From: Ignavibacteriaceae bacterium
GTDB lineage: Bacteria > Bacteroidota > Ignavibacteria > Ignavibacteriales > Ignavibacteriaceae
NCBI GenBank assembly: GCA_035478175.1
Contig: DATIJX010000031.1
Location: forward strand, 2,854 to 66,853
Direction: 5' to 3'
DNA: 64,000 bases
Below are positions 1 through 64,000 of the stretch, piece after piece (positions within the stretch are counted from its first letter, which is position 1; each line of letters opens with the position of its first letter). A program made the position numbers and the translations under genes. The notes under the pieces are model-generated. The model did no database searches and had not been told where the DNA came from. It saw only the letters and a list, made by a program, of their open reading frames with translations.

Positions 1-33
1 AACAGCATATACAAAAAATAACAGGAAATAAAT

Positions 34-588
34 ATGAAATGGTTAACAAATCTCGAACAAGCAAAAGAAGAATCAGTAAAAACAAAAAAAATAATTCTTC
101 TTCAATTTGAAATGGACGGCTGCGGCGGATGTAAAAAACTTGAAGCAACAACTTATAAGGATCAAAAAGTTATTGATGAAATTAACGAATGGTTTGTTCT
201 GCTCAAACTTGATATAATTAAAGACAGGGAGGTCAGAAGAAATCTTGGCGCTTACTGGACTCCTGCAATTTATTTTCTCGATCAGAATGGAGATTCATAT
301 TATCATTTTAATGGTTATTTGCCAGCAACAGAATTCAGAGCAATGCTTAGATTGGGAATCGCAGAAACAATTATGCCCCGCGGAAGATATGATGATATAA
401 TCAAAATCATTGAAAAAGATTTTGATGAGTTGGCTGGGACATCTTTCTATCCGAAACTTTTAGTTGCCAGAGAAACAGCCCGTTATATTAAGATAAAAGA
501 TAACTCTCAGTTGAAAAAAACATTAAAAGAAATTCAAAGTAAGCATCCCGAATCAACAGAAGCTAAAATGTATTTCTGGGGTGAATAA
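34..588 (+). CDS. thioredoxin-fold protein (DUF255/Thioredoxin_7-like), CGGC site
   Basis: 184-aa ORF. LLQFEMDGCGGCKKLE, WFVLLKLD and YWTPAIYFLDQNG follow the thioredoxin-like pattern. Confidence 0.75.
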   Translation: MKWLTNLEQAKEESVKTKKIILLQFEMDGCGGCKKLEATTYKDQKVIDEINEWFVLLKLDIIKDREVRRNLGAYWTPAIYFLDQNGDSYYHFNGYLPATEFRAMLRLGIAETIMPRGRYDDIIKIIEKDFDELAGTSFYPKLLVARETARYIKIKDNSQLKKTLKEIQSKHPESTEAKMYFWGE

Positions 589-612
589 ATTAAAAAATTA
601 TATAGGTGAAAA

Positions 613-852
613 ATGATTTCAGTAAAAGTTCTAGGAACAGGCTGCAAAAAATGCCTGGCTCTTGAAGCAAAAATAAAAGACCTCGTTGCGACAAATAACA
701 TTAATGCAACGGTAGAAAAAGTGTCAGACATAAACGAAATGATGAACTACAGCATAATGATGACTCCCGGTCTTGTCATAAATGAACAGGTAAAAAGCTT
801 TGGTATAATTCCGAAAGATGATCAAATTCTTAAATGGCTTAAAGAAAACTGA
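613..852 (+). CDS. small thioredoxin-family protein (redox-active disulfide protein 2 type)
   Basis: 79-aa ORF starting MISVKVLGTGCKKCLALE. Its size and the G-x-G-C-x-x-C N-terminus are typical of this mini-thioredoxin family. It starts 25 nt after the upstream gene. Confidence 0.8.
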   Translation: MISVKVLGTGCKKCLALEAKIKDLVATNNINATVEKVSDINEMMNYSIMMTPGLVINEQVKSFGIIPKDDQILKWLKEN

Positions 853-883
853 CATATTGTTAAACTTTTTAATTGTTGTATTG

Positions 884-965
884 TTTAATTGTCTAATTGC
901 TGAATTGCTATTAGTGCTTTATTTATTTTACAACTATTTAACAGTTAAGCAATTAAACAATTAAA
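884..965. repeat. AT-rich imperfect inverted repeat built from TAATTG-type units
   Basis: TTTAATTGTCTAATTGCTGAATTG (884-907) matches the reverse complement of CAGTTAAGCAATTAAACAATTAAA (942-965) at about 21/24 positions. It is intergenic. Confidence 0.6.
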
Positions 966-986
966 GACTTACTCAGAGGAGATAAA

Positions 987-1358
987 ATGACTAAAAGATT
1001 TATAACTATAATATTATTAGCAGTAATTGTATGCATTTCCATAAATGCCCAAACAAAAGAAGTTAAACCAAAAGTAACTTTTATAGAACTTGGTTCTGTG
1101 AACTGTATTCCATGTAAAATGATGAAGCCTGTAATGGAAGCAATCGAAAATAAATATGGTGATCAGGTAAAAGTAGTTTTTTATGATGTATGGACACAGG
1201 AACAAAAAAAGTATGCACAGCAATATAAAATCAAGTTGATCCCGACACAGGTTTTTCTTGATGAGAACGGAAAAGAATTTCATCGCCACGAAGGATTTTA
1301 TCCCGAAGCAGAGATAGATAAACTGCTGCAAGGGAAAGGATTGAAACCGAAGGGCTGA
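987..1358 (+). CDS. secreted thioredoxin-like protein, CIPC site
   Basis: The signal peptide MTKRFITIILLAVIVCISINAQ is followed by FIELGSVNCIPCKMM and LIPTQVFLDENG. A GAGGAG RBS lies upstream. Confidence 0.8.
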   Translation: MTKRFITIILLAVIVCISINAQTKEVKPKVTFIELGSVNCIPCKMMKPVMEAIENKYGDQVKVVFYDVWTQEQKKYAQQYKIKLIPTQVFLDENGKEFHRHEGFYPEAEIDKLLQGKGLKPKG

Positions 1359-1360
1359 AG

Positions 1361-1436
1361 GGTATAAAGGTATAGGGAATATGGTATAAAGGATAAATAC
1401 ATCAATATTAAACTTTATTTCCCTTATACCATATAC
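1361..1436. repeat. GGTATA-unit imperfect inverted repeat
   Basis: AATATGGTATAAAGG (1378-1392) pairs with CCCTTATACCATATAC (1421-1436). GGTATAAAGGTATAG (1361-1375) recurs as a reverse complement at 55174-55188. Confidence 0.6.
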
Positions 1437-1459
1437 CTCTGACTTAAGAAAGGAAGATA

Positions 1460-2161
1460 ATGTTAGATTCTATTTTCATAACACTTTACGAAGCAATGAT
1501 GGGAGCTGCGTGGATAGCAGTGCTCGCATCTCTTGGCTGGGGAGTTCTCAGCATCATTCTTTCACCGTGTCATCTTTCAAGCATTCCGTTAATCGTTGGC
1601 TTTATAAGTTCACAGGGAAAAATGACAGTTGGCAGAACGTTTAATATTTCACTTGTGTTTTCACTCGGCATATTAATTACAATTGCTTTGATTGGAGTTA
1701 TCACTGCATCTCTTGGAAGATTGATGGGAGATCTGGGTTCATTTGGTAATTACTTTGTCGCTGTCATCTTTTTTATTGTTGGATTGTATCTTCTCGATAT
1801 TATAAAATTTGATTGGAACAATGCCGGATTAAGAAAAACAAAATCAAAAGGATTGCTTGCTGCATTGATACTCGGTTTACTTTTCGGACTTGCACTTGGT
1901 CCTTGCACATTTGCATATATGGCTCCGGTGCTTGGAGTGGTTTTTCAAACCGCACAAACTGATTATATCTTTTCTATAATTCTGCTTGCTGCATTTGGAA
2001 TAGGACATTGTGGAGTAATTGTAGGCGCAGGGACATTAACAGGAAAAGTTCAGAAATACCTTAACTGGTCAGAAGGTTCAAAAACTATTTTGTGGATAAA
2101 AAGAATTTGCGGTGTGTTTGTAATACTTGGCGGAATCTATTTGATATATATAACGCAATAA
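1460..2161 (+). CDS. ccdA: CcdA/DsbD-family thiol:disulfide electron-transfer membrane protein
   Basis: 233-aa polytopic membrane ORF carrying the two conserved Pro-Cys motifs (LSPCHLSSIPL and LGPCTFAYMAP). Confidence 0.8.
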   Translation: MLDSIFITLYEAMMGAAWIAVLASLGWGVLSIILSPCHLSSIPLIVGFISSQGKMTVGRTFNISLVFSLGILITIALIGVITASLGRLMGDLGSFGNYFVAVIFFIVGLYLLDIIKFDWNNAGLRKTKSKGLLAALILGLLFGLALGPCTFAYMAPVLGVVFQTAQTDYIFSIILLAAFGIGHCGVIVGAGTLTGKVQKYLNWSEGSKTILWIKRICGVFVILGGIYLIYITQ

Positions 2162-2184
2162 AAATTTCTTTTCTTAACCAGATT

Positions 2185-2700
2185 ATGCAAATGAAATTAC
2201 TGATGGTTTTTTTACTGATGTTTCTTTTTGCCAGTGTAATTAATGCACAGGGCGATGCTGAAAGTAATTCCGGCAGAACTGCTCCTAACTTCAAACTTGA
2301 AAGCATAGAACGTGAATTTATTGAACTAAATGATTTTGTCGGCAAAGGTCCTGTGCTGCTTTGCTTCTGGTCTTCCTGCTGTAAATCTGCTGTTATGCAG
2401 GTAGAAGCTTTTTCTTCTCTTTATGAAAAATATAAAGACAAAGATTTTGTGATTTTGGCTATTGCAACCGATGATGAAAAGACTGTAGCGAAAGTAAAAC
2501 CATTTGTGATGATCAAAAAGTATAGTTTCCCGGTTTTATATGATACAGAAGGAACAGTCGCGAGAATGTATTATGCGTATGATATGCCATTCTATGTATT
2601 AATTGACAACCAAGGAAATATAGTTTACTCGCATCTCGGTTATATGAAAGGTGATGAGATTTTACTGGATGAGAAAATTGGAAATTTACTTTCTCAGTAA
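2185..2700 (+). CDS. TlpA/redoxin-like periplasmic thiol-disulfide oxidoreductase, non-canonical CC site
   Basis: I place the start at ATG 2185 (MQMKLLMVFLLMFLFASVINAQ signal peptide) rather than the ORF-track 2092, which overlaps ccdA. The redoxin fold pattern GKGPVLLCFWSSCCKS...ILAIATDD...YDMPFYVLIDNQGNIV is present. Confidence 0.7.
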   Translation: MQMKLLMVFLLMFLFASVINAQGDAESNSGRTAPNFKLESIEREFIELNDFVGKGPVLLCFWSSCCKSAVMQVEAFSSLYEKYKDKDFVILAIATDDEKTVAKVKPFVMIKKYSFPVLYDTEGTVARMYYAYDMPFYVLIDNQGNIVYSHLGYMKGDEILLDEKIGNLLSQ

Positions 2701-2719
2701 AATACGAATGGTACGCTGA

Positions 2720-3577
2720 TTACTTAAAACTTGAACCTGCCTGATAAACTTCCTTCGTACTCATATTCTGAATATAGACTACCGCATTTAACTTCCCCAG
2801 ATTCCAATCAGAGACAAGTACATCTTCAAATTCAAATAATAGCTCACCTCCATCAATTAACTGCCTTAACGAAATTCCATCAGTTGACGGAAGCATCAAC
2901 CGAATAACATCATAAAATTTTGTTTCACCATTGGATCCCGGAGGTTGTTGAAATTCAATGTCCTTTTCAGTAATTGCTGTATTAATAATTAAGTCGTTCA
3001 TATTTATACTGGACGAGTCAATAATTTTAATAGCAATATCAACTGAATAATCACCTTCCAGACTTGCATTGACATTTATTGAAAACCTAGGTTCAGCTGA
3101 AATCCGCGCATCAATTGCAGTTTTTATACTAATTGAATCTGAAGCGACAGGCTTTAGCATTCCATCAATTATAATTGTTGGTGCATAAAAGACGTCATAA
3201 TAGCTCATCCTGAAATCACAAATTTCTTTTGCAGCCAAGTAAAACAGATCATTTGGTGCAGGAAAGTTCACTGGAAATTTAACCACAACTAATTTACTCT
3301 TGCCATAAGTTTCGTTTGATAGTTGTCTGATTATTCTGTTGGTTATTGGACACGGATAACAGCCTACATTTGTAAAGCTCTCCATTAAAACAACTTTACC
3401 TACTGGTAAAGGAGCTGCAGAGTTATCGATTCGTACTTTAAGTGAGATGTTGCCTGTCGGAGTAACATCGGGTGAAGTCGGTGGATTTGTATTACAACTA
3501 CCGACTAAAATCATCAGTGCTGTAACGAAAACCAATAGTTTCATCAATTCTATATTGTGCTTAAGTGAAGAAAACAT
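2720..3577 (-). CDS. Omp28-like thioredoxin-fold lipoprotein
   Basis: Lipoprotein signal (LVGSCNT). VVLMESFTNVGCYPCP matches the (E)xFTGxxCxxCP start of Omp28-related proteins as I recall that family. Confidence 0.55.
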   Translation of the reverse strand: MFSSLKHNIELMKLLVFVTALMILVGSCNTNPPTSPDVTPTGNISLKVRIDNSAAPLPVGKVVLMESFTNVGCYPCPITNRIIRQLSNETYGKSKLVVVKFPVNFPAPNDLFYLAAKEICDFRMSYYDVFYAPTIIIDGMLKPVASDSISIKTAIDARISAEPRFSINVNASLEGDYSVDIAIKIIDSSSINMNDLIINTAITEKDIEFQQPPGSNGETKFYDVIRLMLPSTDGISLRQLIDGGELLFEFEDVLVSDWNLGKLNAVVYIQNMSTKEVYQAGSSFK

Positions 3578-3779
3578 ACATCAAAAAATACCTACGAATT
3601 CATTAACAACTCAAGCTATTTTGCCTCTCCCCAAAGATCGTTTTTGATTAGTCACTCTAAGTAGTTGATTTTCAATCCTAAACCAACCCGATGTTTCCAA
3701 AAGTCCATAAATGCTATTAGGCAAACGTTCTAGTCATTACATTTAGCTGTGTAAATATAAATCTCTTGCCATTTCTTCT

Positions 3780-4202
3780 ATGGTTGTGCCGATGAACAAT
3801 AAAGTAGAAAAAATACTTTCAGTTTTTTTGTGGCTTGTTGCTATTCATTCTTTTCTTGTGGGGATTGGTCTTATCGTTTTACCCTCATCAGCATTTGAAT
3901 TTCTGGAATTTGATCCAACCTTTGATAGATTTTTTTCAACTCAGGGGGGTGTCTTTCATATTGCTATGTCTGTTGGGTATGCAATGTCTGGTTATGATAA
4001 GATAAAATATGAGCAGCTCATAGTATTTACGATCATTGTAAAATTTATTGCAACAATATTTTTGATTACCTATTTCGTATTCATAGGTTCTCTATGGATG
4101 ATAATATTATCTGGTGTATCTGATTTGCTAATGGGTGTTATCGTAATGTATTTGTACAAGGCACTGATTAAAGAATCTTATTTTGATCGGGAATCCATAT
4201 GA
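3780..4202 (+). CDS. small integral membrane protein, unknown function
   Basis: 140-aa ORF with 4 hydrophobic segments. Its stop overlaps the next start (ATGA). Confidence 0.6.
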   Translation: MVVPMNNKVEKILSVFLWLVAIHSFLVGIGLIVLPSSAFEFLEFDPTFDRFFSTQGGVFHIAMSVGYAMSGYDKIKYEQLIVFTIIVKFIATIFLITYFVFIGSLWMIILSGVSDLLMGVIVMYLYKALIKESYFDRESI

Positions 4203-5851
4203 AAGAGTTACCTTCAATAGTTATAACCGGTGCAAGCGGATTTATCGGAAGTTATGTTTTAGATTATCTGAAAGAAGACTTCATAATTTTTGCAATTGCC
4301 CGTCGTTCAAGAAAAGAAGCTAATATTCCGTATCATCCGAATCTTCACTGGCTTCAGTGCGATATTTCCCATTCCACAACTCTAAATGAAGCAGCTGATT
4401 ATATTAAAAGTAATGGAGGCGCAGATTACATTATTCATCTTGCGGCATTTTATGATTTTACTTATAAGGACAATCTTGCCTATCAAATTGTCAATATTGA
4501 AGGCACGAAAAATATGCTGGAGTTTGCTTCCAAGTTGAATCCAAAGCGGTTTATCTTCGCGAGCTCACTTGCCGCCTGTAATTTTCCAACAAACGGGAAT
4601 GTGATAACCGAAAAAACTTCTCCTGATGCCAGCTATCATTACGCAGTTAGTAAGAAAGCTGGTGAGATGTTGGTTAAAGAATATTCTGATCAATTCCCTG
4701 GCTCTGTTATCAGGTTTGCAGCAGTTTACAGTGATTGGTGTGAGTTTGCACCGCTTTATAAATTCTTATGCTGCTGGCTATCAAAGAAAATTGAATCAAG
4801 AGTTATCGGTGGAAAGGGCGAATCTGCTATACCTTATATTCATATCCGGGATCTTTGTCAGATGCTGCAAATCATTATGGCTAAAACAAAAGCACTTTCT
4901 GAGTTCGATATTTACAATGCAAGTCCAAATGGTTCAACATCTCACGAGGAATTATTTCAGATTTCAACACGCTATTATTTCGGTGAAGCTATAAAACCGT
5001 TTCATTTGCCAAAATATTTAGCTTATCCTGCGCTTGTCGTGAGAAGGTTTCTAAAGATTTTTATGCTTACAACCAAAGAGCCATTCGAGCAGTTCTGGAT
5101 GATACAGTATATTGATAAAAAATTGAATGTGGATTCCTCTTATACACAATCAATTTTGGGTTGGCAGCCAACGGCGAGATATCATTTAAAAAGAAGATTA
5201 TTATTCCTGTTGGAGAAAATGAAAAGCCATCCCGATGAATGGTGTTTAAAGAATGAAGCAACTTTAAAGAGGATTACTCATAGAGCAAATCTGATGATCT
5301 ATGAAAAAATGGTTGATCAAAAAGATGTCCTGCTCACCAGAATTAATGAAATATTATTGGTTGAAAATCCTAAAGAGTTCTTCACTAAATATAAGGAAAT
5401 GCCTCTGAATGAATTTCAATGTTATACAAGTACAGTATATCATCTTTTACTAGCAACAATAAAAAGCAGCGATCGAAGTCTTCTGTTAAAATATATTGAC
5501 GATATTGCAATAAGAAGGTTTGCTGAAGGATTTGAACCATCCATATTATGCGGGACACTCAAAATATTCAGTGATGTTATCATAAATCATCTTAGCGCTT
5601 ATAAAGAAATGAGCAAGATTAAACAGGAACTATATGATAATATTGGCTTATCATTACAAATTGCCCAGGATGAAATCGAAGACTTATATGATAGTCTTGT
5701 AAAGAAAATGCCCATGGAAATGATTGCAGGATCTTCACTTTTGCCCGACTGCAAGGAGCTACAAAAGATGATTCACCAGCTAAGTGCATTCTACCAAGTA
5801 GCTCCGGAAGAATTTAATCTTTCCCCTCAGGCATTACAGGATTTAAGGTAA
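4199..5851 (+). CDS. NAD-dependent epimerase/dehydratase (extended SDR) with about 220-aa C-terminal extension
   Basis: ITGASGFIGSYV Rossmann motif and YAVSKKAGE (YxxxK). Residues from about 330 to 550 match nothing I recognise. Confidence 0.75.
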   Translation: MKELPSIVITGASGFIGSYVLDYLKEDFIIFAIARRSRKEANIPYHPNLHWLQCDISHSTTLNEAADYIKSNGGADYIIHLAAFYDFTYKDNLAYQIVNIEGTKNMLEFASKLNPKRFIFASSLAACNFPTNGNVITEKTSPDASYHYAVSKKAGEMLVKEYSDQFPGSVIRFAAVYSDWCEFAPLYKFLCCWLSKKIESRVIGGKGESAIPYIHIRDLCQMLQIIMAKTKALSEFDIYNASPNGSTSHEELFQISTRYYFGEAIKPFHLPKYLAYPALVVRRFLKIFMLTTKEPFEQFWMIQYIDKKLNVDSSYTQSILGWQPTARYHLKRRLLFLLEKMKSHPDEWCLKNEATLKRITHRANLMIYEKMVDQKDVLLTRINEILLVENPKEFFTKYKEMPLNEFQCYTSTVYHLLLATIKSSDRSLLLKYIDDIAIRRFAEGFEPSILCGTLKIFSDVIINHLSAYKEMSKIKQELYDNIGLSLQIAQDEIEDLYDSLVKKMPMEMIAGSSLLPDCKELQKMIHQLSAFYQVAPEEFNLSPQALQDLR

Positions 5852-5901
5852 ATCTTTATAAATTAATTTATCGTATACTTATTTAAAATTGATGAGCGAA
5901 T

Positions 5902-6207
5902 CTACTTGTAATAATCAACTTTGCAACCGCATCCATCCCACATTCGATTGTAGATTTCTAATCTTTGTTTGATAAACTCTTCAGCTTCTTTCTTTGTTTT
6001 CATTACTCTTACTAAATATTCATCCTTAGTACTTTTTTCCTGAAGTAGCAATTCGTGGTTGCATTCGAGCAAACGGATTTTATCTGATATGTAAGTATTC
6101 TCTTCGATAATCATTTTCGAATGTGACAGCAGCTCATTCAATTCGGGTTCACTTATCATCAAATACTTTTTCTTTTTAATAGATGATATAATTCTTTCGA
6201 GATTCAT
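5902..6207 (-). CDS. hypothetical protein
   Basis: 101-aa ORF with a charged helical composition, ending in MWDGCGCKVDYYK. No recognisable family. Confidence 0.45.
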   Translation of the reverse strand: MNLERIISSIKKKKYLMISEPELNELLSHSKMIIEENTYISDKIRLLECNHELLLQEKSTKDEYLVRVMKTKKEAEEFIKQRLEIYNRMWDGCGCKVDYYK

Positions 6208-6302
6208 AATAGTTTTTTTATTTTGATAGTTAGATGTTGAAGATGTGGATTAGTTACAATAGCTAATCTCATAAGCAGAATAAAGAAAACATATTAGCTA
6301 AT

Positions 6303-7202
6303 TTACTTTCTCAAAGCTAAGGTGTTTCCGCGTTTAACGAGTCCAACTCCAATTAGAATTAACCCGGAGGCCACAAAAACAGTTATGGTAAGCGGTTCGT
6401 TTAGAACGTACCATCCAAGTAAAATTGCGATAATGGGATTTACATATGCATAAGTTGAAACCAGCGAAAGCGGAAGATTGGTAACTGAATAAATATATGA
6501 AGCGTAGCCGAGTATTGAACCGAAAACAATAAGATAACCAAGAGCAAGCGCTCCGTTCTGAGTGAGATAAAAATTATTGTGCTCTCCAAGAATTAATCCA
6601 AGTGCAGTTTGTAGTATTCCTGCAATGAGCATTTGGATTGATGCACCCATCAATGGTCTTACATCGGTTTTTTTGTATTTCCAATATATGCTTCCGGCAG
6701 ACCAGGCAATTACAGCTCCAAGTAAACATAATCCACCCAGCAAAACGTTAAAATCCAATGCAATGTTTAAATCTCTAGCAAAAATTAATGCAACACCACC
6801 TGTGCCGAGCAGCAATCCTGCAATGATTAACAGATTAATTTTTGGTCTTTGTGGAAGAAAATATTCGATTCCAACAACCCAGAATGGAAGAGTGCTTAGG
6901 ATCAACGCAGTTAATCCGCTTGGAAGCCATTGTTCTGCAACTACTACTAATCCATTTGCGATACCAAGAAGCAGTATTCCAACTATAGCAAGATGTTTTA
7001 AATCTTTTAATGCAGGTAATTTGTACTGCCGAAGATTCAAAAGAATTGTCATCAACATACCAGCAATAATCCAGCGTAATCCTGCAAATAACATAGGAGG
7101 TAAATCTGCAACTCCGATTCTGATTGCCAGATACGTTGTTCCCCAGACAATGCAAATTGTAATCCAGGCAAGGTATGCTTTTAATCCGTATTTCTCGTGC
7201 AT
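6303..7202 (-). CDS. DMT/EamA-family transporter
   Basis: 299 aa with about 10 TM segments and the two-EamA-repeat layout. Confidence 0.85.
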   Translation of the reverse strand: MHEKYGLKAYLAWITICIVWGTTYLAIRIGVADLPPMLFAGLRWIIAGMLMTILLNLRQYKLPALKDLKHLAIVGILLLGIANGLVVVAEQWLPSGLTALILSTLPFWVVGIEYFLPQRPKINLLIIAGLLLGTGGVALIFARDLNIALDFNVLLGGLCLLGAVIAWSAGSIYWKYKKTDVRPLMGASIQMLIAGILQTALGLILGEHNNFYLTQNGALALGYLIVFGSILGYASYIYSVTNLPLSLVSTYAYVNPIIAILLGWYVLNEPLTITVFVASGLILIGVGLVKRGNTLALRK

Positions 7203-7307
7203 CTATTAAATAAAAAAAAATTATTGAGTGCAAAATTAAATTAAACTCCACAAGTAACAATTTTTTATTGATAACCGGTAATGATGTTGAAATTCAAAAT
7301 TATGAAT

Positions 7308-7450
7308 GAACTCACTCTAATCTCTCTCTTAAAAAGAGAGAGACTTATTAACAATAAAACGATAATTGATGATATTCTGACAGAATATTAATATAAGGTC
7401 ATAACATTTATGAGCCCTTCCCTTTGTAAGGGAAGGGTTGGGATGAGTTC
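7308..7450. repeat. MITE-like composite: two hairpin modules in tail-out orientation bounded by GAACTC...GAGTTC
   Basis: Left module is GAACTCACTCTAA + TCTCTCTCTT-AAA-AAGAGAGAGA (7308-7343). Right module is CCCTTCCCTT-TGT-AAGGGAAGGG + TTGGGATGAGTTC (7415-7450). The same architecture occurs at 17441-17540. Confidence 0.7.
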
Positions 7451-7636
7451 AAAAGTGATTTAAAAATATTTGAATATCTCGAGTATTGACAAGAAATTTT
7501 CCTTTTCAGAATTATTATGGGCACCACTGAAATCGATATTCATAAGGTCTGACCACCATTCATTTTCCTTCACCCTCTTGCTTTGGCTTGCTTAGCCAAG
7601 ACGAGTTCGGTAATTTTCCATTCACAAAATTTATAA

Positions 7637-8959
<1,323 letters not shown>

Positions 8960-8966
8960 TTATTAA

Positions 8967-9002
8967 GCCCGGTTGATGACGAAATCTTCCGGGCATTTTT
9001 GT
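8967..9002 (+). terminator. rho-independent terminator after eno
   Basis: GCCCGG (8967-8972) pairs with CCGGGC (8989-8994), followed by ATTTTTGT. Confidence 0.6.
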
Positions 9003-9052
9003 CTTTAATAAAAATAAAGTTAATAAATTATACTCCATAAACAGGCATACAA

Positions 9053-10435
9053 ATGAAAAACAATCATCTCCAAAACTGCAACAAAATAATAAAACAAAAC
9101 AAAATAGAATTCATCGATCTGAAAGCGATTGATTTAACCGGAAGACTTCATCACATCACGCTTCCATACTATGAAAAGATTTTAGAGAAATTAATTTCTG
9201 AAGGAGTTGGCTTCGACGGCTCAAGTTATGGCTTCAGGAAAGTTGAGAACAGTGATATGATTTTGATCCCTGATCTTGCAACAGCCAAGATAGATCCTTT
9301 CCGCGATGCTCCAACTTTAACTTTTTATTCGCACATAGTTTTAACCGATGCAAAGCGATCTCCATTTAACCAGGATGGAAGATATCTTGCTAAAAAAGCA
9401 GAGGAGCTGCTCAAGAAAACCACGGGCTGCGATCATTCCTGGTGGGGACCCGAATTTGAGTTTTATATTTTCTCGAAAGTCGAGTTCGATACAAGAACAG
9501 CATCTTCTTATTACAGAGTAGAGCACGCCGAGGAGTTTTATAAGAAAGCATACCACGCTGCAAATCCGTTTGATGAGTATGATGATTTCCGTGATGAAGC
9601 TTGCAAACTGCTGAAAGCGCAGGGAATAAACGTTAAGTATCATCACCATGAAGTAGGTGAGAGAGGTCAGCAGGAAATTGAAACATACTTCAGCACATTG
9701 CTTGATACGGCAGATAACATTGTTACAGCAAAATATATTTTGTTCAACTTTGCCAAGAAAAAAGGATTATACATTACCTTTATGCCAAAGCCGATGTACC
9801 AGCAGGCAGGCAATGGAATGCATCTCCACTTTTATTTAACTAAGAAAGGGAAGAATGCGTTTTATAAAAAAGGTGAGTACGGTAATATCAATGAACTCGG
9901 CAGATATTTTATTGGCGGAATGTTAAAGCACGGACCGGCACTTTCTGCTTTCACTAATCCAAGTACTAATTCTTATAAAAGATTAGTACCTGGTTTCGAA
10001 GCTCCTGTTGCATTAACATACGGACAGGGTAATCGTGCTTCAGCCATAAGAATTCCTAAATACATTTCTAATCCTGATGAAACAAGATTTGAGTATCGTC
10101 CGCCGGATGCAACTGCAAATCCTTACCTGTGCACCGTTGCAATGCTTCTTGCCGGAATAGATGGAGTAGTAAATAAGATTGATCCTGTGAAAGAAGGATT
10201 CGGACCGATTGACAAAAACTTTTTATCAGAAGATTACAAAGGTAAAGTGCATTTCCTTCCAAGAAATCTTGCCGAAGCATTGGATGCCTTAGAAGCCGAT
10301 AATGATTTTCTCCATCGCGGCGGAATTTTCACTGATGAGCTAATTGATCAATGGGTAAACATAAAAGATGAAGAGATTCATTCCATAGGTACAATGCCTC
10401 ATCCGTTTGAGTATAAGATGTATTTTAACCTCTGA
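9053..10435 (+). CDS. glnA: glutamine synthetase
   Basis: 460 aa. GFDGSS, EFEFYIF, HHHEVG..GQQEI, NGMHLHF and NSYKRLVPGFEAP are glutamine synthetase hallmarks. Confidence 0.9.
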   Translation: MKNNHLQNCNKIIKQNKIEFIDLKAIDLTGRLHHITLPYYEKILEKLISEGVGFDGSSYGFRKVENSDMILIPDLATAKIDPFRDAPTLTFYSHIVLTDAKRSPFNQDGRYLAKKAEELLKKTTGCDHSWWGPEFEFYIFSKVEFDTRTASSYYRVEHAEEFYKKAYHAANPFDEYDDFRDEACKLLKAQGINVKYHHHEVGERGQQEIETYFSTLLDTADNIVTAKYILFNFAKKKGLYITFMPKPMYQQAGNGMHLHFYLTKKGKNAFYKKGEYGNINELGRYFIGGMLKHGPALSAFTNPSTNSYKRLVPGFEAPVALTYGQGNRASAIRIPKYISNPDETRFEYRPPDATANPYLCTVAMLLAGIDGVVNKIDPVKEGFGPIDKNFLSEDYKGKVHFLPRNLAEALDALEADNDFLHRGGIFTDELIDQWVNIKDEEIHSIGTMPHPFEYKMYFNL

Positions 10436-10465
10436 GTTTAATAACTTCAATATTTCTGCAATAAA

Positions 10466-10495
10466 AAACCCCCATTTGAATCTGGGGGTTTCTTA
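10466..10495. terminator. bidirectional hairpin terminator between convergent genes
   Basis: AAACCCCCA (10466-10474) pairs with TGGGGGTTT (10483-10491). It is A-rich before and T-rich after. Confidence 0.7.
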
Positions 10496-10513
10496 TTAAG
10501 ACATGTCAAAATT

Positions 10514-12991
10514 TTATTTTATCAGCATCATCTTTTTTACCTGTAAGAATTCACTACTCTCCAAGCGATAAATGTAAGTACCGCTAGGAATATTTGCTGC
10601 ATTAAAAGTCACACTGTGATAACCTTGCTCATACATACCTTCCGCAAGTGTTGTAACCAGTTCACCGATCATATTGTAAATATTTATTTTTACCTGAGAA
10701 GCTTTTGGTAATGAGAATCCTATTGTTGTACTCGGGTTAAAAGGATTCGGATAATTTTGAAATAGTTCAAAGCTTGCTGGTAAGATTTCAACTTCTATTA
10801 TGTTTGAGTATTCAAACTTGCCATCAGTGTCAATTTGCTTTAGTCTGTATTGAAATCTGCTGCTACCCGCAGTATTGTTATCAACATAAGAATAAAACTT
10901 TGGTGAGCTGCTGTTTCCGTATCCGGGAACAAAACCTAAGTTTATCCAGTTGTCATTATTTGAATTGCGTTCTATCTGATAACCGGAATTGTTCAACTCC
11001 GTTGCGGTCTGCCAATTTAAAGTCACTTTGCTATTTAGAACATCAGCAGTAAATGAAACTAGCTCAACCGGAGTAACATCGTTTAGATATTTCAGTATTG
11101 TTCCATTCCACCCAGCAAACCAACCTGTATTTTCATTAATAAAAGAAGCGGAGAATAAATTATTTTCCGTAATTCCACTATAAGAAGTCCAAGTATTTCC
11201 CAGATCAGTTGAACTCATTATTGTTCCGTTTGAACCAGCCGCCCAGATCGTAGATGCATTTGTAAATAGTACTGTGTTCAGATTAGCTGAAGTTCCAGCG
11301 TTCTGAGCCAGCCAGTTTTCACCGGCATTAGTTGTGAGTAATATCGTTCCTGAATTTCCTGCACACACTCCAAGATTATTGTCAAAGAAGTGAACAGAAT
11401 TTAATGTTAATGAAGTACCACTTGACTTACTAAACCAGCTTTCACCTCCATCAGATGATTTGACTATACTACCTTCTGCGCCAACAGCCCAGCCATTATT
11501 CATATCAGAAAAATATATACTTCTGCTGCTTACTGAGCTTTTTTGTGTCCAACTGTTTCCGCCGTCAGTTGATTTGAATACACCAAGCGGTTCATAAACT
11601 GCCCAGCCTGTATCCTGATTTATAAATAGTTTTTGATTGCCTGCATTTCCTGTTGGTAACCAGGTTGCACCACCATCAGTAGTTTTGTAGGCACTCTTAT
11701 CATAAAAGTTTACCCAACCGATATTTTCATTCAGGAAGAAAATGCTTGCCGGAGTAGTGATAAAAGAATTGCCGAATTCTGAACTTGTTTCCCAAATTTT
11801 GCCGCCGTTAGTTGTTTTTAGAATTATAGGATAATACCAGATACCTTTTCTGTATCCAGCTGCCCAGCCAACATTGTCATTAATCATGAATACTGAAGTG
11901 ATCCAATCTCCGCTGTAATATAAATTATTGTTACCACTCAGTATTTGAGTCCAGGAGGATCCATTTGCTTCAGTTTTGTATATCACCCCACTATAACCAA
12001 CAGCCAACCCTTTCCCATCAGAGTTAACAAAGACAGAAAGTAAACCAGTTTGTTCTGAATAACCATATTTTTTTTGCCAAGTAGTTCCACCATCGGTCGT
12101 TGCAAAGATGCTTCTCCACCATCCATTACGGGTTCCGCCAACCGCATATCCATTATTTGTATCTTTGAAATAAATTGAACGAATACCTCTCTGAACATCG
12201 AGTGTGTTATCTTCAACAGGATGATCGGATGACCCTTCATTTTGGGTTGGTCTGTAAAGAATAGTTGAGTTCCAGGTTTCTCCGCCATCAGTAGTTTTAC
12301 TGATATTTCCCGAGTGATTTAAGAACTGACCTTCTGAACCGATATATCCGATATTTGCATCGACAAATTCAACGCAATTTATTATTGGTGTATTCAAAGA
12401 ACCAATGTTGAGAGTTTTTTGAGTCCAGTTTGATCCTCCGTCAGTAGTCTTAAGAAAATTACTCGAGTCTCTGCCACCTACAGCATATCCAATAAGAGCA
12501 TCAACAAAGTCCACTGAAAATAAATCGAAAGAAGAGCCGGTAGACTGGAAAATCCAGTTAGCTCCGCCGTCAATTGTTTTCAAGATGGTTTCATTATATC
12601 CTACGACATAACCGATGCTCTGATCTACAAAATGTAAATTCGTAAGAAGCTCAGTTGTTCCACTTGTAAGTTCAGTCCAGCTTTGTCCGCCATCAGTGGT
12701 CTTAATTATTAATCCATCTTCTCCGCAAATCCAACCAATATTTTCACTAATGAATTGGACGGATTTTAAGGTTAAAGCTGTTCCACCGTTTTGTTCAATC
12801 CAGTCTAATCCACCATTTGAAGTTTTATTAATGAATCCATCCGAGCCAACAATCCATCCGGTATTATCATCAATGAAAAATGTTGACCATAGGTGATTTC
12901 CCTCAGGAACAAGATTCTGATTTGTCCATTGAGAATTAATCGTTGCAGAGAAAAGTATAATTGAAATTAAAAATGGCAATAAAATTTTCAA
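10514..12991 (-). CDS. secreted multi-BNR/Asp-box (Ycf48/sortilin-like beta-propeller) protein with T9SS C-terminal domain
   Basis: Signal peptide and at least 12 copies of (T/S)(T/S)DGGxxW. The C-terminus FQNYPNPFNPSTTIGFSL...GTYIYRLES...KKMMLIK is the T9SS sorting tail. Confidence 0.85.
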   Translation of the reverse strand: MKILLPFLISIILFSATINSQWTNQNLVPEGNHLWSTFFIDDNTGWIVGSDGFINKTSNGGLDWIEQNGGTALTLKSVQFISENIGWICGEDGLIIKTTDGGQSWTELTSGTTELLTNLHFVDQSIGYVVGYNETILKTIDGGANWIFQSTGSSFDLFSVDFVDALIGYAVGGRDSSNFLKTTDGGSNWTQKTLNIGSLNTPIINCVEFVDANIGYIGSEGQFLNHSGNISKTTDGGETWNSTILYRPTQNEGSSDHPVEDNTLDVQRGIRSIYFKDTNNGYAVGGTRNGWWRSIFATTDGGTTWQKKYGYSEQTGLLSVFVNSDGKGLAVGYSGVIYKTEANGSSWTQILSGNNNLYYSGDWITSVFMINDNVGWAAGYRKGIWYYPIILKTTNGGKIWETSSEFGNSFITTPASIFFLNENIGWVNFYDKSAYKTTDGGATWLPTGNAGNQKLFINQDTGWAVYEPLGVFKSTDGGNSWTQKSSVSSRSIYFSDMNNGWAVGAEGSIVKSSDGGESWFSKSSGTSLTLNSVHFFDNNLGVCAGNSGTILLTTNAGENWLAQNAGTSANLNTVLFTNASTIWAAGSNGTIMSSTDLGNTWTSYSGITENNLFSASFINENTGWFAGWNGTILKYLNDVTPVELVSFTADVLNSKVTLNWQTATELNNSGYQIERNSNNDNWINLGFVPGYGNSSSPKFYSYVDNNTAGSSRFQYRLKQIDTDGKFEYSNIIEVEILPASFELFQNYPNPFNPSTTIGFSLPKASQVKINIYNMIGELVTTLAEGMYEQGYHSVTFNAANIPSGTYIYRLESSEFLQVKKMMLIK

Positions 12992-13366
12992 GTTTCCCTC
13001 CTTACGGGATTCAGGTTACTTTGCCCCAAAGATCCGGATGCCTATAACCATTTTAGATTAATTTAATATTCAAACAAGATTTATTAACGAAATAGTCTTA
13101 ATGTTTATTTCGATATAGAGTATGACAATCATAATGCCATTGAAAAAAAATAGTAAAATGAAGAAATATTCTTGTTTTGAGCGCTCTATTAGAGATTTGG
13201 TATTAATATAAGACACAGTGCAAATCCCAAATACTTTTGGCTTAAAATGGAGAGTAAATAAAACTCATAATTCCAGATTGTATTTTTAAGAGTATAAAAA
13301 TTACAAATTATGTTTATTCTTAATACACAATCATAATTTTATCCGTTAAAATTAAAATTTCGAGTA

Positions 13367-14281
13367 TTGAACTACATCGGTGAAATAAGTGCACTCGCAA
13401 CAGCTTTCTGCTGGTCAATAACTTCTTATGCATTTACGAATGCCTCGAGGAGAGTTGGTGCAATTCAAGTTAACATTGACAGGATGGCGTTTGCGAGTAT
13501 TATTCTATTCTTGATCATATCCGTATTTGGAATTAGTCTCACATTAACTTTCAACCAGGTTTCTAATCTTGTTATAAGTGGAATACTTGGTTTGGTATTA
13601 GGCGATTCCTTTCTCTTCAAATCATTTCAAATGATAGGGGCAAGACTTGGCATAATTATAATGGCAGCAGTACCTGTTCTAAGTACAATACTTGCCTTTT
13701 TCTTTTTGAATGAAATTATTTCTTATCTCGGAATGTTTGGTATGCTTCTTACGATTACCGGAATATTGATTGTTGTTCTTGAAAGAAAAAATTCAGATGA
13801 GAATAATATCTCGATTAATAAACTTGGTATCTTCTATGGATTTCTCGGTGCGCTCGGTCAGGCAACTGGATTGATCTTTGCCAAGTTTGCATTTTTGGAA
13901 AACCTCGTCGAAGACGGGCAGGGCGGTGAGTTGAACGGCTTTGCTGCGAGCTTTATAAGATTGTTTTCTGCAACCATAATAATCCTTCCCCTTGCTTCAA
14001 CATTCAGAAGATATAAAAATCCATTTAGTATTTATTCAAAAGATATTTATTCAGCCAAAGTAATTTTAATTGGAACAGTATTCGGACCGGTACTTGGAAT
14101 TACCGGGAGTTTAATTGCGATCGCCTATGCAAAAGTTGGAATAGCTTCAACTTTGATGGCAACGATGCCGATTATCATGCTGCCGATAGCAAGATTTTAT
14201 TTTAAAGAGAAGCTGGATTGGAAAGCTATAATTGGTGCATTCGTAGCTGTAGTTGGTGCTGCAATTATTTTTCTCCGGTGA
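13367..14281 (+). CDS. DMT/EamA-family transporter
   Basis: 304-aa polytopic ORF with a TTG start as given by the track. The exact start is uncertain. Confidence 0.8.
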   Translation: MNYIGEISALATAFCWSITSYAFTNASRRVGAIQVNIDRMAFASIILFLIISVFGISLTLTFNQVSNLVISGILGLVLGDSFLFKSFQMIGARLGIIIMAAVPVLSTILAFFFLNEIISYLGMFGMLLTITGILIVVLERKNSDENNISINKLGIFYGFLGALGQATGLIFAKFAFLENLVEDGQGGELNGFAASFIRLFSATIIILPLASTFRRYKNPFSIYSKDIYSAKVILIGTVFGPVLGITGSLIAIAYAKVGIASTLMATMPIIMLPIARFYFKEKLDWKAIIGAFVAVVGAAIIFLR

Positions 14282-14325
14282 TTTACTCAACACACTGAGT
14301 AATTTTACTCAATGGACTGAGTAAA
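14282..14325. promoter_or_regulatory. two tandem palindromes TTTACTCA-N6-TGAGTAA(A/T) spaced 22 bp apart
   Basis: Palindromes at 14282-14303 and 14304-14325, directly after the DMT stop and about 100 nt upstream of hicB. They could be an operator or a pair of weak terminator hairpins. Confidence 0.4.
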
Positions 14326-14424
14326 TACAGATAATGATTATAGAAGGAGAATTGCTTTTTTACCCCCTCTTCTATAAGTTTAAAAAAAGTTTTTTGGTAT
14401 ATATGAGAAAATGGAAGTAAAATT

Positions 14425-14667
14425 ATGCTTTTAGACTATATAGATAGCGCAATGAAGCAAGCCCGCTATGAAATTTTGAAAGATGATAATTCTTATTATG
14501 GAGAAATTCCTGGTTTTGAAGGCGTATTTGCAAATGCGGGAGATCTTGAATCCTGTAGAAATCAACTAAGGGAAGTATTAGAAGAGTGGATTCTGTTTAG
14601 AGTTTCAAGAAATCTTGCACTGCCGGAAGTCAGCGGATTAAAACTCAAAATTGTTGAAGTTGCTTAG
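14425..14667 (+). CDS. hicB: HicB-like (UPF0150) antitoxin, no DNA-binding extension
   Basis: 80 aa. YEILKDDNSYYGEIPGFEGVFANAGDLESCRNQLREVLEEWI matches the HicB N-domain pattern. Confidence 0.7.
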   Translation: MLLDYIDSAMKQARYEILKDDNSYYGEIPGFEGVFANAGDLESCRNQLREVLEEWILFRVSRNLALPEVSGLKLKIVEVA

Positions 14668-14885
14668 TGCCTTCAATCAAACCATTAAAGAGAAAAGAAC
14701 TAATTCACTACTTGAAGAAGTTTGGATTTGAAGGACCTTATTCAGGTGGTAAACATCAGTTTCTGATAAAAGGAAATTTGACTCTTGTAATCCCTAATCC
14801 TCATAGAGGAGATATTGGCGTGGAACTGTTAACGAGAGTTTTGAAGCAAGCAATAATCACCAGAGATGAATGGGAAAAACTTTAA
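14667..14885 (+). CDS. hicA: HicA-family mRNA interferase toxin
   Basis: 72 aa. LKRKELIHYLKKFGFE...GGKHQFL...IPNPHRGDIG is the YcfA/HicA pattern. The GTG start overlaps the hicB stop (TAGTG). Confidence 0.8.
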   Translation: MPSIKPLKRKELIHYLKKFGFEGPYSGGKHQFLIKGNLTLVIPNPHRGDIGVELLTRVLKQAIITRDEWEKL

Positions 14886-14891
14886 TAAAAA

Positions 14892-15432
14892 TCACATAGA
14901 CAAAGTTTTTTTATAAGCCTCATAAGTTACTTCATCAAAACAAACAAAAATTACTTTCTCTATCGACTCATTCTCTTCTAAAAACTTTTTCACTTCTGTT
15001 ACTGCAATCTTTGTTGCTCTCTCCAATGGGAATCGATAAACTCCTGTACTGATTGCAGGGAAGGCGATTATTTTGATTTTATTTTCAACTGCAAGTCTCA
15101 ATGAATTTTTATAACAGCTTGCAAGAAGATTATCTTCTTTAGTAACCGCTTCGGTTACATTATTCTTACCCCCATTCCAAATAGGTCCGACTGTATGAAT
15201 AATATATTTAGCAGGAAGATTAAATCCCGGAGATATTTTTGCTTAGCCGGTTTTGCATCCACCAAGTTTTTTATTGAACTCTAGCAGTTCGGAGACGGCA
15301 GCTCGATGAATAGCACCATCAACTCCACCACCGCCAAGCAGAGAAGTATTCGCAGCGTTTATCCCGCAAAGGCGGGACATCAACTTTAACTTTGGTTATG
15401 TCACCTTTTTGGATTTCTATTCGATTTGTCAT
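14892..15432 (-). pseudogene. macro-domain (YmdB-type O-acetyl-ADP-ribose deacetylase) pseudogene
   Basis: The minus strand reads [18 protein letters not shown], then shifts frame at a 16-nt perfect palindrome (15363-15378). In the next frame it reads [21 protein letters not shown]...GGCKTG, a TAA (15243-15245) where Glu is expected, then AKISPGFNLPAKYIIHTVGPIW...AFPAISTGVYRFP. Confidence 0.85.
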
Positions 15433-15601
15433 TCTATCAAGCCTGTATGAAAATGATTAGAGTCAGTTGCAGAAAACTAATTAGAAATCAGCTTTTTATC
15501 ATAAAAGCAAGATAATCGAATAGGTTATTTTCCTTAAATTTGAGCCAGCAAACTTTCTGTTTTTTAAATATTCAGCAATCTAATTCCGGAGAAAAATTTC
15601 A

Positions 15602-17320
15602 ATGTCAAATTTCCAGCCAAATATGAAATCATACGAAGAAGAATATAAAAATTTTTCATGGCAGATTTCCAGAAATGAACTTGGTTATAATGATGGAGAC
15701 GTAATCAACATCGGTGAATACTGTACTGACAGAATCTGCCGAATGGGTAAAGCAAAAAAGCTTGCTCTCATTTGGGAAGGTTATGAAGGAGAAGAAAAGA
15801 GATACACATTTGATGATATGCGGATGCTTACCAACACGATCGCAACATTTCTTCAGAAGCTTGGAATTAATCCCGGTGACAGAGTTTGTTTGTTTATGGA
15901 TAAAGTCCCGGAACTTTATTTTGGATTTCTCGGCATTCTTAAAATGGGGGCGATTGCACAACCGTTGTTTTCTGCATTCGGCTCCGAATCACTTCTTACA
16001 AGACTTGAAGATGCGCAAACATCAGCAATCTTCACTCAGAAAAAACATCTGCCAAAAGTAAGAAACATAGTTGAACAATTACCTTCGTTAAAAAATATTA
16101 TTGTTGTTGATGATGACGGCAGCAAGCCATTGAGAGAAAAAGAAATTGCTTTTCATATGGATAAAGCAGAGAGAGTTAATGATTTTAAAATTTATCCTTC
16201 GAAAGCAGAGACACCTTCAGTTTTACATTACACTTCAGGAACAACAGGAAAACCAAAAGGTGCACAGCACGTTCATTACTCATTGATCTCTCAATACATA
16301 ACTGCAAAATATGTTCTCGATATAAAAGATGAAGATATTTATTGGTGCACAGCAGATCCCGGCTGGGTTACAGGAACTTCGTACGGAATTATCGGAGCGT
16401 GGGCAAATGCAGCAACTCAGTGTGTGCTCGATGCAGGTTTCAAAGCAGAAACTTGGTATAAATTTATTGAAAAACATAAAATCACACTTTGGTATTCCGC
16501 ACCCACTGCAATAAGAGCTTTGATGAAAGAAGGAACCGAGGCGGTAAAAAAACATAATCTATCTTCACTTCGTCATCTGGCAAGTGTTGGTGAACCGCTG
16601 AATGCGGAAGCAGTTATCTGGTCGAAGGAAGTATTCGGACTTCCATTCCTCGATACATATTGGCAGACAGAAACAGGAAGTATCGTTATCAGTAATTATC
16701 CGGGAATGAAAATAAAACCCGGCTCAATGGGAAAGGCTTTTCCTGGAGTAACTGCAACGGTTGTTGATTTGAAAACTCATCAGCCGATTGAGAAAAGAGG
16801 AATTGTCGGAATGATTGCACTCAAGCCCGACTGGCCTGCGATGTTCCGAACTTACTGGAATAACAAAGAAACGTATGATAAAAAGTTTCAGAATGGCTGG
16901 TATCTTTGCGGTGATAGAGCAAGCATTGATGAAGAAGGTTACTTCTGGTTTGTCGGAAGAGATGATGATGTTATAAATACTGCAGGACATCTCGTTGGTC
17001 CTTTTGAAATTGAATCTGCATTGCTTGAGCATCCTGCAGTTGCTGAGTCTGCTGTCGTAGGAAAACCTGATCCTATGAATATGGAAGTTGTTAAAGCATT
17101 CATAGCACTTAAGCCGGGGAACGAAAAAACAAAAATGCTCGAACTTGAGATAATGAATTTTGTAAGAAAGAAACTTTCCGCGCTTGCAATGCCGCAGGAA
17201 ATTGAGTTTGTGGATTCACTGCCGAAGACACGCAGCGGAAAAATTATGCGTCGTGTTCTTCGTGCAAAAGAGTGGGGCGAAGAGATTGGAGATATTTCTA
17301 CACTTGAGAATGATATGTAA
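15602..17320 (+). CDS. acsA: AMP-forming acetyl-CoA synthetase-like ligase (B. subtilis AcsA type)
   Basis: 572 aa. YTSGTTGKPKG, DIYWCTADPGWVTG, YWQTETG and PKTRSGKIMRR. It is colinear with my recollection of B. subtilis AcsA, which is also 572 aa. Confidence 0.8.
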   Translation: MSNFQPNMKSYEEEYKNFSWQISRNELGYNDGDVINIGEYCTDRICRMGKAKKLALIWEGYEGEEKRYTFDDMRMLTNTIATFLQKLGINPGDRVCLFMDKVPELYFGFLGILKMGAIAQPLFSAFGSESLLTRLEDAQTSAIFTQKKHLPKVRNIVEQLPSLKNIIVVDDDGSKPLREKEIAFHMDKAERVNDFKIYPSKAETPSVLHYTSGTTGKPKGAQHVHYSLISQYITAKYVLDIKDEDIYWCTADPGWVTGTSYGIIGAWANAATQCVLDAGFKAETWYKFIEKHKITLWYSAPTAIRALMKEGTEAVKKHNLSSLRHLASVGEPLNAEAVIWSKEVFGLPFLDTYWQTETGSIVISNYPGMKIKPGSMGKAFPGVTATVVDLKTHQPIEKRGIVGMIALKPDWPAMFRTYWNNKETYDKKFQNGWYLCGDRASIDEEGYFWFVGRDDDVINTAGHLVGPFEIESALLEHPAVAESAVVGKPDPMNMEVVKAFIALKPGNEKTKMLELEIMNFVRKKLSALAMPQEIEFVDSLPKTRSGKIMRRVLRAKEWGEEIGDISTLENDM

Positions 17321-17324
17321 ATTT

Positions 17325-17345
17325 ATCCCGAATTTATTTCGGGAT
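17325..17345 (+). terminator. hairpin after acsA-like gene
   Basis: ATCCCGAA-TTTAT-TTCGGGAT lies 5 nt after the stop. There is no clear T-run. Confidence 0.45.
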
Positions 17346-17360
17346 CTTCAGTAAAAATTT

Positions 17361-17425
17361 GAGATGCTGAAATGAATTCAGCATGACGGAGCAGAAATTA
17401 ATAACTATATAAACGGAGTTAAAAA
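17361..17425 (+). repeat. copy 1 of duplicated hairpin + RBS leader (no start codon follows)
   Basis: ATGCTGAA-N5-TTCAGCAT (17364-17384) and ATATAAACGGAGTTAAAAA (17407-17425). Confidence 0.7.
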
Positions 17426-17440
17426 CTTAAGTTAAACAAA

Positions 17441-17540
17441 GAACTCTTCCCCCGTCCCCTTCTCTTGAGAAGAGAAGGGGAGACTTGGTTCTTTATTTAC
17501 AAGTCCCTCTCTTTGTAAGAGAGGGATTTAGGGTGAGTTC
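17441..17540. repeat. MITE-like composite, same family as 7308-7450
   Basis: Left module is GAACTCTTCCCCCGT + CCCCTTCTCTT-GAG-AAGAGAAGGGG (17441-17480). Right module is TCCCTCTCTT-TGT-AAGAGAGGGA + TTTAGGGTGAGTTC (17504-17540). Confidence 0.7.
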
Positions 17541-17570
17541 GCTTTGTGTATAAATGACTAACTATTAATA

Positions 17571-17635
17571 AAGATGCTGAAACAAGTTCAGCATGAAGAC
17601 TAAAAAATTCAAAACAATATAAACGGAGTTAAAAA
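17571..17635 (+). repeat. copy 2 of duplicated hairpin + RBS leader (feeds the ACP gene)
   Basis: ATGCTGAA-N5-TTCAGCAT (17574-17594) and ATATAAACGGAGTTAAAAA (17617-17635), followed by ATG at 17638. Confidence 0.7.
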
Positions 17636-17637
17636 TT

Positions 17638-17892
17638 ATGGCATCTATCAAAGACACAATCCTTCAGTACGTAAAGAATGAGTACCTGGAAACGGACGAC
17701 GACAGGGAAATTACTTATGACACGCCTCTCATCTCAGGAGGAATAGTTGATTCTTTCTCAATGGTTTCTTTAAAAGTTTTTCTCGAAACAAAATTCAACA
17801 TTCAGATACCGGATGCAAAGGCTTCTCCAGAAGCGTTCGACAGTGTAAATAACATCGTGAATCTTCTTAAAGAATTTTCCGTTAAGGAGTAA
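17638..17892 (+). CDS. acyl carrier protein (stand-alone, DltC/ACP-like)
   Basis: 84 aa. GGIVDSFSMVSL carries the phosphopantetheine-Ser motif at the usual position. GGAG RBS upstream. Confidence 0.8.
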   Translation: MASIKDTILQYVKNEYLETDDDREITYDTPLISGGIVDSFSMVSLKVFLETKFNIQIPDAKASPEAFDSVNNIVNLLKEFSVKE

Positions 17893-17897
17893 ATAAA

Positions 17898-19145
17898 ATG
17901 GCATACAATGTAGACGTTCGAAAAGTTTATGCCGATCAGCTTGAAGATTTAAAGTCTCAGGGCATCTTCAAAGAAGAAAGAGCGATTTGCGCTCCGCAGG
18001 ATTCCGAGATCGAAGTTGAATTCCCGATCGGCTCAGAGAAGAAAAAAGTAATTAATATGTGTGCGAATAATTATCTCGGACTTTCATCTCATCCAGAAGT
18101 AGTTAAAGCTGCGCACGATGGACTCGATGTAAGAGGTTATGGAATGTCTTCCGTAAGATTTATCTGCGGAACACAGGATATCCACAAAGAGCTTGAAAGA
18201 AAACTGACGGAATTTTTAGGAACAGAAGATACAATTCTCTTTCCTTCCTGTATGGATGCAAACGCCGGAGTGTTTGAAGCAATATTAACAGATCAGGATG
18301 TGATGATTGCTGACAGACTTGTTCACGCTTCAATAATTGATGGAATGCGATTGTGCAAAGCGCAGAACGATTCTTACAAACATTCCGATATGGCTCATCT
18401 TGAAGAAAAGCTTCAGCTTCATCAGAATAAAAGATTGAGAATGGTAATAACTGATGGCGCATTTTCAATGGATGGCGATCTTGCAAAGCTGGATAAAATC
18501 GTTGAGCTTGCAGAAAAATATAATGCGATGGTTTTTGTTGATGACTCGCACGCAAGCGGTTACATCGGAAGAACAGGAAGAGGAGCTCACGAACATTTTA
18601 ATGTTCTTGGCAAAATAGATATCATCACAACAACTTTGGGTAAAGCACTCGGCGGTGCTAGCGGTGGTTGTGTTTCCGGCAGGAAAGAAATTGTTGAAAT
18701 GTGCAGACAGAAAGCACGCCCTTATCTTTTCTCAAACACAGTTGCACCTGTAATTGTTGAAGGTGCATTGAGAGTTCTCGAAATTATTTCTCGGTCAACT
18801 GAAAGAAGAGATAAGCTTGAAGAGAATTCAACTTTTTGGAGAAAAGGTTTAACCGAAGCTGGCTTTATAATTAAAGCAGGTGAAACGGCAATTGTTCCTG
18901 TTATGCTTTTCAATGCAAAACTTTCGCAGGATGTTGCAAAAGATCTTTATGCTGAAGGAATTTATGCAGTTGGTTTCTTCTTCCCGGTAGTACCAAAAGG
19001 ACAGGCGAGGATTAGAACGCAATTATCCGCTGCACACGAAAGACATCATCTTGAAAAAGCTCTCGCTGCTTTTATTAAAGTCGGAAAGAAGTACGATATT
19101 CTTGGAAAGACAAAGCAGGAGATAATTGATAAGTACGGGATGTGA
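17898..19145 (+). CDS. alpha-oxoamine synthase, Kbl-like (2-amino-3-ketobutyrate CoA ligase family), ACP-coupled paralog
   Basis: 415 aa. [46 protein letters not shown] (PLP lysine) and [13 protein letters not shown]. It starts 5 nt after the ACP stop, with AAGGAG spanning that stop. Confidence 0.85.
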   Translation: MAYNVDVRKVYADQLEDLKSQGIFKEERAICAPQDSEIEVEFPIGSEKKKVINMCANNYLGLSSHPEVVKAAHDGLDVRGYGMSSVRFICGTQDIHKELERKLTEFLGTEDTILFPSCMDANAGVFEAILTDQDVMIADRLVHASIIDGMRLCKAQNDSYKHSDMAHLEEKLQLHQNKRLRMVITDGAFSMDGDLAKLDKIVELAEKYNAMVFVDDSHASGYIGRTGRGAHEHFNVLGKIDIITTTLGKALGGASGGCVSGRKEIVEMCRQKARPYLFSNTVAPVIVEGALRVLEIISRSTERRDKLEENSTFWRKGLTEAGFIIKAGETAIVPVMLFNAKLSQDVAKDLYAEGIYAVGFFFPVVPKGQARIRTQLSAAHERHHLEKALAAFIKVGKKYDILGKTKQEIIDKYGM

Positions 19146-19173
19146 ATAAATTGATTTTCTTCTATTCTTTTTT

Positions 19174-19260
19174 GCCCCCATCTAAAGATGGGGGCTATAT
19201 TTCTTCTCTCATAATATTTTTCAAATTTAATTAAAAATAGCCCCGACCTTCAGGTCGGGG
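19174..19260. repeat. two GC-rich hairpins in AT-rich spacer
   Basis: GCCCCCATC-TAAA-GATGGGGGC (19174-19195) and CCCCGACC-TTCA-GGTCGGGG (19241-19260). Confidence 0.6.
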
Positions 19261-19417
19261 AAACAAAAGTCCCAACATCAGAAGGCTTTAGCCCAAAATA
19301 TTTCCCACAATTTAAATATTTTTAACTAACACCAATTTTTCTTAATTAGTACTATAATATTTATTCTACAGCTAATTTGTGTTATATTAAAATAAAATCT
19401 TTAAGGAAATTTTAATT

Positions 19418-19621
19418 ATGGAACAGCATATAATTTCAGATCCGAATATTATGATGGGCAAGCCTGTGGTTGCAGGAACAAGAATTACGGTTGAGTTTAT
19501 TTTAGAAAAGCTTTCAGATGGTGAGACGATCGAAGAAATAATTAAATCACATCCAAGGCTTACCAAAGAAGGTATTCAAGCGGCCTTAAATTTTAGAACA
19601 ACCGATAGATCAACTCACTGA
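19418..19621 (+). CDS. DUF433-domain protein (antitoxin-like), no partner gene
   Basis: 67 aa. DPNIMMGKPVVAGTRITVEFILEKLSDGETIEEIIKSHPRLTKEGIQAAL is the DUF433 pattern. Confidence 0.7.
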   Translation: MEQHIISDPNIMMGKPVVAGTRITVEFILEKLSDGETIEEIIKSHPRLTKEGIQAALNFRTTDRSTH

Positions 19622-19687
19622 GAGTTCAAAATTACCTGCCAAAATTCCGGGTACTGTAATATCCTCATCAATTTCTTCCGCCACAAA

Positions 19688-20143
19688 TCATTCACCTGCA
19701 CTTTTGAGTATTTTCTTTTCCAGTTCAGGAGTTAAATGAAAATTTGTCTTTCTGATTTTGTTAATTATCGGACGTACAGAAGTTATATAACCTTTTGATT
19801 TTGCCTCAACCAGCAGTGCAATTGTGCCGGTGTATTTCAGATTTAACTCAGCAGCTAACCTCCGTGCTTTTTGATCATCAAGGATCAGAAGGCAATCAGA
19901 ATGTTCTACAGCAAGAGCTATCGCACTTGCTTCCCCAGAGTCAACAGTTAATTCCAAAATCTTCTGGTAATTTTTGTTCTCAGGGTTATTGATTGAAATC
20001 CATTCAGGCAAGGGATTACCGAATTCTTCGGCAATTAATGAAGTGATTATTACTGTCCCAAATAACTTCCTAAGAAGTTCTAATTCTTCAATTTTTTCCA
20101 GGAGTACCAGACAGCTTGAATCAGCTATAATAGTTTTTTGCAT
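19688..20143 (-). CDS. DUF3368/PIN-like nuclease toxin
   Basis: 151 aa. IIADSSCLVLL, GEASAIALA and LILDDQKARRLA fit the PIN-like acidic pattern. It overlaps the upstream UPF0175 gene by 23 nt. Confidence 0.7.
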   Translation of the reverse strand: MQKTIIADSSCLVLLEKIEELELLRKLFGTVIITSLIAEEFGNPLPEWISINNPENKNYQKILELTVDSGEASAIALAVEHSDCLLILDDQKARRLAAELNLKYTGTIALLVEAKSKGYITSVRPIINKIRKTNFHLTPELEKKILKSAGE

Positions 20144-20363
20144 TAGCTATATCAGTATCCAGTTCTTCTGGTGGGGAATTAAATACGGAAACACCATAGT
20201 TGCTCAGTAATTCCATAAAAGTCTTTTTAGAATACCCGGCGAGCTCTGCTGCCTGACCCAGAGAAAGCTTTCCTGTTTCGTATAACTTTGCAGCAAGGAG
20301 AGTAGCGGTCTCCTTCGGAGTCAGATCAAATTTATCTGGTAGATTTATAGTTAGTATTTTCAT
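20121..20363 (-). CDS. UPF0175-family antitoxin
   Basis: I place the start at ATG 20363 (MKILTINLPD...), 80 aa. LAAKLYETGKLSLGQAAELAGYSKKTFMELL is the typical UPF0175 HTH region. Confidence 0.7.
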   Translation of the reverse strand: MKILTINLPDKFDLTPKETATLLAAKLYETGKLSLGQAAELAGYSKKTFMELLSNYGVSVFNSPPEELDTDIANAKNYYS

Positions 20364-20468
20364 AACGGTTGCTAAAATATAGAAATTCGCACTCAATTTC
20401 ACTCTACTTTCAATTTTCAATATTTTTGAAACGCCAATAATTTTTAACAACAATTCATAAGTAAAACT

Positions 20469-21734
20469 ATGTACCGCAGAACCAAATACGACTTAAAGCA
20501 GGAACTAACTTCAATAAAAGAAGCAAATCTTTACAAAGATGAGAGAATAATTCTCTCGGACCAGAAAGCAAAAATAAAAGTTTCTTATCCCAGTAAATCA
20601 AAGCCAAAAGAAGTACTCAACTTTTGTTCTAATAATTATCTCGGACTTGCAAATCATCCTGAAATAATTAAAGCTGCACAAAGAGCATTAGACACACATG
20701 GTTTTGGTTTAGCTTCAGTAAGATTCATTTGCGGTACCCAGGATATTCACAAAGAACTTGAAAAAAGAATTGCCGATTTCTACCAGATGGATGATGCAAT
20801 ACTTTATTCTTCCTGCTTTGATGCAAACGGTGGGTTGTTTGAAAGTATTCTCGGTCAGGATGATGTGATAATTACAGATCAGCTAAACCACGCAAGCATT
20901 ATTGATGGTATTCGATTGTGCAAAGCGAGAAGATTAATTTATGAACACTCGGATATGAAATCACTTGAACAGAAATTAATTCTTGCACGTGAAGGCGCAA
21001 ATATTTGGGAACACACAGGACTTGGCCAGGAACCTCATCCGGCAAAAAATATTTTAATCGTAACTGATGGTGTATTTTCGATGGATGGTGACATTGCAAA
21101 AATTGGTGAGATTGTAAAGCTTGCAAATAAATACGATGCGCTGGTTATGGTTGATGATTGTCACGCCACCGGATTTTTGGGTAAAACTGGTCGTGGTTCT
21201 CTTGAGTATTGTAATGTCCTTGGTGAAGTAGATATCATCACTTCAACTTTGGGCAAAGCGATGGGCGGTGCTTCCGGCGGATTCACTGCATCTAAAAAAG
21301 AAATTGTTGATATGCTCAGGCAAAGATCGAGACCTTATCTCTTTTCCAACTCGCTTGCGCCTGCGATCGTCGGGGCTTCGATTGCAGCTTTTAATCTTCT
21401 TGAAAAATCGAACGACCTGCGTGATAAGTTAATGGAGAACACAAAATACTTCCGTGAAAAAATGAAAGCACTCGGTTTTGATTTGATTGAAAGTATTCAT
21501 CCGATTGTTCCTGTTCTCTTCAGAAAATTTGAGAACGATGCTCAACTCGCACAGCAAATTTCAAAAGAACTTTATGATGAAGGAATTTATGTTGTGGGAT
21601 TTTCTTATCCTGTTGTTCCAAAAGGGCAGGCAAGAATACGCGTACAAAATTCTGCCGCACATTCAAAGGCTGATCTTGATGCTTGTATAAATGCGTTTGC
21701 GAAGGTGGGACGAAAGCATCGCGTGATTAGCTGA
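20469..21734 (+). CDS. kbl: glycine C-acetyltransferase (2-amino-3-ketobutyrate CoA ligase)
   Basis: 421 aa, colinear with E. coli Kbl as I recall it ([55 protein letters not shown]). It is convergent with tdh. Confidence 0.88.
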
Positions 21735-21739
21735 AGCGA

Positions 21740-21809
21740 GATGCTGGATACTAGATGCTGGATACTGGATACTAGATATCAAATACTGGTCTTTGTATGC
21801 TGGATTCTG
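21740..21809. repeat. left arm of short-unit inverted repeat (GATGCTGG / CTGGATACT units)
   Basis: It starts 6 nt after the kbl stop. The units recur as reverse complements at 22271-22361. Confidence 0.7.
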
Positions 21810-21830
21810 AAAACCTTAGCTAAGCGGTTG

Positions 21831-22205
21831 TTACTTATCGCTGAGATGTTCTTTTTTAACAGATTGAAGAAAGCGATTTATTTTTTTGCCCAAGGTTTCT
21901 AGTTTAGAGTGTAATTCTTTATATAATTTTTCATCAGTGAGCGACCCTGTTTCAAATAAATTTTCAAGATGGTCTATCGTTTCATCATTTGACGCTAAAG
22001 ATATTGTAATATACCGTTCATAATCACTTTTATAGTTTCGTCTTCCATATCCTTCAACAATAGTTGACTTCACCGATTTAGATGATCTTCTAATCTGACT
22101 GCCTTCCTCATACATTTCAAATTTTGGAAGTGTTAGAGTCATCTTATGAATTTCAATAACAACTTCTCTTGCAAGTTGCCATATTTCTAAATTTCTGTAA
22201 CTCAT
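21831..22205 (-). CDS. four-helix-bundle protein (23S rRNA intervening-sequence protein family)
   Basis: 124 aa. [14 protein letters not shown]...[27 protein letters not shown]...[10 protein letters not shown] matches that family pattern. Confidence 0.85.
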
Positions 22206-22270
22206 CGTTTTTGTTTATTAGTTTTTAAGTAAAATTACAAACATTCAGCTTCTAGAATAAGGCAACCAAT

Positions 22271-22361
22271 ATCTAGGATTGAGTACCTAGCTTCCAGTAT
22301 CCAGAATCAAGTACCCAGCATCCATTTGCTTAAACCAGCATCAAGTATCCAGTATCTAGAA
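22271..22361. repeat. right arm of short-unit inverted repeat (CCAGTATCCAG / CCAGCATC units)
   Basis: It ends exactly at the tdh stop codon. It is the reverse complement of the left-arm units. Confidence 0.7.
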
Positions 22362-23399
22362 TCAAGCCTCCCAATCCAGTATAACTTTACCTGAATTTCC
22401 TGACTTCATTATTTCAAATCCTTCAAGGTAATCATCAATCTTAAAACGATGAGTAATGATTGGACTAATCGGTAATCCACTTTGGACCATTGCCTGCATT
22501 TTAAACCAGGTTTCGAACATCATTCTCCCATAAATTCCACGAATGGTAAGTCCGTTAAAAATTACTTTGCCCCAATTAATGCCTGCCTTTTCAGGAAGGA
22601 TTCCGAGTAATGCAATTTTTCCACCGTGATACATTACTTCAATCATATCATTGAATGCATGGATGCTTCCGCTCATTTCCAATCCAACATCAAAGCCACC
22701 AACCATACCAAGTTCTTTAACAACATCAGGAAGTTTTTCTTTTGTGATGTCGACTGCTCTTGTCACTCCAAGTTTTCTTGCAAGTTCAAGTCGATAAGGA
22801 TTCATATCTGTAATAACAACATTTCTTGCACCTGAATGTTTAACGATAGCTGCAGCCATTATTCCTATTGGTCCTGCACCGGTTATTAAAACATCTTCAC
22901 CAAGTACATTAAATGAAAGCGCAGTATGAACTGCATTACCCAATGGATCAAATATTGAAAAAATTTCTTTTGGGATTTTTGGATCGCAATGCCAAATGTT
23001 TGAAACAGGAATGACAAGATATTCAGCAAAACAGCCGGGACGATTGACTCCAACTCCTTTTGTATTTGGACAAAGATGTCCTCTACCCTCACGGCAGTTA
23101 CGACAAGTACCGCAAACGATATGACCTTCGCCGCTAACCAACTCACCAACTTTTACATCTTGAACATTGCTTCCAACAGCTTCAACTGTTCCGACATATT
23201 CGTGTCCTACATGCATTGGAACAGGAATTGTTTTTTGTGCCCATTCATCCCAGTTATAAATGTGAATATCAGTTCCGCAAATTGAAGTTTTATGGATTTT
23301 AATTAATACATCATTTGGTCCATATTCTGGAACAGGAACTTCGTCCATCCAGATACCGGGTTTAGCATATTTTTTTACGAGAGCTTTCATTTTTTTCAT
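22362..23399 (-). CDS. tdh: L-threonine 3-dehydrogenase
   Basis: 345 aa Zn-dependent medium-chain dehydrogenase ([36 protein letters not shown]). It pairs with kbl. Confidence 0.93.
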
Positions 23400-23554
23400 G
23401 ATTTTACCTTTCGGGAAGTGAGATTAGCAGGCTACTTATTGTATTTTTCAAAATAAAAATTAATTACAATTTAAACTTAGATATAAGGTAAGTAAACAGC
23501 AATAATATATTGCCGGTAGAGGGAAAAAGGAAAAGTGTTAATTTGAATTTTAAT

Positions 23555-23968
23555 TTATATCAGAGAAAATAAAGCAAAATCCATTTTACCTAGTAAGTGA
23601 GGTTTACTTTGAATTTCTTTCATCTTCTTACTAACCCATTCTTCATCAATTTCATTTTTACTTGCAGTTTCCTTTAACCAATTTGTTTCATCATCACTAA
23701 TCTTATCATCTGAGAGGGCTAGCTTTAATCCATCTTCGATAAAAGATTTGGCAATACTCTTATCAGAAAATATTATGGGTTCTTCTGTTATATATCTATT
23801 ATCAAGAAGATTTGTAATAGTTTCATTAAAAAAGTCTGTTGAAAAACCAAGACGTGTTGAAATTTTTTTTATGATTGAAATTTCTGTTTCGTTCAGCTGA
23901 TTGTCTTTTCTTGCAGTGATTAACAAACCTTTCAGGTAACTGCTGCGATCGAGTTGGGGAATCTCCAA
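23555..23968 (-). CDS. hypothetical protein, possibly TerB-like
   Basis: 137-aa helical acidic ORF. The family assignment is weak. Confidence 0.45.
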   Translation of the reverse strand: MEIPQLDRSSYLKGLLITARKDNQLNETEISIIKKISTRLGFSTDFFNETITNLLDNRYITEEPIIFSDKSIAKSFIEDGLKLALSDDKISDDETNWLKETASKNEIDEEWVSKKMKEIQSKPHLLGKMDFALFSLI

Positions 23969-24320
23969 AATAACCTCACGTTAATTTGATGTTGTTCAAA
24001 GCTAATTAATTTGAGTTGATCAAAAAATGCTTTTACAAATGCACTCAAACATAATACCATAACACTCGTCCAAAACTTAAATAATGAAGATTTGAATTTC
24101 AAAGCGATAAACGGTGGACTATGACTATTTTCAAAGATTTAACATTTAAATAATCCATTTACTTTATAATCATTAAGTTTTTATTACCGATTCCAAAATC
24201 AATTTTACTGACCTCATTTGATATATTTGTATCATTGTAAAATATTGACGCTCCTGAGTAACTCTTAAATATTTATTTTTAAGTAGAAGAAATATCACTT
24301 TAATTACCAGAAGAATTTCA

Positions 24321-26084
24321 ATGACTATTTTAAAATTATTCTTACTTTCTCTTGTTTTATTATTGACTCATCAAGCACTTCCTCAGCAGGAAGATCAAAA
24401 CTGGAAAACAGTATTTGAAAAGTCGGGGTTCATCTCAACTGCTGATTATGATCAGACGATGAATTGTTTTCAAAGCTTTGCGGACAATTCTGAATTTGCT
24501 GAATTTTTAACCTTCGGCATTTCACCACAAGGAAGGGAATTGAAGTATCTTGTCGTCTCCAAAGACAAATTTTTTAATGCTGCTGAATTGAAAGCGGCGA
24601 ATAAACCGCTGCTGTTTGTTATAAATGGAATTCATTCAGGAGAAATTGAAGGAAAAGATGCATCAATGATTTTATTGAGGGAAATATTAGTGACTAAAGA
24701 AAAAGAATATTTGCTTGATAGTATCAATATAATTGTTGTCCCAATATTTAGTGTGGATGGACACGAAAGAAAAAGTAAATACAACCGGATAAATCAAAAT
24801 GGTCCGGAAGAAATGGGCTGGAGAACAACAGCTCAAAATTTAAATCTTAACCGCGACTGGATGAAAGCAGACGCTCCTGAAATGCAGGCAATGATAAAGC
24901 TGGTAAATGAATGGGATCCTGATTTTGTAATTGATACTCACACAACTAACGGAGCCGATTATCAATACACTGTGACATATTCAGTCGAATGGTCAAAGAA
25001 TATGTTTAAGCAATCTGCCGACTGGCTTGGTGAAAAGTTTGTTCCTTTTCTTGAGAATCGTGTTGAGGAAAAAGGATTTCTTATCTATCCTTATGTCTAT
25101 TTGAAAAATTGGGATAAAGGTTTGGACGAGGGTTTAATTTACTGGCCATCAACACCAAGGTTTTCATCAGGTTACTTTGCACTTCAGAACAGACCAATGC
25201 TTCTGGTTGAAACTCATATGCTCAAACCATACAAGGAAAGAGTTTATTCGACTAAAGCTGTCTTAGAAACGACGATGGAATTCGTTTTCAATAATTCTAC
25301 AGAACTTAAAGAACTAAATCGTAAAGCAGATAAAGAAACAGCAAAGCTTTGTAGTGAATGTAAATATCTGCCAATTTCTTTTTCAAATACAGATAATTAC
25401 GAACTAATGAACTTTAAAGGTTATGAATATTATTGGGACGCATCTGCGGTTTCGGGAACAAACAGGCTGATTTATACAAATAACAAAAAAGATTTTAAGG
25501 TAAAATATTTTACTGATGTGTTTGTGAAAGATTCAGTGAATGTTGCTAAAGGATATTACATCCCTCCAGAATATTCATATTTAGTCAACAGAATTTCTCT
25601 TCATGGAATTGAACTTGGCTCGATTGTAAGAAGAGATTCCGTCGTTACCGTAACAAAATACAAATTTAAGGAAGTGAAGTACGAACCGACTTCTTACGAA
25701 GGTAGACAAAGAGTGAGTTTTGTTTGTGATACATACACAGAAGAAGTGAAAATTCCAGCAGGTAGTTTTTATTACTCAACAGATTCAAGAACGGCCAGAG
25801 TGCTTACCCATCTGTTAGAACCAAAATCTTCCGACTCCTTTGTCCAATGGGGATTTATGAATCAAATCTTCGAACAGAAAGAATATTATGAAGATTACGT
25901 GATGGAAAAGTTAGCCGAGGAAATGTTAGAAAATGATCCTGAATTAAAAAAAGAATTTGAAGAAAAATTAGAAACTGATGAGGCTTTCAGAAATAATTCC
26001 AGTGCAAGATTGGATTTCTTTTATGAAAGATCACCATATCCTGATAAACAGTTGAATGTTTATCCACTTCTGCGTGTAGAATAA
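24321..26084 (+). CDS. secreted M14-family zinc carboxypeptidase
   Basis: Signal peptide, INGIHSGEIEG (HxxE zinc site), NLNRDW and DTHTTNGADY. Confidence 0.85.
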   Translation: MTILKLFLLSLVLLLTHQALPQQEDQNWKTVFEKSGFISTADYDQTMNCFQSFADNSEFAEFLTFGISPQGRELKYLVVSKDKFFNAAELKAANKPLLFVINGIHSGEIEGKDASMILLREILVTKEKEYLLDSINIIVVPIFSVDGHERKSKYNRINQNGPEEMGWRTTAQNLNLNRDWMKADAPEMQAMIKLVNEWDPDFVIDTHTTNGADYQYTVTYSVEWSKNMFKQSADWLGEKFVPFLENRVEEKGFLIYPYVYLKNWDKGLDEGLIYWPSTPRFSSGYFALQNRPMLLVETHMLKPYKERVYSTKAVLETTMEFVFNNSTELKELNRKADKETAKLCSECKYLPISFSNTDNYELMNFKGYEYYWDASAVSGTNRLIYTNNKKDFKVKYFTDVFVKDSVNVAKGYYIPPEYSYLVNRISLHGIELGSIVRRDSVVTVTKYKFKEVKYEPTSYEGRQRVSFVCDTYTEEVKIPAGSFYYSTDSRTARVLTHLLEPKSSDSFVQWGFMNQIFEQKEYYEDYVMEKLAEEMLENDPELKKEFEEKLETDEAFRNNSSARLDFFYERSPYPDKQLNVYPLLRVE

Positions 26085-26087
26085 AAT

Positions 26088-26106
26088 AGCGGAGATAAAC
26101 TCCGCT
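26088..26106. terminator. hairpin between convergent genes
   Basis: AGCGGAG-ATAAA-CTCCGCT. Confidence 0.55.
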
Positions 26107-26112
26107 GAAAAA

Positions 26113-26706
26113 CTACTTTACTGATACAATCTGATCTGGTGGCAACGGGTCAGGTACTTTGTTCTTAACCGCAGGCAGAGATTTTAAGTACGCGAACATA
26201 CATCTCAAATCCTCTTCAGGTAATTGAGCCAGGTTCTGCCAGGGCATTGGAGGCATAATTGGTCGACCGTCTGCAACACCAAGATGTTTACCTGTTTTCA
26301 TTGCAGTTACAAACATCTCAGGCTGCCAGGTTCCTATTCCAGTTTCATTATCAGGTGTAAGGTTTGCTGAGAAAGTAATTCCCCAGGGTCCAACTGTCAT
26401 AGTCAAATCGTGAGACATATAAGCCCATTGACGAATCAGAGAAGTATCCACTGGCGGAATTGGAGTTCCTGCAGGATGACCTGAGAGACGTCTGGTCATA
26501 TCTAACTCCGGACTTTTTGGACCAAAGTTTTTTGGTGTATGGCAATCATCGCAGCCACCTACAGTAACAAGAAACTTTCCTCTTTCAATCATTTGCTGAT
26601 CAGTCATTTTAGTTTTCTCCTGCTGAGCTTCACAACTGATAAAAAGAACAACTGAAGAAACAATGAACAAAGAGAGATAAACACGAACTAGCCCTTTAGG
26701 TTTCAT
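26113..26706 (-). CDS. c-type cytochrome (single CxxCH)
   Basis: Signal/lipoprotein N-terminus, GGCDDCHTP heme motif and a distal MPPMPW region. Confidence 0.8.
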   Translation of the reverse strand: MKPKGLVRVYLSLFIVSSVVLFISCEAQQEKTKMTDQQMIERGKFLVTVGGCDDCHTPKNFGPKSPELDMTRRLSGHPAGTPIPPVDTSLIRQWAYMSHDLTMTVGPWGITFSANLTPDNETGIGTWQPEMFVTAMKTGKHLGVADGRPIMPPMPWQNLAQLPEEDLRCMFAYLKSLPAVKNKVPDPLPPDQIVSVK

Positions 26707-26916
26707 AAATAAACCTCCTTAGTTTATTGATGATGATGAAAAAAAAATAACAGATGAACGGGCACAAACATAGAACGTAACTTGCTAAATAGCAATTAAA
26801 TTGGTGATAAGCGGTTCAGTGAAGAGTTAAAATGTATTTGGATTATGTGAACTTTTATAGCAAACGAACAATAGTTTTTAATAAGCAATAGTAAAATAAA
26901 ATTGTAGTAAATTTTG

Positions 26917-27455
26917 GCCAGCAATTATCAAGATTAGTTCAGTCAGAGGCTGATTGGCTTGGTGAAAAATTTGTTCCTTATCTGAAAATGTAGTTGAAAA
27001 AAGGGGCTTTTTAATTTTTCCTTATGTCTATTTGAAAACTGTAGTAAAGGACTTGACGAAGGGTTAATATACTGTCCATCAACACCAAGATTTTCATCAG
27101 GTTACTTTGCACTTCAGAACAGACCTATGCTTCTGGTTGAAACTCCTTCTGAGGGAAGACAATCTGTAACTTTTAATGACTCATTTATCGGAACCAAATT
27201 CTTCCGATTCATTTGTGCGATAGGGATTTATGAACCAGATCTTCGAACAAAAGAATACTACGAAGATTATGTGATGGAAAAGCTATCAGAAGAAATGTTG
27301 AAAATGATCCCGCATTAAAGAAAGAGTGTGAAAAAAGACTTGCTGAAGATAAAGCATTTAGATATAAGCCTTATGAAAGGCTAAATTTTTTTTATAAAAG
27401 ATCGCTTTATTGGGATAAGTCATTAAATTTGCATTCAATAATGCAAATTGATTAA
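26917..27455 (+). pseudogene. decayed, internally deleted copy of the M14 carboxypeptidase gene
   Basis: Nucleotide blocks align by eye to about 24955-25215 and about 25690-26084 of the intact gene, for example CATCAACACCAAG(A/G)TTTTCATCAGGTTACTTTGCACTTCAGAACAGACC. There are stops and frameshifts. ORF 27127-27318 is one fragment of it. Confidence 0.85.
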
Positions 27456-27794
27456 GTTAGATTTTGATATTTATTGTATTACTCTAAAAATAAACTTTTT
27501 ATTTGATATTTTTTTTATCAAATAAATAGATTATTAAAAAATATTACCATGCAAAAGAAGAAAATGCGCTTTTCTTCTAATTTTATTCAGTTAAAACCAG
27601 CCTTTTCTGGTAATACAAATCCAAATTCCATAAATAGTTTTATAGAAAAAATTATTGTTACTTGACAACAGCTTGTATTTGTTTATTATTTTTGAATGGA
27701 AGCTAACGTCAATTAATGCTTTTGAACATATAAGGTTAAGTTCATTTAAATATCTGTAATTAACTTATCATCAATAAATATAAAGGAGCTCTGA

Positions 27795-28877
27795 ATGAAA
27801 AAACTTCTAGTTTTCTTGTTTCTTTTTGCCGGAATTGCATTTTACGGATGCGATACTACCGAACCGAATGCAGATCCTAACACTGATATTCCGGCAGATC
27901 CGCAAAATGTTACCGTACCGGCCACCACGATCAATAATATACAGCCAACAGCTGTATTCACACCTGCTGCTAACAATCCGGGAAGAATTAAGGTTAACCT
28001 GACTGGTCTTATCAATCCTGTAACCCAGCAGCCAATAACCCTTTTCTATGATCTTAATAGTCCTGCATCCTCAAATATTTTCATAACTGAAGATGGGGTA
28101 GTAAAAGGACTAAAGGTCACTAAAGTTAGTACCGGAAATATACTTAATGCAGATTTAGTTTTTGTCGTTGATAATTCCGGCAGTATGTCAGAAGAAGCAG
28201 ATTCCATAGCAGCAAGTATTATTGAATTTGCAAATTTTCTGCAGACAAGCGGACTTAATGTTCAGTTTGCAGTTGTAGGTTATTCTAGCGGCGGTGTAAA
28301 TGGCGGAATAAATTTTACAACTGCTCAAATACTATCAACTTACCTTAACCGGGAAACAGGTACAAGCAGAACACGTGGATTTTCAGGGGCTGATAGTGCT
28401 GCTCTTGTAACCAGGGCGGATAATTTCGGTGAGGGTACCGGTGAAAATGGAGTGATCGCAGCAATATTCGCTGATAGCGTTTATAACTGGAGATCAGGTG
28501 CCCAGAGAGTAATTATTAATTTTACAGATGAACCAACTCAATCAGATGGCAATATGTGGAACAATGCAATGGGTTGCAGTTTGTTAGGCGGAAAAGCCAC
28601 CGTCCATACTGTTTTTAGTCAGGATAGCACTTATTATAATTGGTCTTCAACCGATGAGCGTCCCTGGGATCTCTCAAACTGTACCGGTGGAACAAATATA
28701 TTTATTCCTACTGATGCAGCCGGACTTGATCTTAAAAACCTACCTGTTGCGGGTGCACTTTCAAATAGTTATTTGGTTGAATACAGAGCCGGATCAACTG
28801 GTACATCCCACACAGTTGTTATTACAATTAAAGAAAATAATGCCGATGGTAAGCGCGAGTACACGGTTACTTACTAG
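27795..28877 (+). CDS. lipoprotein with von Willebrand factor A domain
   Basis: Lipobox FYGC and the MIDAS motif DLVFVVDNSGSMSEE. Confidence 0.8.
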   Translation: MKKLLVFLFLFAGIAFYGCDTTEPNADPNTDIPADPQNVTVPATTINNIQPTAVFTPAANNPGRIKVNLTGLINPVTQQPITLFYDLNSPASSNIFITEDGVVKGLKVTKVSTGNILNADLVFVVDNSGSMSEEADSIAASIIEFANFLQTSGLNVQFAVVGYSSGGVNGGINFTTAQILSTYLNRETGTSRTRGFSGADSAALVTRADNFGEGTGENGVIAAIFADSVYNWRSGAQRVIINFTDEPTQSDGNMWNNAMGCSLLGGKATVHTVFSQDSTYYNWSSTDERPWDLSNCTGGTNIFIPTDAAGLDLKNLPVAGALSNSYLVEYRAGSTGTSHTVVITIKENNADGKREYTVTY

Positions 28878-28907
28878 CTTTAGATAGTTTATCAATTTCT
28901 TTTATAT

Positions 28908-28947
28908 GGCTAAGTTCACTGAGTTAATGTGGACTTAGCCTTTTTTG
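28908..28947 (+). terminator. rho-independent terminator
   Basis: GGCTAAGT (28908-28915) pairs with ACTTAGCC (28933-28940), followed by TTTTTTG. Confidence 0.75.
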
Positions 28948-29060
28948 TTTTCTGAAATTTCACTCATGGATTCACCATACTACATTTATACTTATACTTT
29001 TCTTAAATTTAAATAAGTAATTCTTTCAAATATTTAACAATTCTTACAGGGAAAACTGCA

Positions 29061-30452
29061 ATGAACAACAGGATTGAAAAAGATACAATGGGCGAGGTTA
29101 AAGTCCCTTCCGATAAATATTACGGCGCACAAACTGCCAGATCATTAATGAATTTTAAGATTGGTGGAGATAAATTTCCACGGGAGTTGATTCGTGCACT
29201 TGGAATTCTTAAAAAAGCAGCAGCACTTACAAATAAAGAACTCGGAACTTTACCAGCAGATAAAGCTGATTTGATTGTTAAAGCTGCCGATGAAGTAATT
29301 GAAGGAAAGCTTGACGAACATTTTCCATTAGTAGTATGGCAAACAGGCAGCGGCACACAAACTAATATGAATGCAAACGAAGTTATTTCAAATCGTGCAA
29401 TTGAAATTGCTGGCGGTGAAATGGGAAGCAAGAAACCAATTCATCCAAATGATGATGTAAATAAAGCACAATCATCAAACGATACTTTCCCAACAGCAAT
29501 GCACATCGCCGCAGTAGAAGAAATCCATCGCAGATTAATTCCGATGGTAACAAAACTCCGTGATGCTCTTCAGAAAAAAGCTGATGAATATAAAGATATA
29601 ATAAAGATCGGCAGGACTCATTTGATGGATGCCGTTCCATTAACACTCGGACAGGAATTTGGCGGGTATGCACAGCAATTAACAAATGGACTGGAAAGAA
29701 TTAATGCTGCTTTACCAAGAATGTATGAACTTGCTCTCGGTGGAACTGCTGTTGGAACAGGATTAAATACTCATCCTCAATTTGCAGTGAAATCAGCAGA
29801 ACATATTGCGAAGATTACTGGATTAAAATTCGTCACAGCAAGAAATAAATTCGAAGCACTTGCAACTCACGATGCACTTGTTGAGTTCAGTGGTGTTTTG
29901 AAAACTCTTGCTGCTTCTTTGATGAAGATTGCGAACGATATCAGATTTCTTGGTTCAGGTCCACGCTGCGGTTTAGGCGAGCTTCATCTTCCCGAAAATG
30001 AACCGGGTTCATCAATTATGCCGGGAAAAGTGAATCCAACTCAAAGTGAAGCAATGACAATGGTTTGTGCTCAGGTTTTTGGTAATGATGTTGCAGTGAA
30101 TATTGGCGGAGCAACAGGTCATTTTGAACTGAATGTTTTCAAACCTGTCATCATCTTTAATGTTCTCAACTCAATCAGATTAATTTCTGATGCTTGTGAA
30201 AGCTTTACAGATAATTGTGTAGTTGGGATGGAAGCAATTAAAACTAACATCAAAAAGCATCTTGATAATTCCTTGATGCTTGTTACTGCTTTAAATCCTC
30301 ATATTGGTTATGATAATGCTGCTAAAGTTGCAAAGAAAGCTCACGCAGAAAATAAAACTTTGAAAGAAGCTGTAGTTGAACTTGGATTGTTAACTGCAGA
30401 AAAGTTTGATGAAGTTGTAAGACCTGAAAAAATGATTGGACCTAAAGCTTAA
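29061..30452 (+). CDS. fumC: class II fumarate hydratase
   Basis: 463 aa. [16 protein letters not shown] signature and full-length colinearity with FumC. Confidence 0.97.
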
Positions 30453-30461
30453 AACATTACG

Positions 30462-30488
30462 GTAGCACAGATTAATAATCTGTGCTAC
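30462..30488 (+). terminator. 11-bp stem hairpin after fumC
   Basis: GTAGCACAGAT-TAATA-ATCTGTGCTAC. Confidence 0.6.
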
Positions 30489-30501
30489 AACAATTAAAAT
30501 T

Positions 30502-31233
30502 ATGAACTGGAACGGAACAGTATCTCTGCTGATTGCTTGTTTTGAGTTTCTTCTTCTTTTTAACCTTATTGTTTTTGCTGAAAAGAACAGACTCAACAAA
30601 ATTGCAATTACAATGATTGCATTGTTGGCTGCATATCAAATGCTGGAATTCTTGATGTGTCAGGTTGAATTGCATAGCGCATTCTTTCCGTATTTCGCAT
30701 TTATAATTATTTCATTTCTTCCGCCATTGAATTTTTTATTAACTCTTACTCTTACTCGTAATCTTAATCTTACTCTCCCAGTTTGGTTAATTTTCATTCC
30801 TGCAATTCTTTTTTCAATTTACTACACTTTTATTATTCCTGAATTCGAGGTAACAAGCTGTACAGTTCTTTATGCAGCTTATCATTATCCAATGGGTGAT
30901 TTGTTTGGATTCTTTTACTACCTGCCAATTCTGATTTCAATTATTCTGCTCATTCTATTCGTAAAAAAAGAAAATGATAAAAAGAAAAAGCTGATTGGAA
31001 AAGTTTTACTATCCGGTGCTATATTTATCAGCATTCCGCCGCTGCTTGGATTTATTTTGATGTTTGCCGGTTCTTACTCACTCATTTCCGTAATGGAAAG
31101 TGTTATGTGCAAGTTTGCATTTGTATATGCGATGTGTTTAGCTTTTGTTTGTATTTACAATTCTCCATTTAAAGATGAACGAAACTATTTTTCATTGTTA
31201 ACAGGAAATCATTCCAAACAGTTGAGGAAATAA
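30502..31233 (+). CDS. polytopic membrane protein, unknown function
   Basis: 243 aa with about 7 hydrophobic segments. Confidence 0.6.
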   Translation: MNWNGTVSLLIACFEFLLLFNLIVFAEKNRLNKIAITMIALLAAYQMLEFLMCQVELHSAFFPYFAFIIISFLPPLNFLLTLTLTRNLNLTLPVWLIFIPAILFSIYYTFIIPEFEVTSCTVLYAAYHYPMGDLFGFFYYLPILISIILLILFVKKENDKKKKLIGKVLLSGAIFISIPPLLGFILMFAGSYSLISVMESVMCKFAFVYAMCLAFVCIYNSPFKDERNYFSLLTGNHSKQLRK

Positions 31234-31389
31234 GCATTTGCATGAATGCACACGAAAAAAATAGTTTTTTTCCTAATCTGTTAAATAGTAACTGTGTTAT
31301 AAACTTTACCTTCTTTGAAAAAGAGACTGATAATTGAAGAAGGGTTTTTCACTCAATATAATATTTCGTAGATAAATTAAATTTGATTA

Positions 31390-32232
31390 TTAATATTTTT
31401 GATTTAATTCTAATACATCATAATACATTGCAGTCTGTATTCCTGTTCTATCAGAATCAAATATCCCCGGATCAAACGCATTCCTACCTATATGAAAACC
31501 TGAAATTCGGAAGTTCTTAATATCAATAATTGTTTTTGGGACTAGGATAAAATCTTCAACTGACGAAGAAAGACTAGTTGTTCCACCTGTGTAGAGGTTA
31601 TAATGCGTATAATTCTTAACCATTTCCAAAATATTATTGGTAATATATATATTACTCACGAGGACCAGGAAGTCTGCATCACTATATTTTTCCCGAAAAT
31701 CCTTATAAAATGTGAGGCTATCGGTTGGTTCAAAAACTTCTACTTGTAAGCCATCTATGGGAGAACTGATTTTCTTTACGTGAAAATTCATTCCTGCTAC
31801 ATCCTTCGAATCTAATGTTTTGATAGTAAACTTTTTAGGAACGAATGCTGACATTCTTAATGATTCACCACCCATTACTCTGTTAAAAATATCATTATAT
31901 TCATTTGCAAAATATGCTTCCGAGGAACTAAAACCATAATTATTGTTATCAACTAGCCCAAATTCATCACACATTTCTTTATAAACCACTGAATCTTTTT
32001 CTTTGGAGATTTTATAATCATTCAGTTCTACGTCTGCTATACTATTGAAATTATTTCCTCCCCCCTGGTAAAATGCTACGTTATTTGATTCAAGTTTTAC
32101 AAAGTAAATAATACTCTCCTTAGAAAATACCGATTTATTATTTTCGCTTGAATTAAGTTTTATCAAGTTTGAGGTCCTTGAGCAGGAAAGTAGCAGAATG
32201 GAAATAACTAAGAGAGGAATTAATTTATTCAT
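31390..32232 (-). CDS. hypothetical lipoprotein
   Basis: Lipobox LLSCS. The protein is Asn-rich with no recognisable family. Confidence 0.6.
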   Translation of the reverse strand: MNKLIPLLVISILLLSCSRTSNLIKLNSSENNKSVFSKESIIYFVKLESNNVAFYQGGGNNFNSIADVELNDYKISKEKDSVVYKEMCDEFGLVDNNNYGFSSSEAYFANEYNDIFNRVMGGESLRMSAFVPKKFTIKTLDSKDVAGMNFHVKKISSPIDGLQVEVFEPTDSLTFYKDFREKYSDADFLVLVSNIYITNNILEMVKNYTHYNLYTGGTTSLSSSVEDFILVPKTIIDIKNFRISGFHIGRNAFDPGIFDSDRTGIQTAMYYDVLELNQKY

Positions 32233-32435
32233 TTTTAACCCCTTATTTTATTTGATAAAAATAAATTTAATTCTATAATATAATTTATATTTTAATTCTC
32301 CGTTAAACAACAGATTTGATAGATTTTTTATTTCAAAAAAATTCTTGTGGCGTACTACATAATCTATTATAATTTTATTTTCTCCAATACAATTCAATTC
32401 ACTAAATTTCCATTGTAAAAATTTTATCTCAACTA

Positions 32436-32765
32436 TTGAACGAAACTATTTTAAATATTTATCTGGTTATAAATGACGGACAGGTTGTCGAGTTCCGTGT
32501 TATGGCTTACGAAATGGAAGGCGGCGATGACAGGAAGATTGAATTCCTTAAAAGCAAAGCAAGAGATGATTTTGAAAAAGCATATAAGTTTGATGCACCG
32601 ACAGATAAGCAGGGAAAATTTATGAGCTACAACCGGTTTCATAAATTTGAGAAACGCGGAATGCATTTTCAGTTGTTTGAAGAAATATTTTCAAGCTTCA
32701 AAGTTCTGGAACATCCTTTGGTTTGCGTTACACCTGTTGTAGATGGAGAGATTTACAGCAATTAA
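32436..32765 (+). CDS. hypothetical protein
   Basis: 109-aa ORF with a TTG start. The start and coding status are uncertain. Confidence 0.35.
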   Translation: MNETILNIYLVINDGQVVEFRVMAYEMEGGDDRKIEFLKSKARDDFEKAYKFDAPTDKQGKFMSYNRFHKFEKRGMHFQLFEEIFSSFKVLEHPLVCVTPVVDGEIYSN

Positions 32766-32810
32766 AACAATGCAATAACAGTCATACTATTACTTTATAA
32801 AATTAAAGTT

Positions 32811-33677
32811 ATGAAAAAGATATGTTTACTGATTTTACTCTTCTCTACAGCGCCAAATCTCAGCATTGCACAAGTTGAATATGCCCCCTTGCAATTAGGA
32901 AATGTTTGGGTGTACCAAATTGTCGGTGCAAATCGTTCCAGGGTAGAGATTATTGACTCTGCAGTTATTATTGATTCAATAAAGTACTTTGGTTATGCAT
33001 TTGCATATCAAACAAATATTTCCGGATTAATTAGATTAAGAAGTGATGGATATTATGTAAGCAAACAAGATTCAGCATTCCCAGAACCATTAAATGAGTG
33101 GAGGTATTATAAAAAGAATGCAAATATCGGTGATATATGGCAAGTCAATTATGGTGGAGCAGCACCTGTAACTTATTTTGTTACTGATTCCATACCTGCT
33201 TACATATTTGATACTGTCGTTACGGCCAAGATTGTCCGGGAGGATTTCGGTATTTCTGATCCTTGGGATTATACGTGGACAAAGGAATTTGGAAAATTAG
33301 CTAAGATTGGCTGGTGGGGTGAAACTCATTATTACTTATTGGGATGTGTGATCAATGGTAAAGTTTATGGAGATACTACTCTCGTTACTGATGTAAATGA
33401 TTTTATCACAAATTTTTCATTTAACTTATATCAGAACTTTCCCAATCCATTTAATCCAAAAACAATAATCAAATTTAGAATTGAAGATTTCGGAATGGTT
33501 TCTCTAAAAGTGTTCGATGTTTTAGGAAATGTAGTTGCATCTTTAATTGATAAGGAAATGCCAGCAGGAGAATATGAAGTTGAGTTCGATGCGGAGAATT
33601 TGTCGAGTGGAATCTATTTTTATTCGTTGAGAGCTGGTGATAAATTAACAACAAAGAAAATGGTTCTGCTTCGGTAA
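32811..33677 (+). CDS. secreted protein with T9SS C-terminal sorting domain
   Basis: Signal peptide and the C-terminus YQNFPNPFNPKTIIKF...GIYFYSLRAGD...KKMVLLR. Confidence 0.8.
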   Translation: MKKICLLILLFSTAPNLSIAQVEYAPLQLGNVWVYQIVGANRSRVEIIDSAVIIDSIKYFGYAFAYQTNISGLIRLRSDGYYVSKQDSAFPEPLNEWRYYKKNANIGDIWQVNYGGAAPVTYFVTDSIPAYIFDTVVTAKIVREDFGISDPWDYTWTKEFGKLAKIGWWGETHYYLLGCVINGKVYGDTTLVTDVNDFITNFSFNLYQNFPNPFNPKTIIKFRIEDFGMVSLKVFDVLGNVVASLIDKEMPAGEYEVEFDAENLSSGIYFYSLRAGDKLTTKKMVLLR

Positions 33678-33794
33678 TTGTATCTGTTTTAATTTGTCGT
33701 CACTGGATCATTCGTGACAACATTGAGATTCCTCGTAGGACAGATTAGTAATCTGTCCCACCGGTTATGAAATTATAATTAATTTTAATTCAAA

Positions 33795-35888
33795 ATGAAA
33801 AGACTATCAAACAAAATAATTTTCCTAACAATAATATTGTTCACAATTATGGGAAGTAAATTGTACGTAACCGATCAAACAAAAACGTCACTCACACCAT
33901 TTCAGAAAAAACAAAAAGAGCTTGATAAAATTTATTCTGACAAAAAGCTTGGTTCATTCGTAGAAAATGGCAAAACTTATTTCAGATTATTCACTCCAAA
34001 TGCAGAAAAAGTTTCTCTGCTCACTTTCGAACAGCCTGAGCAGATAATAGGAAAAGAATTTCCAATGACCAGAGATGAAAACGGTGTGTGGGAAACTTCA
34101 CTCGATGGAGAACTATACGGATTATTTTATGGTTTCAAAGTTTGTCATCCCGGAACTCCCTGCATCGAAGATATTGTTTGTATCGATCCTTATGCAAAGG
34201 CAGTTGCAACTCTCAACACTTATTTCAATCCTCGCAGAAGTATTGTAGTTAAAGAAGGAAGTTATGATTGGGAAGGTGATGAATGGATTCAAAGAGATTG
34301 GAGAGATTTAATAATTTATGAAATGCACATTCGCGATATGACAGAACATCAATCATCTGGCGCAACTCAAAGAGGAACATATCAGGGCTTAGTTGAGAAA
34401 GGAAAAACAGGCGGAATTGATTATATAAAAAATCTTGGTATTAACACTGTTGAACTTCTACCTGCGCAGGAATTTGCTAATGTAGAAATTCCTTTTCAGG
34501 ATTCACTGAACGGGAAATTCAATCACTGGAATCCTTATGAAAGAAATCATTGGGGATATATGACCGCAGCATTCTTTGCACCTGAAAGTTATTATAGTGA
34601 AAATGTCCGTGAACTTGAATGGGAAAAATGGACTGGGGAAGATGCAAAGGCTGTAACTGATTTTAAGGATATGGTGAAAGCTTTCCACAAAGAAGGAATT
34701 GCTGTTATAATGGATGTTGTTTACAATCACATTTCAGAATATGAGATTGGAAACCTGAAGCAGATTGATAAAGAATATTATTTCAGACTGGATGAAAAAG
34801 GAAATTACATCGCTCAAAGCGGCTGCGGAAATGATTTCAGAACTGAAGCACCGATGGCAAGAAGAATGATTGTAGAAAGTGTTCTTTACTGGATGAAAGA
34901 GTATCATATTGATGGTTTCCGTTTTGATCTTGGAAAGTTGATCGACTGGGAAACAATTGAACTAATTATTCACGAAGCAAAAAAAATTAATCCAAATGTA
35001 ATTTTTGTCTGTGAACCGTGGGGTGGAGGATACGATCCTGCGGGATTTTCAGTTCGCGGCTGGGGAGCGTGGAATGATCAGATAAGAAACGGAATTAAAG
35101 GAGAAAATCCTTTTAACGGTCACGGTTGGATTTTCGGCAAATGGTACGGGAACAACAATCCGAACAGAATAAAAAGCTATGTGAAAGGAACTCTCACAAA
35201 AGATTCTTTGGGTTTATTTCAAAAGCCTGATCACTCGGTAAATTATCTTGAGTCGCACGATGGTTATACTCTCGGAGATTTTATTCGTTTAGGATTGGGA
35301 GATGTGAAGAGAGATGAAATAATTAAAGACTTTAACAAGCACGTTAAACTTACTCCGCACCAGATGAAGCTGAGCAAACTTGCAGCATTATTTCTTTTTA
35401 CTTCACGAGGAATTACAATGATTCATTCAGGTCAGGAGTATGGGAGAAGTAAAGTAATACCCTCGACTATTTCAGAAGAAGATCCTCACAAAGGAATGAT
35501 AGACCACAACAGCTATGAAAAGGATAACGAAACAAATTACATCAATTATAATTATGTAAAAGTTAATGAAGAACTTTTCAATTATTACAAAGGATTGATT
35601 GAGATAAGAAAAACTTTCAAAACTTTCCGTCGTGCAGAATATGGTGATTTGCAATTCTTCATCTTTAAAGAAAAACCATTTGCATTAGGTTATTCAGTTA
35701 AGTATGATGATGAAGAATTTGTGGTTCTTTGTAATGCGGATCCAAAATCTTCTTTGGTAGTTGATATACCTGATGGCGAATGGAATGTACTGGCAGATGA
35801 AAACACTGCAAGTGTCAACCCTTTAAAGACATTGAAGAAAAAAGTAACACTTAATAGTTCAACGGGTATGATTCTAAAAAAGAAATAA
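33795..35888 (+). CDS. GH13 pullulanase-type debranching enzyme
   Basis: 697 aa. DVVYNH, DGFRFDLG, CEPWGG and YLESHDG are conserved regions I-IV. An E-set/CBM48-like N-domain is present. Confidence 0.88.
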   Translation: MKRLSNKIIFLTIILFTIMGSKLYVTDQTKTSLTPFQKKQKELDKIYSDKKLGSFVENGKTYFRLFTPNAEKVSLLTFEQPEQIIGKEFPMTRDENGVWETSLDGELYGLFYGFKVCHPGTPCIEDIVCIDPYAKAVATLNTYFNPRRSIVVKEGSYDWEGDEWIQRDWRDLIIYEMHIRDMTEHQSSGATQRGTYQGLVEKGKTGGIDYIKNLGINTVELLPAQEFANVEIPFQDSLNGKFNHWNPYERNHWGYMTAAFFAPESYYSENVRELEWEKWTGEDAKAVTDFKDMVKAFHKEGIAVIMDVVYNHISEYEIGNLKQIDKEYYFRLDEKGNYIAQSGCGNDFRTEAPMARRMIVESVLYWMKEYHIDGFRFDLGKLIDWETIELIIHEAKKINPNVIFVCEPWGGGYDPAGFSVRGWGAWNDQIRNGIKGENPFNGHGWIFGKWYGNNNPNRIKSYVKGTLTKDSLGLFQKPDHSVNYLESHDGYTLGDFIRLGLGDVKRDEIIKDFNKHVKLTPHQMKLSKLAALFLFTSRGITMIHSGQEYGRSKVIPSTISEEDPHKGMIDHNSYEKDNETNYINYNYVKVNEELFNYYKGLIEIRKTFKTFRRAEYGDLQFFIFKEKPFALGYSVKYDDEEFVVLCNADPKSSLVVDIPDGEWNVLADENTASVNPLKTLKKKVTLNSSTGMILKKK

Positions 35889-36650
35889 ATGAAGAGAGTA
35901 GCTCTAAATATTTTTGCCTTCTTTCTTTTTTTTGCCGGACAGATAAATTCTCAGCAATTTTCTGTCGGCTCACCTGAATGGCTGGTTGATATGTTTTTCG
36001 GCAAAAGCAGTTTCCCTGATAAAGCTAATTATTTTTCCGGGGAAATGTTAAATGAGATTAATGAACCAACAATCGGTGAAGAGCTAAATGGAAAAGGAGA
36101 GATTTTCTTCCATCAGATAAAAGCCACAAATGAGGAAAACGTTTTTGCTGTCGAAGTAAAATTAGAAAATAAAGTAATTGATTTTTATTGCTATCTTGTC
36201 AAGCAGGAAAATAACTGGAAGATTAATACAATTAGAAGATTTCTGCTACCGCATTTCGTTTACACGGTTCGCGACTCACTTTCAAATTTGAATTCTCTTT
36301 CTTCAAATGATTCCAGCTTTTATTTGTCATTAAAACTTTTCACAATGGCTGATGCTGAATTGAAAAATTATCTTACGACCAATCTCAATAAATTTCAGGA
36401 ACTCGTTGTTGCTTTCAATACTAATTTGAAAGATAAGGCTGATAAACTTCTTGGATCGGTTGGCTGCAACGCTATATATAATGATAAAAAATATCCCGGC
36501 TGCGTGTTCATTCAAATCTTAACATTTGAAAAAATGGAAGCTGGATTTATTCAAGCCGCGGATGCAATACTGCTTCCGCAAATCTCATTTCAGGGTTACA
36601 TTTATATCGAAGAGATCTCTCCCGGCTGGTTTGTTTTTCGGACTATTTAG
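35889..36650 (+). CDS. secreted hypothetical protein
   Basis: Signal peptide. The ATG directly abuts the pullulanase stop (TAAATG). Confidence 0.6.
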   Translation: MKRVALNIFAFFLFFAGQINSQQFSVGSPEWLVDMFFGKSSFPDKANYFSGEMLNEINEPTIGEELNGKGEIFFHQIKATNEENVFAVEVKLENKVIDFYCYLVKQENNWKINTIRRFLLPHFVYTVRDSLSNLNSLSSNDSSFYLSLKLFTMADAELKNYLTTNLNKFQELVVAFNTNLKDKADKLLGSVGCNAIYNDKKYPGCVFIQILTFEKMEAGFIQAADAILLPQISFQGYIYIEEISPGWFVFRTI

Positions 36651-39600
36651 AATGGTTGTTGTTTGAAATGCTTTTTCTTATGGATTTTTCGATAGCCTCT
36701 TTGAAGCTTCTCAGGTTAACAGGTTTTGTGAAGACATGCTCAATGCCGAGTTCCACATATTGCTGAACAGCGGCTCTCTCAATTTTGCTGGTTAAGACAA
36801 TGACAGGAGTTATTGATTTCAAACCACTCTTAATTAATTCCCGCACTAAATTGTATCCGTTCATAACGGGCATCTGATGTTCGGTAATAACCAGGGCTGG
36901 AGGTGAACTGATTATTCTTTCCAATGCTTCATTTCCATTAGCAACAATACTCACTGCATAATCAGATGCGATGTTCATTAGAATTTTAGAATATAATATC
37001 CGGTCTCTCTTGTTTGGTTCAACCAGAAGAATCTTAGCAGAGGCTACGGGAAGTGAAAAAATAAATTCAGAACCTTTCTCAAATTCACTATTAACATCAA
37101 TCTTACCTCCGTGCTTAAGTATTATCTCCTTTACCAAAGATAGACCAAGACCGCTTCCTTTTTCACCAGCAGTACCTTCTGAAGAGAACTTTGTTTCGAT
37201 GTTAAATAGCTTACTTAAATTATCCGGCTTTATACCTCTTCCTGTGTCTTTTATTGAAAACTGCATGAATCTTAATGCTGATGATGGTTTTGCAGAGATT
37301 GTTATGCTGTCACCTCTTTTCGTAAACTTAACTGCATTTGAAAGTAGATTATTAAAAACTTGCAGTACAAGACTCTTATCCACGAAAAGGTAGTGGCTTG
37401 CTTCCACCAGATTTTGAATCTTAATACCTTTCTTCACAGCATTACCCGAAACCGTGCTTATTGAATTGTTGATCAGCTCCTGAGCATTGATTTTTTCCGG
37501 TTCAAATTTGATTCTTCCGGTTTGCAGACGTGTCCAATCAAGCAATGAATTAACAAGAGCCAGCATTGATTTCGAAGATTCCTGGATGTAGGATATATAT
37601 TGCTTTTTCTCAAATTCAGAAAGAGTATCATCATCGATAAGCAGATCAGTGAAACCAAGAATTGAGCTGAAAGGTGTTCGCAGGTCGTGAGAGATGATTG
37701 AGAGAAATCTGTCCTTAGCTTCATTTAGTTTTTTAAGATTTGCAGCAGATACTTTAAGCTCTTCTTCAGCACGCTTATTAAAGGTGATATCGCTAACAAG
37801 TCCGTAGATTTTTTGCACCCTGTTTTCAGAATCCCTGATTATATTCAGTTTATTTCTTACCCAAACTACATTACCTTCCTTATTAATTATTCTTAACTCG
37901 ATTTCGCCGGTTGTATCTGGAATGCTGTCCCAAAGAATTTTTAATTTCTTTTTTACATCAGTGAAATCATCCGGATGAATTATTTTAAGTAGGAATCTCG
38001 AATCACTGAGGAATTCATCCTGTGTATATCCGGTAACTTTTTGAACAGCCGTTGTGAAAAATAGTGGTTTGAAAAAATCACCTGATCTTTCGAAGGTATA
38101 AAGAAAATCGTCAATATTTTCAGTAATACTTCTGTATTTCTGTTCTGATTCTCTGAGCACTTTTTGTGTCCGCTTTCGCTCGGTTACATCCATTGCTAAG
38201 ACAACAAGAAATATTTTGTCCTCTTGTTCAAATACAGCAGCGGAGAACTCTGAATAAAAGGTCGAACCATCTTTCTTCTTAGCCAGGAATTCAATTCTTT
38301 CCTGGGTCTTTAATCCTGATTTTTTCGAAATTAAATAATCTTTTACTCTGGCTACATCATCTTCTGAGACTAATTCAAGAATATTTTTACTTTGTATTTC
38401 AGTGGCATCCTTATACTGAAAGATTTTAGCGAATGAGTCATTTGCCAGAATTAATTTACCATCAAGCTCAACGGCAATTCCATCCTGTGATGCTGTAAAA
38501 AGAGATTTGTGAACGGAATCCGGAAGGACTTTTCTTTGAATTTTATAAGAGCTGCTAAGGGTGCAGTAAATTATATGCGGTAAACCATCCACAGTCTGCT
38601 CAACCTGCAGTATTAAATTAGTTTGAATTTCATCGCCGGTGAAATTTTTTATTTTTATTGGAGAAGATTTTTCTTCTCCAACTTTAAGAGAAGCTATTTC
38701 ATCTTTTAAATTGACAGGGTCATCAGTCTTAATTAATTCAAAAAAGTTTTTACTGTAGAGTTCAATGTCAGGAAAGTTTAATAATAACTTGAGTGATTGA
38801 TTAGCCAGTAAAATAGATCCTGTTCTATCAATTTTAATCATCGGTTCAGCGGTTTTGTCAGATTCTGTTCTGGATTCAACAGCTTGCTTTTTTTCCTGTT
38901 CGTGCTTAATTGGTTCGATTTCACTTTTCTTACAAACTATTATCACAACAGAACTATCTATTTCACTAATAAAGAAAGTCAGGTCTACTGGTATTTTTCC
39001 TTCAATACGATTTTCTATTATGGTTTTATATTCAAGCTGATTCTTATTGTCCAATTCTTTGATAATGTTCTGGAATTCATTTGGAGTTACTTGAGGGAAA
39101 AGAGTTGTGATTTGTTGATTTTCACTTTCCTCTTTTTTTAATCCGGTAAGTCTTTGGAACAAATCATCCTGATAAATTACCTCTCCACTTTTGGAAACAA
39201 GTAAAACAGCATTATCAGTTAGCTTTGCTAACTCTTTATAAAAATTCAATTCATTGGAATATGTGGGTTTGGAAATGATCTCATGTTTGGCTTCGGGAAT
39301 TTCTTTAAATACTAAATATAAGAATTGAACGTACCCATTGTCTCCAATCACAGGATCAATTTTACAATCAGTAGGTGTATTAGTTTCTTCAGTCCTGATT
39401 TCTAACCGGACTGATTGGCATATTCTTTGTCTGACCGCGATACTAAAGCTCTCAAGTATTTTTTGCTTAGTTGTGGAATTAAAAACCTCGCCAATATTTT
39501 TCCCCGTAATTTCTTTCCTGAAGAGCCGCAGTTTTGAATTCTCTTTTCCTGCAGAAAATTTTATATCTCCGGCAGTATCTGTAACAACAATAAAGTCTTC

Positions 39601-40014
39601 ACTTCTTTCAAGATAATCTTCAGTCAATTTTGATTTTAGCTTTAGTTCCGTGTCAGTTGAAGCGAGAATTTTTAAGTCCTCGACAATCAGCATTCCCCCG
39701 GATATATTTTCTTCTTCGTATATAGGAAATCCTTTTATGAATAAAGAAATATGACCACCACTTTGAGTTTCAACTCTTTTTATTTCTTTTTCAAAAGAAT
39801 TACCTTTAATAATATTTTTTAGATCCTGGGCCAGATCTGTAGAATTGAATAGCTTAAATTCGAATAAGTTAACGCCTGGCACAGGGCGATTGAACTGATA
39901 TAAAATTCCAAACTTGTTAAAGTTTTTATTGATATACTCAACGAAACCATCACGGGAATATGTAATAATTCCCAATGGAATTTGATCGATATGTATTGAT
40001 AGGCTCTCTTCCAT
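36643..40014 (-). CDS. multi-PAS hybrid sensor histidine kinase with atypical C-terminal receiver
   Basis: 1123 aa with repeated PAS-like segments. H-box FLSIISHDLRTPF, G-box GSGLGLSLVKE, and a receiver with LVITEHQMPVMNG, VLTSK and FTKP. Confidence 0.9.
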   Translation of the reverse strand: MEESLSIHIDQIPLGIITYSRDGFVEYINKNFNKFGILYQFNRPVPGVNLFEFKLFNSTDLAQDLKNIIKGNSFEKEIKRVETQSGGHISLFIKGFPIYEEENISGGMLIVEDLKILASTDTELKLKSKLTEDYLERSEDFIVVTDTAGDIKFSAGKENSKLRLFRKEITGKNIGEVFNSTTKQKILESFSIAVRQRICQSVRLEIRTEETNTPTDCKIDPVIGDNGYVQFLYLVFKEIPEAKHEIISKPTYSNELNFYKELAKLTDNAVLLVSKSGEVIYQDDLFQRLTGLKKEESENQQITTLFPQVTPNEFQNIIKELDNKNQLEYKTIIENRIEGKIPVDLTFFISEIDSSVVIIVCKKSEIEPIKHEQEKKQAVESRTESDKTAEPMIKIDRTGSILLANQSLKLLLNFPDIELYSKNFFELIKTDDPVNLKDEIASLKVGEEKSSPIKIKNFTGDEIQTNLILQVEQTVDGLPHIIYCTLSSSYKIQRKVLPDSVHKSLFTASQDGIAVELDGKLILANDSFAKIFQYKDATEIQSKNILELVSEDDVARVKDYLISKKSGLKTQERIEFLAKKKDGSTFYSEFSAAVFEQEDKIFLVVLAMDVTERKRTQKVLRESEQKYRSITENIDDFLYTFERSGDFFKPLFFTTAVQKVTGYTQDEFLSDSRFLLKIIHPDDFTDVKKKLKILWDSIPDTTGEIELRIINKEGNVVWVRNKLNIIRDSENRVQKIYGLVSDITFNKRAEEELKVSAANLKKLNEAKDRFLSIISHDLRTPFSSILGFTDLLIDDDTLSEFEKKQYISYIQESSKSMLALVNSLLDWTRLQTGRIKFEPEKINAQELINNSISTVSGNAVKKGIKIQNLVEASHYLFVDKSLVLQVFNNLLSNAVKFTKRGDSITISAKPSSALRFMQFSIKDTGRGIKPDNLSKLFNIETKFSSEGTAGEKGSGLGLSLVKEIILKHGGKIDVNSEFEKGSEFIFSLPVASAKILLVEPNKRDRILYSKILMNIASDYAVSIVANGNEALERIISSPPALVITEHQMPVMNGYNLVRELIKSGLKSITPVIVLTSKIERAAVQQYVELGIEHVFTKPVNLRSFKEAIEKSIRKSISNNNHSK

Positions 40015-40407
40015 TCAAAAAATTTTCACTGTTTGGGATTTATTATTATTTGTGCTTTGCCCTAAAAGAAGCTTTAACAGAATCTAACAGCAATAATAAT
40101 GCTATCAGATTGCATATTTTTATCATTTATAACCTAATGCCATTTTATTGATTTCGGTTTGTATTATTTTTAATGATTATTAGAAATTCTTTAGAAATAA
40201 GCTATTCTCAGCTAATTAATTGATCATTAGCTGTAGTTCAAGGGCGTCAATTTGAACTGCAAAATTAACTTTAACGTCTCATTCTGGTAACTCTAACTCT
40301 CATCTTAATAATAATGTAACGATTTACAGTTGTTATTCAGATTTAGGAAAATAAGCAATCAAGCTAAAAAAATTTGTAAATTTTAGTAGTAAACAATAAA
40401 CATTCCC

Positions 40408-41181
40408 GTGAACAAAGATATTTTTCAAATACTGGGTAAGAGGTCCTCATCATTTCTTGAAGAGTTTGGACAAATTTTTCTCCTGCTATTCAGAATGGTA
40501 AAAAATTTTAAAAACATTCACAGAACCCGCAAGCAGATTCTCTATCAAATGCAGCATATTGGTGTTGATTCACTTCCACTGGTAATTATCATTTCAATAT
40601 TTACAGGTGCAGTTGCAGCCTGGCAGGCAGCTTATCAGTTAAAAGGCATTGCTCCTCTTTCATTATTAGGTGGGACAACAAGCAGAGCAATAATAACTGA
40701 ACTCGGTCCAGTGTTAACTGGAATAGTAATAGCAGGCAGAGTCGGTGCATCAATAGCTGCAGAACTTGGAACAATGAAAGTCACTGAACAAATTGATGCA
40801 CTTGAAATTATGGCTATCGATCCGGTAAGATATTTAGCGATGCCCCGATTTTTAGCTGCTTTATTGATGATGCCGATATTAGTGATTTTTGCAAATACAA
40901 TCGCTGTGGCCGGTGCGTACGTAGTGTCGGATTATTTTCTACAGGTACCTTATAATGTTTTCTTCGGTTCAGTGAGGCAGTTTTTTGAATTCTCTGATCT
41001 TACAGGTGGTTTAATAAAAACTGTTGTATTTGGAGGAGTTACTTCATTATTAGGTTGTCACATCGGTTTTAGAACATCAGGCGGCGCAGAGGGTGTAGGA
41101 CTTTCAACCATTCGTTCTTTTGTGTTATCTGCGGCACTGATTTTAATTCTTGATTATTTCTTATGGACTTTACTTTTTTAA
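40408..41181 (+). CDS. mlaE: MlaE-family ABC transporter permease
   Basis: 257 aa with a GTG start. GPVLTGIVIAGRVGASIAAELGTMKVTEQIDALE is the MlaE signature region. Confidence 0.85.
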   Translation: MNKDIFQILGKRSSSFLEEFGQIFLLLFRMVKNFKNIHRTRKQILYQMQHIGVDSLPLVIIISIFTGAVAAWQAAYQLKGIAPLSLLGGTTSRAIITELGPVLTGIVIAGRVGASIAAELGTMKVTEQIDALEIMAIDPVRYLAMPRFLAALLMMPILVIFANTIAVAGAYVVSDYFLQVPYNVFFGSVRQFFEFSDLTGGLIKTVVFGGVTSLLGCHIGFRTSGGAEGVGLSTIRSFVLSAALILILDYFLWTLLF

Positions 41182-41292
41182 TTTGATTTTAATCTAATGA
41201 AAACATTCTGTGACTTTAATCAATTAAGAGTTTAAATTCTCTTTAAAATTCAGTACCATGGATTTATATTTAACAAAATTCTGGAGCAAACA

Positions 41293-42381
41293 ATGGAAGC
41301 AATCCAATTCAATTTAAAAGAAAGAAAAACCGAAGTTATCCTGCCTGAATCTCTTGGCTTCGGAAAAATTTTTACCGACCATATGTTCGAAATGGATTAC
41401 AATGAAAAGCTTGGATGGCATAATCCTGCAATCCGTCCGGTGGAAGATTTACAAGTTCATCCGGCTTCAATGTTCATTCATTATGGTCAGACTGTATTCG
41501 AAGGATTAAAAGCATTCAGACAGGATTCAGGGGATGTGGTTATTTTCAGACCCGATAAACATCTTGAAAGATTGAATAATTCTTCAAGACGGGTTTGTAT
41601 CCCTGAGGTAGATGTTGATTTTGTCCTCGAAGCATTGAAAGAACTGATAAACATCGATAAAAACTGGATTCCAACTAATCGAGGGGATTCTTTATACATT
41701 CGACCTTTTATTTACGGATCAGATCCTTTCCTAGGAGTTAAACCAGCAAAAGAGTATAAACTAATTTTACTTTTATCTCCGGTCGGTGCCTACTATCCCG
41801 AGGGTTTCAAGCCAGTAAAGATTTTAGTAACTGATGAATACGTTAGAGCTGTTAGAAAAGGATTAGGTGATTGTAAGACTGCCGCAAATTACGCAGCAAG
41901 TCTTTTAGCTAGTCAGGAAGCTGTTAAAAAAGGTTTCACCCAGGTCTTATGGCTTGATGGTGTTGAACAGAAGTATATTGAAGAAGTTGGGACTATGAAT
42001 ATTTTCATCAATCTTAAAAATGAAATTGTTACTCCAAAGTTAAATGGCAGCATTCTACCTGGCGTTACAAGAAGATCCGTAATTGAGATACTCAAAGAAT
42101 GGAAGATGAATATCGTAGAAAGAGATATCACAATTGATGAAGTTGTGAATGCATATGATAAGGGAAATTTAATTGGTCTTTTTGGAACCGGTACTGCAGC
42201 TATAATATCTTCAGTTGGCTGGTTGACTTATAAAAACAAGCAAATGGTCTTTAACGATGGAAAACCAGGAGAACTAGACCTCAAACTTTTCAATGAACTT
42301 ACATCAATTCATTATGGATTAAAGGAAGATACTCACGGCTGGTTAATGCCTGTCGAACAGAAAGAAGTTGTCATCTCTTAA
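41293..42381 (+). CDS. ilvE: branched-chain amino acid aminotransferase
   Basis: 362 aa class IV aminotransferase (FEGLKAFR, YIRP, AKTAANYAAS, EVGTMNIF, GVTRRS). Confidence 0.9.
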   Translation: MEAIQFNLKERKTEVILPESLGFGKIFTDHMFEMDYNEKLGWHNPAIRPVEDLQVHPASMFIHYGQTVFEGLKAFRQDSGDVVIFRPDKHLERLNNSSRRVCIPEVDVDFVLEALKELINIDKNWIPTNRGDSLYIRPFIYGSDPFLGVKPAKEYKLILLLSPVGAYYPEGFKPVKILVTDEYVRAVRKGLGDCKTAANYAASLLASQEAVKKGFTQVLWLDGVEQKYIEEVGTMNIFINLKNEIVTPKLNGSILPGVTRRSVIEILKEWKMNIVERDITIDEVVNAYDKGNLIGLFGTGTAAIISSVGWLTYKNKQMVFNDGKPGELDLKLFNELTSIHYGLKEDTHGWLMPVEQKEVVIS

Positions 42382-42389
42382 ATTTTAGC

Positions 42390-42423
42390 GGGGTAGAATC
42401 TTTTCAGGCTTCTACCCCATTTC
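42390..42423 (+). terminator. rho-independent terminator after ilvE
   Basis: GGGGTAGAA (42390-42398) pairs with TTCTACCCC (42410-42418), followed by ATTTCAT. Confidence 0.7.
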
Positions 42424-42475
42424 ATCTCTAAATTCTTATAAACTAACCTTTCCCATAAAAAAAATAAAAAACCTC

Positions 42476-42524
42476 TTGACAAGTGTTCATATGTGCACTA
42501 TATTTGCAGTGAACAATTGAGCAC
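42476..42524 (+). promoter_or_regulatory. sigma70-type promoter with two 16-bp palindromic boxes (candidate LexA operators)
   Basis: TTGACA (42476-42481), a 17-nt spacer, then TATATT (42499-42504). GTGTTCATATGTGCAC (42483-42498) fills the spacer. GTGAACAATTGAGCAC (42509-42524) lies just downstream, 5 nt before the lexA ATG. Confidence 0.6.
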
Positions 42525-42528
42525 TACT

Positions 42529-43176
42529 ATGAAAGACAAATTAACAGACAGACAAGAGGATATTCTTACTTTTATAAAGCAATTCACTTTAGAAAGTGGA
42601 TATCCGCCTACTCTTCGTGAAATAGGAAAACATTTTCAAATATCCTCTACCTTCGGTGTTAAAAGACATCTGGAGGCCTTGGTTAAAAAAGGCTTTATAA
42701 ATATTGAAAGCAATGCCAGCAGGGGAATTTCAATGATCAGAAGAAATTCAGAGGATTTAATTGATGCAACATTCAGAGATGACAATGCATTTGTAAAAAT
42801 TCCGGTAATTGGTCGGGTTGCTGCTGGTATACCAATAAATGCTGTGGAAAATTTAGAAGGTTCACTAGTTGTTGATCCTTCCTTTCTTAAAAAAGCAGAA
42901 GATGCATTTGCTCTACGTGTAAAAGGGGACAGTATGATTAATGCCGGAATAAATGACAAAGATCTGGTAATTGTTTCGCCAAGAGAACAGGCTAAGAATG
43001 GAGACATTGTCGTTGCTATGCTAAACGATGAAGCAACGATTAAAAAATTTGAATTCATAAACAATAAAATACGACTCATTGCAGAAAACAACGCCTACTT
43101 GCCGATTGAAGTCAAAAGAGAAGATGACTTCAAAGTTATCGGTAAAGTTAAAGGGGTTGTGCGATGGTTAAATTAG
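42529..43176 (+). CDS. lexA: LexA repressor
   Basis: I place the start at ATG 42529, because the track GTG at 42493 lies inside the promoter. Winged-HTH N-domain (LTDRQEDILTFI...GYPPTLREIG), VAAG cleavage site, GDSM Ser and ATIKKF Lys. Confidence 0.9.
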   Translation: MKDKLTDRQEDILTFIKQFTLESGYPPTLREIGKHFQISSTFGVKRHLEALVKKGFINIESNASRGISMIRRNSEDLIDATFRDDNAFVKIPVIGRVAAGIPINAVENLEGSLVVDPSFLKKAEDAFALRVKGDSMINAGINDKDLVIVSPREQAKNGDIVVAMLNDEATIKKFEFINNKIRLIAENNAYLPIEVKREDDFKVIGKVKGVVRWLN

Positions 43177-43190
43177 AAAGGAGCAGCACA

Positions 43191-43439
43191 ATGAAAACAG
43201 ATATTTTTATTCAAGCTATTCGAAACAGAAATAATCTTCAATTCCTTTATGGTTTACAGGAAGTAAATCTTGAACCATACTATATAACAACAAATACTTT
43301 TGGCAGAAAAGTTATTTACGGACGACTCAGAAGTACAAACGAGATAAGAAAATTTGAATACAACAAGATTGCTAATATCAGAATACTTGAATCATTCAGA
43401 TTTTCTCCACTTATTCCAATTAATTCTTTTGCGGTATAA
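43191..43439 (+). CDS. small protein, possibly a stand-alone WYL-like beta-barrel
   Basis: 82 aa from ATG 43191 with an AAGGAG RBS, 14 nt after lexA. LQFLYG...EPYYI...GRKVIYGRL...IRKFEYNKIANIRIL resembles the WYL pattern. This is by eye only. Confidence 0.5.
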   Translation: MKTDIFIQAIRNRNNLQFLYGLQEVNLEPYYITTNTFGRKVIYGRLRSTNEIRKFEYNKIANIRILESFRFSPLIPINSFAV

Positions 43440-43618
43440 GATAGGATAGTGTTATGAACATTTCAGAAAGAAAAGCAATAGATCTTTTAGTCAATGAATT
43501 CTGGCGGCTTGGTTTTTTTACTGTCAGTCGAAGACTTGGTACATATTTGCCTGAACCTGAAGATATAGGAAAATTCAAAGTTGATGTAATTGGAAGGCAG
43601 AAAGAAAAATATGCCATT

Positions 43619-45283
43619 GGTGGATGTCGCATAGGACGCATATAAAAGATACTTCTGGTTAGAATAATTATTTTCAACAAACTGTTCTTAAAGACAATTT
43701 ATATTTTCTATGAAGACCTATTAATAAATCAATAAGAAGAAATAAACCAGTTTGAACAAGCTTTTCAGGAAATAAAACAACCCGCCCCATCTTTTTAAGA
43801 TTTAGAGCAAGCACTATCATCATTATTTCTATAGAGGCTCCTTCAAAACCTTTTCTGCTAAATCTTCTAAAACCTAAATTCCATTTGATGTTACCAAATA
43901 CTCTTTCTACTGCCTTTCGCTGATTCATCTTCTCCGGACTTTGCTTTATTTTTTCTCTCATCAATTCTTTTCTCTCTGTAAATTCCGTTCTGGTAACTCT
44001 TCTTAATTTATTCTTCCTGGCACATAAATGTTTTATTATACAGCCGCTACAATTCTCGGATTCGTAAACTCCCGGTTTTATTTCCTTTAACTGTCTCTGA
44101 TTTGGGCAGCTATATTCATTGGTCCCTTTTGAGTAAGTGAAAAACTCTGATGTTATTGCTTTTCCTCTTTCCAATAATTTCTCCGGCTCGGGTATTGTTT
44201 CCACCTCTCTGGAATCATTTATATATGCATTTACTTTTGCCTCTTCTACATAATCAATTGTTTCTGTTGACATATAGCCCCCATCTGCAAGATATTCTCT
44301 TTGTTCATCTTCACCTAATATCTCCACTGTATTTTGATGCTGCTTACTAAACTGATGGTTATCTGATCTATCCGCCTCAACCGTTGCATTTATAATTATT
44401 TCTGATTCTGTATCTACACTTAATTGAACGTTATAACCATTGGCATTTATTTCCTTCATCATCCGGGCATCCGGCTCTATTATATTTATTTGATGATTTT
44501 CTCTGTTTTCTTTATCCTTAATTTCCTTTTGCCTTCTTGCAAGTTCCTTTTTTGATTCTTCTATTCTTTGCTTTCTTATTTCAAGCCGATTCCGTTCCTC
44601 TTCCAGTTTCTTAATTGCTTTTTCATCTCTGTTTTCTTTTTTGTCGTTTTCTTCTAATAAGTTTAACAACTTCTCTATCTTTCTGATTATAAACTTCTCT
44701 TCTTTTTCCAGAGTATTCATCTTCATACTATGCTTTTTACTGCCCGATGATTGAAACTTACTTCCATCTATTGCTATTGTGCTAAAGGTACTCATTTTGT
44801 TTTCTTTTGCTAATCTTATCAACTGGGGAAGCAGTCCGAAAATTTCTTTTCTAAACTTCTTTAAGAATCTTGCTATTGTTGAATGATCCGGTTTCCGGTA
44901 TTCGGTGAAATATATAAAGTAAACATCTCTTATACATTTCTTTTCAATTGCTCTTGAGCTTAATATTCCTTCTAATGCCCCTAAAATCAAAATCGCAAAT
45001 AAAACCTCCGGTCTATAAGCTACTGCCCCTTGGTCCGAATACCTTTTATATAATTCACTGAAATCTAATTTCTTTATTAGCTTATATAATTTTACCGCTT
45101 CGGATTGTTCATCAACCAAAAAATTTACGTTTGGCTTTTCGAATTGAAATTCTAAATTATCTTTTTGTTCTTTGAAAAATGGCATCTTATTTTTTTATTT
45201 TGTGATATGCCATTTTATTTAAAATATTTTTTTAAAGCAATTAATTTTTTCCCTTTTTAAACTTTTTCTGTGCGACACCCACC
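43619..45283 (-). mobile_element. IS1182-family (IS5-like) insertion sequence, 1665 bp
   Basis: Terminal inverted repeats are GGTGGATGTCGCATAG (43619-) and the reverse complement of CTGTGCGACACCCACC (-45283), with 14/16 matching. It holds a single transposase ORF. I see no target duplication. Confidence 0.8.
43674..45185 (-). CDS. IS1182-family DDE transposase
   Basis: 503 aa. N-terminus YRPEVLFAILILGALEGILSSRAIEKKC...KPDHSTIARF, a coiled-coil middle, a Cys cluster, IAIDGSKF and LADGGY, and C-terminus VERVFGNIKWNLGFRRFSRKG. Confidence 0.88.
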   Translation of the reverse strand: MPFFKEQKDNLEFQFEKPNVNFLVDEQSEAVKLYKLIKKLDFSELYKRYSDQGAVAYRPEVLFAILILGALEGILSSRAIEKKCIRDVYFIYFTEYRKPDHSTIARFLKKFRKEIFGLLPQLIRLAKENKMSTFSTIAIDGSKFQSSGSKKHSMKMNTLEKEEKFIIRKIEKLLNLLEENDKKENRDEKAIKKLEEERNRLEIRKQRIEESKKELARRQKEIKDKENRENHQINIIEPDARMMKEINANGYNVQLSVDTESEIIINATVEADRSDNHQFSKQHQNTVEILGEDEQREYLADGGYMSTETIDYVEEAKVNAYINDSREVETIPEPEKLLERGKAITSEFFTYSKGTNEYSCPNQRQLKEIKPGVYESENCSGCIIKHLCARKNKLRRVTRTEFTERKELMREKIKQSPEKMNQRKAVERVFGNIKWNLGFRRFSRKGFEGASIEIMMIVLALNLKKMGRVVLFPEKLVQTGLFLLIDLLIGLHRKYKLSLRTVC

Positions 45284-45709
45284 GAAGGGATAACATTGAA
45301 TAAAGAGGATATATTTAACCCTAACCTCATCGAGAAAATTAATTACCTGGCTTCAAGAAAAACCAGATTATCAGACAAACCTATTTTGCTGCTCATCGGT
45401 GTACCAAACCTTTACTTCAAACAAGTAAAAGAGCTTTTGTTAAGTGTCGATGAAAAAGTAAAAAGGAATATTAAACTTACCCGGATTCTTGAGGAAGATT
45501 TTGAAAGCCGCCGTAGCATCAGACATACACAACAGATGATTTTTTCATAAATCTTTACTCTCCACGCTCTATTTTTACCTTTCTTACTTGCAGTAATCAA
45601 GATAATATTCATTTGAATATAATAATTTACTTGTAATAGCATCGTTCACCTTGATTTTATAGGCGCACGGATATAATTTTACGGGCTTCATCAAATTAAA
45701 AGTTAAGGA

Positions 45710-46501
45710 TTGGCCAGAAAAAGTACACAATCTGATAAAGCTCTCCAGGAGGACCTTAAGAAGAGCGGCGATATCCCCTCTCATATTGCAATAATTATGG
45801 ACGGAAACGGCAGATGGGCTAAAAGAAGAGGTTTGCCCCGCGTTGCAGGGCATAGGAGAGGGGTAGAAACTGTTCGCGAGATAGTGGAAGTTTGCGCCGA
45901 AGTCGGTGTAAAGTATCTTACTCTTTATACATTCTCAACTGAAAACTGGAAAAGACCAAAGGATGAAGTCTCAACATTAATGAGATTGTTGTTAAAGAGT
46001 CTCAAAGAACGGTTAGATGAACTTAATAAAAACGACATTAAACTAACGTGCATAGGAAACATTGAATCACTCCCGGACGTCGTACAGAAGCAACTTTTTG
46101 AAGATATTGAACGAACGAAGAATAACAAAAGAATGACATTGAACCTGGCCTTAAGCTACAGCGGTCGATGGGAACTTTTAGAAGCAGTTAAATCAATTTC
46201 ACGAAAGGCTGCGGAGGGAAAAATTACTCCCGATAGCATAACAGAAAAAACTATTTCGGATCATCTCACTACTATAAATATGCCCGAGCCCGAATTAATA
46301 ATCAGAACCAGCGGTGAATTTAGAGTAAGCAATTTTCTGCTCTGGCAAATAGCTTATTCGGAATTTGTTATTCTTGATGTTTATTGGCCTGAATTTTCCA
46401 GAAGCCATTTATATGAGGCCATCAGGCAATACCAGAAACGTGAACGAAGATTTGGTAAAGTAAGTGAGCAGATACATAATTCTACAAATGCAAATCATTA
46501 A
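45710..46501 (+). CDS. uppS: undecaprenyl diphosphate synthase
   Basis: HIAIIMDGNGRWA, TLYTFSTENWKRP and RTSGEFRVSNFLLWQ. TTG start. Confidence 0.92.
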   Translation: MARKSTQSDKALQEDLKKSGDIPSHIAIIMDGNGRWAKRRGLPRVAGHRRGVETVREIVEVCAEVGVKYLTLYTFSTENWKRPKDEVSTLMRLLLKSLKERLDELNKNDIKLTCIGNIESLPDVVQKQLFEDIERTKNNKRMTLNLALSYSGRWELLEAVKSISRKAAEGKITPDSITEKTISDHLTTINMPEPELIIRTSGEFRVSNFLLWQIAYSEFVILDVYWPEFSRSHLYEAIRQYQKRERRFGKVSEQIHNSTNANH

Positions 46502-48998
46502 AGGGATTCACATATTGAAGCTTCGTTGGCTGGTGATTTTTTTATTGGCTGGTTTATTTTCTATTACATCCTTTCCACAAGGAACTCAGAAGAGTTATAA
46601 GATTCTTGGTATTTCAGTTGAAGGTAATAAATCAGCTGATGCTGCAACAATTATTGCAAACAGCGGATTGAAAGTTGGCAGTGAGATTCAAGTGCCGGGG
46701 GATCAAACTCTTAGTGCAATCAAACAATTATGGACACTTAATATTTTTTCCGATGTTCAGATCTCAATTGAAAGAGAAATTACGGAAGGAATTTTTCTAC
46801 TTATAAAAGTTGATGAGTACCCCAGACTTGAACGTGTTGCGATAGAAGGAAATGATGAAATAGATACTGAGGATATAGAAGCAAAAATTACTTTCCTGAG
46901 AGGAACGGTCATTTCTCCTCAATCAATTGCAAAATTAAAAATCAGGATAAAAGACCTTTACGCTGAAGAGGGTTTTCTTAATGCGGAGATAAAAGATGAT
47001 ACCTATGATTTCTTCGCTGCAGACACAGTAGATGAAGATATTACTGTAATCTGGCGGAACAAAAAAGATTTCTCTGATGAATATCAATACACCTATGAAA
47101 GCAGTGATCAAATTTATTCGAACCTTATTGATAGAATTAAAGATCGTGTTCTGCTAAAACTTACTATTGAAGAAGGAAATGAAGTTGTCGTCAGGGCCAT
47201 TGAGTTTAACGGTAATACAGTTTTTGATGATGATGAACTTTCTGGTGAGATGGATGAAACCTCCGTTGCTGTTTGGTGGAAATTTTGGTCAAGCGCACAA
47301 TTCAAACCGAAAGATTTTGAAAAAGACAAGCAGCTCATTGTCAATTACTATAAAAAGAACGGTTACAGGGATACGGAATTACTTAGTGATTCACTTATTT
47401 ACTTCAATGATAACAAAGACCTAAGAATCGTTATTAATGTTTATGAGGGTCCTCAATATAAAATTAGGAATATAACGTGGGAGGGAAACACAGTTTATCC
47501 CGATTTTGTACTTAACGAAAGACTTGATTTTGCCAAGGGTGATGTTTACGATTATGAAAAGTTTGAAAGAAATTTACGTGGTAACGAAGCTCAAACAGAT
47601 ATTTCTGCTCTCTACCTTGATAATGGTTATTTGACTTTTAATGCTCAGGCTGAAGAAAAAAGAGTGGCTGATGACTCGATTGACGTTCATATTCGAGTAG
47701 AAGAACGCAACCAGTTCAGAGTTTCACGGGTTGAAATTGAAGGGAACACTAAAACGAAAGACAAAGTAATCCGCAGAGAACTTTTTACTATTCCGGGAGA
47801 TTATTTTAACCGTGCATTTTTATTCAGGAGCGTTCAGCAGCTTGCGAATCTTCAGTACTTTAGTGCAGAGAAACTTTATGGTCCAAGTGGTATAGATACA
47901 AAACTTGAAAGCGATAGTACAGTAGCTATAATTTATAATGTAGAAGAAAAATCAAGCGATTACCTTAATGCATCCGTTGGCTATAGCGGAAGTTTTGGAT
48001 TCAGCGGTTCTATTGGTGTAACTCTCACTAACTTCTCAATCGCAGAACCATTTTCACTTGGCGGTGGTCAGATATTAAATTTTAACTGGCAGTTCGGTTT
48101 TGGAAATATCTATCGTACTTTTACAATCGGATTCACCGAGCCATGGATGTTTGATACTCCAACTTCAGTGGGCGTTGATCTGTTCGATACCCGTCAGCAG
48201 TATGTTTATGATTTACGTCAGACCGGTGCAACGCTAAGAGTTGGCAGAAGATTAAAATGGCCAGATGACTTTTTCTATATTCAGGGAAGAGTCAGATATC
48301 AGTACAATAATGTTTTGCAAGGACAAAATTTCTATCAGGAAGGAATAACTCACCAATACACACTTGGAGCTACAATAAGCAGAAGAAATATTGATAATCC
48401 AATATTCCCATCGCAGGGCTCAGCATTTACACTTGATATGGAAATTTCCGGCGGTCCATTTTTACCCGGCGATGTTGACTATCTGAAAAATACATTTAAA
48501 GCAGAATGGTATAAGAGGTTGTTCAATACTAACAGGCTTGTATTTTATACCGTTGCAGACTTTGGCTATATTGACGAAATTGTAAAGGGCACACCAATTC
48601 AGCCTTTTGAATTTTTCTATATGGGAGGTAACGGTTTAGTTATTGCAACAGTTCCGTTAAGAGGTTATCCGGATAGAAGTGTCGGCCCGCGAAATCAATT
48701 TGGTCAGGTAATAGGAGGAAGGGTTTTCTCTAAAATCGGAGCAGAGATTCGTTTTGCAGTAACTCTTGAACCAATTCCACTATACTTGTTAACATTTGCA
48801 GAAGCAGGTAATGTTTTTGAAAGTTTTGACAAAACAGATATTTTTGATATGAGAAGATCGGCTGGAGTTGGGGCAAGGATATTAATCAATCCCATCGGTT
48901 TAATTGGTTTCGATTTTGGTTATGGTTTTGACCGTAAAATTGTTGATGGAAGAAATCCTGAATGGCTTTTCCATTTTCAATTCGGCAGAGGTTTTTAG
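46488..48998 (+). CDS. bamA: outer membrane protein assembly factor BamA
   Basis: POTRA repeats followed by an Omp85 barrel ending in FHFQFGRGF. I prefer ATG 46488 over the track GTG at 46464. Confidence 0.9.
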   Translation: MQIIKGIHILKLRWLVIFLLAGLFSITSFPQGTQKSYKILGISVEGNKSADAATIIANSGLKVGSEIQVPGDQTLSAIKQLWTLNIFSDVQISIEREITEGIFLLIKVDEYPRLERVAIEGNDEIDTEDIEAKITFLRGTVISPQSIAKLKIRIKDLYAEEGFLNAEIKDDTYDFFAADTVDEDITVIWRNKKDFSDEYQYTYESSDQIYSNLIDRIKDRVLLKLTIEEGNEVVVRAIEFNGNTVFDDDELSGEMDETSVAVWWKFWSSAQFKPKDFEKDKQLIVNYYKKNGYRDTELLSDSLIYFNDNKDLRIVINVYEGPQYKIRNITWEGNTVYPDFVLNERLDFAKGDVYDYEKFERNLRGNEAQTDISALYLDNGYLTFNAQAEEKRVADDSIDVHIRVEERNQFRVSRVEIEGNTKTKDKVIRRELFTIPGDYFNRAFLFRSVQQLANLQYFSAEKLYGPSGIDTKLESDSTVAIIYNVEEKSSDYLNASVGYSGSFGFSGSIGVTLTNFSIAEPFSLGGGQILNFNWQFGFGNIYRTFTIGFTEPWMFDTPTSVGVDLFDTRQQYVYDLRQTGATLRVGRRLKWPDDFFYIQGRVRYQYNNVLQGQNFYQEGITHQYTLGATISRRNIDNPIFPSQGSAFTLDMEISGGPFLPGDVDYLKNTFKAEWYKRLFNTNRLVFYTVADFGYIDEIVKGTPIQPFEFFYMGGNGLVIATVPLRGYPDRSVGPRNQFGQVIGGRVFSKIGAEIRFAVTLEPIPLYLLTFAEAGNVFESFDKTDIFDMRRSAGVGARILINPIGLIGFDFGYGFDRKIVDGRNPEWLFHFQFGRGF

Positions 48999-49035
48999 TT
49001 TAACACAATTCATAATAACATAAGGAAAAAAAACT

Positions 49036-49557
49036 GTGAGAAATTATTTTGTAATTTTATTTGTACTTCTGAGTACTTCACTTTTTGCACAGACCGCACA
49101 AAAAATCGGCTATGTAGATTCTCAAATTATTCTTACTCAATTACCCGAAGCTATAAAAGCTCAAAGTGACCTCGATGCCCTGACCAAAACTTGGTCTGAT
49201 CAGCTTGATTCAATGACACTTGGATATCAGCAATTACTCACTGACTACCAAAAGCAGGCGCAAACAATGACTGATGAGCAGAAATTGTCAAAGCAGCAAG
49301 AACTTATTGCAATGGAGCAGAAAATTCTTGGCTTCAGAAATCAAAAATTCGGACAGCCAAATGGAGAAATTTATCTTAAGCAGGAAGAAATTTTTGAACC
49401 TGTTAAAAGGAAAATTTATTCTGGAATTGAGCAGGTTGCTAAAAGTGAAGGGATGCAGTTTATATTTGATAAGAGCGGAGATATAGTTTTACTTTATGCA
49501 GATGCCGCATTCGATATAACTTTTAAAGTTCTGGATAACCTGAAAAGGGGTAAATAA
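49036..49557 (+). CDS. skp: OmpH/Skp periplasmic chaperone
   Basis: Signal peptide, KIGYVDSQ start, a coiled-coil middle and FIFDKSG near the C-terminus. GTG start. Confidence 0.8.
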   Translation: MRNYFVILFVLLSTSLFAQTAQKIGYVDSQIILTQLPEAIKAQSDLDALTKTWSDQLDSMTLGYQQLLTDYQKQAQTMTDEQKLSKQQELIAMEQKILGFRNQKFGQPNGEIYLKQEEIFEPVKRKIYSGIEQVAKSEGMQFIFDKSGDIVLLYADAAFDITFKVLDNLKRGK

Positions 49558-49635
49558 GTTCATTTGTTTTAATGAGCAGGTTCTTTCTTTTTGTGGAGGA
49601 ACCTGTAATTAAAAATTAAACTCCCCGGAGTCATT

Positions 49636-50154
49636 ATGAAATTAATTTTCATCTCTCTGTTCGTTTACTTACCGCTACTGTCATTCGTTGGCAATGCACA
49701 GTTAAAAATCGGCTATGTTGATTCTGATACCATAATGGATAATTATCCTGATGTGCAGGATGCAAGGCAAAAGTTAGATGCTTTGATTCAGGAATGGCAA
49801 TCCGAAATAAGAAAGCTTGAATCAGAACTTAAAGCCAAGCAGGATGATTACGATAAAAGAAAACTAATCATGACCGAGCAAACCAGCATTGAAGTAATGG
49901 CTGAAATAACCAAGCTCCAAAAAGACATTGCAGACTACCGCGATAAAAAGTTCGGAGCCAACGGTGAATTATTCCAGAAGCAAAATGAACTGATGAAGCC
50001 GATTCAAAATAAAGTCTTTACAATAATACAGCAGATTGCAACAGAGGAAGAGATGGATTATGTTTTCGATAGAAGCGGAGATATACTTTTTCTTTATGCA
50101 AAACCCGAACATGACTTAACTGCCAAAGTGATTGAAAGATTGAAGCTTGAATAA
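49636..50154 (+). CDS. skp: OmpH/Skp periplasmic chaperone (second copy)
   Basis: Same pattern as the first copy (KIGYVDSD ... YVFDRSG). Confidence 0.8.
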
Positions 50155-51208
50155 AAATCTAAAAATTAAGCTATCTGAAATTGCTTCGATGGTTGGAGGC
50201 AAAATTATTGGTGATGCAGATGTGATCATAAATTCCGTTGCAAGAATTGATGAAGCAGTAAAAGGGGATCTCACGTTTTTATACCTTCACGAGTTTGAAA
50301 AATATTTTCCATCTACCGGTGCATCTGCAATATTAGTTAAACCGGATTTTAATAAGACACGAAGTGATATTTCTTATATCGAAGTTGACTCACCTGAAAA
50401 AGCATTTACTGCTGTAATTATAAATTACTTCTCACCAAAGTTTGAACTTCTGGGCATTGACGAAACGTCCTTCATCCATAAATCATCAACTCTTGGTAAA
50501 AATGTTGCGTTGGGTAAAAATGTTGTAATTGGTGCAAACTGTAAGATAGGTGATAATGTTAAAATTTTTCACAATGCCGTGCTGCTTGATAATGTAGAAG
50601 TTGGAGACGATTCAATGATTTTCCAGAATGTAAGTATTAGAGAAGATTGTAAGATTGGGAAGAAGGTCATAATTCACGCAGGTGCTGTTATAGGTGCTGA
50701 TGGTTTTGGATATCAAAAAGATGACAAGGGTGTTTATAATAAAGTTCCGCAAATCGGAAATGTTGTAGTTGAAGATGATGTTGAAATAGGAGCAAACACT
50801 ACCATTGACAGAGCCGCACTTGGAAGTACTGTTATCAAGAAAGGTGTTAAGATTGATAACCTTGTCCAGATAGCTCATAATGTTACTGTAGGAAGTAATA
50901 CGGTGATGTCAGCTCAAAGCGGAGTTTCAGGTAGTGTGAAGATCGGCAGCAATGTTATTGTCGCTGGGCAGGTTGGAATTGCAGGTCATCTTGAGATTGC
51001 GGATAATGTTATTTTAATGGCTCAGTCTGGTGTTCCCAAAACCATAACAAAACCGGGTTTGTATTTTGGTACTCCTTCAAAAGAAGCTAAGACAGCAAAA
51101 ATTCTTGAAGCTCATTTTAGAAATTTTCCTGAATATGTGGATCGAATAAAAAAACTAGAGGAGGAAATTAAAAACCTTAAAGAAGAAATTTCTCAAAGGA
51201 AAGTCTGA
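50147..51208 (+). CDS. lpxD: UDP-3-O-acylglucosamine N-acyltransferase
   Basis: Left-handed beta-helix hexapeptide repeats and the LpxD N-terminal domain. The TTG start overlaps the skp stop. Confidence 0.9.
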
Positions 51209-51314
51209 ATCTTCAGTCACTCCACAGATTCCCATTTATTGGATTTCAAGGCTCATCTTACTAATTTTCCAACCAATTAATACTTTCAAATCGTAAAACA
51301 AATCGGATTTCTAA

Positions 51315-52739
51315 ATGTTAGAACAGCAGAGAACAATAGCCAAACCAGTATCAATGACAGGAATTGGACTTCATACCGGGACAGAATGTAAGCTCACATT
51401 TAAACCAGCACCAGAAAATCACGGAATTAAATTTGTCAGAACAGATCTTGGCGGAAATCCTGAAATTCCGGCAATTGCGGACAATGTGGTGGATGTTTCC
51501 CGCGGAACAACTCTGGGAATTGGAGATGCAAAAGTTCATACGGTTGAGCACGTTTTAGCTGCTATTATGGGTTTACAAATTGATAATATAATTATTGAAG
51601 TAGAAGGAATTGAACCACCTGTTGGCGATGGAAGTGCGTTACCTTATGTTGAAGTTTTACAGAAAGCCGGTTTTGAACAGCAGGAAGCTCCAAAAGATTA
51701 TTTGGTAATTGATCAAACAATTATGCATCATGAAGACGACAGGCAGGTTGATATAGTCGCTTTGCCTCTTGATGATTATCGTGTAACTGTTATGATTGAT
51801 TTTCAAAATCCAGCACTCGGCAGCCAGCATACAGGACTATTTGATTTCGAAAAAGAATTTGCAACCGAATTTGCACCTGCAAGAACTTTTTGCTTTTTAA
51901 GTGAAGTTGAAGCATTGGCCAACCAGGGATTAATAAAAGGCGGCGATATTGATAATGCAGTTGTAATTGTTGACCATAAATTGGAAGATAAAGAACTTCA
52001 GGAGCTTGCAAATAAAATTGGTGTGAAAGAAAAAATTAATCTTGGCACTAATGGTATTCTTAATAACAAAGAGCTCAGATTTAGAAATGAACCTGTCAGA
52101 CATAAGCTTTTAGATCTTATTGGTGATCTTGCATTAATTGGTGCTCCACTAAAAGCACAGATTTTAGCTGCACGTCCCGGTCACAAAGCTAATGTTGAAT
52201 TTGCTAAACAGGTAAGGAAACTTTATCAGCAGAAAAAACTTGTAAAGAAATTCCAGCTTGTAAAAAAGGAAGGAGTAGTGTTCGATGCAAATGCAATAGA
52301 GCGTATACTGCCCCACAGATATCCCTTCCTGCTTGTTGATAAAATAATTGAGCTTGAGGTTGATAAAAGAGTTGTTGGTGTAAAATCAGTTACAGCGAAT
52401 GAACCCTTTTTTCCGGGGCATTTCCCCGGCAATCCGATAATGCCCGGCGTTCTTATTATTGAAGCAATGGCACAAACCGGCGGAGTATTCCTGCTTGGTT
52501 CAATCCCGGATCCGGAAAATCATCTTGTTTACTTTATGCAAATCAACAATGCTAAATTCAGAAAACCGGTTGTGCCCGGTGACCAGCTATTTATGGAAGT
52601 GGAACTTGTTCAGAAGAAAAGTAAAATTATTTTGATGAAGGGTAAAGCTTTCGTTAACGAAGTGCTCGTTGCTGAAGCTGATTTTATGGCTGGTATAGTT
52701 GATAAACCAAAAGCAAATAATTCATCCGAAGAAAAATGA
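51315..52739 (+). CDS. lpxC/fabZ: bifunctional UDP-3-O-acyl-GlcNAc deacetylase / 3-hydroxyacyl-ACP dehydratase
   Basis: LpxC part (GIGLHTG, HTVEHVLAA, HKLLDLIGDL) fused to a FabZ part (LPHRYPFLLVD, FFPGHFPGNPIMPGVL). Confidence 0.93.
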   Translation: MLEQQRTIAKPVSMTGIGLHTGTECKLTFKPAPENHGIKFVRTDLGGNPEIPAIADNVVDVSRGTTLGIGDAKVHTVEHVLAAIMGLQIDNIIIEVEGIEPPVGDGSALPYVEVLQKAGFEQQEAPKDYLVIDQTIMHHEDDRQVDIVALPLDDYRVTVMIDFQNPALGSQHTGLFDFEKEFATEFAPARTFCFLSEVEALANQGLIKGGDIDNAVVIVDHKLEDKELQELANKIGVKEKINLGTNGILNNKELRFRNEPVRHKLLDLIGDLALIGAPLKAQILAARPGHKANVEFAKQVRKLYQQKKLVKKFQLVKKEGVVFDANAIERILPHRYPFLLVDKIIELEVDKRVVGVKSVTANEPFFPGHFPGNPIMPGVLIIEAMAQTGGVFLLGSIPDPENHLVYFMQINNAKFRKPVVPGDQLFMEVELVQKKSKIILMKGKAFVNEVLVAEADFMAGIVDKPKANNSSEEK

Positions 52740-53512
52740 AAAACATACATCCTACCGCAATTGTAAATCCCGAAGCTAAACTCGGTGAAAACTTATCAGT
52801 TGGTCCTTATGCAATCATAGAAGCAGATGTTGAGATTGGAAACGATTGTGTTATTGGTCCGCATGCTGTTTTGTATAGCGGTGCAAGAATCGGTAACCGT
52901 GTAAAAATTTCTCAGGGAGCCTCAGTTGCTAATCTTCCGCAGGACTTAAAATTTTCTGGTGAGCCAACTCAGTTTATTATTGGTGATGATACTGTTGTTC
53001 GGGAATTTGCAACTTTGCACAGAGGCACTAAAGAAACAGGTAAATCACAGGTTGGTAAAAATTGTCTGCTGATGGCATACAGTCACATACCTCACGATTG
53101 TGAAGTCGGCGATAACTGCATTATCGCTAACTCTGTTCAGATTGGAGGTCACTCTCACATAGAAGATTGGGTAATTATCGGAGGTTTAGCCGGATTGCAT
53201 CAGTTCTCCCGGGTTGGTGAACATTCGATGATTGCAGGTGCGGCAAAAATTACGCAGGATGTTCCGCCATATATTTTAGCAGTAAATGACCCGGCTGAAT
53301 TTGGTGGACTTAATGTTGTTGGTTTAAGAAGAAGAGGTTTTAAAGCTGAAGACATTCAGACTCTTAAAGAAGCTTATAAATATTTATACGATAAGTCTTT
53401 GAATGTTACTCAGGCTGTTGAGATAATAGAATCAAAGTTTGGCGATAATATTTACGTTAGGAAATTACTTAACTTTTTGAGCGGCACTAAACGGGGAATT
53501 GTTGGTAAATGA
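52736..53512 (+). CDS. lpxA: acyl-ACP--UDP-GlcNAc O-acyltransferase
   Basis: IHPTAIV start, hexapeptide repeats and a GLNVVGLRRRGF C-domain. ATGA overlap with the upstream gene. Confidence 0.93.
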   Translation: MKNIHPTAIVNPEAKLGENLSVGPYAIIEADVEIGNDCVIGPHAVLYSGARIGNRVKISQGASVANLPQDLKFSGEPTQFIIGDDTVVREFATLHRGTKETGKSQVGKNCLLMAYSHIPHDCEVGDNCIIANSVQIGGHSHIEDWVIIGGLAGLHQFSRVGEHSMIAGAAKITQDVPPYILAVNDPAEFGGLNVVGLRRRGFKAEDIQTLKEAYKYLYDKSLNVTQAVEIIESKFGDNIYVRKLLNFLSGTKRGIVGK

Positions 53513-54267
53513 TATGGCGATTTATAAATACAGGTTTTAACCCCGGCAGCTTTAATATGGATTATGACCTGGAACTCGTAAGAAATTTTTCAGGAGCTCC
53601 TGTTCTGAGAGTTTACCAGTGGAAACCATACTGCATTTCTCTCGGTGCAAACCAGGATTACAATTCAGTTGATCAAAAAAAAACTGCTGGTAATGGTTTA
53701 GATGTTGTGAAGAGACCAACCGGTGGAAGAGCCATTCTTCACGCTGAAGAGTTAACTTATTCGGTTGTGTATCCAATCTCTGATGACAAGTCTCCAAAAC
53801 AAATTTACCGCGAAATAAATCTTGCATTAAAAAAAGGGCTTGTCCTTTACGATTATTTATTAGATAAGATTGAACTCGAACATACTCAGCCTCATTTCCC
53901 TACATTCTATAAGGATACCAAAAGTACATTATGCTTTGCAGTTTCTGCAATGAATGAACTTAACTATAAGGGAAAGAAAGTTGTCGGCAGTGCACAGAGG
54001 AAAATCGGCAATGTCATTCTTCAGCACGGTTCAATCCTTTGCGGAAGTTTTCATAAACGAATTATAGATTATTTGAATCTTCCCGATGATAAGCTCAAAG
54101 AAATTAAAACCGAAATTGAGCGAACCACAATTGAGCTGGAAGCCATACTTGACGAAGAAATAAATTATCAGAAATTATCTGATGCAATTAAAGAGGGATT
54201 TGAAAATCACTTTAATGTTAAGCTCGAAGAAGAAATATTTACAGAAACTATTTCACAGGTTAATTAA
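53509..54267 (+). CDS. lipoate-protein ligase / octanoyltransferase family (LplA/LipM-like)
   Basis: [10 protein letters not shown] and [12 protein letters not shown] (catalytic Lys region). ATGA overlap upstream. Confidence 0.78.
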
Positions 54268-55082
54268 TGTCAGCAGAAAAAGAAATAAGAAGAGTAACCA
54301 CAAAAGCCCTCGATATTCTTAAAAAGAAAAAAGTTAAGATCACTGCACTAACTGCATACGATTTTATCACTGCAAAACTATTAGATGAAGCAGGAATTGA
54401 TATAATACTCGTTGGTGATTCATTGAGTAATGTTTTCCAGGGAAACGAGACCACACTTCCTGTTACGATGGATGAAATGATATATCATACAAAGGCAGTA
54501 ACCAAAGGAGTTAACCGCGCAATGGTTGTTGTTGATATGCCTTTTATGTCCTATCAGCTTGGTGCTGATGATGGTTTCAGGAATGCAGGGAGAATATTGA
54601 AGGAAACTCATGCAGCAGCAGTGAAATTAGAAGGCGGCAGACGTGTTGCTGAGACCGTGAAGAAGATTACTGAAAATGGAATTCCTGTGATGGGTCACGT
54701 TGGTTTAACTCCGCAAAGCATTCACCAGTTCGGCAGCTATAAAGAACGCGGCACAAATAAAAAAGAAGCCGATGAAATATTTGAAGATGCAAAAATTCTG
54801 GAAGAGGTTGGTGCTTTCGCAGTTGTTCTGGAAAAGATTCCCGCTTCACTTGCAAAGAAAATAACTTCTTCATTAACTATTCCTACAATTGGAATCGGTG
54901 CGGGGAAATTTTGTGATGGTCAGATACTCGTTACTCCCGATATGCTTGCACTCAATGTAGATTTTCATCCACGATTCGTACGACATTATTCCAAGCTTGC
55001 TTCGGAAATAAACAAAGCTGTTAAGTCATATATAGTGGATGTCAAAAAAGGAAGCTTCCCTTCCGTTGATGAAAGTTACTAG
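54267..55082 (+). CDS. panB: 3-methyl-2-oxobutanoate hydroxymethyltransferase
   Basis: LTAYD, LVGDSL, DMPF, VKLEGG and GHVGLTPQS. Confidence 0.93.
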
Positions 55083-55086
55083 TTTT

Positions 55087-56250
55087 ATGGGTATACGGTT
55101 AATATGGTTTAAGAGTATAAGTAATAAGATTTTTAAAGAGCTTTATACATTTACACCATATACCTCTATACCTCTATACCTTTATACCATCATAGCTCTA
55201 ACGTTTTTTTTAACACCAAATTCCGTCGCACAAGAGCATGAAGTATTCTTAAAAGGTGCTGCAGTAACTGATATAGCTGAGGAAGAAGGATTTCTGTGGG
55301 TATCAACCTACGGTCAGGGAATCTATCGTTACTCAATTGCAGATGGTAAATGGATGAACTACTCAACAAAAAGTGGAAACCTGAGCGATGATCTTTTTTA
55401 TGCTGTCGAAGTTAGCAAAAATTTTGTATGGGCTGCTTCTGTTGAAGGTTTGTTTACATTAACTAAGAAGGGCGGCAGATGGGACAAAAGAAAATTTGCT
55501 CAAGGCGGTGAATTCGGAAACTGGATTCGTTCTCTTAAATATGATGAGAAACAAAATGTTCTTTGGATTGGAAGATTCAGGAACATAACACGCTTTGATC
55601 TTAAAACCAGAAAGTATGAAGACATTGACCGCACTCAGGGAACAGATCAAAAATCCAACACGATAAAATCAATTGAGCTTGACGGCGACAGTCTCGTTTG
55701 GTTTGGCACAGAATCGGGCGTTCACATATACAACAAAAAGAAAAAACATTCTGACCGTTCTGCCTGGCGGTATTTTACCAATAAGAGCAAAGCATTTAAG
55801 GAAGAAGGAAAAACAGTTTCAGTATCTAAAATTCTTTTTGAAGGAAGAAATATCTGGTTTGGTACGGATGAATTCATAACTGCTGAACAACCAGATTTCA
55901 ATCTCGGTGGGATTTATATTCACGACAGAAGAATCAACTGGGACAGAATTTACAAAAGGGATGGTCTCGCTGGCAATGGAATTTATTCGCTTTGCCGAAT
56001 CGGAAACTACATCTGGGTTGGAGTTTATGAATTTGACAAACAGCAAAAACTTGAATACGGCAAAGGCTTATATATAATCAACAGAGTTACCCGGCAGGTG
56101 ACTCCAGTCGACCTCAATGAACTCGATATTACTTCCTCATCAATTTTATCTTTTCATTTTGACGGTACAAATATCTGGATCGGAACCGGCGAGGGACTCA
56201 TAAAGTTGAAAATTGATAACAGGCTCGCCGAGTGGCCAAAAAAGAAATAA
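55087..56250 (+). CDS. stand-alone beta-propeller protein (two-component-regulator-propeller-like repeats)
   Basis: Repeated W(V/I)(G/A)T..G(L/V) blades. I place the start at ATG 55087, but the first ~100 nt are occupied by an inverted repeat, so the start is uncertain. Confidence 0.6.
   Translation: MGIRLIWFKSISNKIFKELYTFTPYTSIPLYLYTIIALTFFLTPNSVAQEHEVFLKGAAVTDIAEEEGFLWVSTYGQGIYRYSIADGKWMNYSTKSGNLSDDLFYAVEVSKNFVWAASVEGLFTLTKKGGRWDKRKFAQGGEFGNWIRSLKYDEKQNVLWIGRFRNITRFDLKTRKYEDIDRTQGTDQKSNTIKSIELDGDSLVWFGTESGVHIYNKKKKHSDRSAWRYFTNKSKAFKEEGKTVSVSKILFEGRNIWFGTDEFITAEQPDFNLGGIYIHDRRINWDRIYKRDGLAGNGIYSLCRIGNYIWVGVYEFDKQQKLEYGKGLYIINRVTRQVTPVDLNELDITSSSILSFHFDGTNIWIGTGEGLIKLKIDNRLAEWPKKK
55089..55190. 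repeat. GGTATA-unit inverted repeat, same family as 1361-1436
   Basis: GGTATACGGTTAATATGGTTTAAGAGTATAAG (55089-55120) pairs with the reverse complement of CTTTATACATTTACACCATATACCTCTATACC (55141-55172). Extra TATACC units follow to 55190. Confidence 0.65.
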
Positions 56251-56378
56251 ACCCAGCTTTTTTTGAACTGAAAATTTCCGGCATAAATTAATCCCGCTTC
56301 ATCAAATCGATTCTTATTTACTCTATCCTGATAATTTCTTAGTTTTGCATTTATCAGGGTAACAATTAAAGGTGCGAT

Positions 56379-59327
56379 ATGAAGAGTATTTACAAAATTT
56401 TTCTTCTGGCACTTGGGGTTTATACATCTGCCATCTCTCAAATAGCGGAAATCACAAGACTTCCCGTTCAGGACATTTCACAATCTATTAAAGAATCTGC
56501 TCCGGTCTGGCTTTCAGAAAATGAGATAATGATTTTTTATGTGAACCAAACTCAGGACACAATCTTTTCTGCGAAAAGTACAAATCGAGGAAGCAGCTGG
56601 CAGCATCCGGATGTAACTCAAGTCATAAATTTATTAACCAATCAGGAATTGCTTCACTTAGCGGCATTGAGAACTTCTTCAGGAAGAGTACTGCTTGCCT
56701 GGACTGTTCTTTCTGAATCAATGAAATTAATTCATTCGGATGACAAAGGAGAAAACTGGTCTCAGCCAATTAGTATTCTTGGCGGAGGAGCTCACCCAAC
56801 ATATCAGAAAAGTTCCAGTTACCTGAATATTACTGAATGGCAAAATAATGAATTGTGTCTGAGTTTTTACAGCGCAGACGGCCGAAGCTATTACAAATTA
56901 AGTGTTGATGACGGATTAACATGGAGCGCGAATCCATTAGAATTTCCGCACTCGCCTCAATACCGAACTCAGGAGCTTACAATTATTACCCTTGAACAGA
57001 ATACAATGCTTGGTGTCTATGAAAGCAGTGTTATTGATTTCTCTGGAATTTATTACAGAGTGAGCACAGACTACGGTCTGAATTGGTCTAATCAATTTGT
57101 CATTGCTGATGAAATTTATCACGAAAGAAGACCAAAGGTTTCAAAATTAGAGAATGGAAACATCATAGTTATCTATCAAAGGGATAAAGTTAAAGTCGCA
57201 ACAAGCTATGGTGAGAAAGATATTTACTTTAAAGTCAGCAGTGATAACGGAAGTTCGTGGTCGGAAGAAAACCAATTTACTAAGTACATTGGCGAAGACC
57301 TCACATTAAACCTTTCAACTTTACAGAATAAAACGTTCGTCACTTTTGCTACTGAGAGATATTCGTTAATCGATCCGCTTGAAACTCCTTTTCAGGTTGC
57401 TTATGGCATTCTGCAAGAATCTGATGACAAGTTCACTCCGCCAAAAGTTTACCATGCTTACGCACCTCAGGAGTTGATAGATTATGTAAAGAAAGAATTT
57501 GTTTATCGCGTAACTGCTATTGATGATGAAGCCGTGAAGTCAGTTATAGTTTCAATGGAAGACTCGGCTTATATCGTAGAAGTTTTTGATGATGGAATGC
57601 ACAATGATGGTGAAGCGAATGATTCTGTCTTTGCAAATACTTTCCCATTCATAAATCCACGGTATCTTAACGGGCATACATTTAATGTTAATAAAATTTA
57701 CCTTCCTTTAAATAATGCAGGTGTTTTGGCTGATGTTAATGTTAGTTATGGACAAAAAGCTACGATTGTTTCTGCAGATAATATTGGTAATGAATCCGTT
57801 TATAAAAGAGATGTGAGTCTTGGAGGGCAGGGTTCACTTGGTCAGTATGATGGGGGCGGATTTCTTTTCTCCGCAGGATTTTTCTTATCCGGTTATGTTA
57901 GTGAAAATCTTTTTGTAAATGGTGTTGCCAGTTCTACTCTTGTAGAAGTTTACCAACCGGGAGTAGTTGGCAGCGATCCCAAGGATATGATTAATACTCT
58001 TTACGTTGTAAACAAAAATGATCCTCCATTTGGAAACAGCTGGCAAAACTGGAAGAATGCTGTACTGCTTGGAGCTGATTTTTATGATGGAGACATTGAT
58101 GGACATTATAATCCTGTCGATAAAAACTTTAATGGCACCTGGGATTTGAATGAAGATATGCCCCCATTAATTGGTGATGAAATAGCCTGGTGTGTTTACA
58201 ACGACGGTATGCCTGCAGATCAGAGAAGATTCGGGTTTAAAGTTGACCCGGTTGGAGTTGAAGTAAGACAGACTTTGTTTGCATCAAATAATTCTGAATT
58301 AGAAAATGTGATCTTCATAAAGTATAAGTTAAGCAATACCGGCTTAGTGAGTGATGAACTGGATTCTGTTTTCTTTAGTCCCTGGGATGATACCGATATC
58401 GGTGATGCAACCGATGATCTTGGAGGATGTGATACTTTATTAAATTCAATCTTTACATATAACTCTCCGGTTGATGCGTTCTATGGAAATAATCCGCCTG
58501 CTGTTTACACTTCTGTGTTGCAAGGACCTGTTGTTGAATCAACAACTGTTACTGATACAGCTTTTATCAGGAATGGAAGACTATTAGGCGAACAAAGTAT
58601 TCCTGGTTTTAAAAATCTTGGTTTATTTTCATTTACCGGTTATGCAAAAGGCAGTCTCAATCAAGGTGATCCACGAGACAGTGCACAAGTCTGGAATTAT
58701 GTTTTTGGCCGGGAGAGGGACGGAAATTTGCTAAATCCTTGCGATTCAGCCTGGGGCTATGTGTATGGTAATATTAACTGTAATGATATCAATCCTTTGT
58801 ATTGGTTTTCTGGTGATCCTGTTAATAAAATAGGGTGGCTTGATATACAAGCAAGAGATGATAGAAAATTTTCCAGCATCGGTCCCCTACAATTAGAAAA
58901 AAATAAACCCGTAGAAATAATACTCGCACTTATTGTTGGAAGAGGAGCTGACAATCTCAACTCAATCACAGTTGCAAGAGAAATTGTGCAGAGAGCAATT
59001 CAGGAATACCAGAGTAACTTTGCTTCAATGACTTACACACCACCGGCACCAACAAATCCTGTAAACAGTTATGTGCTTTATCAGAACTATCCGAATCCCT
59101 TCAATCCAACTACAACAATAAGGTACGAACTACCACAGGATGGAGTAGTAACCATCGAAGTGTTCGATATACTTGGACAAAAAGTAAAAACATTGTTAAA
59201 CGAATTCCAGAAAGCGGATAGATATGAAGTAACATTTAACTCCGCAGGATTGGCAAGCGGAGTGTACATTTATCAGATAAGAGTAAATGACTTCATAACA
59301 AGTAAAAAAATGGTGTTAATAAGATGA
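56379..59327 (+). CDS. T9SS-secreted multidomain protein, paralog 1 (Asp-box propeller + acidic Ca-site-like middle + CTD)
   Basis: 982 aa. Asp-boxes (SDDKGENW, VDDGLTW, STDYGLNW, SSDNGSSW), FDDGMHNDGEANDSVFAN, FYDGDIDGHYNPVDKNFNGTWDLNEDMP and a T9SS tail. Confidence 0.85.
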   Translation: MKSIYKIFLLALGVYTSAISQIAEITRLPVQDISQSIKESAPVWLSENEIMIFYVNQTQDTIFSAKSTNRGSSWQHPDVTQVINLLTNQELLHLAALRTSSGRVLLAWTVLSESMKLIHSDDKGENWSQPISILGGGAHPTYQKSSSYLNITEWQNNELCLSFYSADGRSYYKLSVDDGLTWSANPLEFPHSPQYRTQELTIITLEQNTMLGVYESSVIDFSGIYYRVSTDYGLNWSNQFVIADEIYHERRPKVSKLENGNIIVIYQRDKVKVATSYGEKDIYFKVSSDNGSSWSEENQFTKYIGEDLTLNLSTLQNKTFVTFATERYSLIDPLETPFQVAYGILQESDDKFTPPKVYHAYAPQELIDYVKKEFVYRVTAIDDEAVKSVIVSMEDSAYIVEVFDDGMHNDGEANDSVFANTFPFINPRYLNGHTFNVNKIYLPLNNAGVLADVNVSYGQKATIVSADNIGNESVYKRDVSLGGQGSLGQYDGGGFLFSAGFFLSGYVSENLFVNGVASSTLVEVYQPGVVGSDPKDMINTLYVVNKNDPPFGNSWQNWKNAVLLGADFYDGDIDGHYNPVDKNFNGTWDLNEDMPPLIGDEIAWCVYNDGMPADQRRFGFKVDPVGVEVRQTLFASNNSELENVIFIKYKLSNTGLVSDELDSVFFSPWDDTDIGDATDDLGGCDTLLNSIFTYNSPVDAFYGNNPPAVYTSVLQGPVVESTTVTDTAFIRNGRLLGEQSIPGFKNLGLFSFTGYAKGSLNQGDPRDSAQVWNYVFGRERDGNLLNPCDSAWGYVYGNINCNDINPLYWFSGDPVNKIGWLDIQARDDRKFSSIGPLQLEKNKPVEIILALIVGRGADNLNSITVAREIVQRAIQEYQSNFASMTYTPPAPTNPVNSYVLYQNYPNPFNPTTTIRYELPQDGVVTIEVFDILGQKVKTLLNEFQKADRYEVTFNSAGLASGVYIYQIRVNDFITSKKMVLIR

Positions 59328-62203
59328 TGAAACTGTCAGTAATATTTACACTTCTGTTTGCTGTTAATCTGTCTTCTCAGATTTCAGATGTTACAAGATT
59401 TCCGCATCAGAATAAAGAGCAGCAGTATTTTGAATCTTCGCCAGTTGTTATATCTGAAGATGAGCTTATGTTATTCTATCTTAATCCGATCGGACCGGAT
59501 ACATTATATTATTCCAGAACAAAAGATGCAGGATTGACATGGAGCAATCCGCAGGTCATTACTGGACTCGGATGGAGAGCTTCGAATTCGCCTAGGTTCC
59601 TTACATCACTAAAAACATCAACAGGTAGAATCATTCTTGCCTGGACTGACTATACTCAGGGGCGGATCGTCACAATTCATTCTGATGATAATGCATTATC
59701 CTGGTCAGATAGAATATCTTTCGGAACCTCGGCCAGATACAATCTTGTGCTTAGTGAACTCGAAGATGGAAAGATATGGCTTAGTTCGAGTTATCACCTC
59801 GGTACATTTGTTGGCATCAGAGAAAGTACCGATAATGGTGAAACCTGGACTTTACTCTCAAATATATTTCCGACATTCTCAAACAATATAAAAACAATAT
59901 CATTTGTCAGTATGCCGTATAAGATACTTGCATTTTTTGAACAGAATGAATCAGGGATATACTATAAAGAAAGTACCTCGGGATATTTTGGCTCGGTTTC
60001 AATTCCCGTAATTGATTCACCTTTAAGAGAAAATAATCCCCGTGTAATAAAATACAGCGATACTCATTTGAAAATATTGTATCAGGTAGTAGATACAAGC
60101 GAGCCGTACAATCCTAAAAATGATATTTACTACATTGAGAGTTTTAATGGAGGAATAAACTGGGGAAGTCCGCAGCGGTTTACGAGTTATGCAGGTGAAG
60201 ATCAGTATGTACAGGCAGCAAAGTCCGGAGATAAAGCATTCATTACATTTTCGTCAACACGCTATACAAACCAACCGCAGATAAGTTATGCAATTATTGG
60301 AGAGACTGTTGAACAATTCCGTCCTCCGTTTATTGAAGGTGTTTTCGCAAACGCAGACAGCCTTAGCGGAAAGCATTGGCTGATAAGTTCGAATGTAATT
60401 GATGATGAAGAAGTTGTGAAGGTTACCGTTACTTTTGAAGACGGCAGTTATGCTGAATTATTTGACGATGGTTTACATAATGACGGTGGTGCAAATGATA
60501 ATCTTTTTGCTAATGTAGTTTTGCTAAACTCACTTGAACCTTCAAAAGCCGGAAAGATTGATGTAAATAAATTGACTTTGCCATTTAATAATAAAGGTAT
60601 CATTGCTGATACAAGAACTAGTTTTAGTCAAAGCTGCATCTTTGAAGCTACAGATAATTCAGCTCATAAATGCCAGTTCGTAACTGTTGTTGAAGAAGCA
60701 AGCGGAATTGGTGCCGGTGGCAGATTCGAAGAAGGCGGCTTTTTGTTTTCAGGAGGGTTTGTTATGTCAGGTTATACGAATGAAACGCTGTGGGCAAATG
60801 CACAGGCAAGTGCAATGTTAGTAGAAGATTATATACCTGGAAGTGTAGGATCAGATAAAAACGATCCGTTAAATAAAATTTATACTATATACCGCGATGA
60901 TCCGCCTTTCGGCTATTCCTGGCAGCGATGGAAAGATGCAGTTTCACTCGGTGCAGAATTTTACGATGGTGACGGTGACGGAATTTACAGCCCGGTAGAT
61001 AAAAACTGGAACGGCACATGGGATCCTGATGAAGATATGCCAATGCTGATAGGTGACCAAACTGCCTGGTGTGTTTACAATGATGGATTACCAAAGGGGC
61101 AGAGAAGATGGAATACGGTGAATCCACAAGGAATAGAAGTAAGACAAACAATATTTGCAACTGATAACCCGGAGCTTGAGAATGTAATCTTCATACGATA
61201 TTCAATTCTTAACACTGGACTTGTTGCTGAAATTATGGATTCAGTTTATTTTGGTGTTTGGGAGGATGCGGATGTTGGTGATTATACGAAGGATAAAGTT
61301 GGCTGTGATACATTGTTAAATTCGGGCTTTTATTACAAAGATGGTCCCGATGCAATTTATGGAATTAACCCACCTTCATTCTTTACAACTTTTTTGCAAG
61401 GTCCCTTTATTGAAACAAACAATCCTTCTGATACTGCTCATAATAATTCAGGGGAGTTGATTGGCAGTGAAAAATCAGGAGGAAGAAAAAACCTTGATAT
61501 AACTTCACATGTCTTTTCTGTTCCAGGACCTTCTGGATTCATGAGTCCAGAGAATGAAGTTGAAGCAAAAAATTATATGTTAGGAAAGAACAGAGTTGGC
61601 CAATTTCCCGATCCATGTAATTTTATTTATGGTGAAGTCAGAGGTGGAGTAAATTGTAATGAAATTAATCCGGCATTTTGGGTTTCCGGAGATCCGGTCT
61701 CAGATTACGGCTGGATAAATACATTTCGAAGCGATAAACGAAATCTAATCAGCACAGGCCCATTCCTTTTAGAAAAAGATAAACCGCAGGAAATAATAAT
61801 TGCATACGTAATAGGAAGAGGTACTGATCCACTCAGTTCAGTAACAGTTGCAAGAGAAAATGTGCAGAGAGCAATACAGGAATACCAGAGCAACTTTGCT
61901 TCAATGACTTACATGCCACCATCAGCAACAAATCCTGTAAACAGTTATGTGCTTTACCAAAACTATCCAAATCCATTTAATCCAACCACTACGATAAGAT
62001 ATGAACTCCCGCAGGATGGAGTAGTAACGATAGAAGTATTCGATATTCTTGGACAGAAAGTAAAAACCATCCTTAATGAATTTAAGAGAGCAGACAGGTA
62101 TGAAGTAACATTTAGCTCAACAGGATTAGCGAGCGGAGTTTATATTTATCAGTTGCGAGTAAATGATTTCATCACCAGTAAAAAAATGATTTTAATAAGA
62201 TGA
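59324..62203 (+). CDS. T9SS-secreted multidomain protein, paralog 2
   Basis: 959 aa with the same architecture. ATGA overlap with paralog 1. Confidence 0.85.
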   Translation: MMKLSVIFTLLFAVNLSSQISDVTRFPHQNKEQQYFESSPVVISEDELMLFYLNPIGPDTLYYSRTKDAGLTWSNPQVITGLGWRASNSPRFLTSLKTSTGRIILAWTDYTQGRIVTIHSDDNALSWSDRISFGTSARYNLVLSELEDGKIWLSSSYHLGTFVGIRESTDNGETWTLLSNIFPTFSNNIKTISFVSMPYKILAFFEQNESGIYYKESTSGYFGSVSIPVIDSPLRENNPRVIKYSDTHLKILYQVVDTSEPYNPKNDIYYIESFNGGINWGSPQRFTSYAGEDQYVQAAKSGDKAFITFSSTRYTNQPQISYAIIGETVEQFRPPFIEGVFANADSLSGKHWLISSNVIDDEEVVKVTVTFEDGSYAELFDDGLHNDGGANDNLFANVVLLNSLEPSKAGKIDVNKLTLPFNNKGIIADTRTSFSQSCIFEATDNSAHKCQFVTVVEEASGIGAGGRFEEGGFLFSGGFVMSGYTNETLWANAQASAMLVEDYIPGSVGSDKNDPLNKIYTIYRDDPPFGYSWQRWKDAVSLGAEFYDGDGDGIYSPVDKNWNGTWDPDEDMPMLIGDQTAWCVYNDGLPKGQRRWNTVNPQGIEVRQTIFATDNPELENVIFIRYSILNTGLVAEIMDSVYFGVWEDADVGDYTKDKVGCDTLLNSGFYYKDGPDAIYGINPPSFFTTFLQGPFIETNNPSDTAHNNSGELIGSEKSGGRKNLDITSHVFSVPGPSGFMSPENEVEAKNYMLGKNRVGQFPDPCNFIYGEVRGGVNCNEINPAFWVSGDPVSDYGWINTFRSDKRNLISTGPFLLEKDKPQEIIIAYVIGRGTDPLSSVTVARENVQRAIQEYQSNFASMTYMPPSATNPVNSYVLYQNYPNPFNPTTTIRYELPQDGVVTIEVFDILGQKVKTILNEFKRADRYEVTFSSTGLASGVYIYQLRVNDFITSKKMILIR

Positions 62204-64000
62204 GAAATTTTCTATTACTAGCTTTAATTTTTCTTTCAGCGGCAGAGCTGTATTCTCAGATAACTGAAGTTACAAGACTTCCGGTTCAGGACATCTCACA
62301 ATCAATCAAAGAATCAACTCCGGTTTGGGTTTCAGAAAATGAGATAATGATTTTTTATGTGAATCAGACGAAGGACACAATCTTCTCGACTAAAAGTAAT
62401 AATAGGGGTATAAATTGGGAAGAACCGAAATTCCAATTTGCACTTGATTCATTAGCTCAGGAATTAATTTATCTATCAGCATTAAAAACTAAAACGGGCA
62501 GGTTGATTCTCTCGTGGTCAATAATTTTAGAGGGAATTAACATAACCTATTCCGATGACGATGGAGAAACCTGGTCGCCAATTCAAATAATTTATGGAAC
62601 CGGACCTGATCCAACACCACCTGGCAGGAGAATCTATCACTTAAAGCTGTCGCAGCTTGATGATGATAGAATAATTCTTTGCTATAATGTAAACAATAGT
62701 GACCAGCTAAATTTGTACTACAAAGAAAGTTTTGATGATGGAGAAAATTGGAACGGCATTCCGGTTACTATTCCAAAAACCGGTGGGTACAGCTTTTCTG
62801 ATCATAGTATCATTTCTACAGAGCCCGGCAAGTTGATTTGTGTTTTCCATCTTAAGAGGATATCAAGCAGTAATTATAATATATACTCTATCTTCAGCAA
62901 TGATAATGGAATAACCTGGAGCGATACAATAAATATTTCCGGTTACGCGAGCAATGAAGCAATTCCAAGAATAAGCAGGGATGGTGAAGGAAATCTTTGG
63001 CTTTCATACCTAAGAAATGATATAGTTACGTTCGGAACAAACATAAACTTCAATGTTGGAAATATTTTCTACAGAAAAAGTACAGATGGAGGTTTAAGCT
63101 GGAGTGATGAAAATCAATTAACTCATTTTATCGGCGATGACAATTTTCCATCGTTAAATACTTCGGGTAATCGTCCTTTTTTGTCTTACTCAACTGTGAA
63201 ATTTACCGGCCGCCACCAGATTGCTTTTGGAATATTAGGAGAAACAGTTGAAACTTACACACCGCCTTTTCTCTTTCTTAGCGAATCTCCTTATAGCTGG
63301 CCTTCATCCGCTGATAGCTTTATAGTTAATGCTTATGTGAAGGATGATGTAGCTGTTAGATCTGTAGAATATTTCTCTAAAGCTGAAACTGAACCGGCAA
63401 TATTGTTCGATGATGGAAATCATTTTGACCAGGCTGCTGGTGATGGTATTTATGGGAATCGAGTTTACTACTTACAGACTGAACCCAGAAGCACATTTTC
63501 ATTGGATGCCAATAAAATTAAAGTATCCTTTTCAAACGAAGGAGTTATAGCCGATATATGGGTCAGAGATACAGTCAACTCAACGTTTCGTTTGAAAGAT
63601 GTCGAGGAAAGCGAAGCGAATGCTAAGAGAAATTTATTAGTCACTTTTCCATCTTACGGAAATTATGAGGAAGGCAGTTTTTTGTTTTCTTCAGGATTCT
63701 ACTTGTCGGGATATTCGAATGGAGAGTTATGGACAAACGCTGTTGCAACTGCTAGTCTGGTGCAAGATTATTTAGCGGGAACGGTAAACTCAAATCCCGA
63801 TGATCCACTGTTTAATTTTTATATTATGAGGAAAGATGATATTCCGTTCGGTTCTTCCTGGCAGAGATGGAAAGATGCCGTTAACCTTGGTGCAGAATTC
63901 TACGATGGTGATGGCGATGGAATTTATAATCCTGCGGATAAAAACTTGAACGGGACGTGGGATTTGAATGAAGATATGCCGATGATACTCGGCGATATGA
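62200..64000 (+). CDS. T9SS-family multidomain protein, paralog 3 (3' end beyond window)
   Basis: It is absent from the ORF track because no stop falls in the window. From ATG 62200 (ATGA overlap) it reads MRNFLLLALIFLSAAELYSQITEVTRLPVQDISQSIKESTPVWVSENEIMIFYVNQ... and still matches the paralogs at 63990 (...FYDGDGDGIYNPADKNLNGTWDLNEDMPMILGD). Confidence 0.85.
   Translation, partial: MRNFLLLALIFLSAAELYSQITEVTRLPVQDISQSIKESTPVWVSENEIMIFYVNQTKDTIFSTKSNNRGINWEEPKFQFALDSLAQELIYLSALKTKTGRLILSWSIILEGINITYSDDDGETWSPIQIIYGTGPDPTPPGRRIYHLKLSQLDDDRIILCYNVNNSDQLNLYYKESFDDGENWNGIPVTIPKTGGYSFSDHSIISTEPGKLICVFHLKRISSSNYNIYSIFSNDNGITWSDTINISGYASNEAIPRISRDGEGNLWLSYLRNDIVTFGTNINFNVGNIFYRKSTDGGLSWSDENQLTHFIGDDNFPSLNTSGNRPFLSYSTVKFTGRHQIAFGILGETVETYTPPFLFLSESPYSWPSSADSFIVNAYVKDDVAVRSVEYFSKAETEPAILFDDGNHFDQAAGDGIYGNRVYYLQTEPRSTFSLDANKIKVSFSNEGVIADIWVRDTVNSTFRLKDVEESEANAKRNLLVTFPSYGNYEEGSFLFSSGFYLSGYSNGELWTNAVATASLVQDYLAGTVNSNPDDPLFNFYIMRKDDIPFGSSWQRWKDAVNLGAEFYDGDGDGIYNPADKNLNGTWDLNEDMPMILGDM

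Follow-up and report, generated by a model that had tools for sequence, protein, structure and literature searches.

The question raised by this locus is what kind of unit is formed by a lexA gene, a small ORF of 82 aa and a third ORF that is split by an insertion sequence (IS). The first-pass annotation of the window (the whole 64-kb stretch of Ignavibacteriaceae DNA that was analysed) had described these elements, and all of them were recovered at the positions first given. The 82-aa product and the product of the third ORF are referred to here as WYL82 and P142. The same annotation had suggested a toxic, damage- or phage-triggered effector that had been inactivated by the IS. The locus is instead a vertically inherited, autoregulated operon that encodes the SOS repressor of the class Ignavibacteria, rather than a mobile unit for toxicity or defence.

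Organisation and control of the lexA operon

The features of the locus are listed below in order of position.

42390..42418, + strand: terminator-like hairpin after ilvE (GGGGTAGAA...TTCTACCCC), read from the sequence
42476..42504, + strand: sigma-70-type promoter, -35 TTGACA, 17-nt spacer, -10 TATATT (11/12 consensus positions)
42482..42499, + strand: LexA box 1 (AGTGTTCATATGTGCACT), a palindrome between -35 and -10, position kept across all loci
42508..42525, + strand: LexA box 2 (AGTGAACAATTGAGCACT), between -10 and the start codon
42529..43176, + strand: lexA, canonical LexA repressor, 215 aa (Pfam, TIGR00498)
43191..43439, + strand: WYL82, stand-alone WYL-domain protein, 82 aa (AF2 model, Foldseek against PDB)
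43454..43618, + strand: 5' part of P142, codons 1-55, collinear with residues 1-55 of intact orthologues
43619..45286, - strand: IS1182-family insertion, 1668 bp (compared with intact orthologues)
43674..45185, - strand: IS1182-family DDE transposase, 503 aa, intact (NF033551, Pfam)
45287..45550, + strand: 3' part of P142, codons 56-142 plus stop, with a disordered tail ending QQMIFS, collinear with residues 56-142 of intact orthologues

The lexA product matched the Pfam families LexA_DNA_bind and Peptidase_S24 (E=3e-21 and 2e-37, respectively) and scored 207 bits against the NCBIfam equivalog TIGR00498, for which the cut-off is 111. As first reported, the Ala-Gly site (A98-G99), Ser135 in the GDSM motif and Lys172/173 were all present. 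The gap between lexA and the WYL82 ORF is 14 nt, as is the gap between WYL82 and the third ORF, and an AGGAG stands upstream of the WYL82 ORF. These spacers, together with one strong promoter and two overlapping palindromes, bear out the original description of a three-gene operon headed by lexA. In intact relatives the gene order is mlaE-ilvE-lexA-82aa-142aa-uppS, which is the same neighbourhood as that of the window copy. The hairpin after ilvE sets the lexA operon apart from the upstream gene; it is kept in close relatives, and the terminator scan, with its strict T-run requirement, did not accept it.

The operon promoter was the best site in the region in a promoter scan. All 23 distinct upstream regions retained this promoter, including those where LexA identity falls to 44%, and the -10 differed slightly in the most distant regions only. 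The positions of both LexA boxes (18-bp palindromes) were kept in the 23 distinct upstream regions over the same range of LexA identity. The lineage consensus of the predicted boxes was AGTGAAC-N4-GTTCACT, and boxes 1 and 2 were the only sites returned by a PWM scan of the 64-kb window. This Cheo-box-like palindrome is the likely LexA box of the lineage, for which no description of an SOS system was found in the literature searched. The sigma-70 promoter, overlapped by the two LexA boxes, is predicted to drive lexA and two lineage-specific genes. From the operator layout and established LexA biology, it would be expected that DNA damage leads to LexA cleavage, that LexA's own promoter is relieved and that all three genes are derepressed.

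Passenger genes accompany lexA in E. coli (lexA-dinF) and Pseudomonas (lexA-sulA), and in B. subtilis lexA adjoins yneA-yneB-ynzC. Operons of the lexA-dinF and lexA-sulA type resemble this locus in having a canonical LexA, operators over its own promoter and damage-inducible, co-transcribed passengers. What sets this locus apart is its two passengers, one a stand-alone WYL domain and the other a protein of PD-(D/E)xK-like fold. No described family includes either of them, and the pair is restricted to Ignavibacteria.

Conservation of the trio and insertion of the IS

A search for uninterrupted orthologues, which had been proposed with the first-pass annotation, found P142 intact in relatives and linked to lexA, with the lexA-WYL82-P142 trio next to uppS-bamA in 20/20 of the Ignavibacteria GTDB species genomes found. 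A mobile or defence module was considered and rejected, as this placement does not show the patchy distribution and variable context of such modules. The trio was also present in seven of nine distant family representatives (P0244/L004, P0246, P0258, P0275, P0261, P0263 and P0276). Two distant P142-like proteins (P0277 and P0272) stood without lexA or WYL. Only a cut ORF was present upstream in L004 and L034, and the fragment in L004 matched LexA residues 160-214. Different genes flank the trio in P0261, and the trio therefore travels as a unit. Apparent frameshifts in L009, L014 and L017 affected lexA and wyl82 and never P142 alone; these look like MAG assembly errors. Intact copies of P142 were the rule in all genomes examined. 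The dN/dS values of wyl82 (0.05-0.17) and p142 (0.05-0.07) were in the same range as those of lexA, ilvE and uppS, and the divergence of the trio tracked that of its housekeeping neighbours. In Ignavibacteria the trio belongs to the core and is inherited vertically, and purifying selection acts on it as strongly as on ilvE and uppS. It is very likely that these genes form a conserved SOS operon in which lexA is joined by a WYL protein and a protein of nuclease fold.

The element that interrupts P142 in the window encodes a transposase that scored 297 bits against NF033551 (cut-off 270) and matched DDE_Tnp_1_6, DDE_Tnp_1 and DUF772 in Pfam. The inverted repeat GGTGGATGTCGCA at 43619-43631 pairs with its reverse complement at 45271-45283; these terminal repeats are 13 bp long with 12/13 positions matching, and the repeat sequence had only two matches in the window, versus 0.02 expected by chance. 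As first described, the third ORF runs into the inverted repeat at 43619, but the insert is 1668 bp and not 1665 bp. The reconstructed product of 143 aa had to be corrected accordingly: the native protein is 142 aa, and the extra GAA (45284-45286) adds a spurious Glu. No direct repeat flanking the element was found that could represent a target-site duplication, the GAA at the right junction is unaccounted for, and a second copy of the IS was looked for as a comparison and not found. The two flanking ORF halves do belong to one split gene, as intact 142-aa orthologues occur in relatives in the same neighbourhood, with 95% identity to the joined window sequence over 100% of its length. No decay of the sequence is seen in the split copy, as would be expected had the IS inserted recently and incidentally at codon 55/56, and we consider such an insertion quite probable. 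The window copy is a natural IS knockout, and it shows that cells can live without P142, in this population at least.

These results bear directly on the proposal of a toxic WYL and nuclease effector, triggered by damage or phage, selected against and silenced by the IS. This proposal draws on the regulation of defence systems by WYL domains (BrxR, CapW), on a match of WYL82 to the generic PADLOC WYL model (E=8.6e-4), on the disruption of P142 in this genome and on one distant P142 homologue whose neighbours are a phage-like series of ORFs with no known relatives. It is contradicted by the lineage-wide, vertical distribution of a core locus that is syntenic among housekeeping genes (uppS, bamA), by dN/dS of about 0.05, by the predominance of intact P142 copies and by the lack of a canonical catalytic motif in P142. 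In addition, three members of the P142 family gave no match to PADLOC models, and WYL82 matched none but the generic WYL model. The toxic-effector reading is already largely refuted and is extremely improbable.

Properties of WYL82 and P142

The earlier suggestion of a WYL fold for the 82-aa product was confirmed with Foldseek, every top PDB match being a WYL domain (the first 25 matches, and 30 of the first 31; TMq 0.66-0.77). The best match was BrxR (7qfz; TMq 0.75, rmsd 1.4 Å over 73 columns), followed by PafBC, DriD and CapW, in all three of which the WYL fold binds ssDNA. In the AF2 model of WYL82 (pLDDT 83), a helix at the N-terminus precedes an Sm-like barrel of five strands, which is followed by a disordered tail with the conserved sequence F-S-P-x-I-P-I. 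The score against the Pfam WYL family (PF13280) was below gathering (13.1 vs 21.8 bits, E=0.098). No HTH or WCX domain was found, the 82 aa comprising the WYL domain only. The invariant residues include Y20, Y30, K40 and Y43. Judged by sequence spacing only, Tyr43 occupies the position of the WYL-motif Tyr of DriD, which contacts an ssDNA phosphate, and Y20, R53/K54 and Y57 match DriD Y168, K202 and W206 (PMC9186387). WYL82 probably binds ssDNA or ssRNA.

PafBC, DriD, SiwR, CapW and BrxR share with WYL82 the WYL (Sm-like) fold (TMq about 0.75) and, judged by sequence spacing, the conserved WYL-motif Tyr, and the setting of WYL82 is the DNA-damage response, as it is for the WYL-domain damage regulators. 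However, those proteins are LexA-independent HTH-WYL-WCX transcription factors of 280-640 aa, whereas WYL82 has 82 aa and lies inside a lexA operon. No stand-alone WYL protein controlled by LexA appears to have been described.

This location might also suggest that WYL82, possibly with P142, is an SOS co-regulator that senses ssDNA and acts in trans on the binding or cleavage of LexA or on the RecA filament, with DdrR for UmuDAb, and DinI and RecX for RecA, as analogues. A small accessory co-repressor of the LexA-like UmuDAb provides a precedent (PMC11332147). Like WYL82, DdrR of Acinetobacter is an accessory protein that is specific to its lineage, has about 80 aa and is encoded beside a LexA-like repressor. 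We know of no homology between DdrR and WYL82, and DdrR is not, to our knowledge, a WYL protein. The strict and ancient co-transcription with lexA is in keeping with a co-regulator, as is the role of WYL domains as ssDNA sensors in other bacterial damage regulators (PafBC and DriD). On the other hand, LexA looks fully canonical and self-sufficient, WYL82 consists of the bare domain without HTH or WCX, and SOS effector genes too are often co-transcribed with lexA, as in lexA-sulA and lexA-dinF. A co-regulator of this kind is distinctly unlikely.

For P142, the order of secondary-structure elements in the model (pLDDT 87) fits an αβββαβ core. The top PDB and BFVD matches were all PD-(D/E)xK proteins, but the similarity was weak, with TMq of 0.3-0.56 and E from about 1e-2 to 2e-4; these matches comprised NucS, MspJI, XisH, McrC, Bax1, Hjc, RecU, MmcB-like and RecB-family proteins, the top PDB match being NucS (2vld; TMq 0.52, sequence identity about 15%). 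No match to any nuclease family was obtained in Pfam, NCBIfam or the PDB sequences. D44, at the 'PD' position before strand β2, was present in 28/31 sequences. The (D/E)xK expected on strand β3 was replaced by G-I-x, the strand reading Y-A-I-G-I-x-L, with G56 in 29/31 sequences where E/D would be expected. The resemblance to PD-(D/E)xK nucleases first noted extends to a probable PD-(D/E)xK-like fold, with weak structural matches, and nuclease activity is doubtful because the family does not keep the canonical catalytic (D/E)xK. P142 is probably non-catalytic.

The residues D10 (helix α1), D44, D/E63, K72 and R26/K27 are conserved, and they could form a permuted active site. Permuted sites occur elsewhere in the PD-(D/E)xK superfamily, for example in Cfr10I/NgoMIV. 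P142 might then be a repair endonuclease induced in the SOS response and akin to MmcB, NucS or Hjc, and WYL82 might be its ssDNA-sensing or targeting subunit. The fold matches, these conserved residues and the superfamily precedent are all compatible with such an enzyme, and Caulobacter MmcB offers the example of a PD-(D/E)xK endonuclease regulated by the SOS system (PMC9578287). P142 would share the small single-domain fold of MmcB and of Hjc/RecU/XisH-type proteins, and SOS control with MmcB; unlike them it has no conserved catalytic triad and no relationship to them at the sequence level. The nearly invariant Gly of the β3 motif (G-I-x) and the lack of sequence matches to nuclease families (Pfam, NCBIfam, PDB) weigh against the endonuclease, which is considered unlikely.

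The C-terminal tail of P142 has low pLDDT. It ends in QQMIFS in the clade of the window and has x[SD]LF in divergent clades, and it is absent from the trio members P0263 and P0276. In many members the disordered tail carries a motif that resembles the bacterial β-clamp-binding motif, which has been published as QL(S/D)LF at the C-terminus (PMC9690074). Using representatives of 50%-identity clusters, [SD]LF or Qxx[LIM]F was found within the last 30 residues of 10/20 P142 proteins, compared with 1.0±1.0 in shuffles. None of 5000 shuffles reached 10; the significance is overstated, since the sequences are related, and the motif pattern was picked after the tails had been inspected. Binding of P142 to the β-clamp is suggested tentatively.

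Clamp binding would also be central to an SOS checkpoint, in which P142 would occupy the β-clamp cleft and slow replication or cell division while repair proceeds, in the manner of the UmuD2C checkpoint or of SocB-type blocking. The combination of a clamp-binding-like tail motif and a lost catalytic motif points in this direction, as does the precedent of SocB, which uses the usual clamp-binding motif to attach to the clamp (PMC9690074). Against a checkpoint are the manner in which the motif was chosen among related sequences, the existence of tail-less trio members, the absence of a toxicity signature and the strong purifying selection on P142. We consider the checkpoint highly unlikely.

Proposed role in the damage response

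Overall, the best explanation is an autoregulated Ignavibacteria SOS operon in which WYL82 and P142 are damage-induced fork or gap factors, and our confidence in this is moderate. Both proteins would act downstream of LexA, at ssDNA gaps or stalled forks. WYL82 would bind exposed single-stranded nucleic acid, and its ligand could be RNA. P142 would bind DNA or branched structures while tethered to the sliding clamp, and is probably non-catalytic or at least non-canonical. This layout recalls NucS/EndoMS split across two genes. In NucS a β-barrel ssDNA-binding module, a PD-(D/E)xK module and a C-terminal clamp-binding motif (PMC6159521) are combined, and WYL82 and P142 together would present a parallel set. 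Unlike in NucS, two polypeptides carry the modules, the fold of the barrel is WYL and not that of the NucS N-terminal domain, and P142 has no catalytic (D/E)xK.

A role of WYL82, with or without P142, as an ssDNA sensor on LexA or the RecA filament, or the variant of a clamp-tethered, NucS-like fork or gap sensor that has lost catalysis, carries a low probability. If the first of these is true, a single Ignavibacteria operon would connect the two routes by which bacteria are known to sense DNA damage, namely RecA*/LexA cleavage and ssDNA binding by WYL domains.

WYL82 and P142 represent two lineage-wide, strongly conserved SOS genes without a described family. Should the tail prove to bind the clamp, P142 would join the clients of the sliding clamp as a new one that is induced by damage. 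The WYL domains known to sense ssDNA are all parts of transcription factors that work independently of LexA, and WYL82, predicted to be under direct LexA control, is small and tractable enough to show what such a domain might do when it stands alone.

The lexA operon and its promoter

The layout proposed in the first-pass annotation, a lexA-headed three-gene operon whose third open reading frame (ORF) is split by an insertion sequence (IS), was confirmed in every element from the ORF map and the raw sequence, with minor corrections.

42476-42504: promoter (TTGACA, 17 nt, TATATT), the best promoter of the region
42482-99 and 42508-25: two 18-bp palindromes, overlapping the promoter
42529-43176: lexA
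43191-43439: 82-aa ORF (wyl82), 14 nt downstream of lexA, with AGGAG upstream
43454 (start): third ORF (5' part of p142), 14 nt past the 82-aa ORF, meeting an inverted repeat at 43619
Between the inverted repeats, minus strand: intact transposase of 503 aa, IS1182 family (297 bits, cut-off 270)

Judged by its sequence, the LexA of the window is canonical, with the Pfam domains LexA_DNA_bind and Peptidase_S24, a score of 207 bits on TIGR00498 (cut-off 111), and the residues A98-G99, Ser135 and Lys172/173 all present. The promoter and both boxes were positionally conserved across 23 distinct upstream regions, and the DNA further upstream was not alignable. The boxes of the more distant loci come close to AGTGAAC-N4-GTTCACT, an extended site of the Cheo-box type (GAAC-N4-GTTC) that is likely to be the LexA operator of Ignavibacteria. 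No published account of the Ignavibacteria SOS system or its LexA operator was found in a literature search, and the LexA motifs of the neighbouring groups Balneolaeota and Bacteroidetes differ (PMC7739468, PMC8565304). Every lineage sampled had the box pair at a fixed spacing over the lexA promoter (window 42476-42525; homologous loci L001-L029). With a position weight matrix built from the conserved instances, no box above 9 bits was found in the 64-kb window beyond the two at lexA. As far as promoter and operator conservation can tell, this evidence shows the lexA operon to be autoregulated and ancient in Ignavibacteria. DNA damage would then be expected to induce all three genes.

An Rfam scan of 40000-47000 returned no RNA family. 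The 159 nt separating p142 from uppS (45551-45709) gave no significant terminator structure (fold z=0.09), so the SOS transcript may continue into uppS-bamA. The lexA promoter and uppS-bamA are now separated by the IS, whose transposase is encoded on the opposite strand.

The interrupted gene p142

The inverted repeat GGTGGATGTCGCA at 43619-31 and its reverse-strand partner at 45271-83 were the only two matches in the 64 kb (0.02 expected). When the joined ORF halves were used as query, more than 300 proteins were retrieved, the best of which have 142 aa and 95% identity over 100% of the query. Intact p142 was found in an Ignavibacteriaceae metagenome-assembled genome (MAG) with the identical neighbourhood mlaE-ilvE-lexA-82aa-142aa-uppS. 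By homology, the two ORF halves are one gene. Alignment of both junctions to intact gene DNA placed the inserted block at 43619-45286 (1668 bp), comprising the IS and a GAA at 45284-45286 that follows the right inverted repeat, precedes the point where the gene resumes and had no counterpart in intact orthologues. Clean excision had been expected to restore a single ORF of about 143 aa. The single gene stands, but its length does not: as the inserted block includes the GAA, the native protein (P142) has 142 aa and the extra Glu is not native.

No target-site duplication was evident at the IS junctions, and no other copy of the IS was found in the window, in plasmids or, by exact 30-mer search, in metagenome contigs. 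The split copy showed no frameshift, no internal stop and no excess of non-synonymous change, which points to a recent insertion.

Linkage, distribution and selection

The order lexA-WYL82-P142 followed by uppS-bamA was found in 20/20 GTDB species genomes encoding a P142 relative, and persisted down to 52% (LexA), 48% (WYL82) and 36% (P142) identity; this survey was made from the closer alignment A1 and is biased towards Ignavibacteriaceae, with distant clades sampled singly. The trio was also present around seven distant P142 homologues (24-40% identity, checked singly), namely P0244 (at locus L004), P0246, P0258, P0275, P0261, P0263 and P0276. In L004 and in a further homologous locus, L034, the upstream ORF is a contig-end fragment, which in L004 matches the LexA C-terminus. 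The upstream neighbours of the distant trios vary (ilvE, murI, a phosphatase), and P0261 has a different downstream neighbour as well (a CHASE2 cyclase), indicating that the trio moves as a unit. Two exceptions, both lacking the tail, have neither lexA nor WYL nearby. P0277 (131 aa; L032 3001-3396) lies on an 83-kb contig among small ORFs that run in one direction and have no known relatives; they gave no Pfam hits and nothing meaningful from PHROGs, and this neighbourhood looks phage-like or mobile. P0272 (120 aa; L035 3001-3363) stands alone in the order recO, htrA-like protease, P142-like, nadA, and therefore the P142 fold can exist outside the lexA trio.

P0244 (237 aa; L004 161-874), considered as a WYL-P142 fusion, was rejected as a gene-calling artefact: an in-frame TGA separates the ORFs, which on the sequence was taken by the gene caller as a sense codon. 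In three 'MFD' MAG loci (L009, L014, L017), lexA and/or wyl82 were split over two frames in tblastn, and P142 was intact in all three; these splits are most likely assembly indel errors, not pseudogenes. The MAG CAVYHS MFD03551.bin.3.181 contained two differing copies of mlaE-ilvE-lexA-WYL-P142-uppS on two contigs (L011 and L014; P142 identity to the window 82% and 80%), which points to a mixed bin and not to a duplication.

Between the window and five relatives, dN/dS was 0.05-0.17 for wyl82 and 0.05-0.07 for p142, indistinguishable from lexA (0.05-0.09), ilvE (0.03-0.06) and uppS (0.03-0.06). These estimates show wyl82 and p142 to be under constraint of a housekeeping level. The first-pass annotation had proposed a damage- or phage-triggered toxic WYL and nuclease module silenced by the IS. 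A toxic or defence effector is highly improbable: the locus is core and vertically inherited, purifying selection acts on it, and matches to defence models are lacking.

Predicted folds and roles of WYL82 and P142

At the sequence level the WYL signal of WYL82 is weak (Pfam WYL E=0.098, below threshold; PADLOC WYL model E=8.6e-4), and its alignment had a single match in a PDB profile search, poxvirus A52, by chance. The label 'YafY' on some homologues mirrors the WYL likeness, nothing more. The first-pass annotation had called the 82-aa product WYL-like and had asked for a Foldseek run, which was performed on an AlphaFold2 model (20-sequence alignment; pLDDT 83; one helix, five strands and a disordered tail) and upheld the WYL fold. 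The top of the PDB match list was almost only WYL domains (all of the first 25), including BrxR 7qfz (TMq 0.75, rmsd 1.4 Å, 73 columns), PafBC, DriD and CapW, with Hfq and further Sm proteins ranking far lower. No HTH or WCX domain was found in WYL82, which is thus a bare WYL domain. The WYL-motif Tyr, Y43, is invariant in the family, and Y20, R53/K54 and Y57 are spaced, in sequence and not by superposition, like the residues of DriD that contact ssDNA (PMC9186387). WYL82 would be predicted to bind single-stranded nucleic acid. An alternative in which ssDNA sensing would serve to co-regulate LexA or RecA in trans is rather unlikely. The disordered tail (residues 70-82, 43398-43436) carries an invariant P-x-I/L-P within F-S-P-x-I-P-I (wider form [FG]-[STA]-P-x-[IL]-P-[IL]), which we take to be loosely like the MutL-type clamp motif Qxx[LI]xP. 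Alternatively, this tail might serve as a peptide that docks onto P142 or a different partner.

The P142 family is small, with only 49 clusters found when 1.84 billion representatives were searched by profile, and its named members are all Ignavibacteria except one MAG labelled 'Bacteroidetes bacterium'. Nothing meaningful was matched in Pfam (31 members), NCBIfam, PADLOC, PHROGs or PDB profile searches, and the homologue names 'YnzC/DUF896' and 'riboflavin synthase alpha subunit' had no Pfam support. The model of P142 (pLDDT 87) combines an α-β-β-β-α-α-β-α-β core with a disordered C-terminal tail. Its top Foldseek matches were all PD-(D/E)xK proteins: NucS 2vld (the top structural match; TMq 0.52), MspJI, XisH, McrC, AF1548, Bax1, Hjc and RecU in the PDB, and MmcB-like proteins, RecB-family nucleases and restriction enzymes in a viral library (best E=2e-4, TMq ~0.55). 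With these weak scores, the PD-(D/E)xK fold is a reasonable but weak assignment. Over 31 divergent members, D44 (the 'PD' position, just before strand β2) was present in 28/31, D10 (helix α1) in 26/31, and Gly56 of strand β3 (Y-A-I-G-I-x-L) in 29/31; this strand lacks the canonical (D/E)xK. The earlier reading of a nuclease-like fold held up, and P142 is probably a non-catalytic nuclease fold, which would bind DNA structures. Further polar residues are conserved (R26, K/R27, R/K48, D/E63, K72, R/K82), and a genuine repair nuclease whose active site is permuted is unlikely, if conceivable.

Past its last strand, P142 is disordered and unalignable between sequences, with short hydrophobic motifs. 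The tail ends in QQ[MV]IFS in the clade of the window and in …QQPLFS or …RVLFS in relatives; in divergent clades, x-[SD]-L-F lies about 15-20 residues before the end (ELDLF, QASLF, EVDLF, SVSLF, PTDLF, APSLF, LPSLF) and is joined by a terminal Φ-F/Y-x-[SN]. The tail is missing in the trio members P0263 and P0276. In bacteria, the β-clamp motif at C-termini reads QL(S/D)LF (PMC9690074). [SD]LF or Qxx[LIM]F occurred in the last 30 residues of 10/20 representatives (shuffles 1.0±1.0, 0/5000 reaching 10), in a test of the literature-defined core only, on related sequences and for a pattern noticed after inspection. The sliding clamp may act as a tether for P142. The same motifs would serve a clamp-blocking checkpoint, which is improbable. 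For tethered P142, the division of labour with WYL82 recalls NucS, in which a C-terminal clamp motif is in use (PMC6159521), but is here divided between two genes, with catalysis apparently absent. WYL82 and P142 would work at gaps or stalled forks.

By the structural models, the operon carries a bare WYL domain together with a protein of probable PD-(D/E)xK fold that lacks the canonical catalytic motif. What is new is an SOS operon whose lineage-specific passengers are undescribed, among them a stand-alone WYL protein predicted to be under LexA control.
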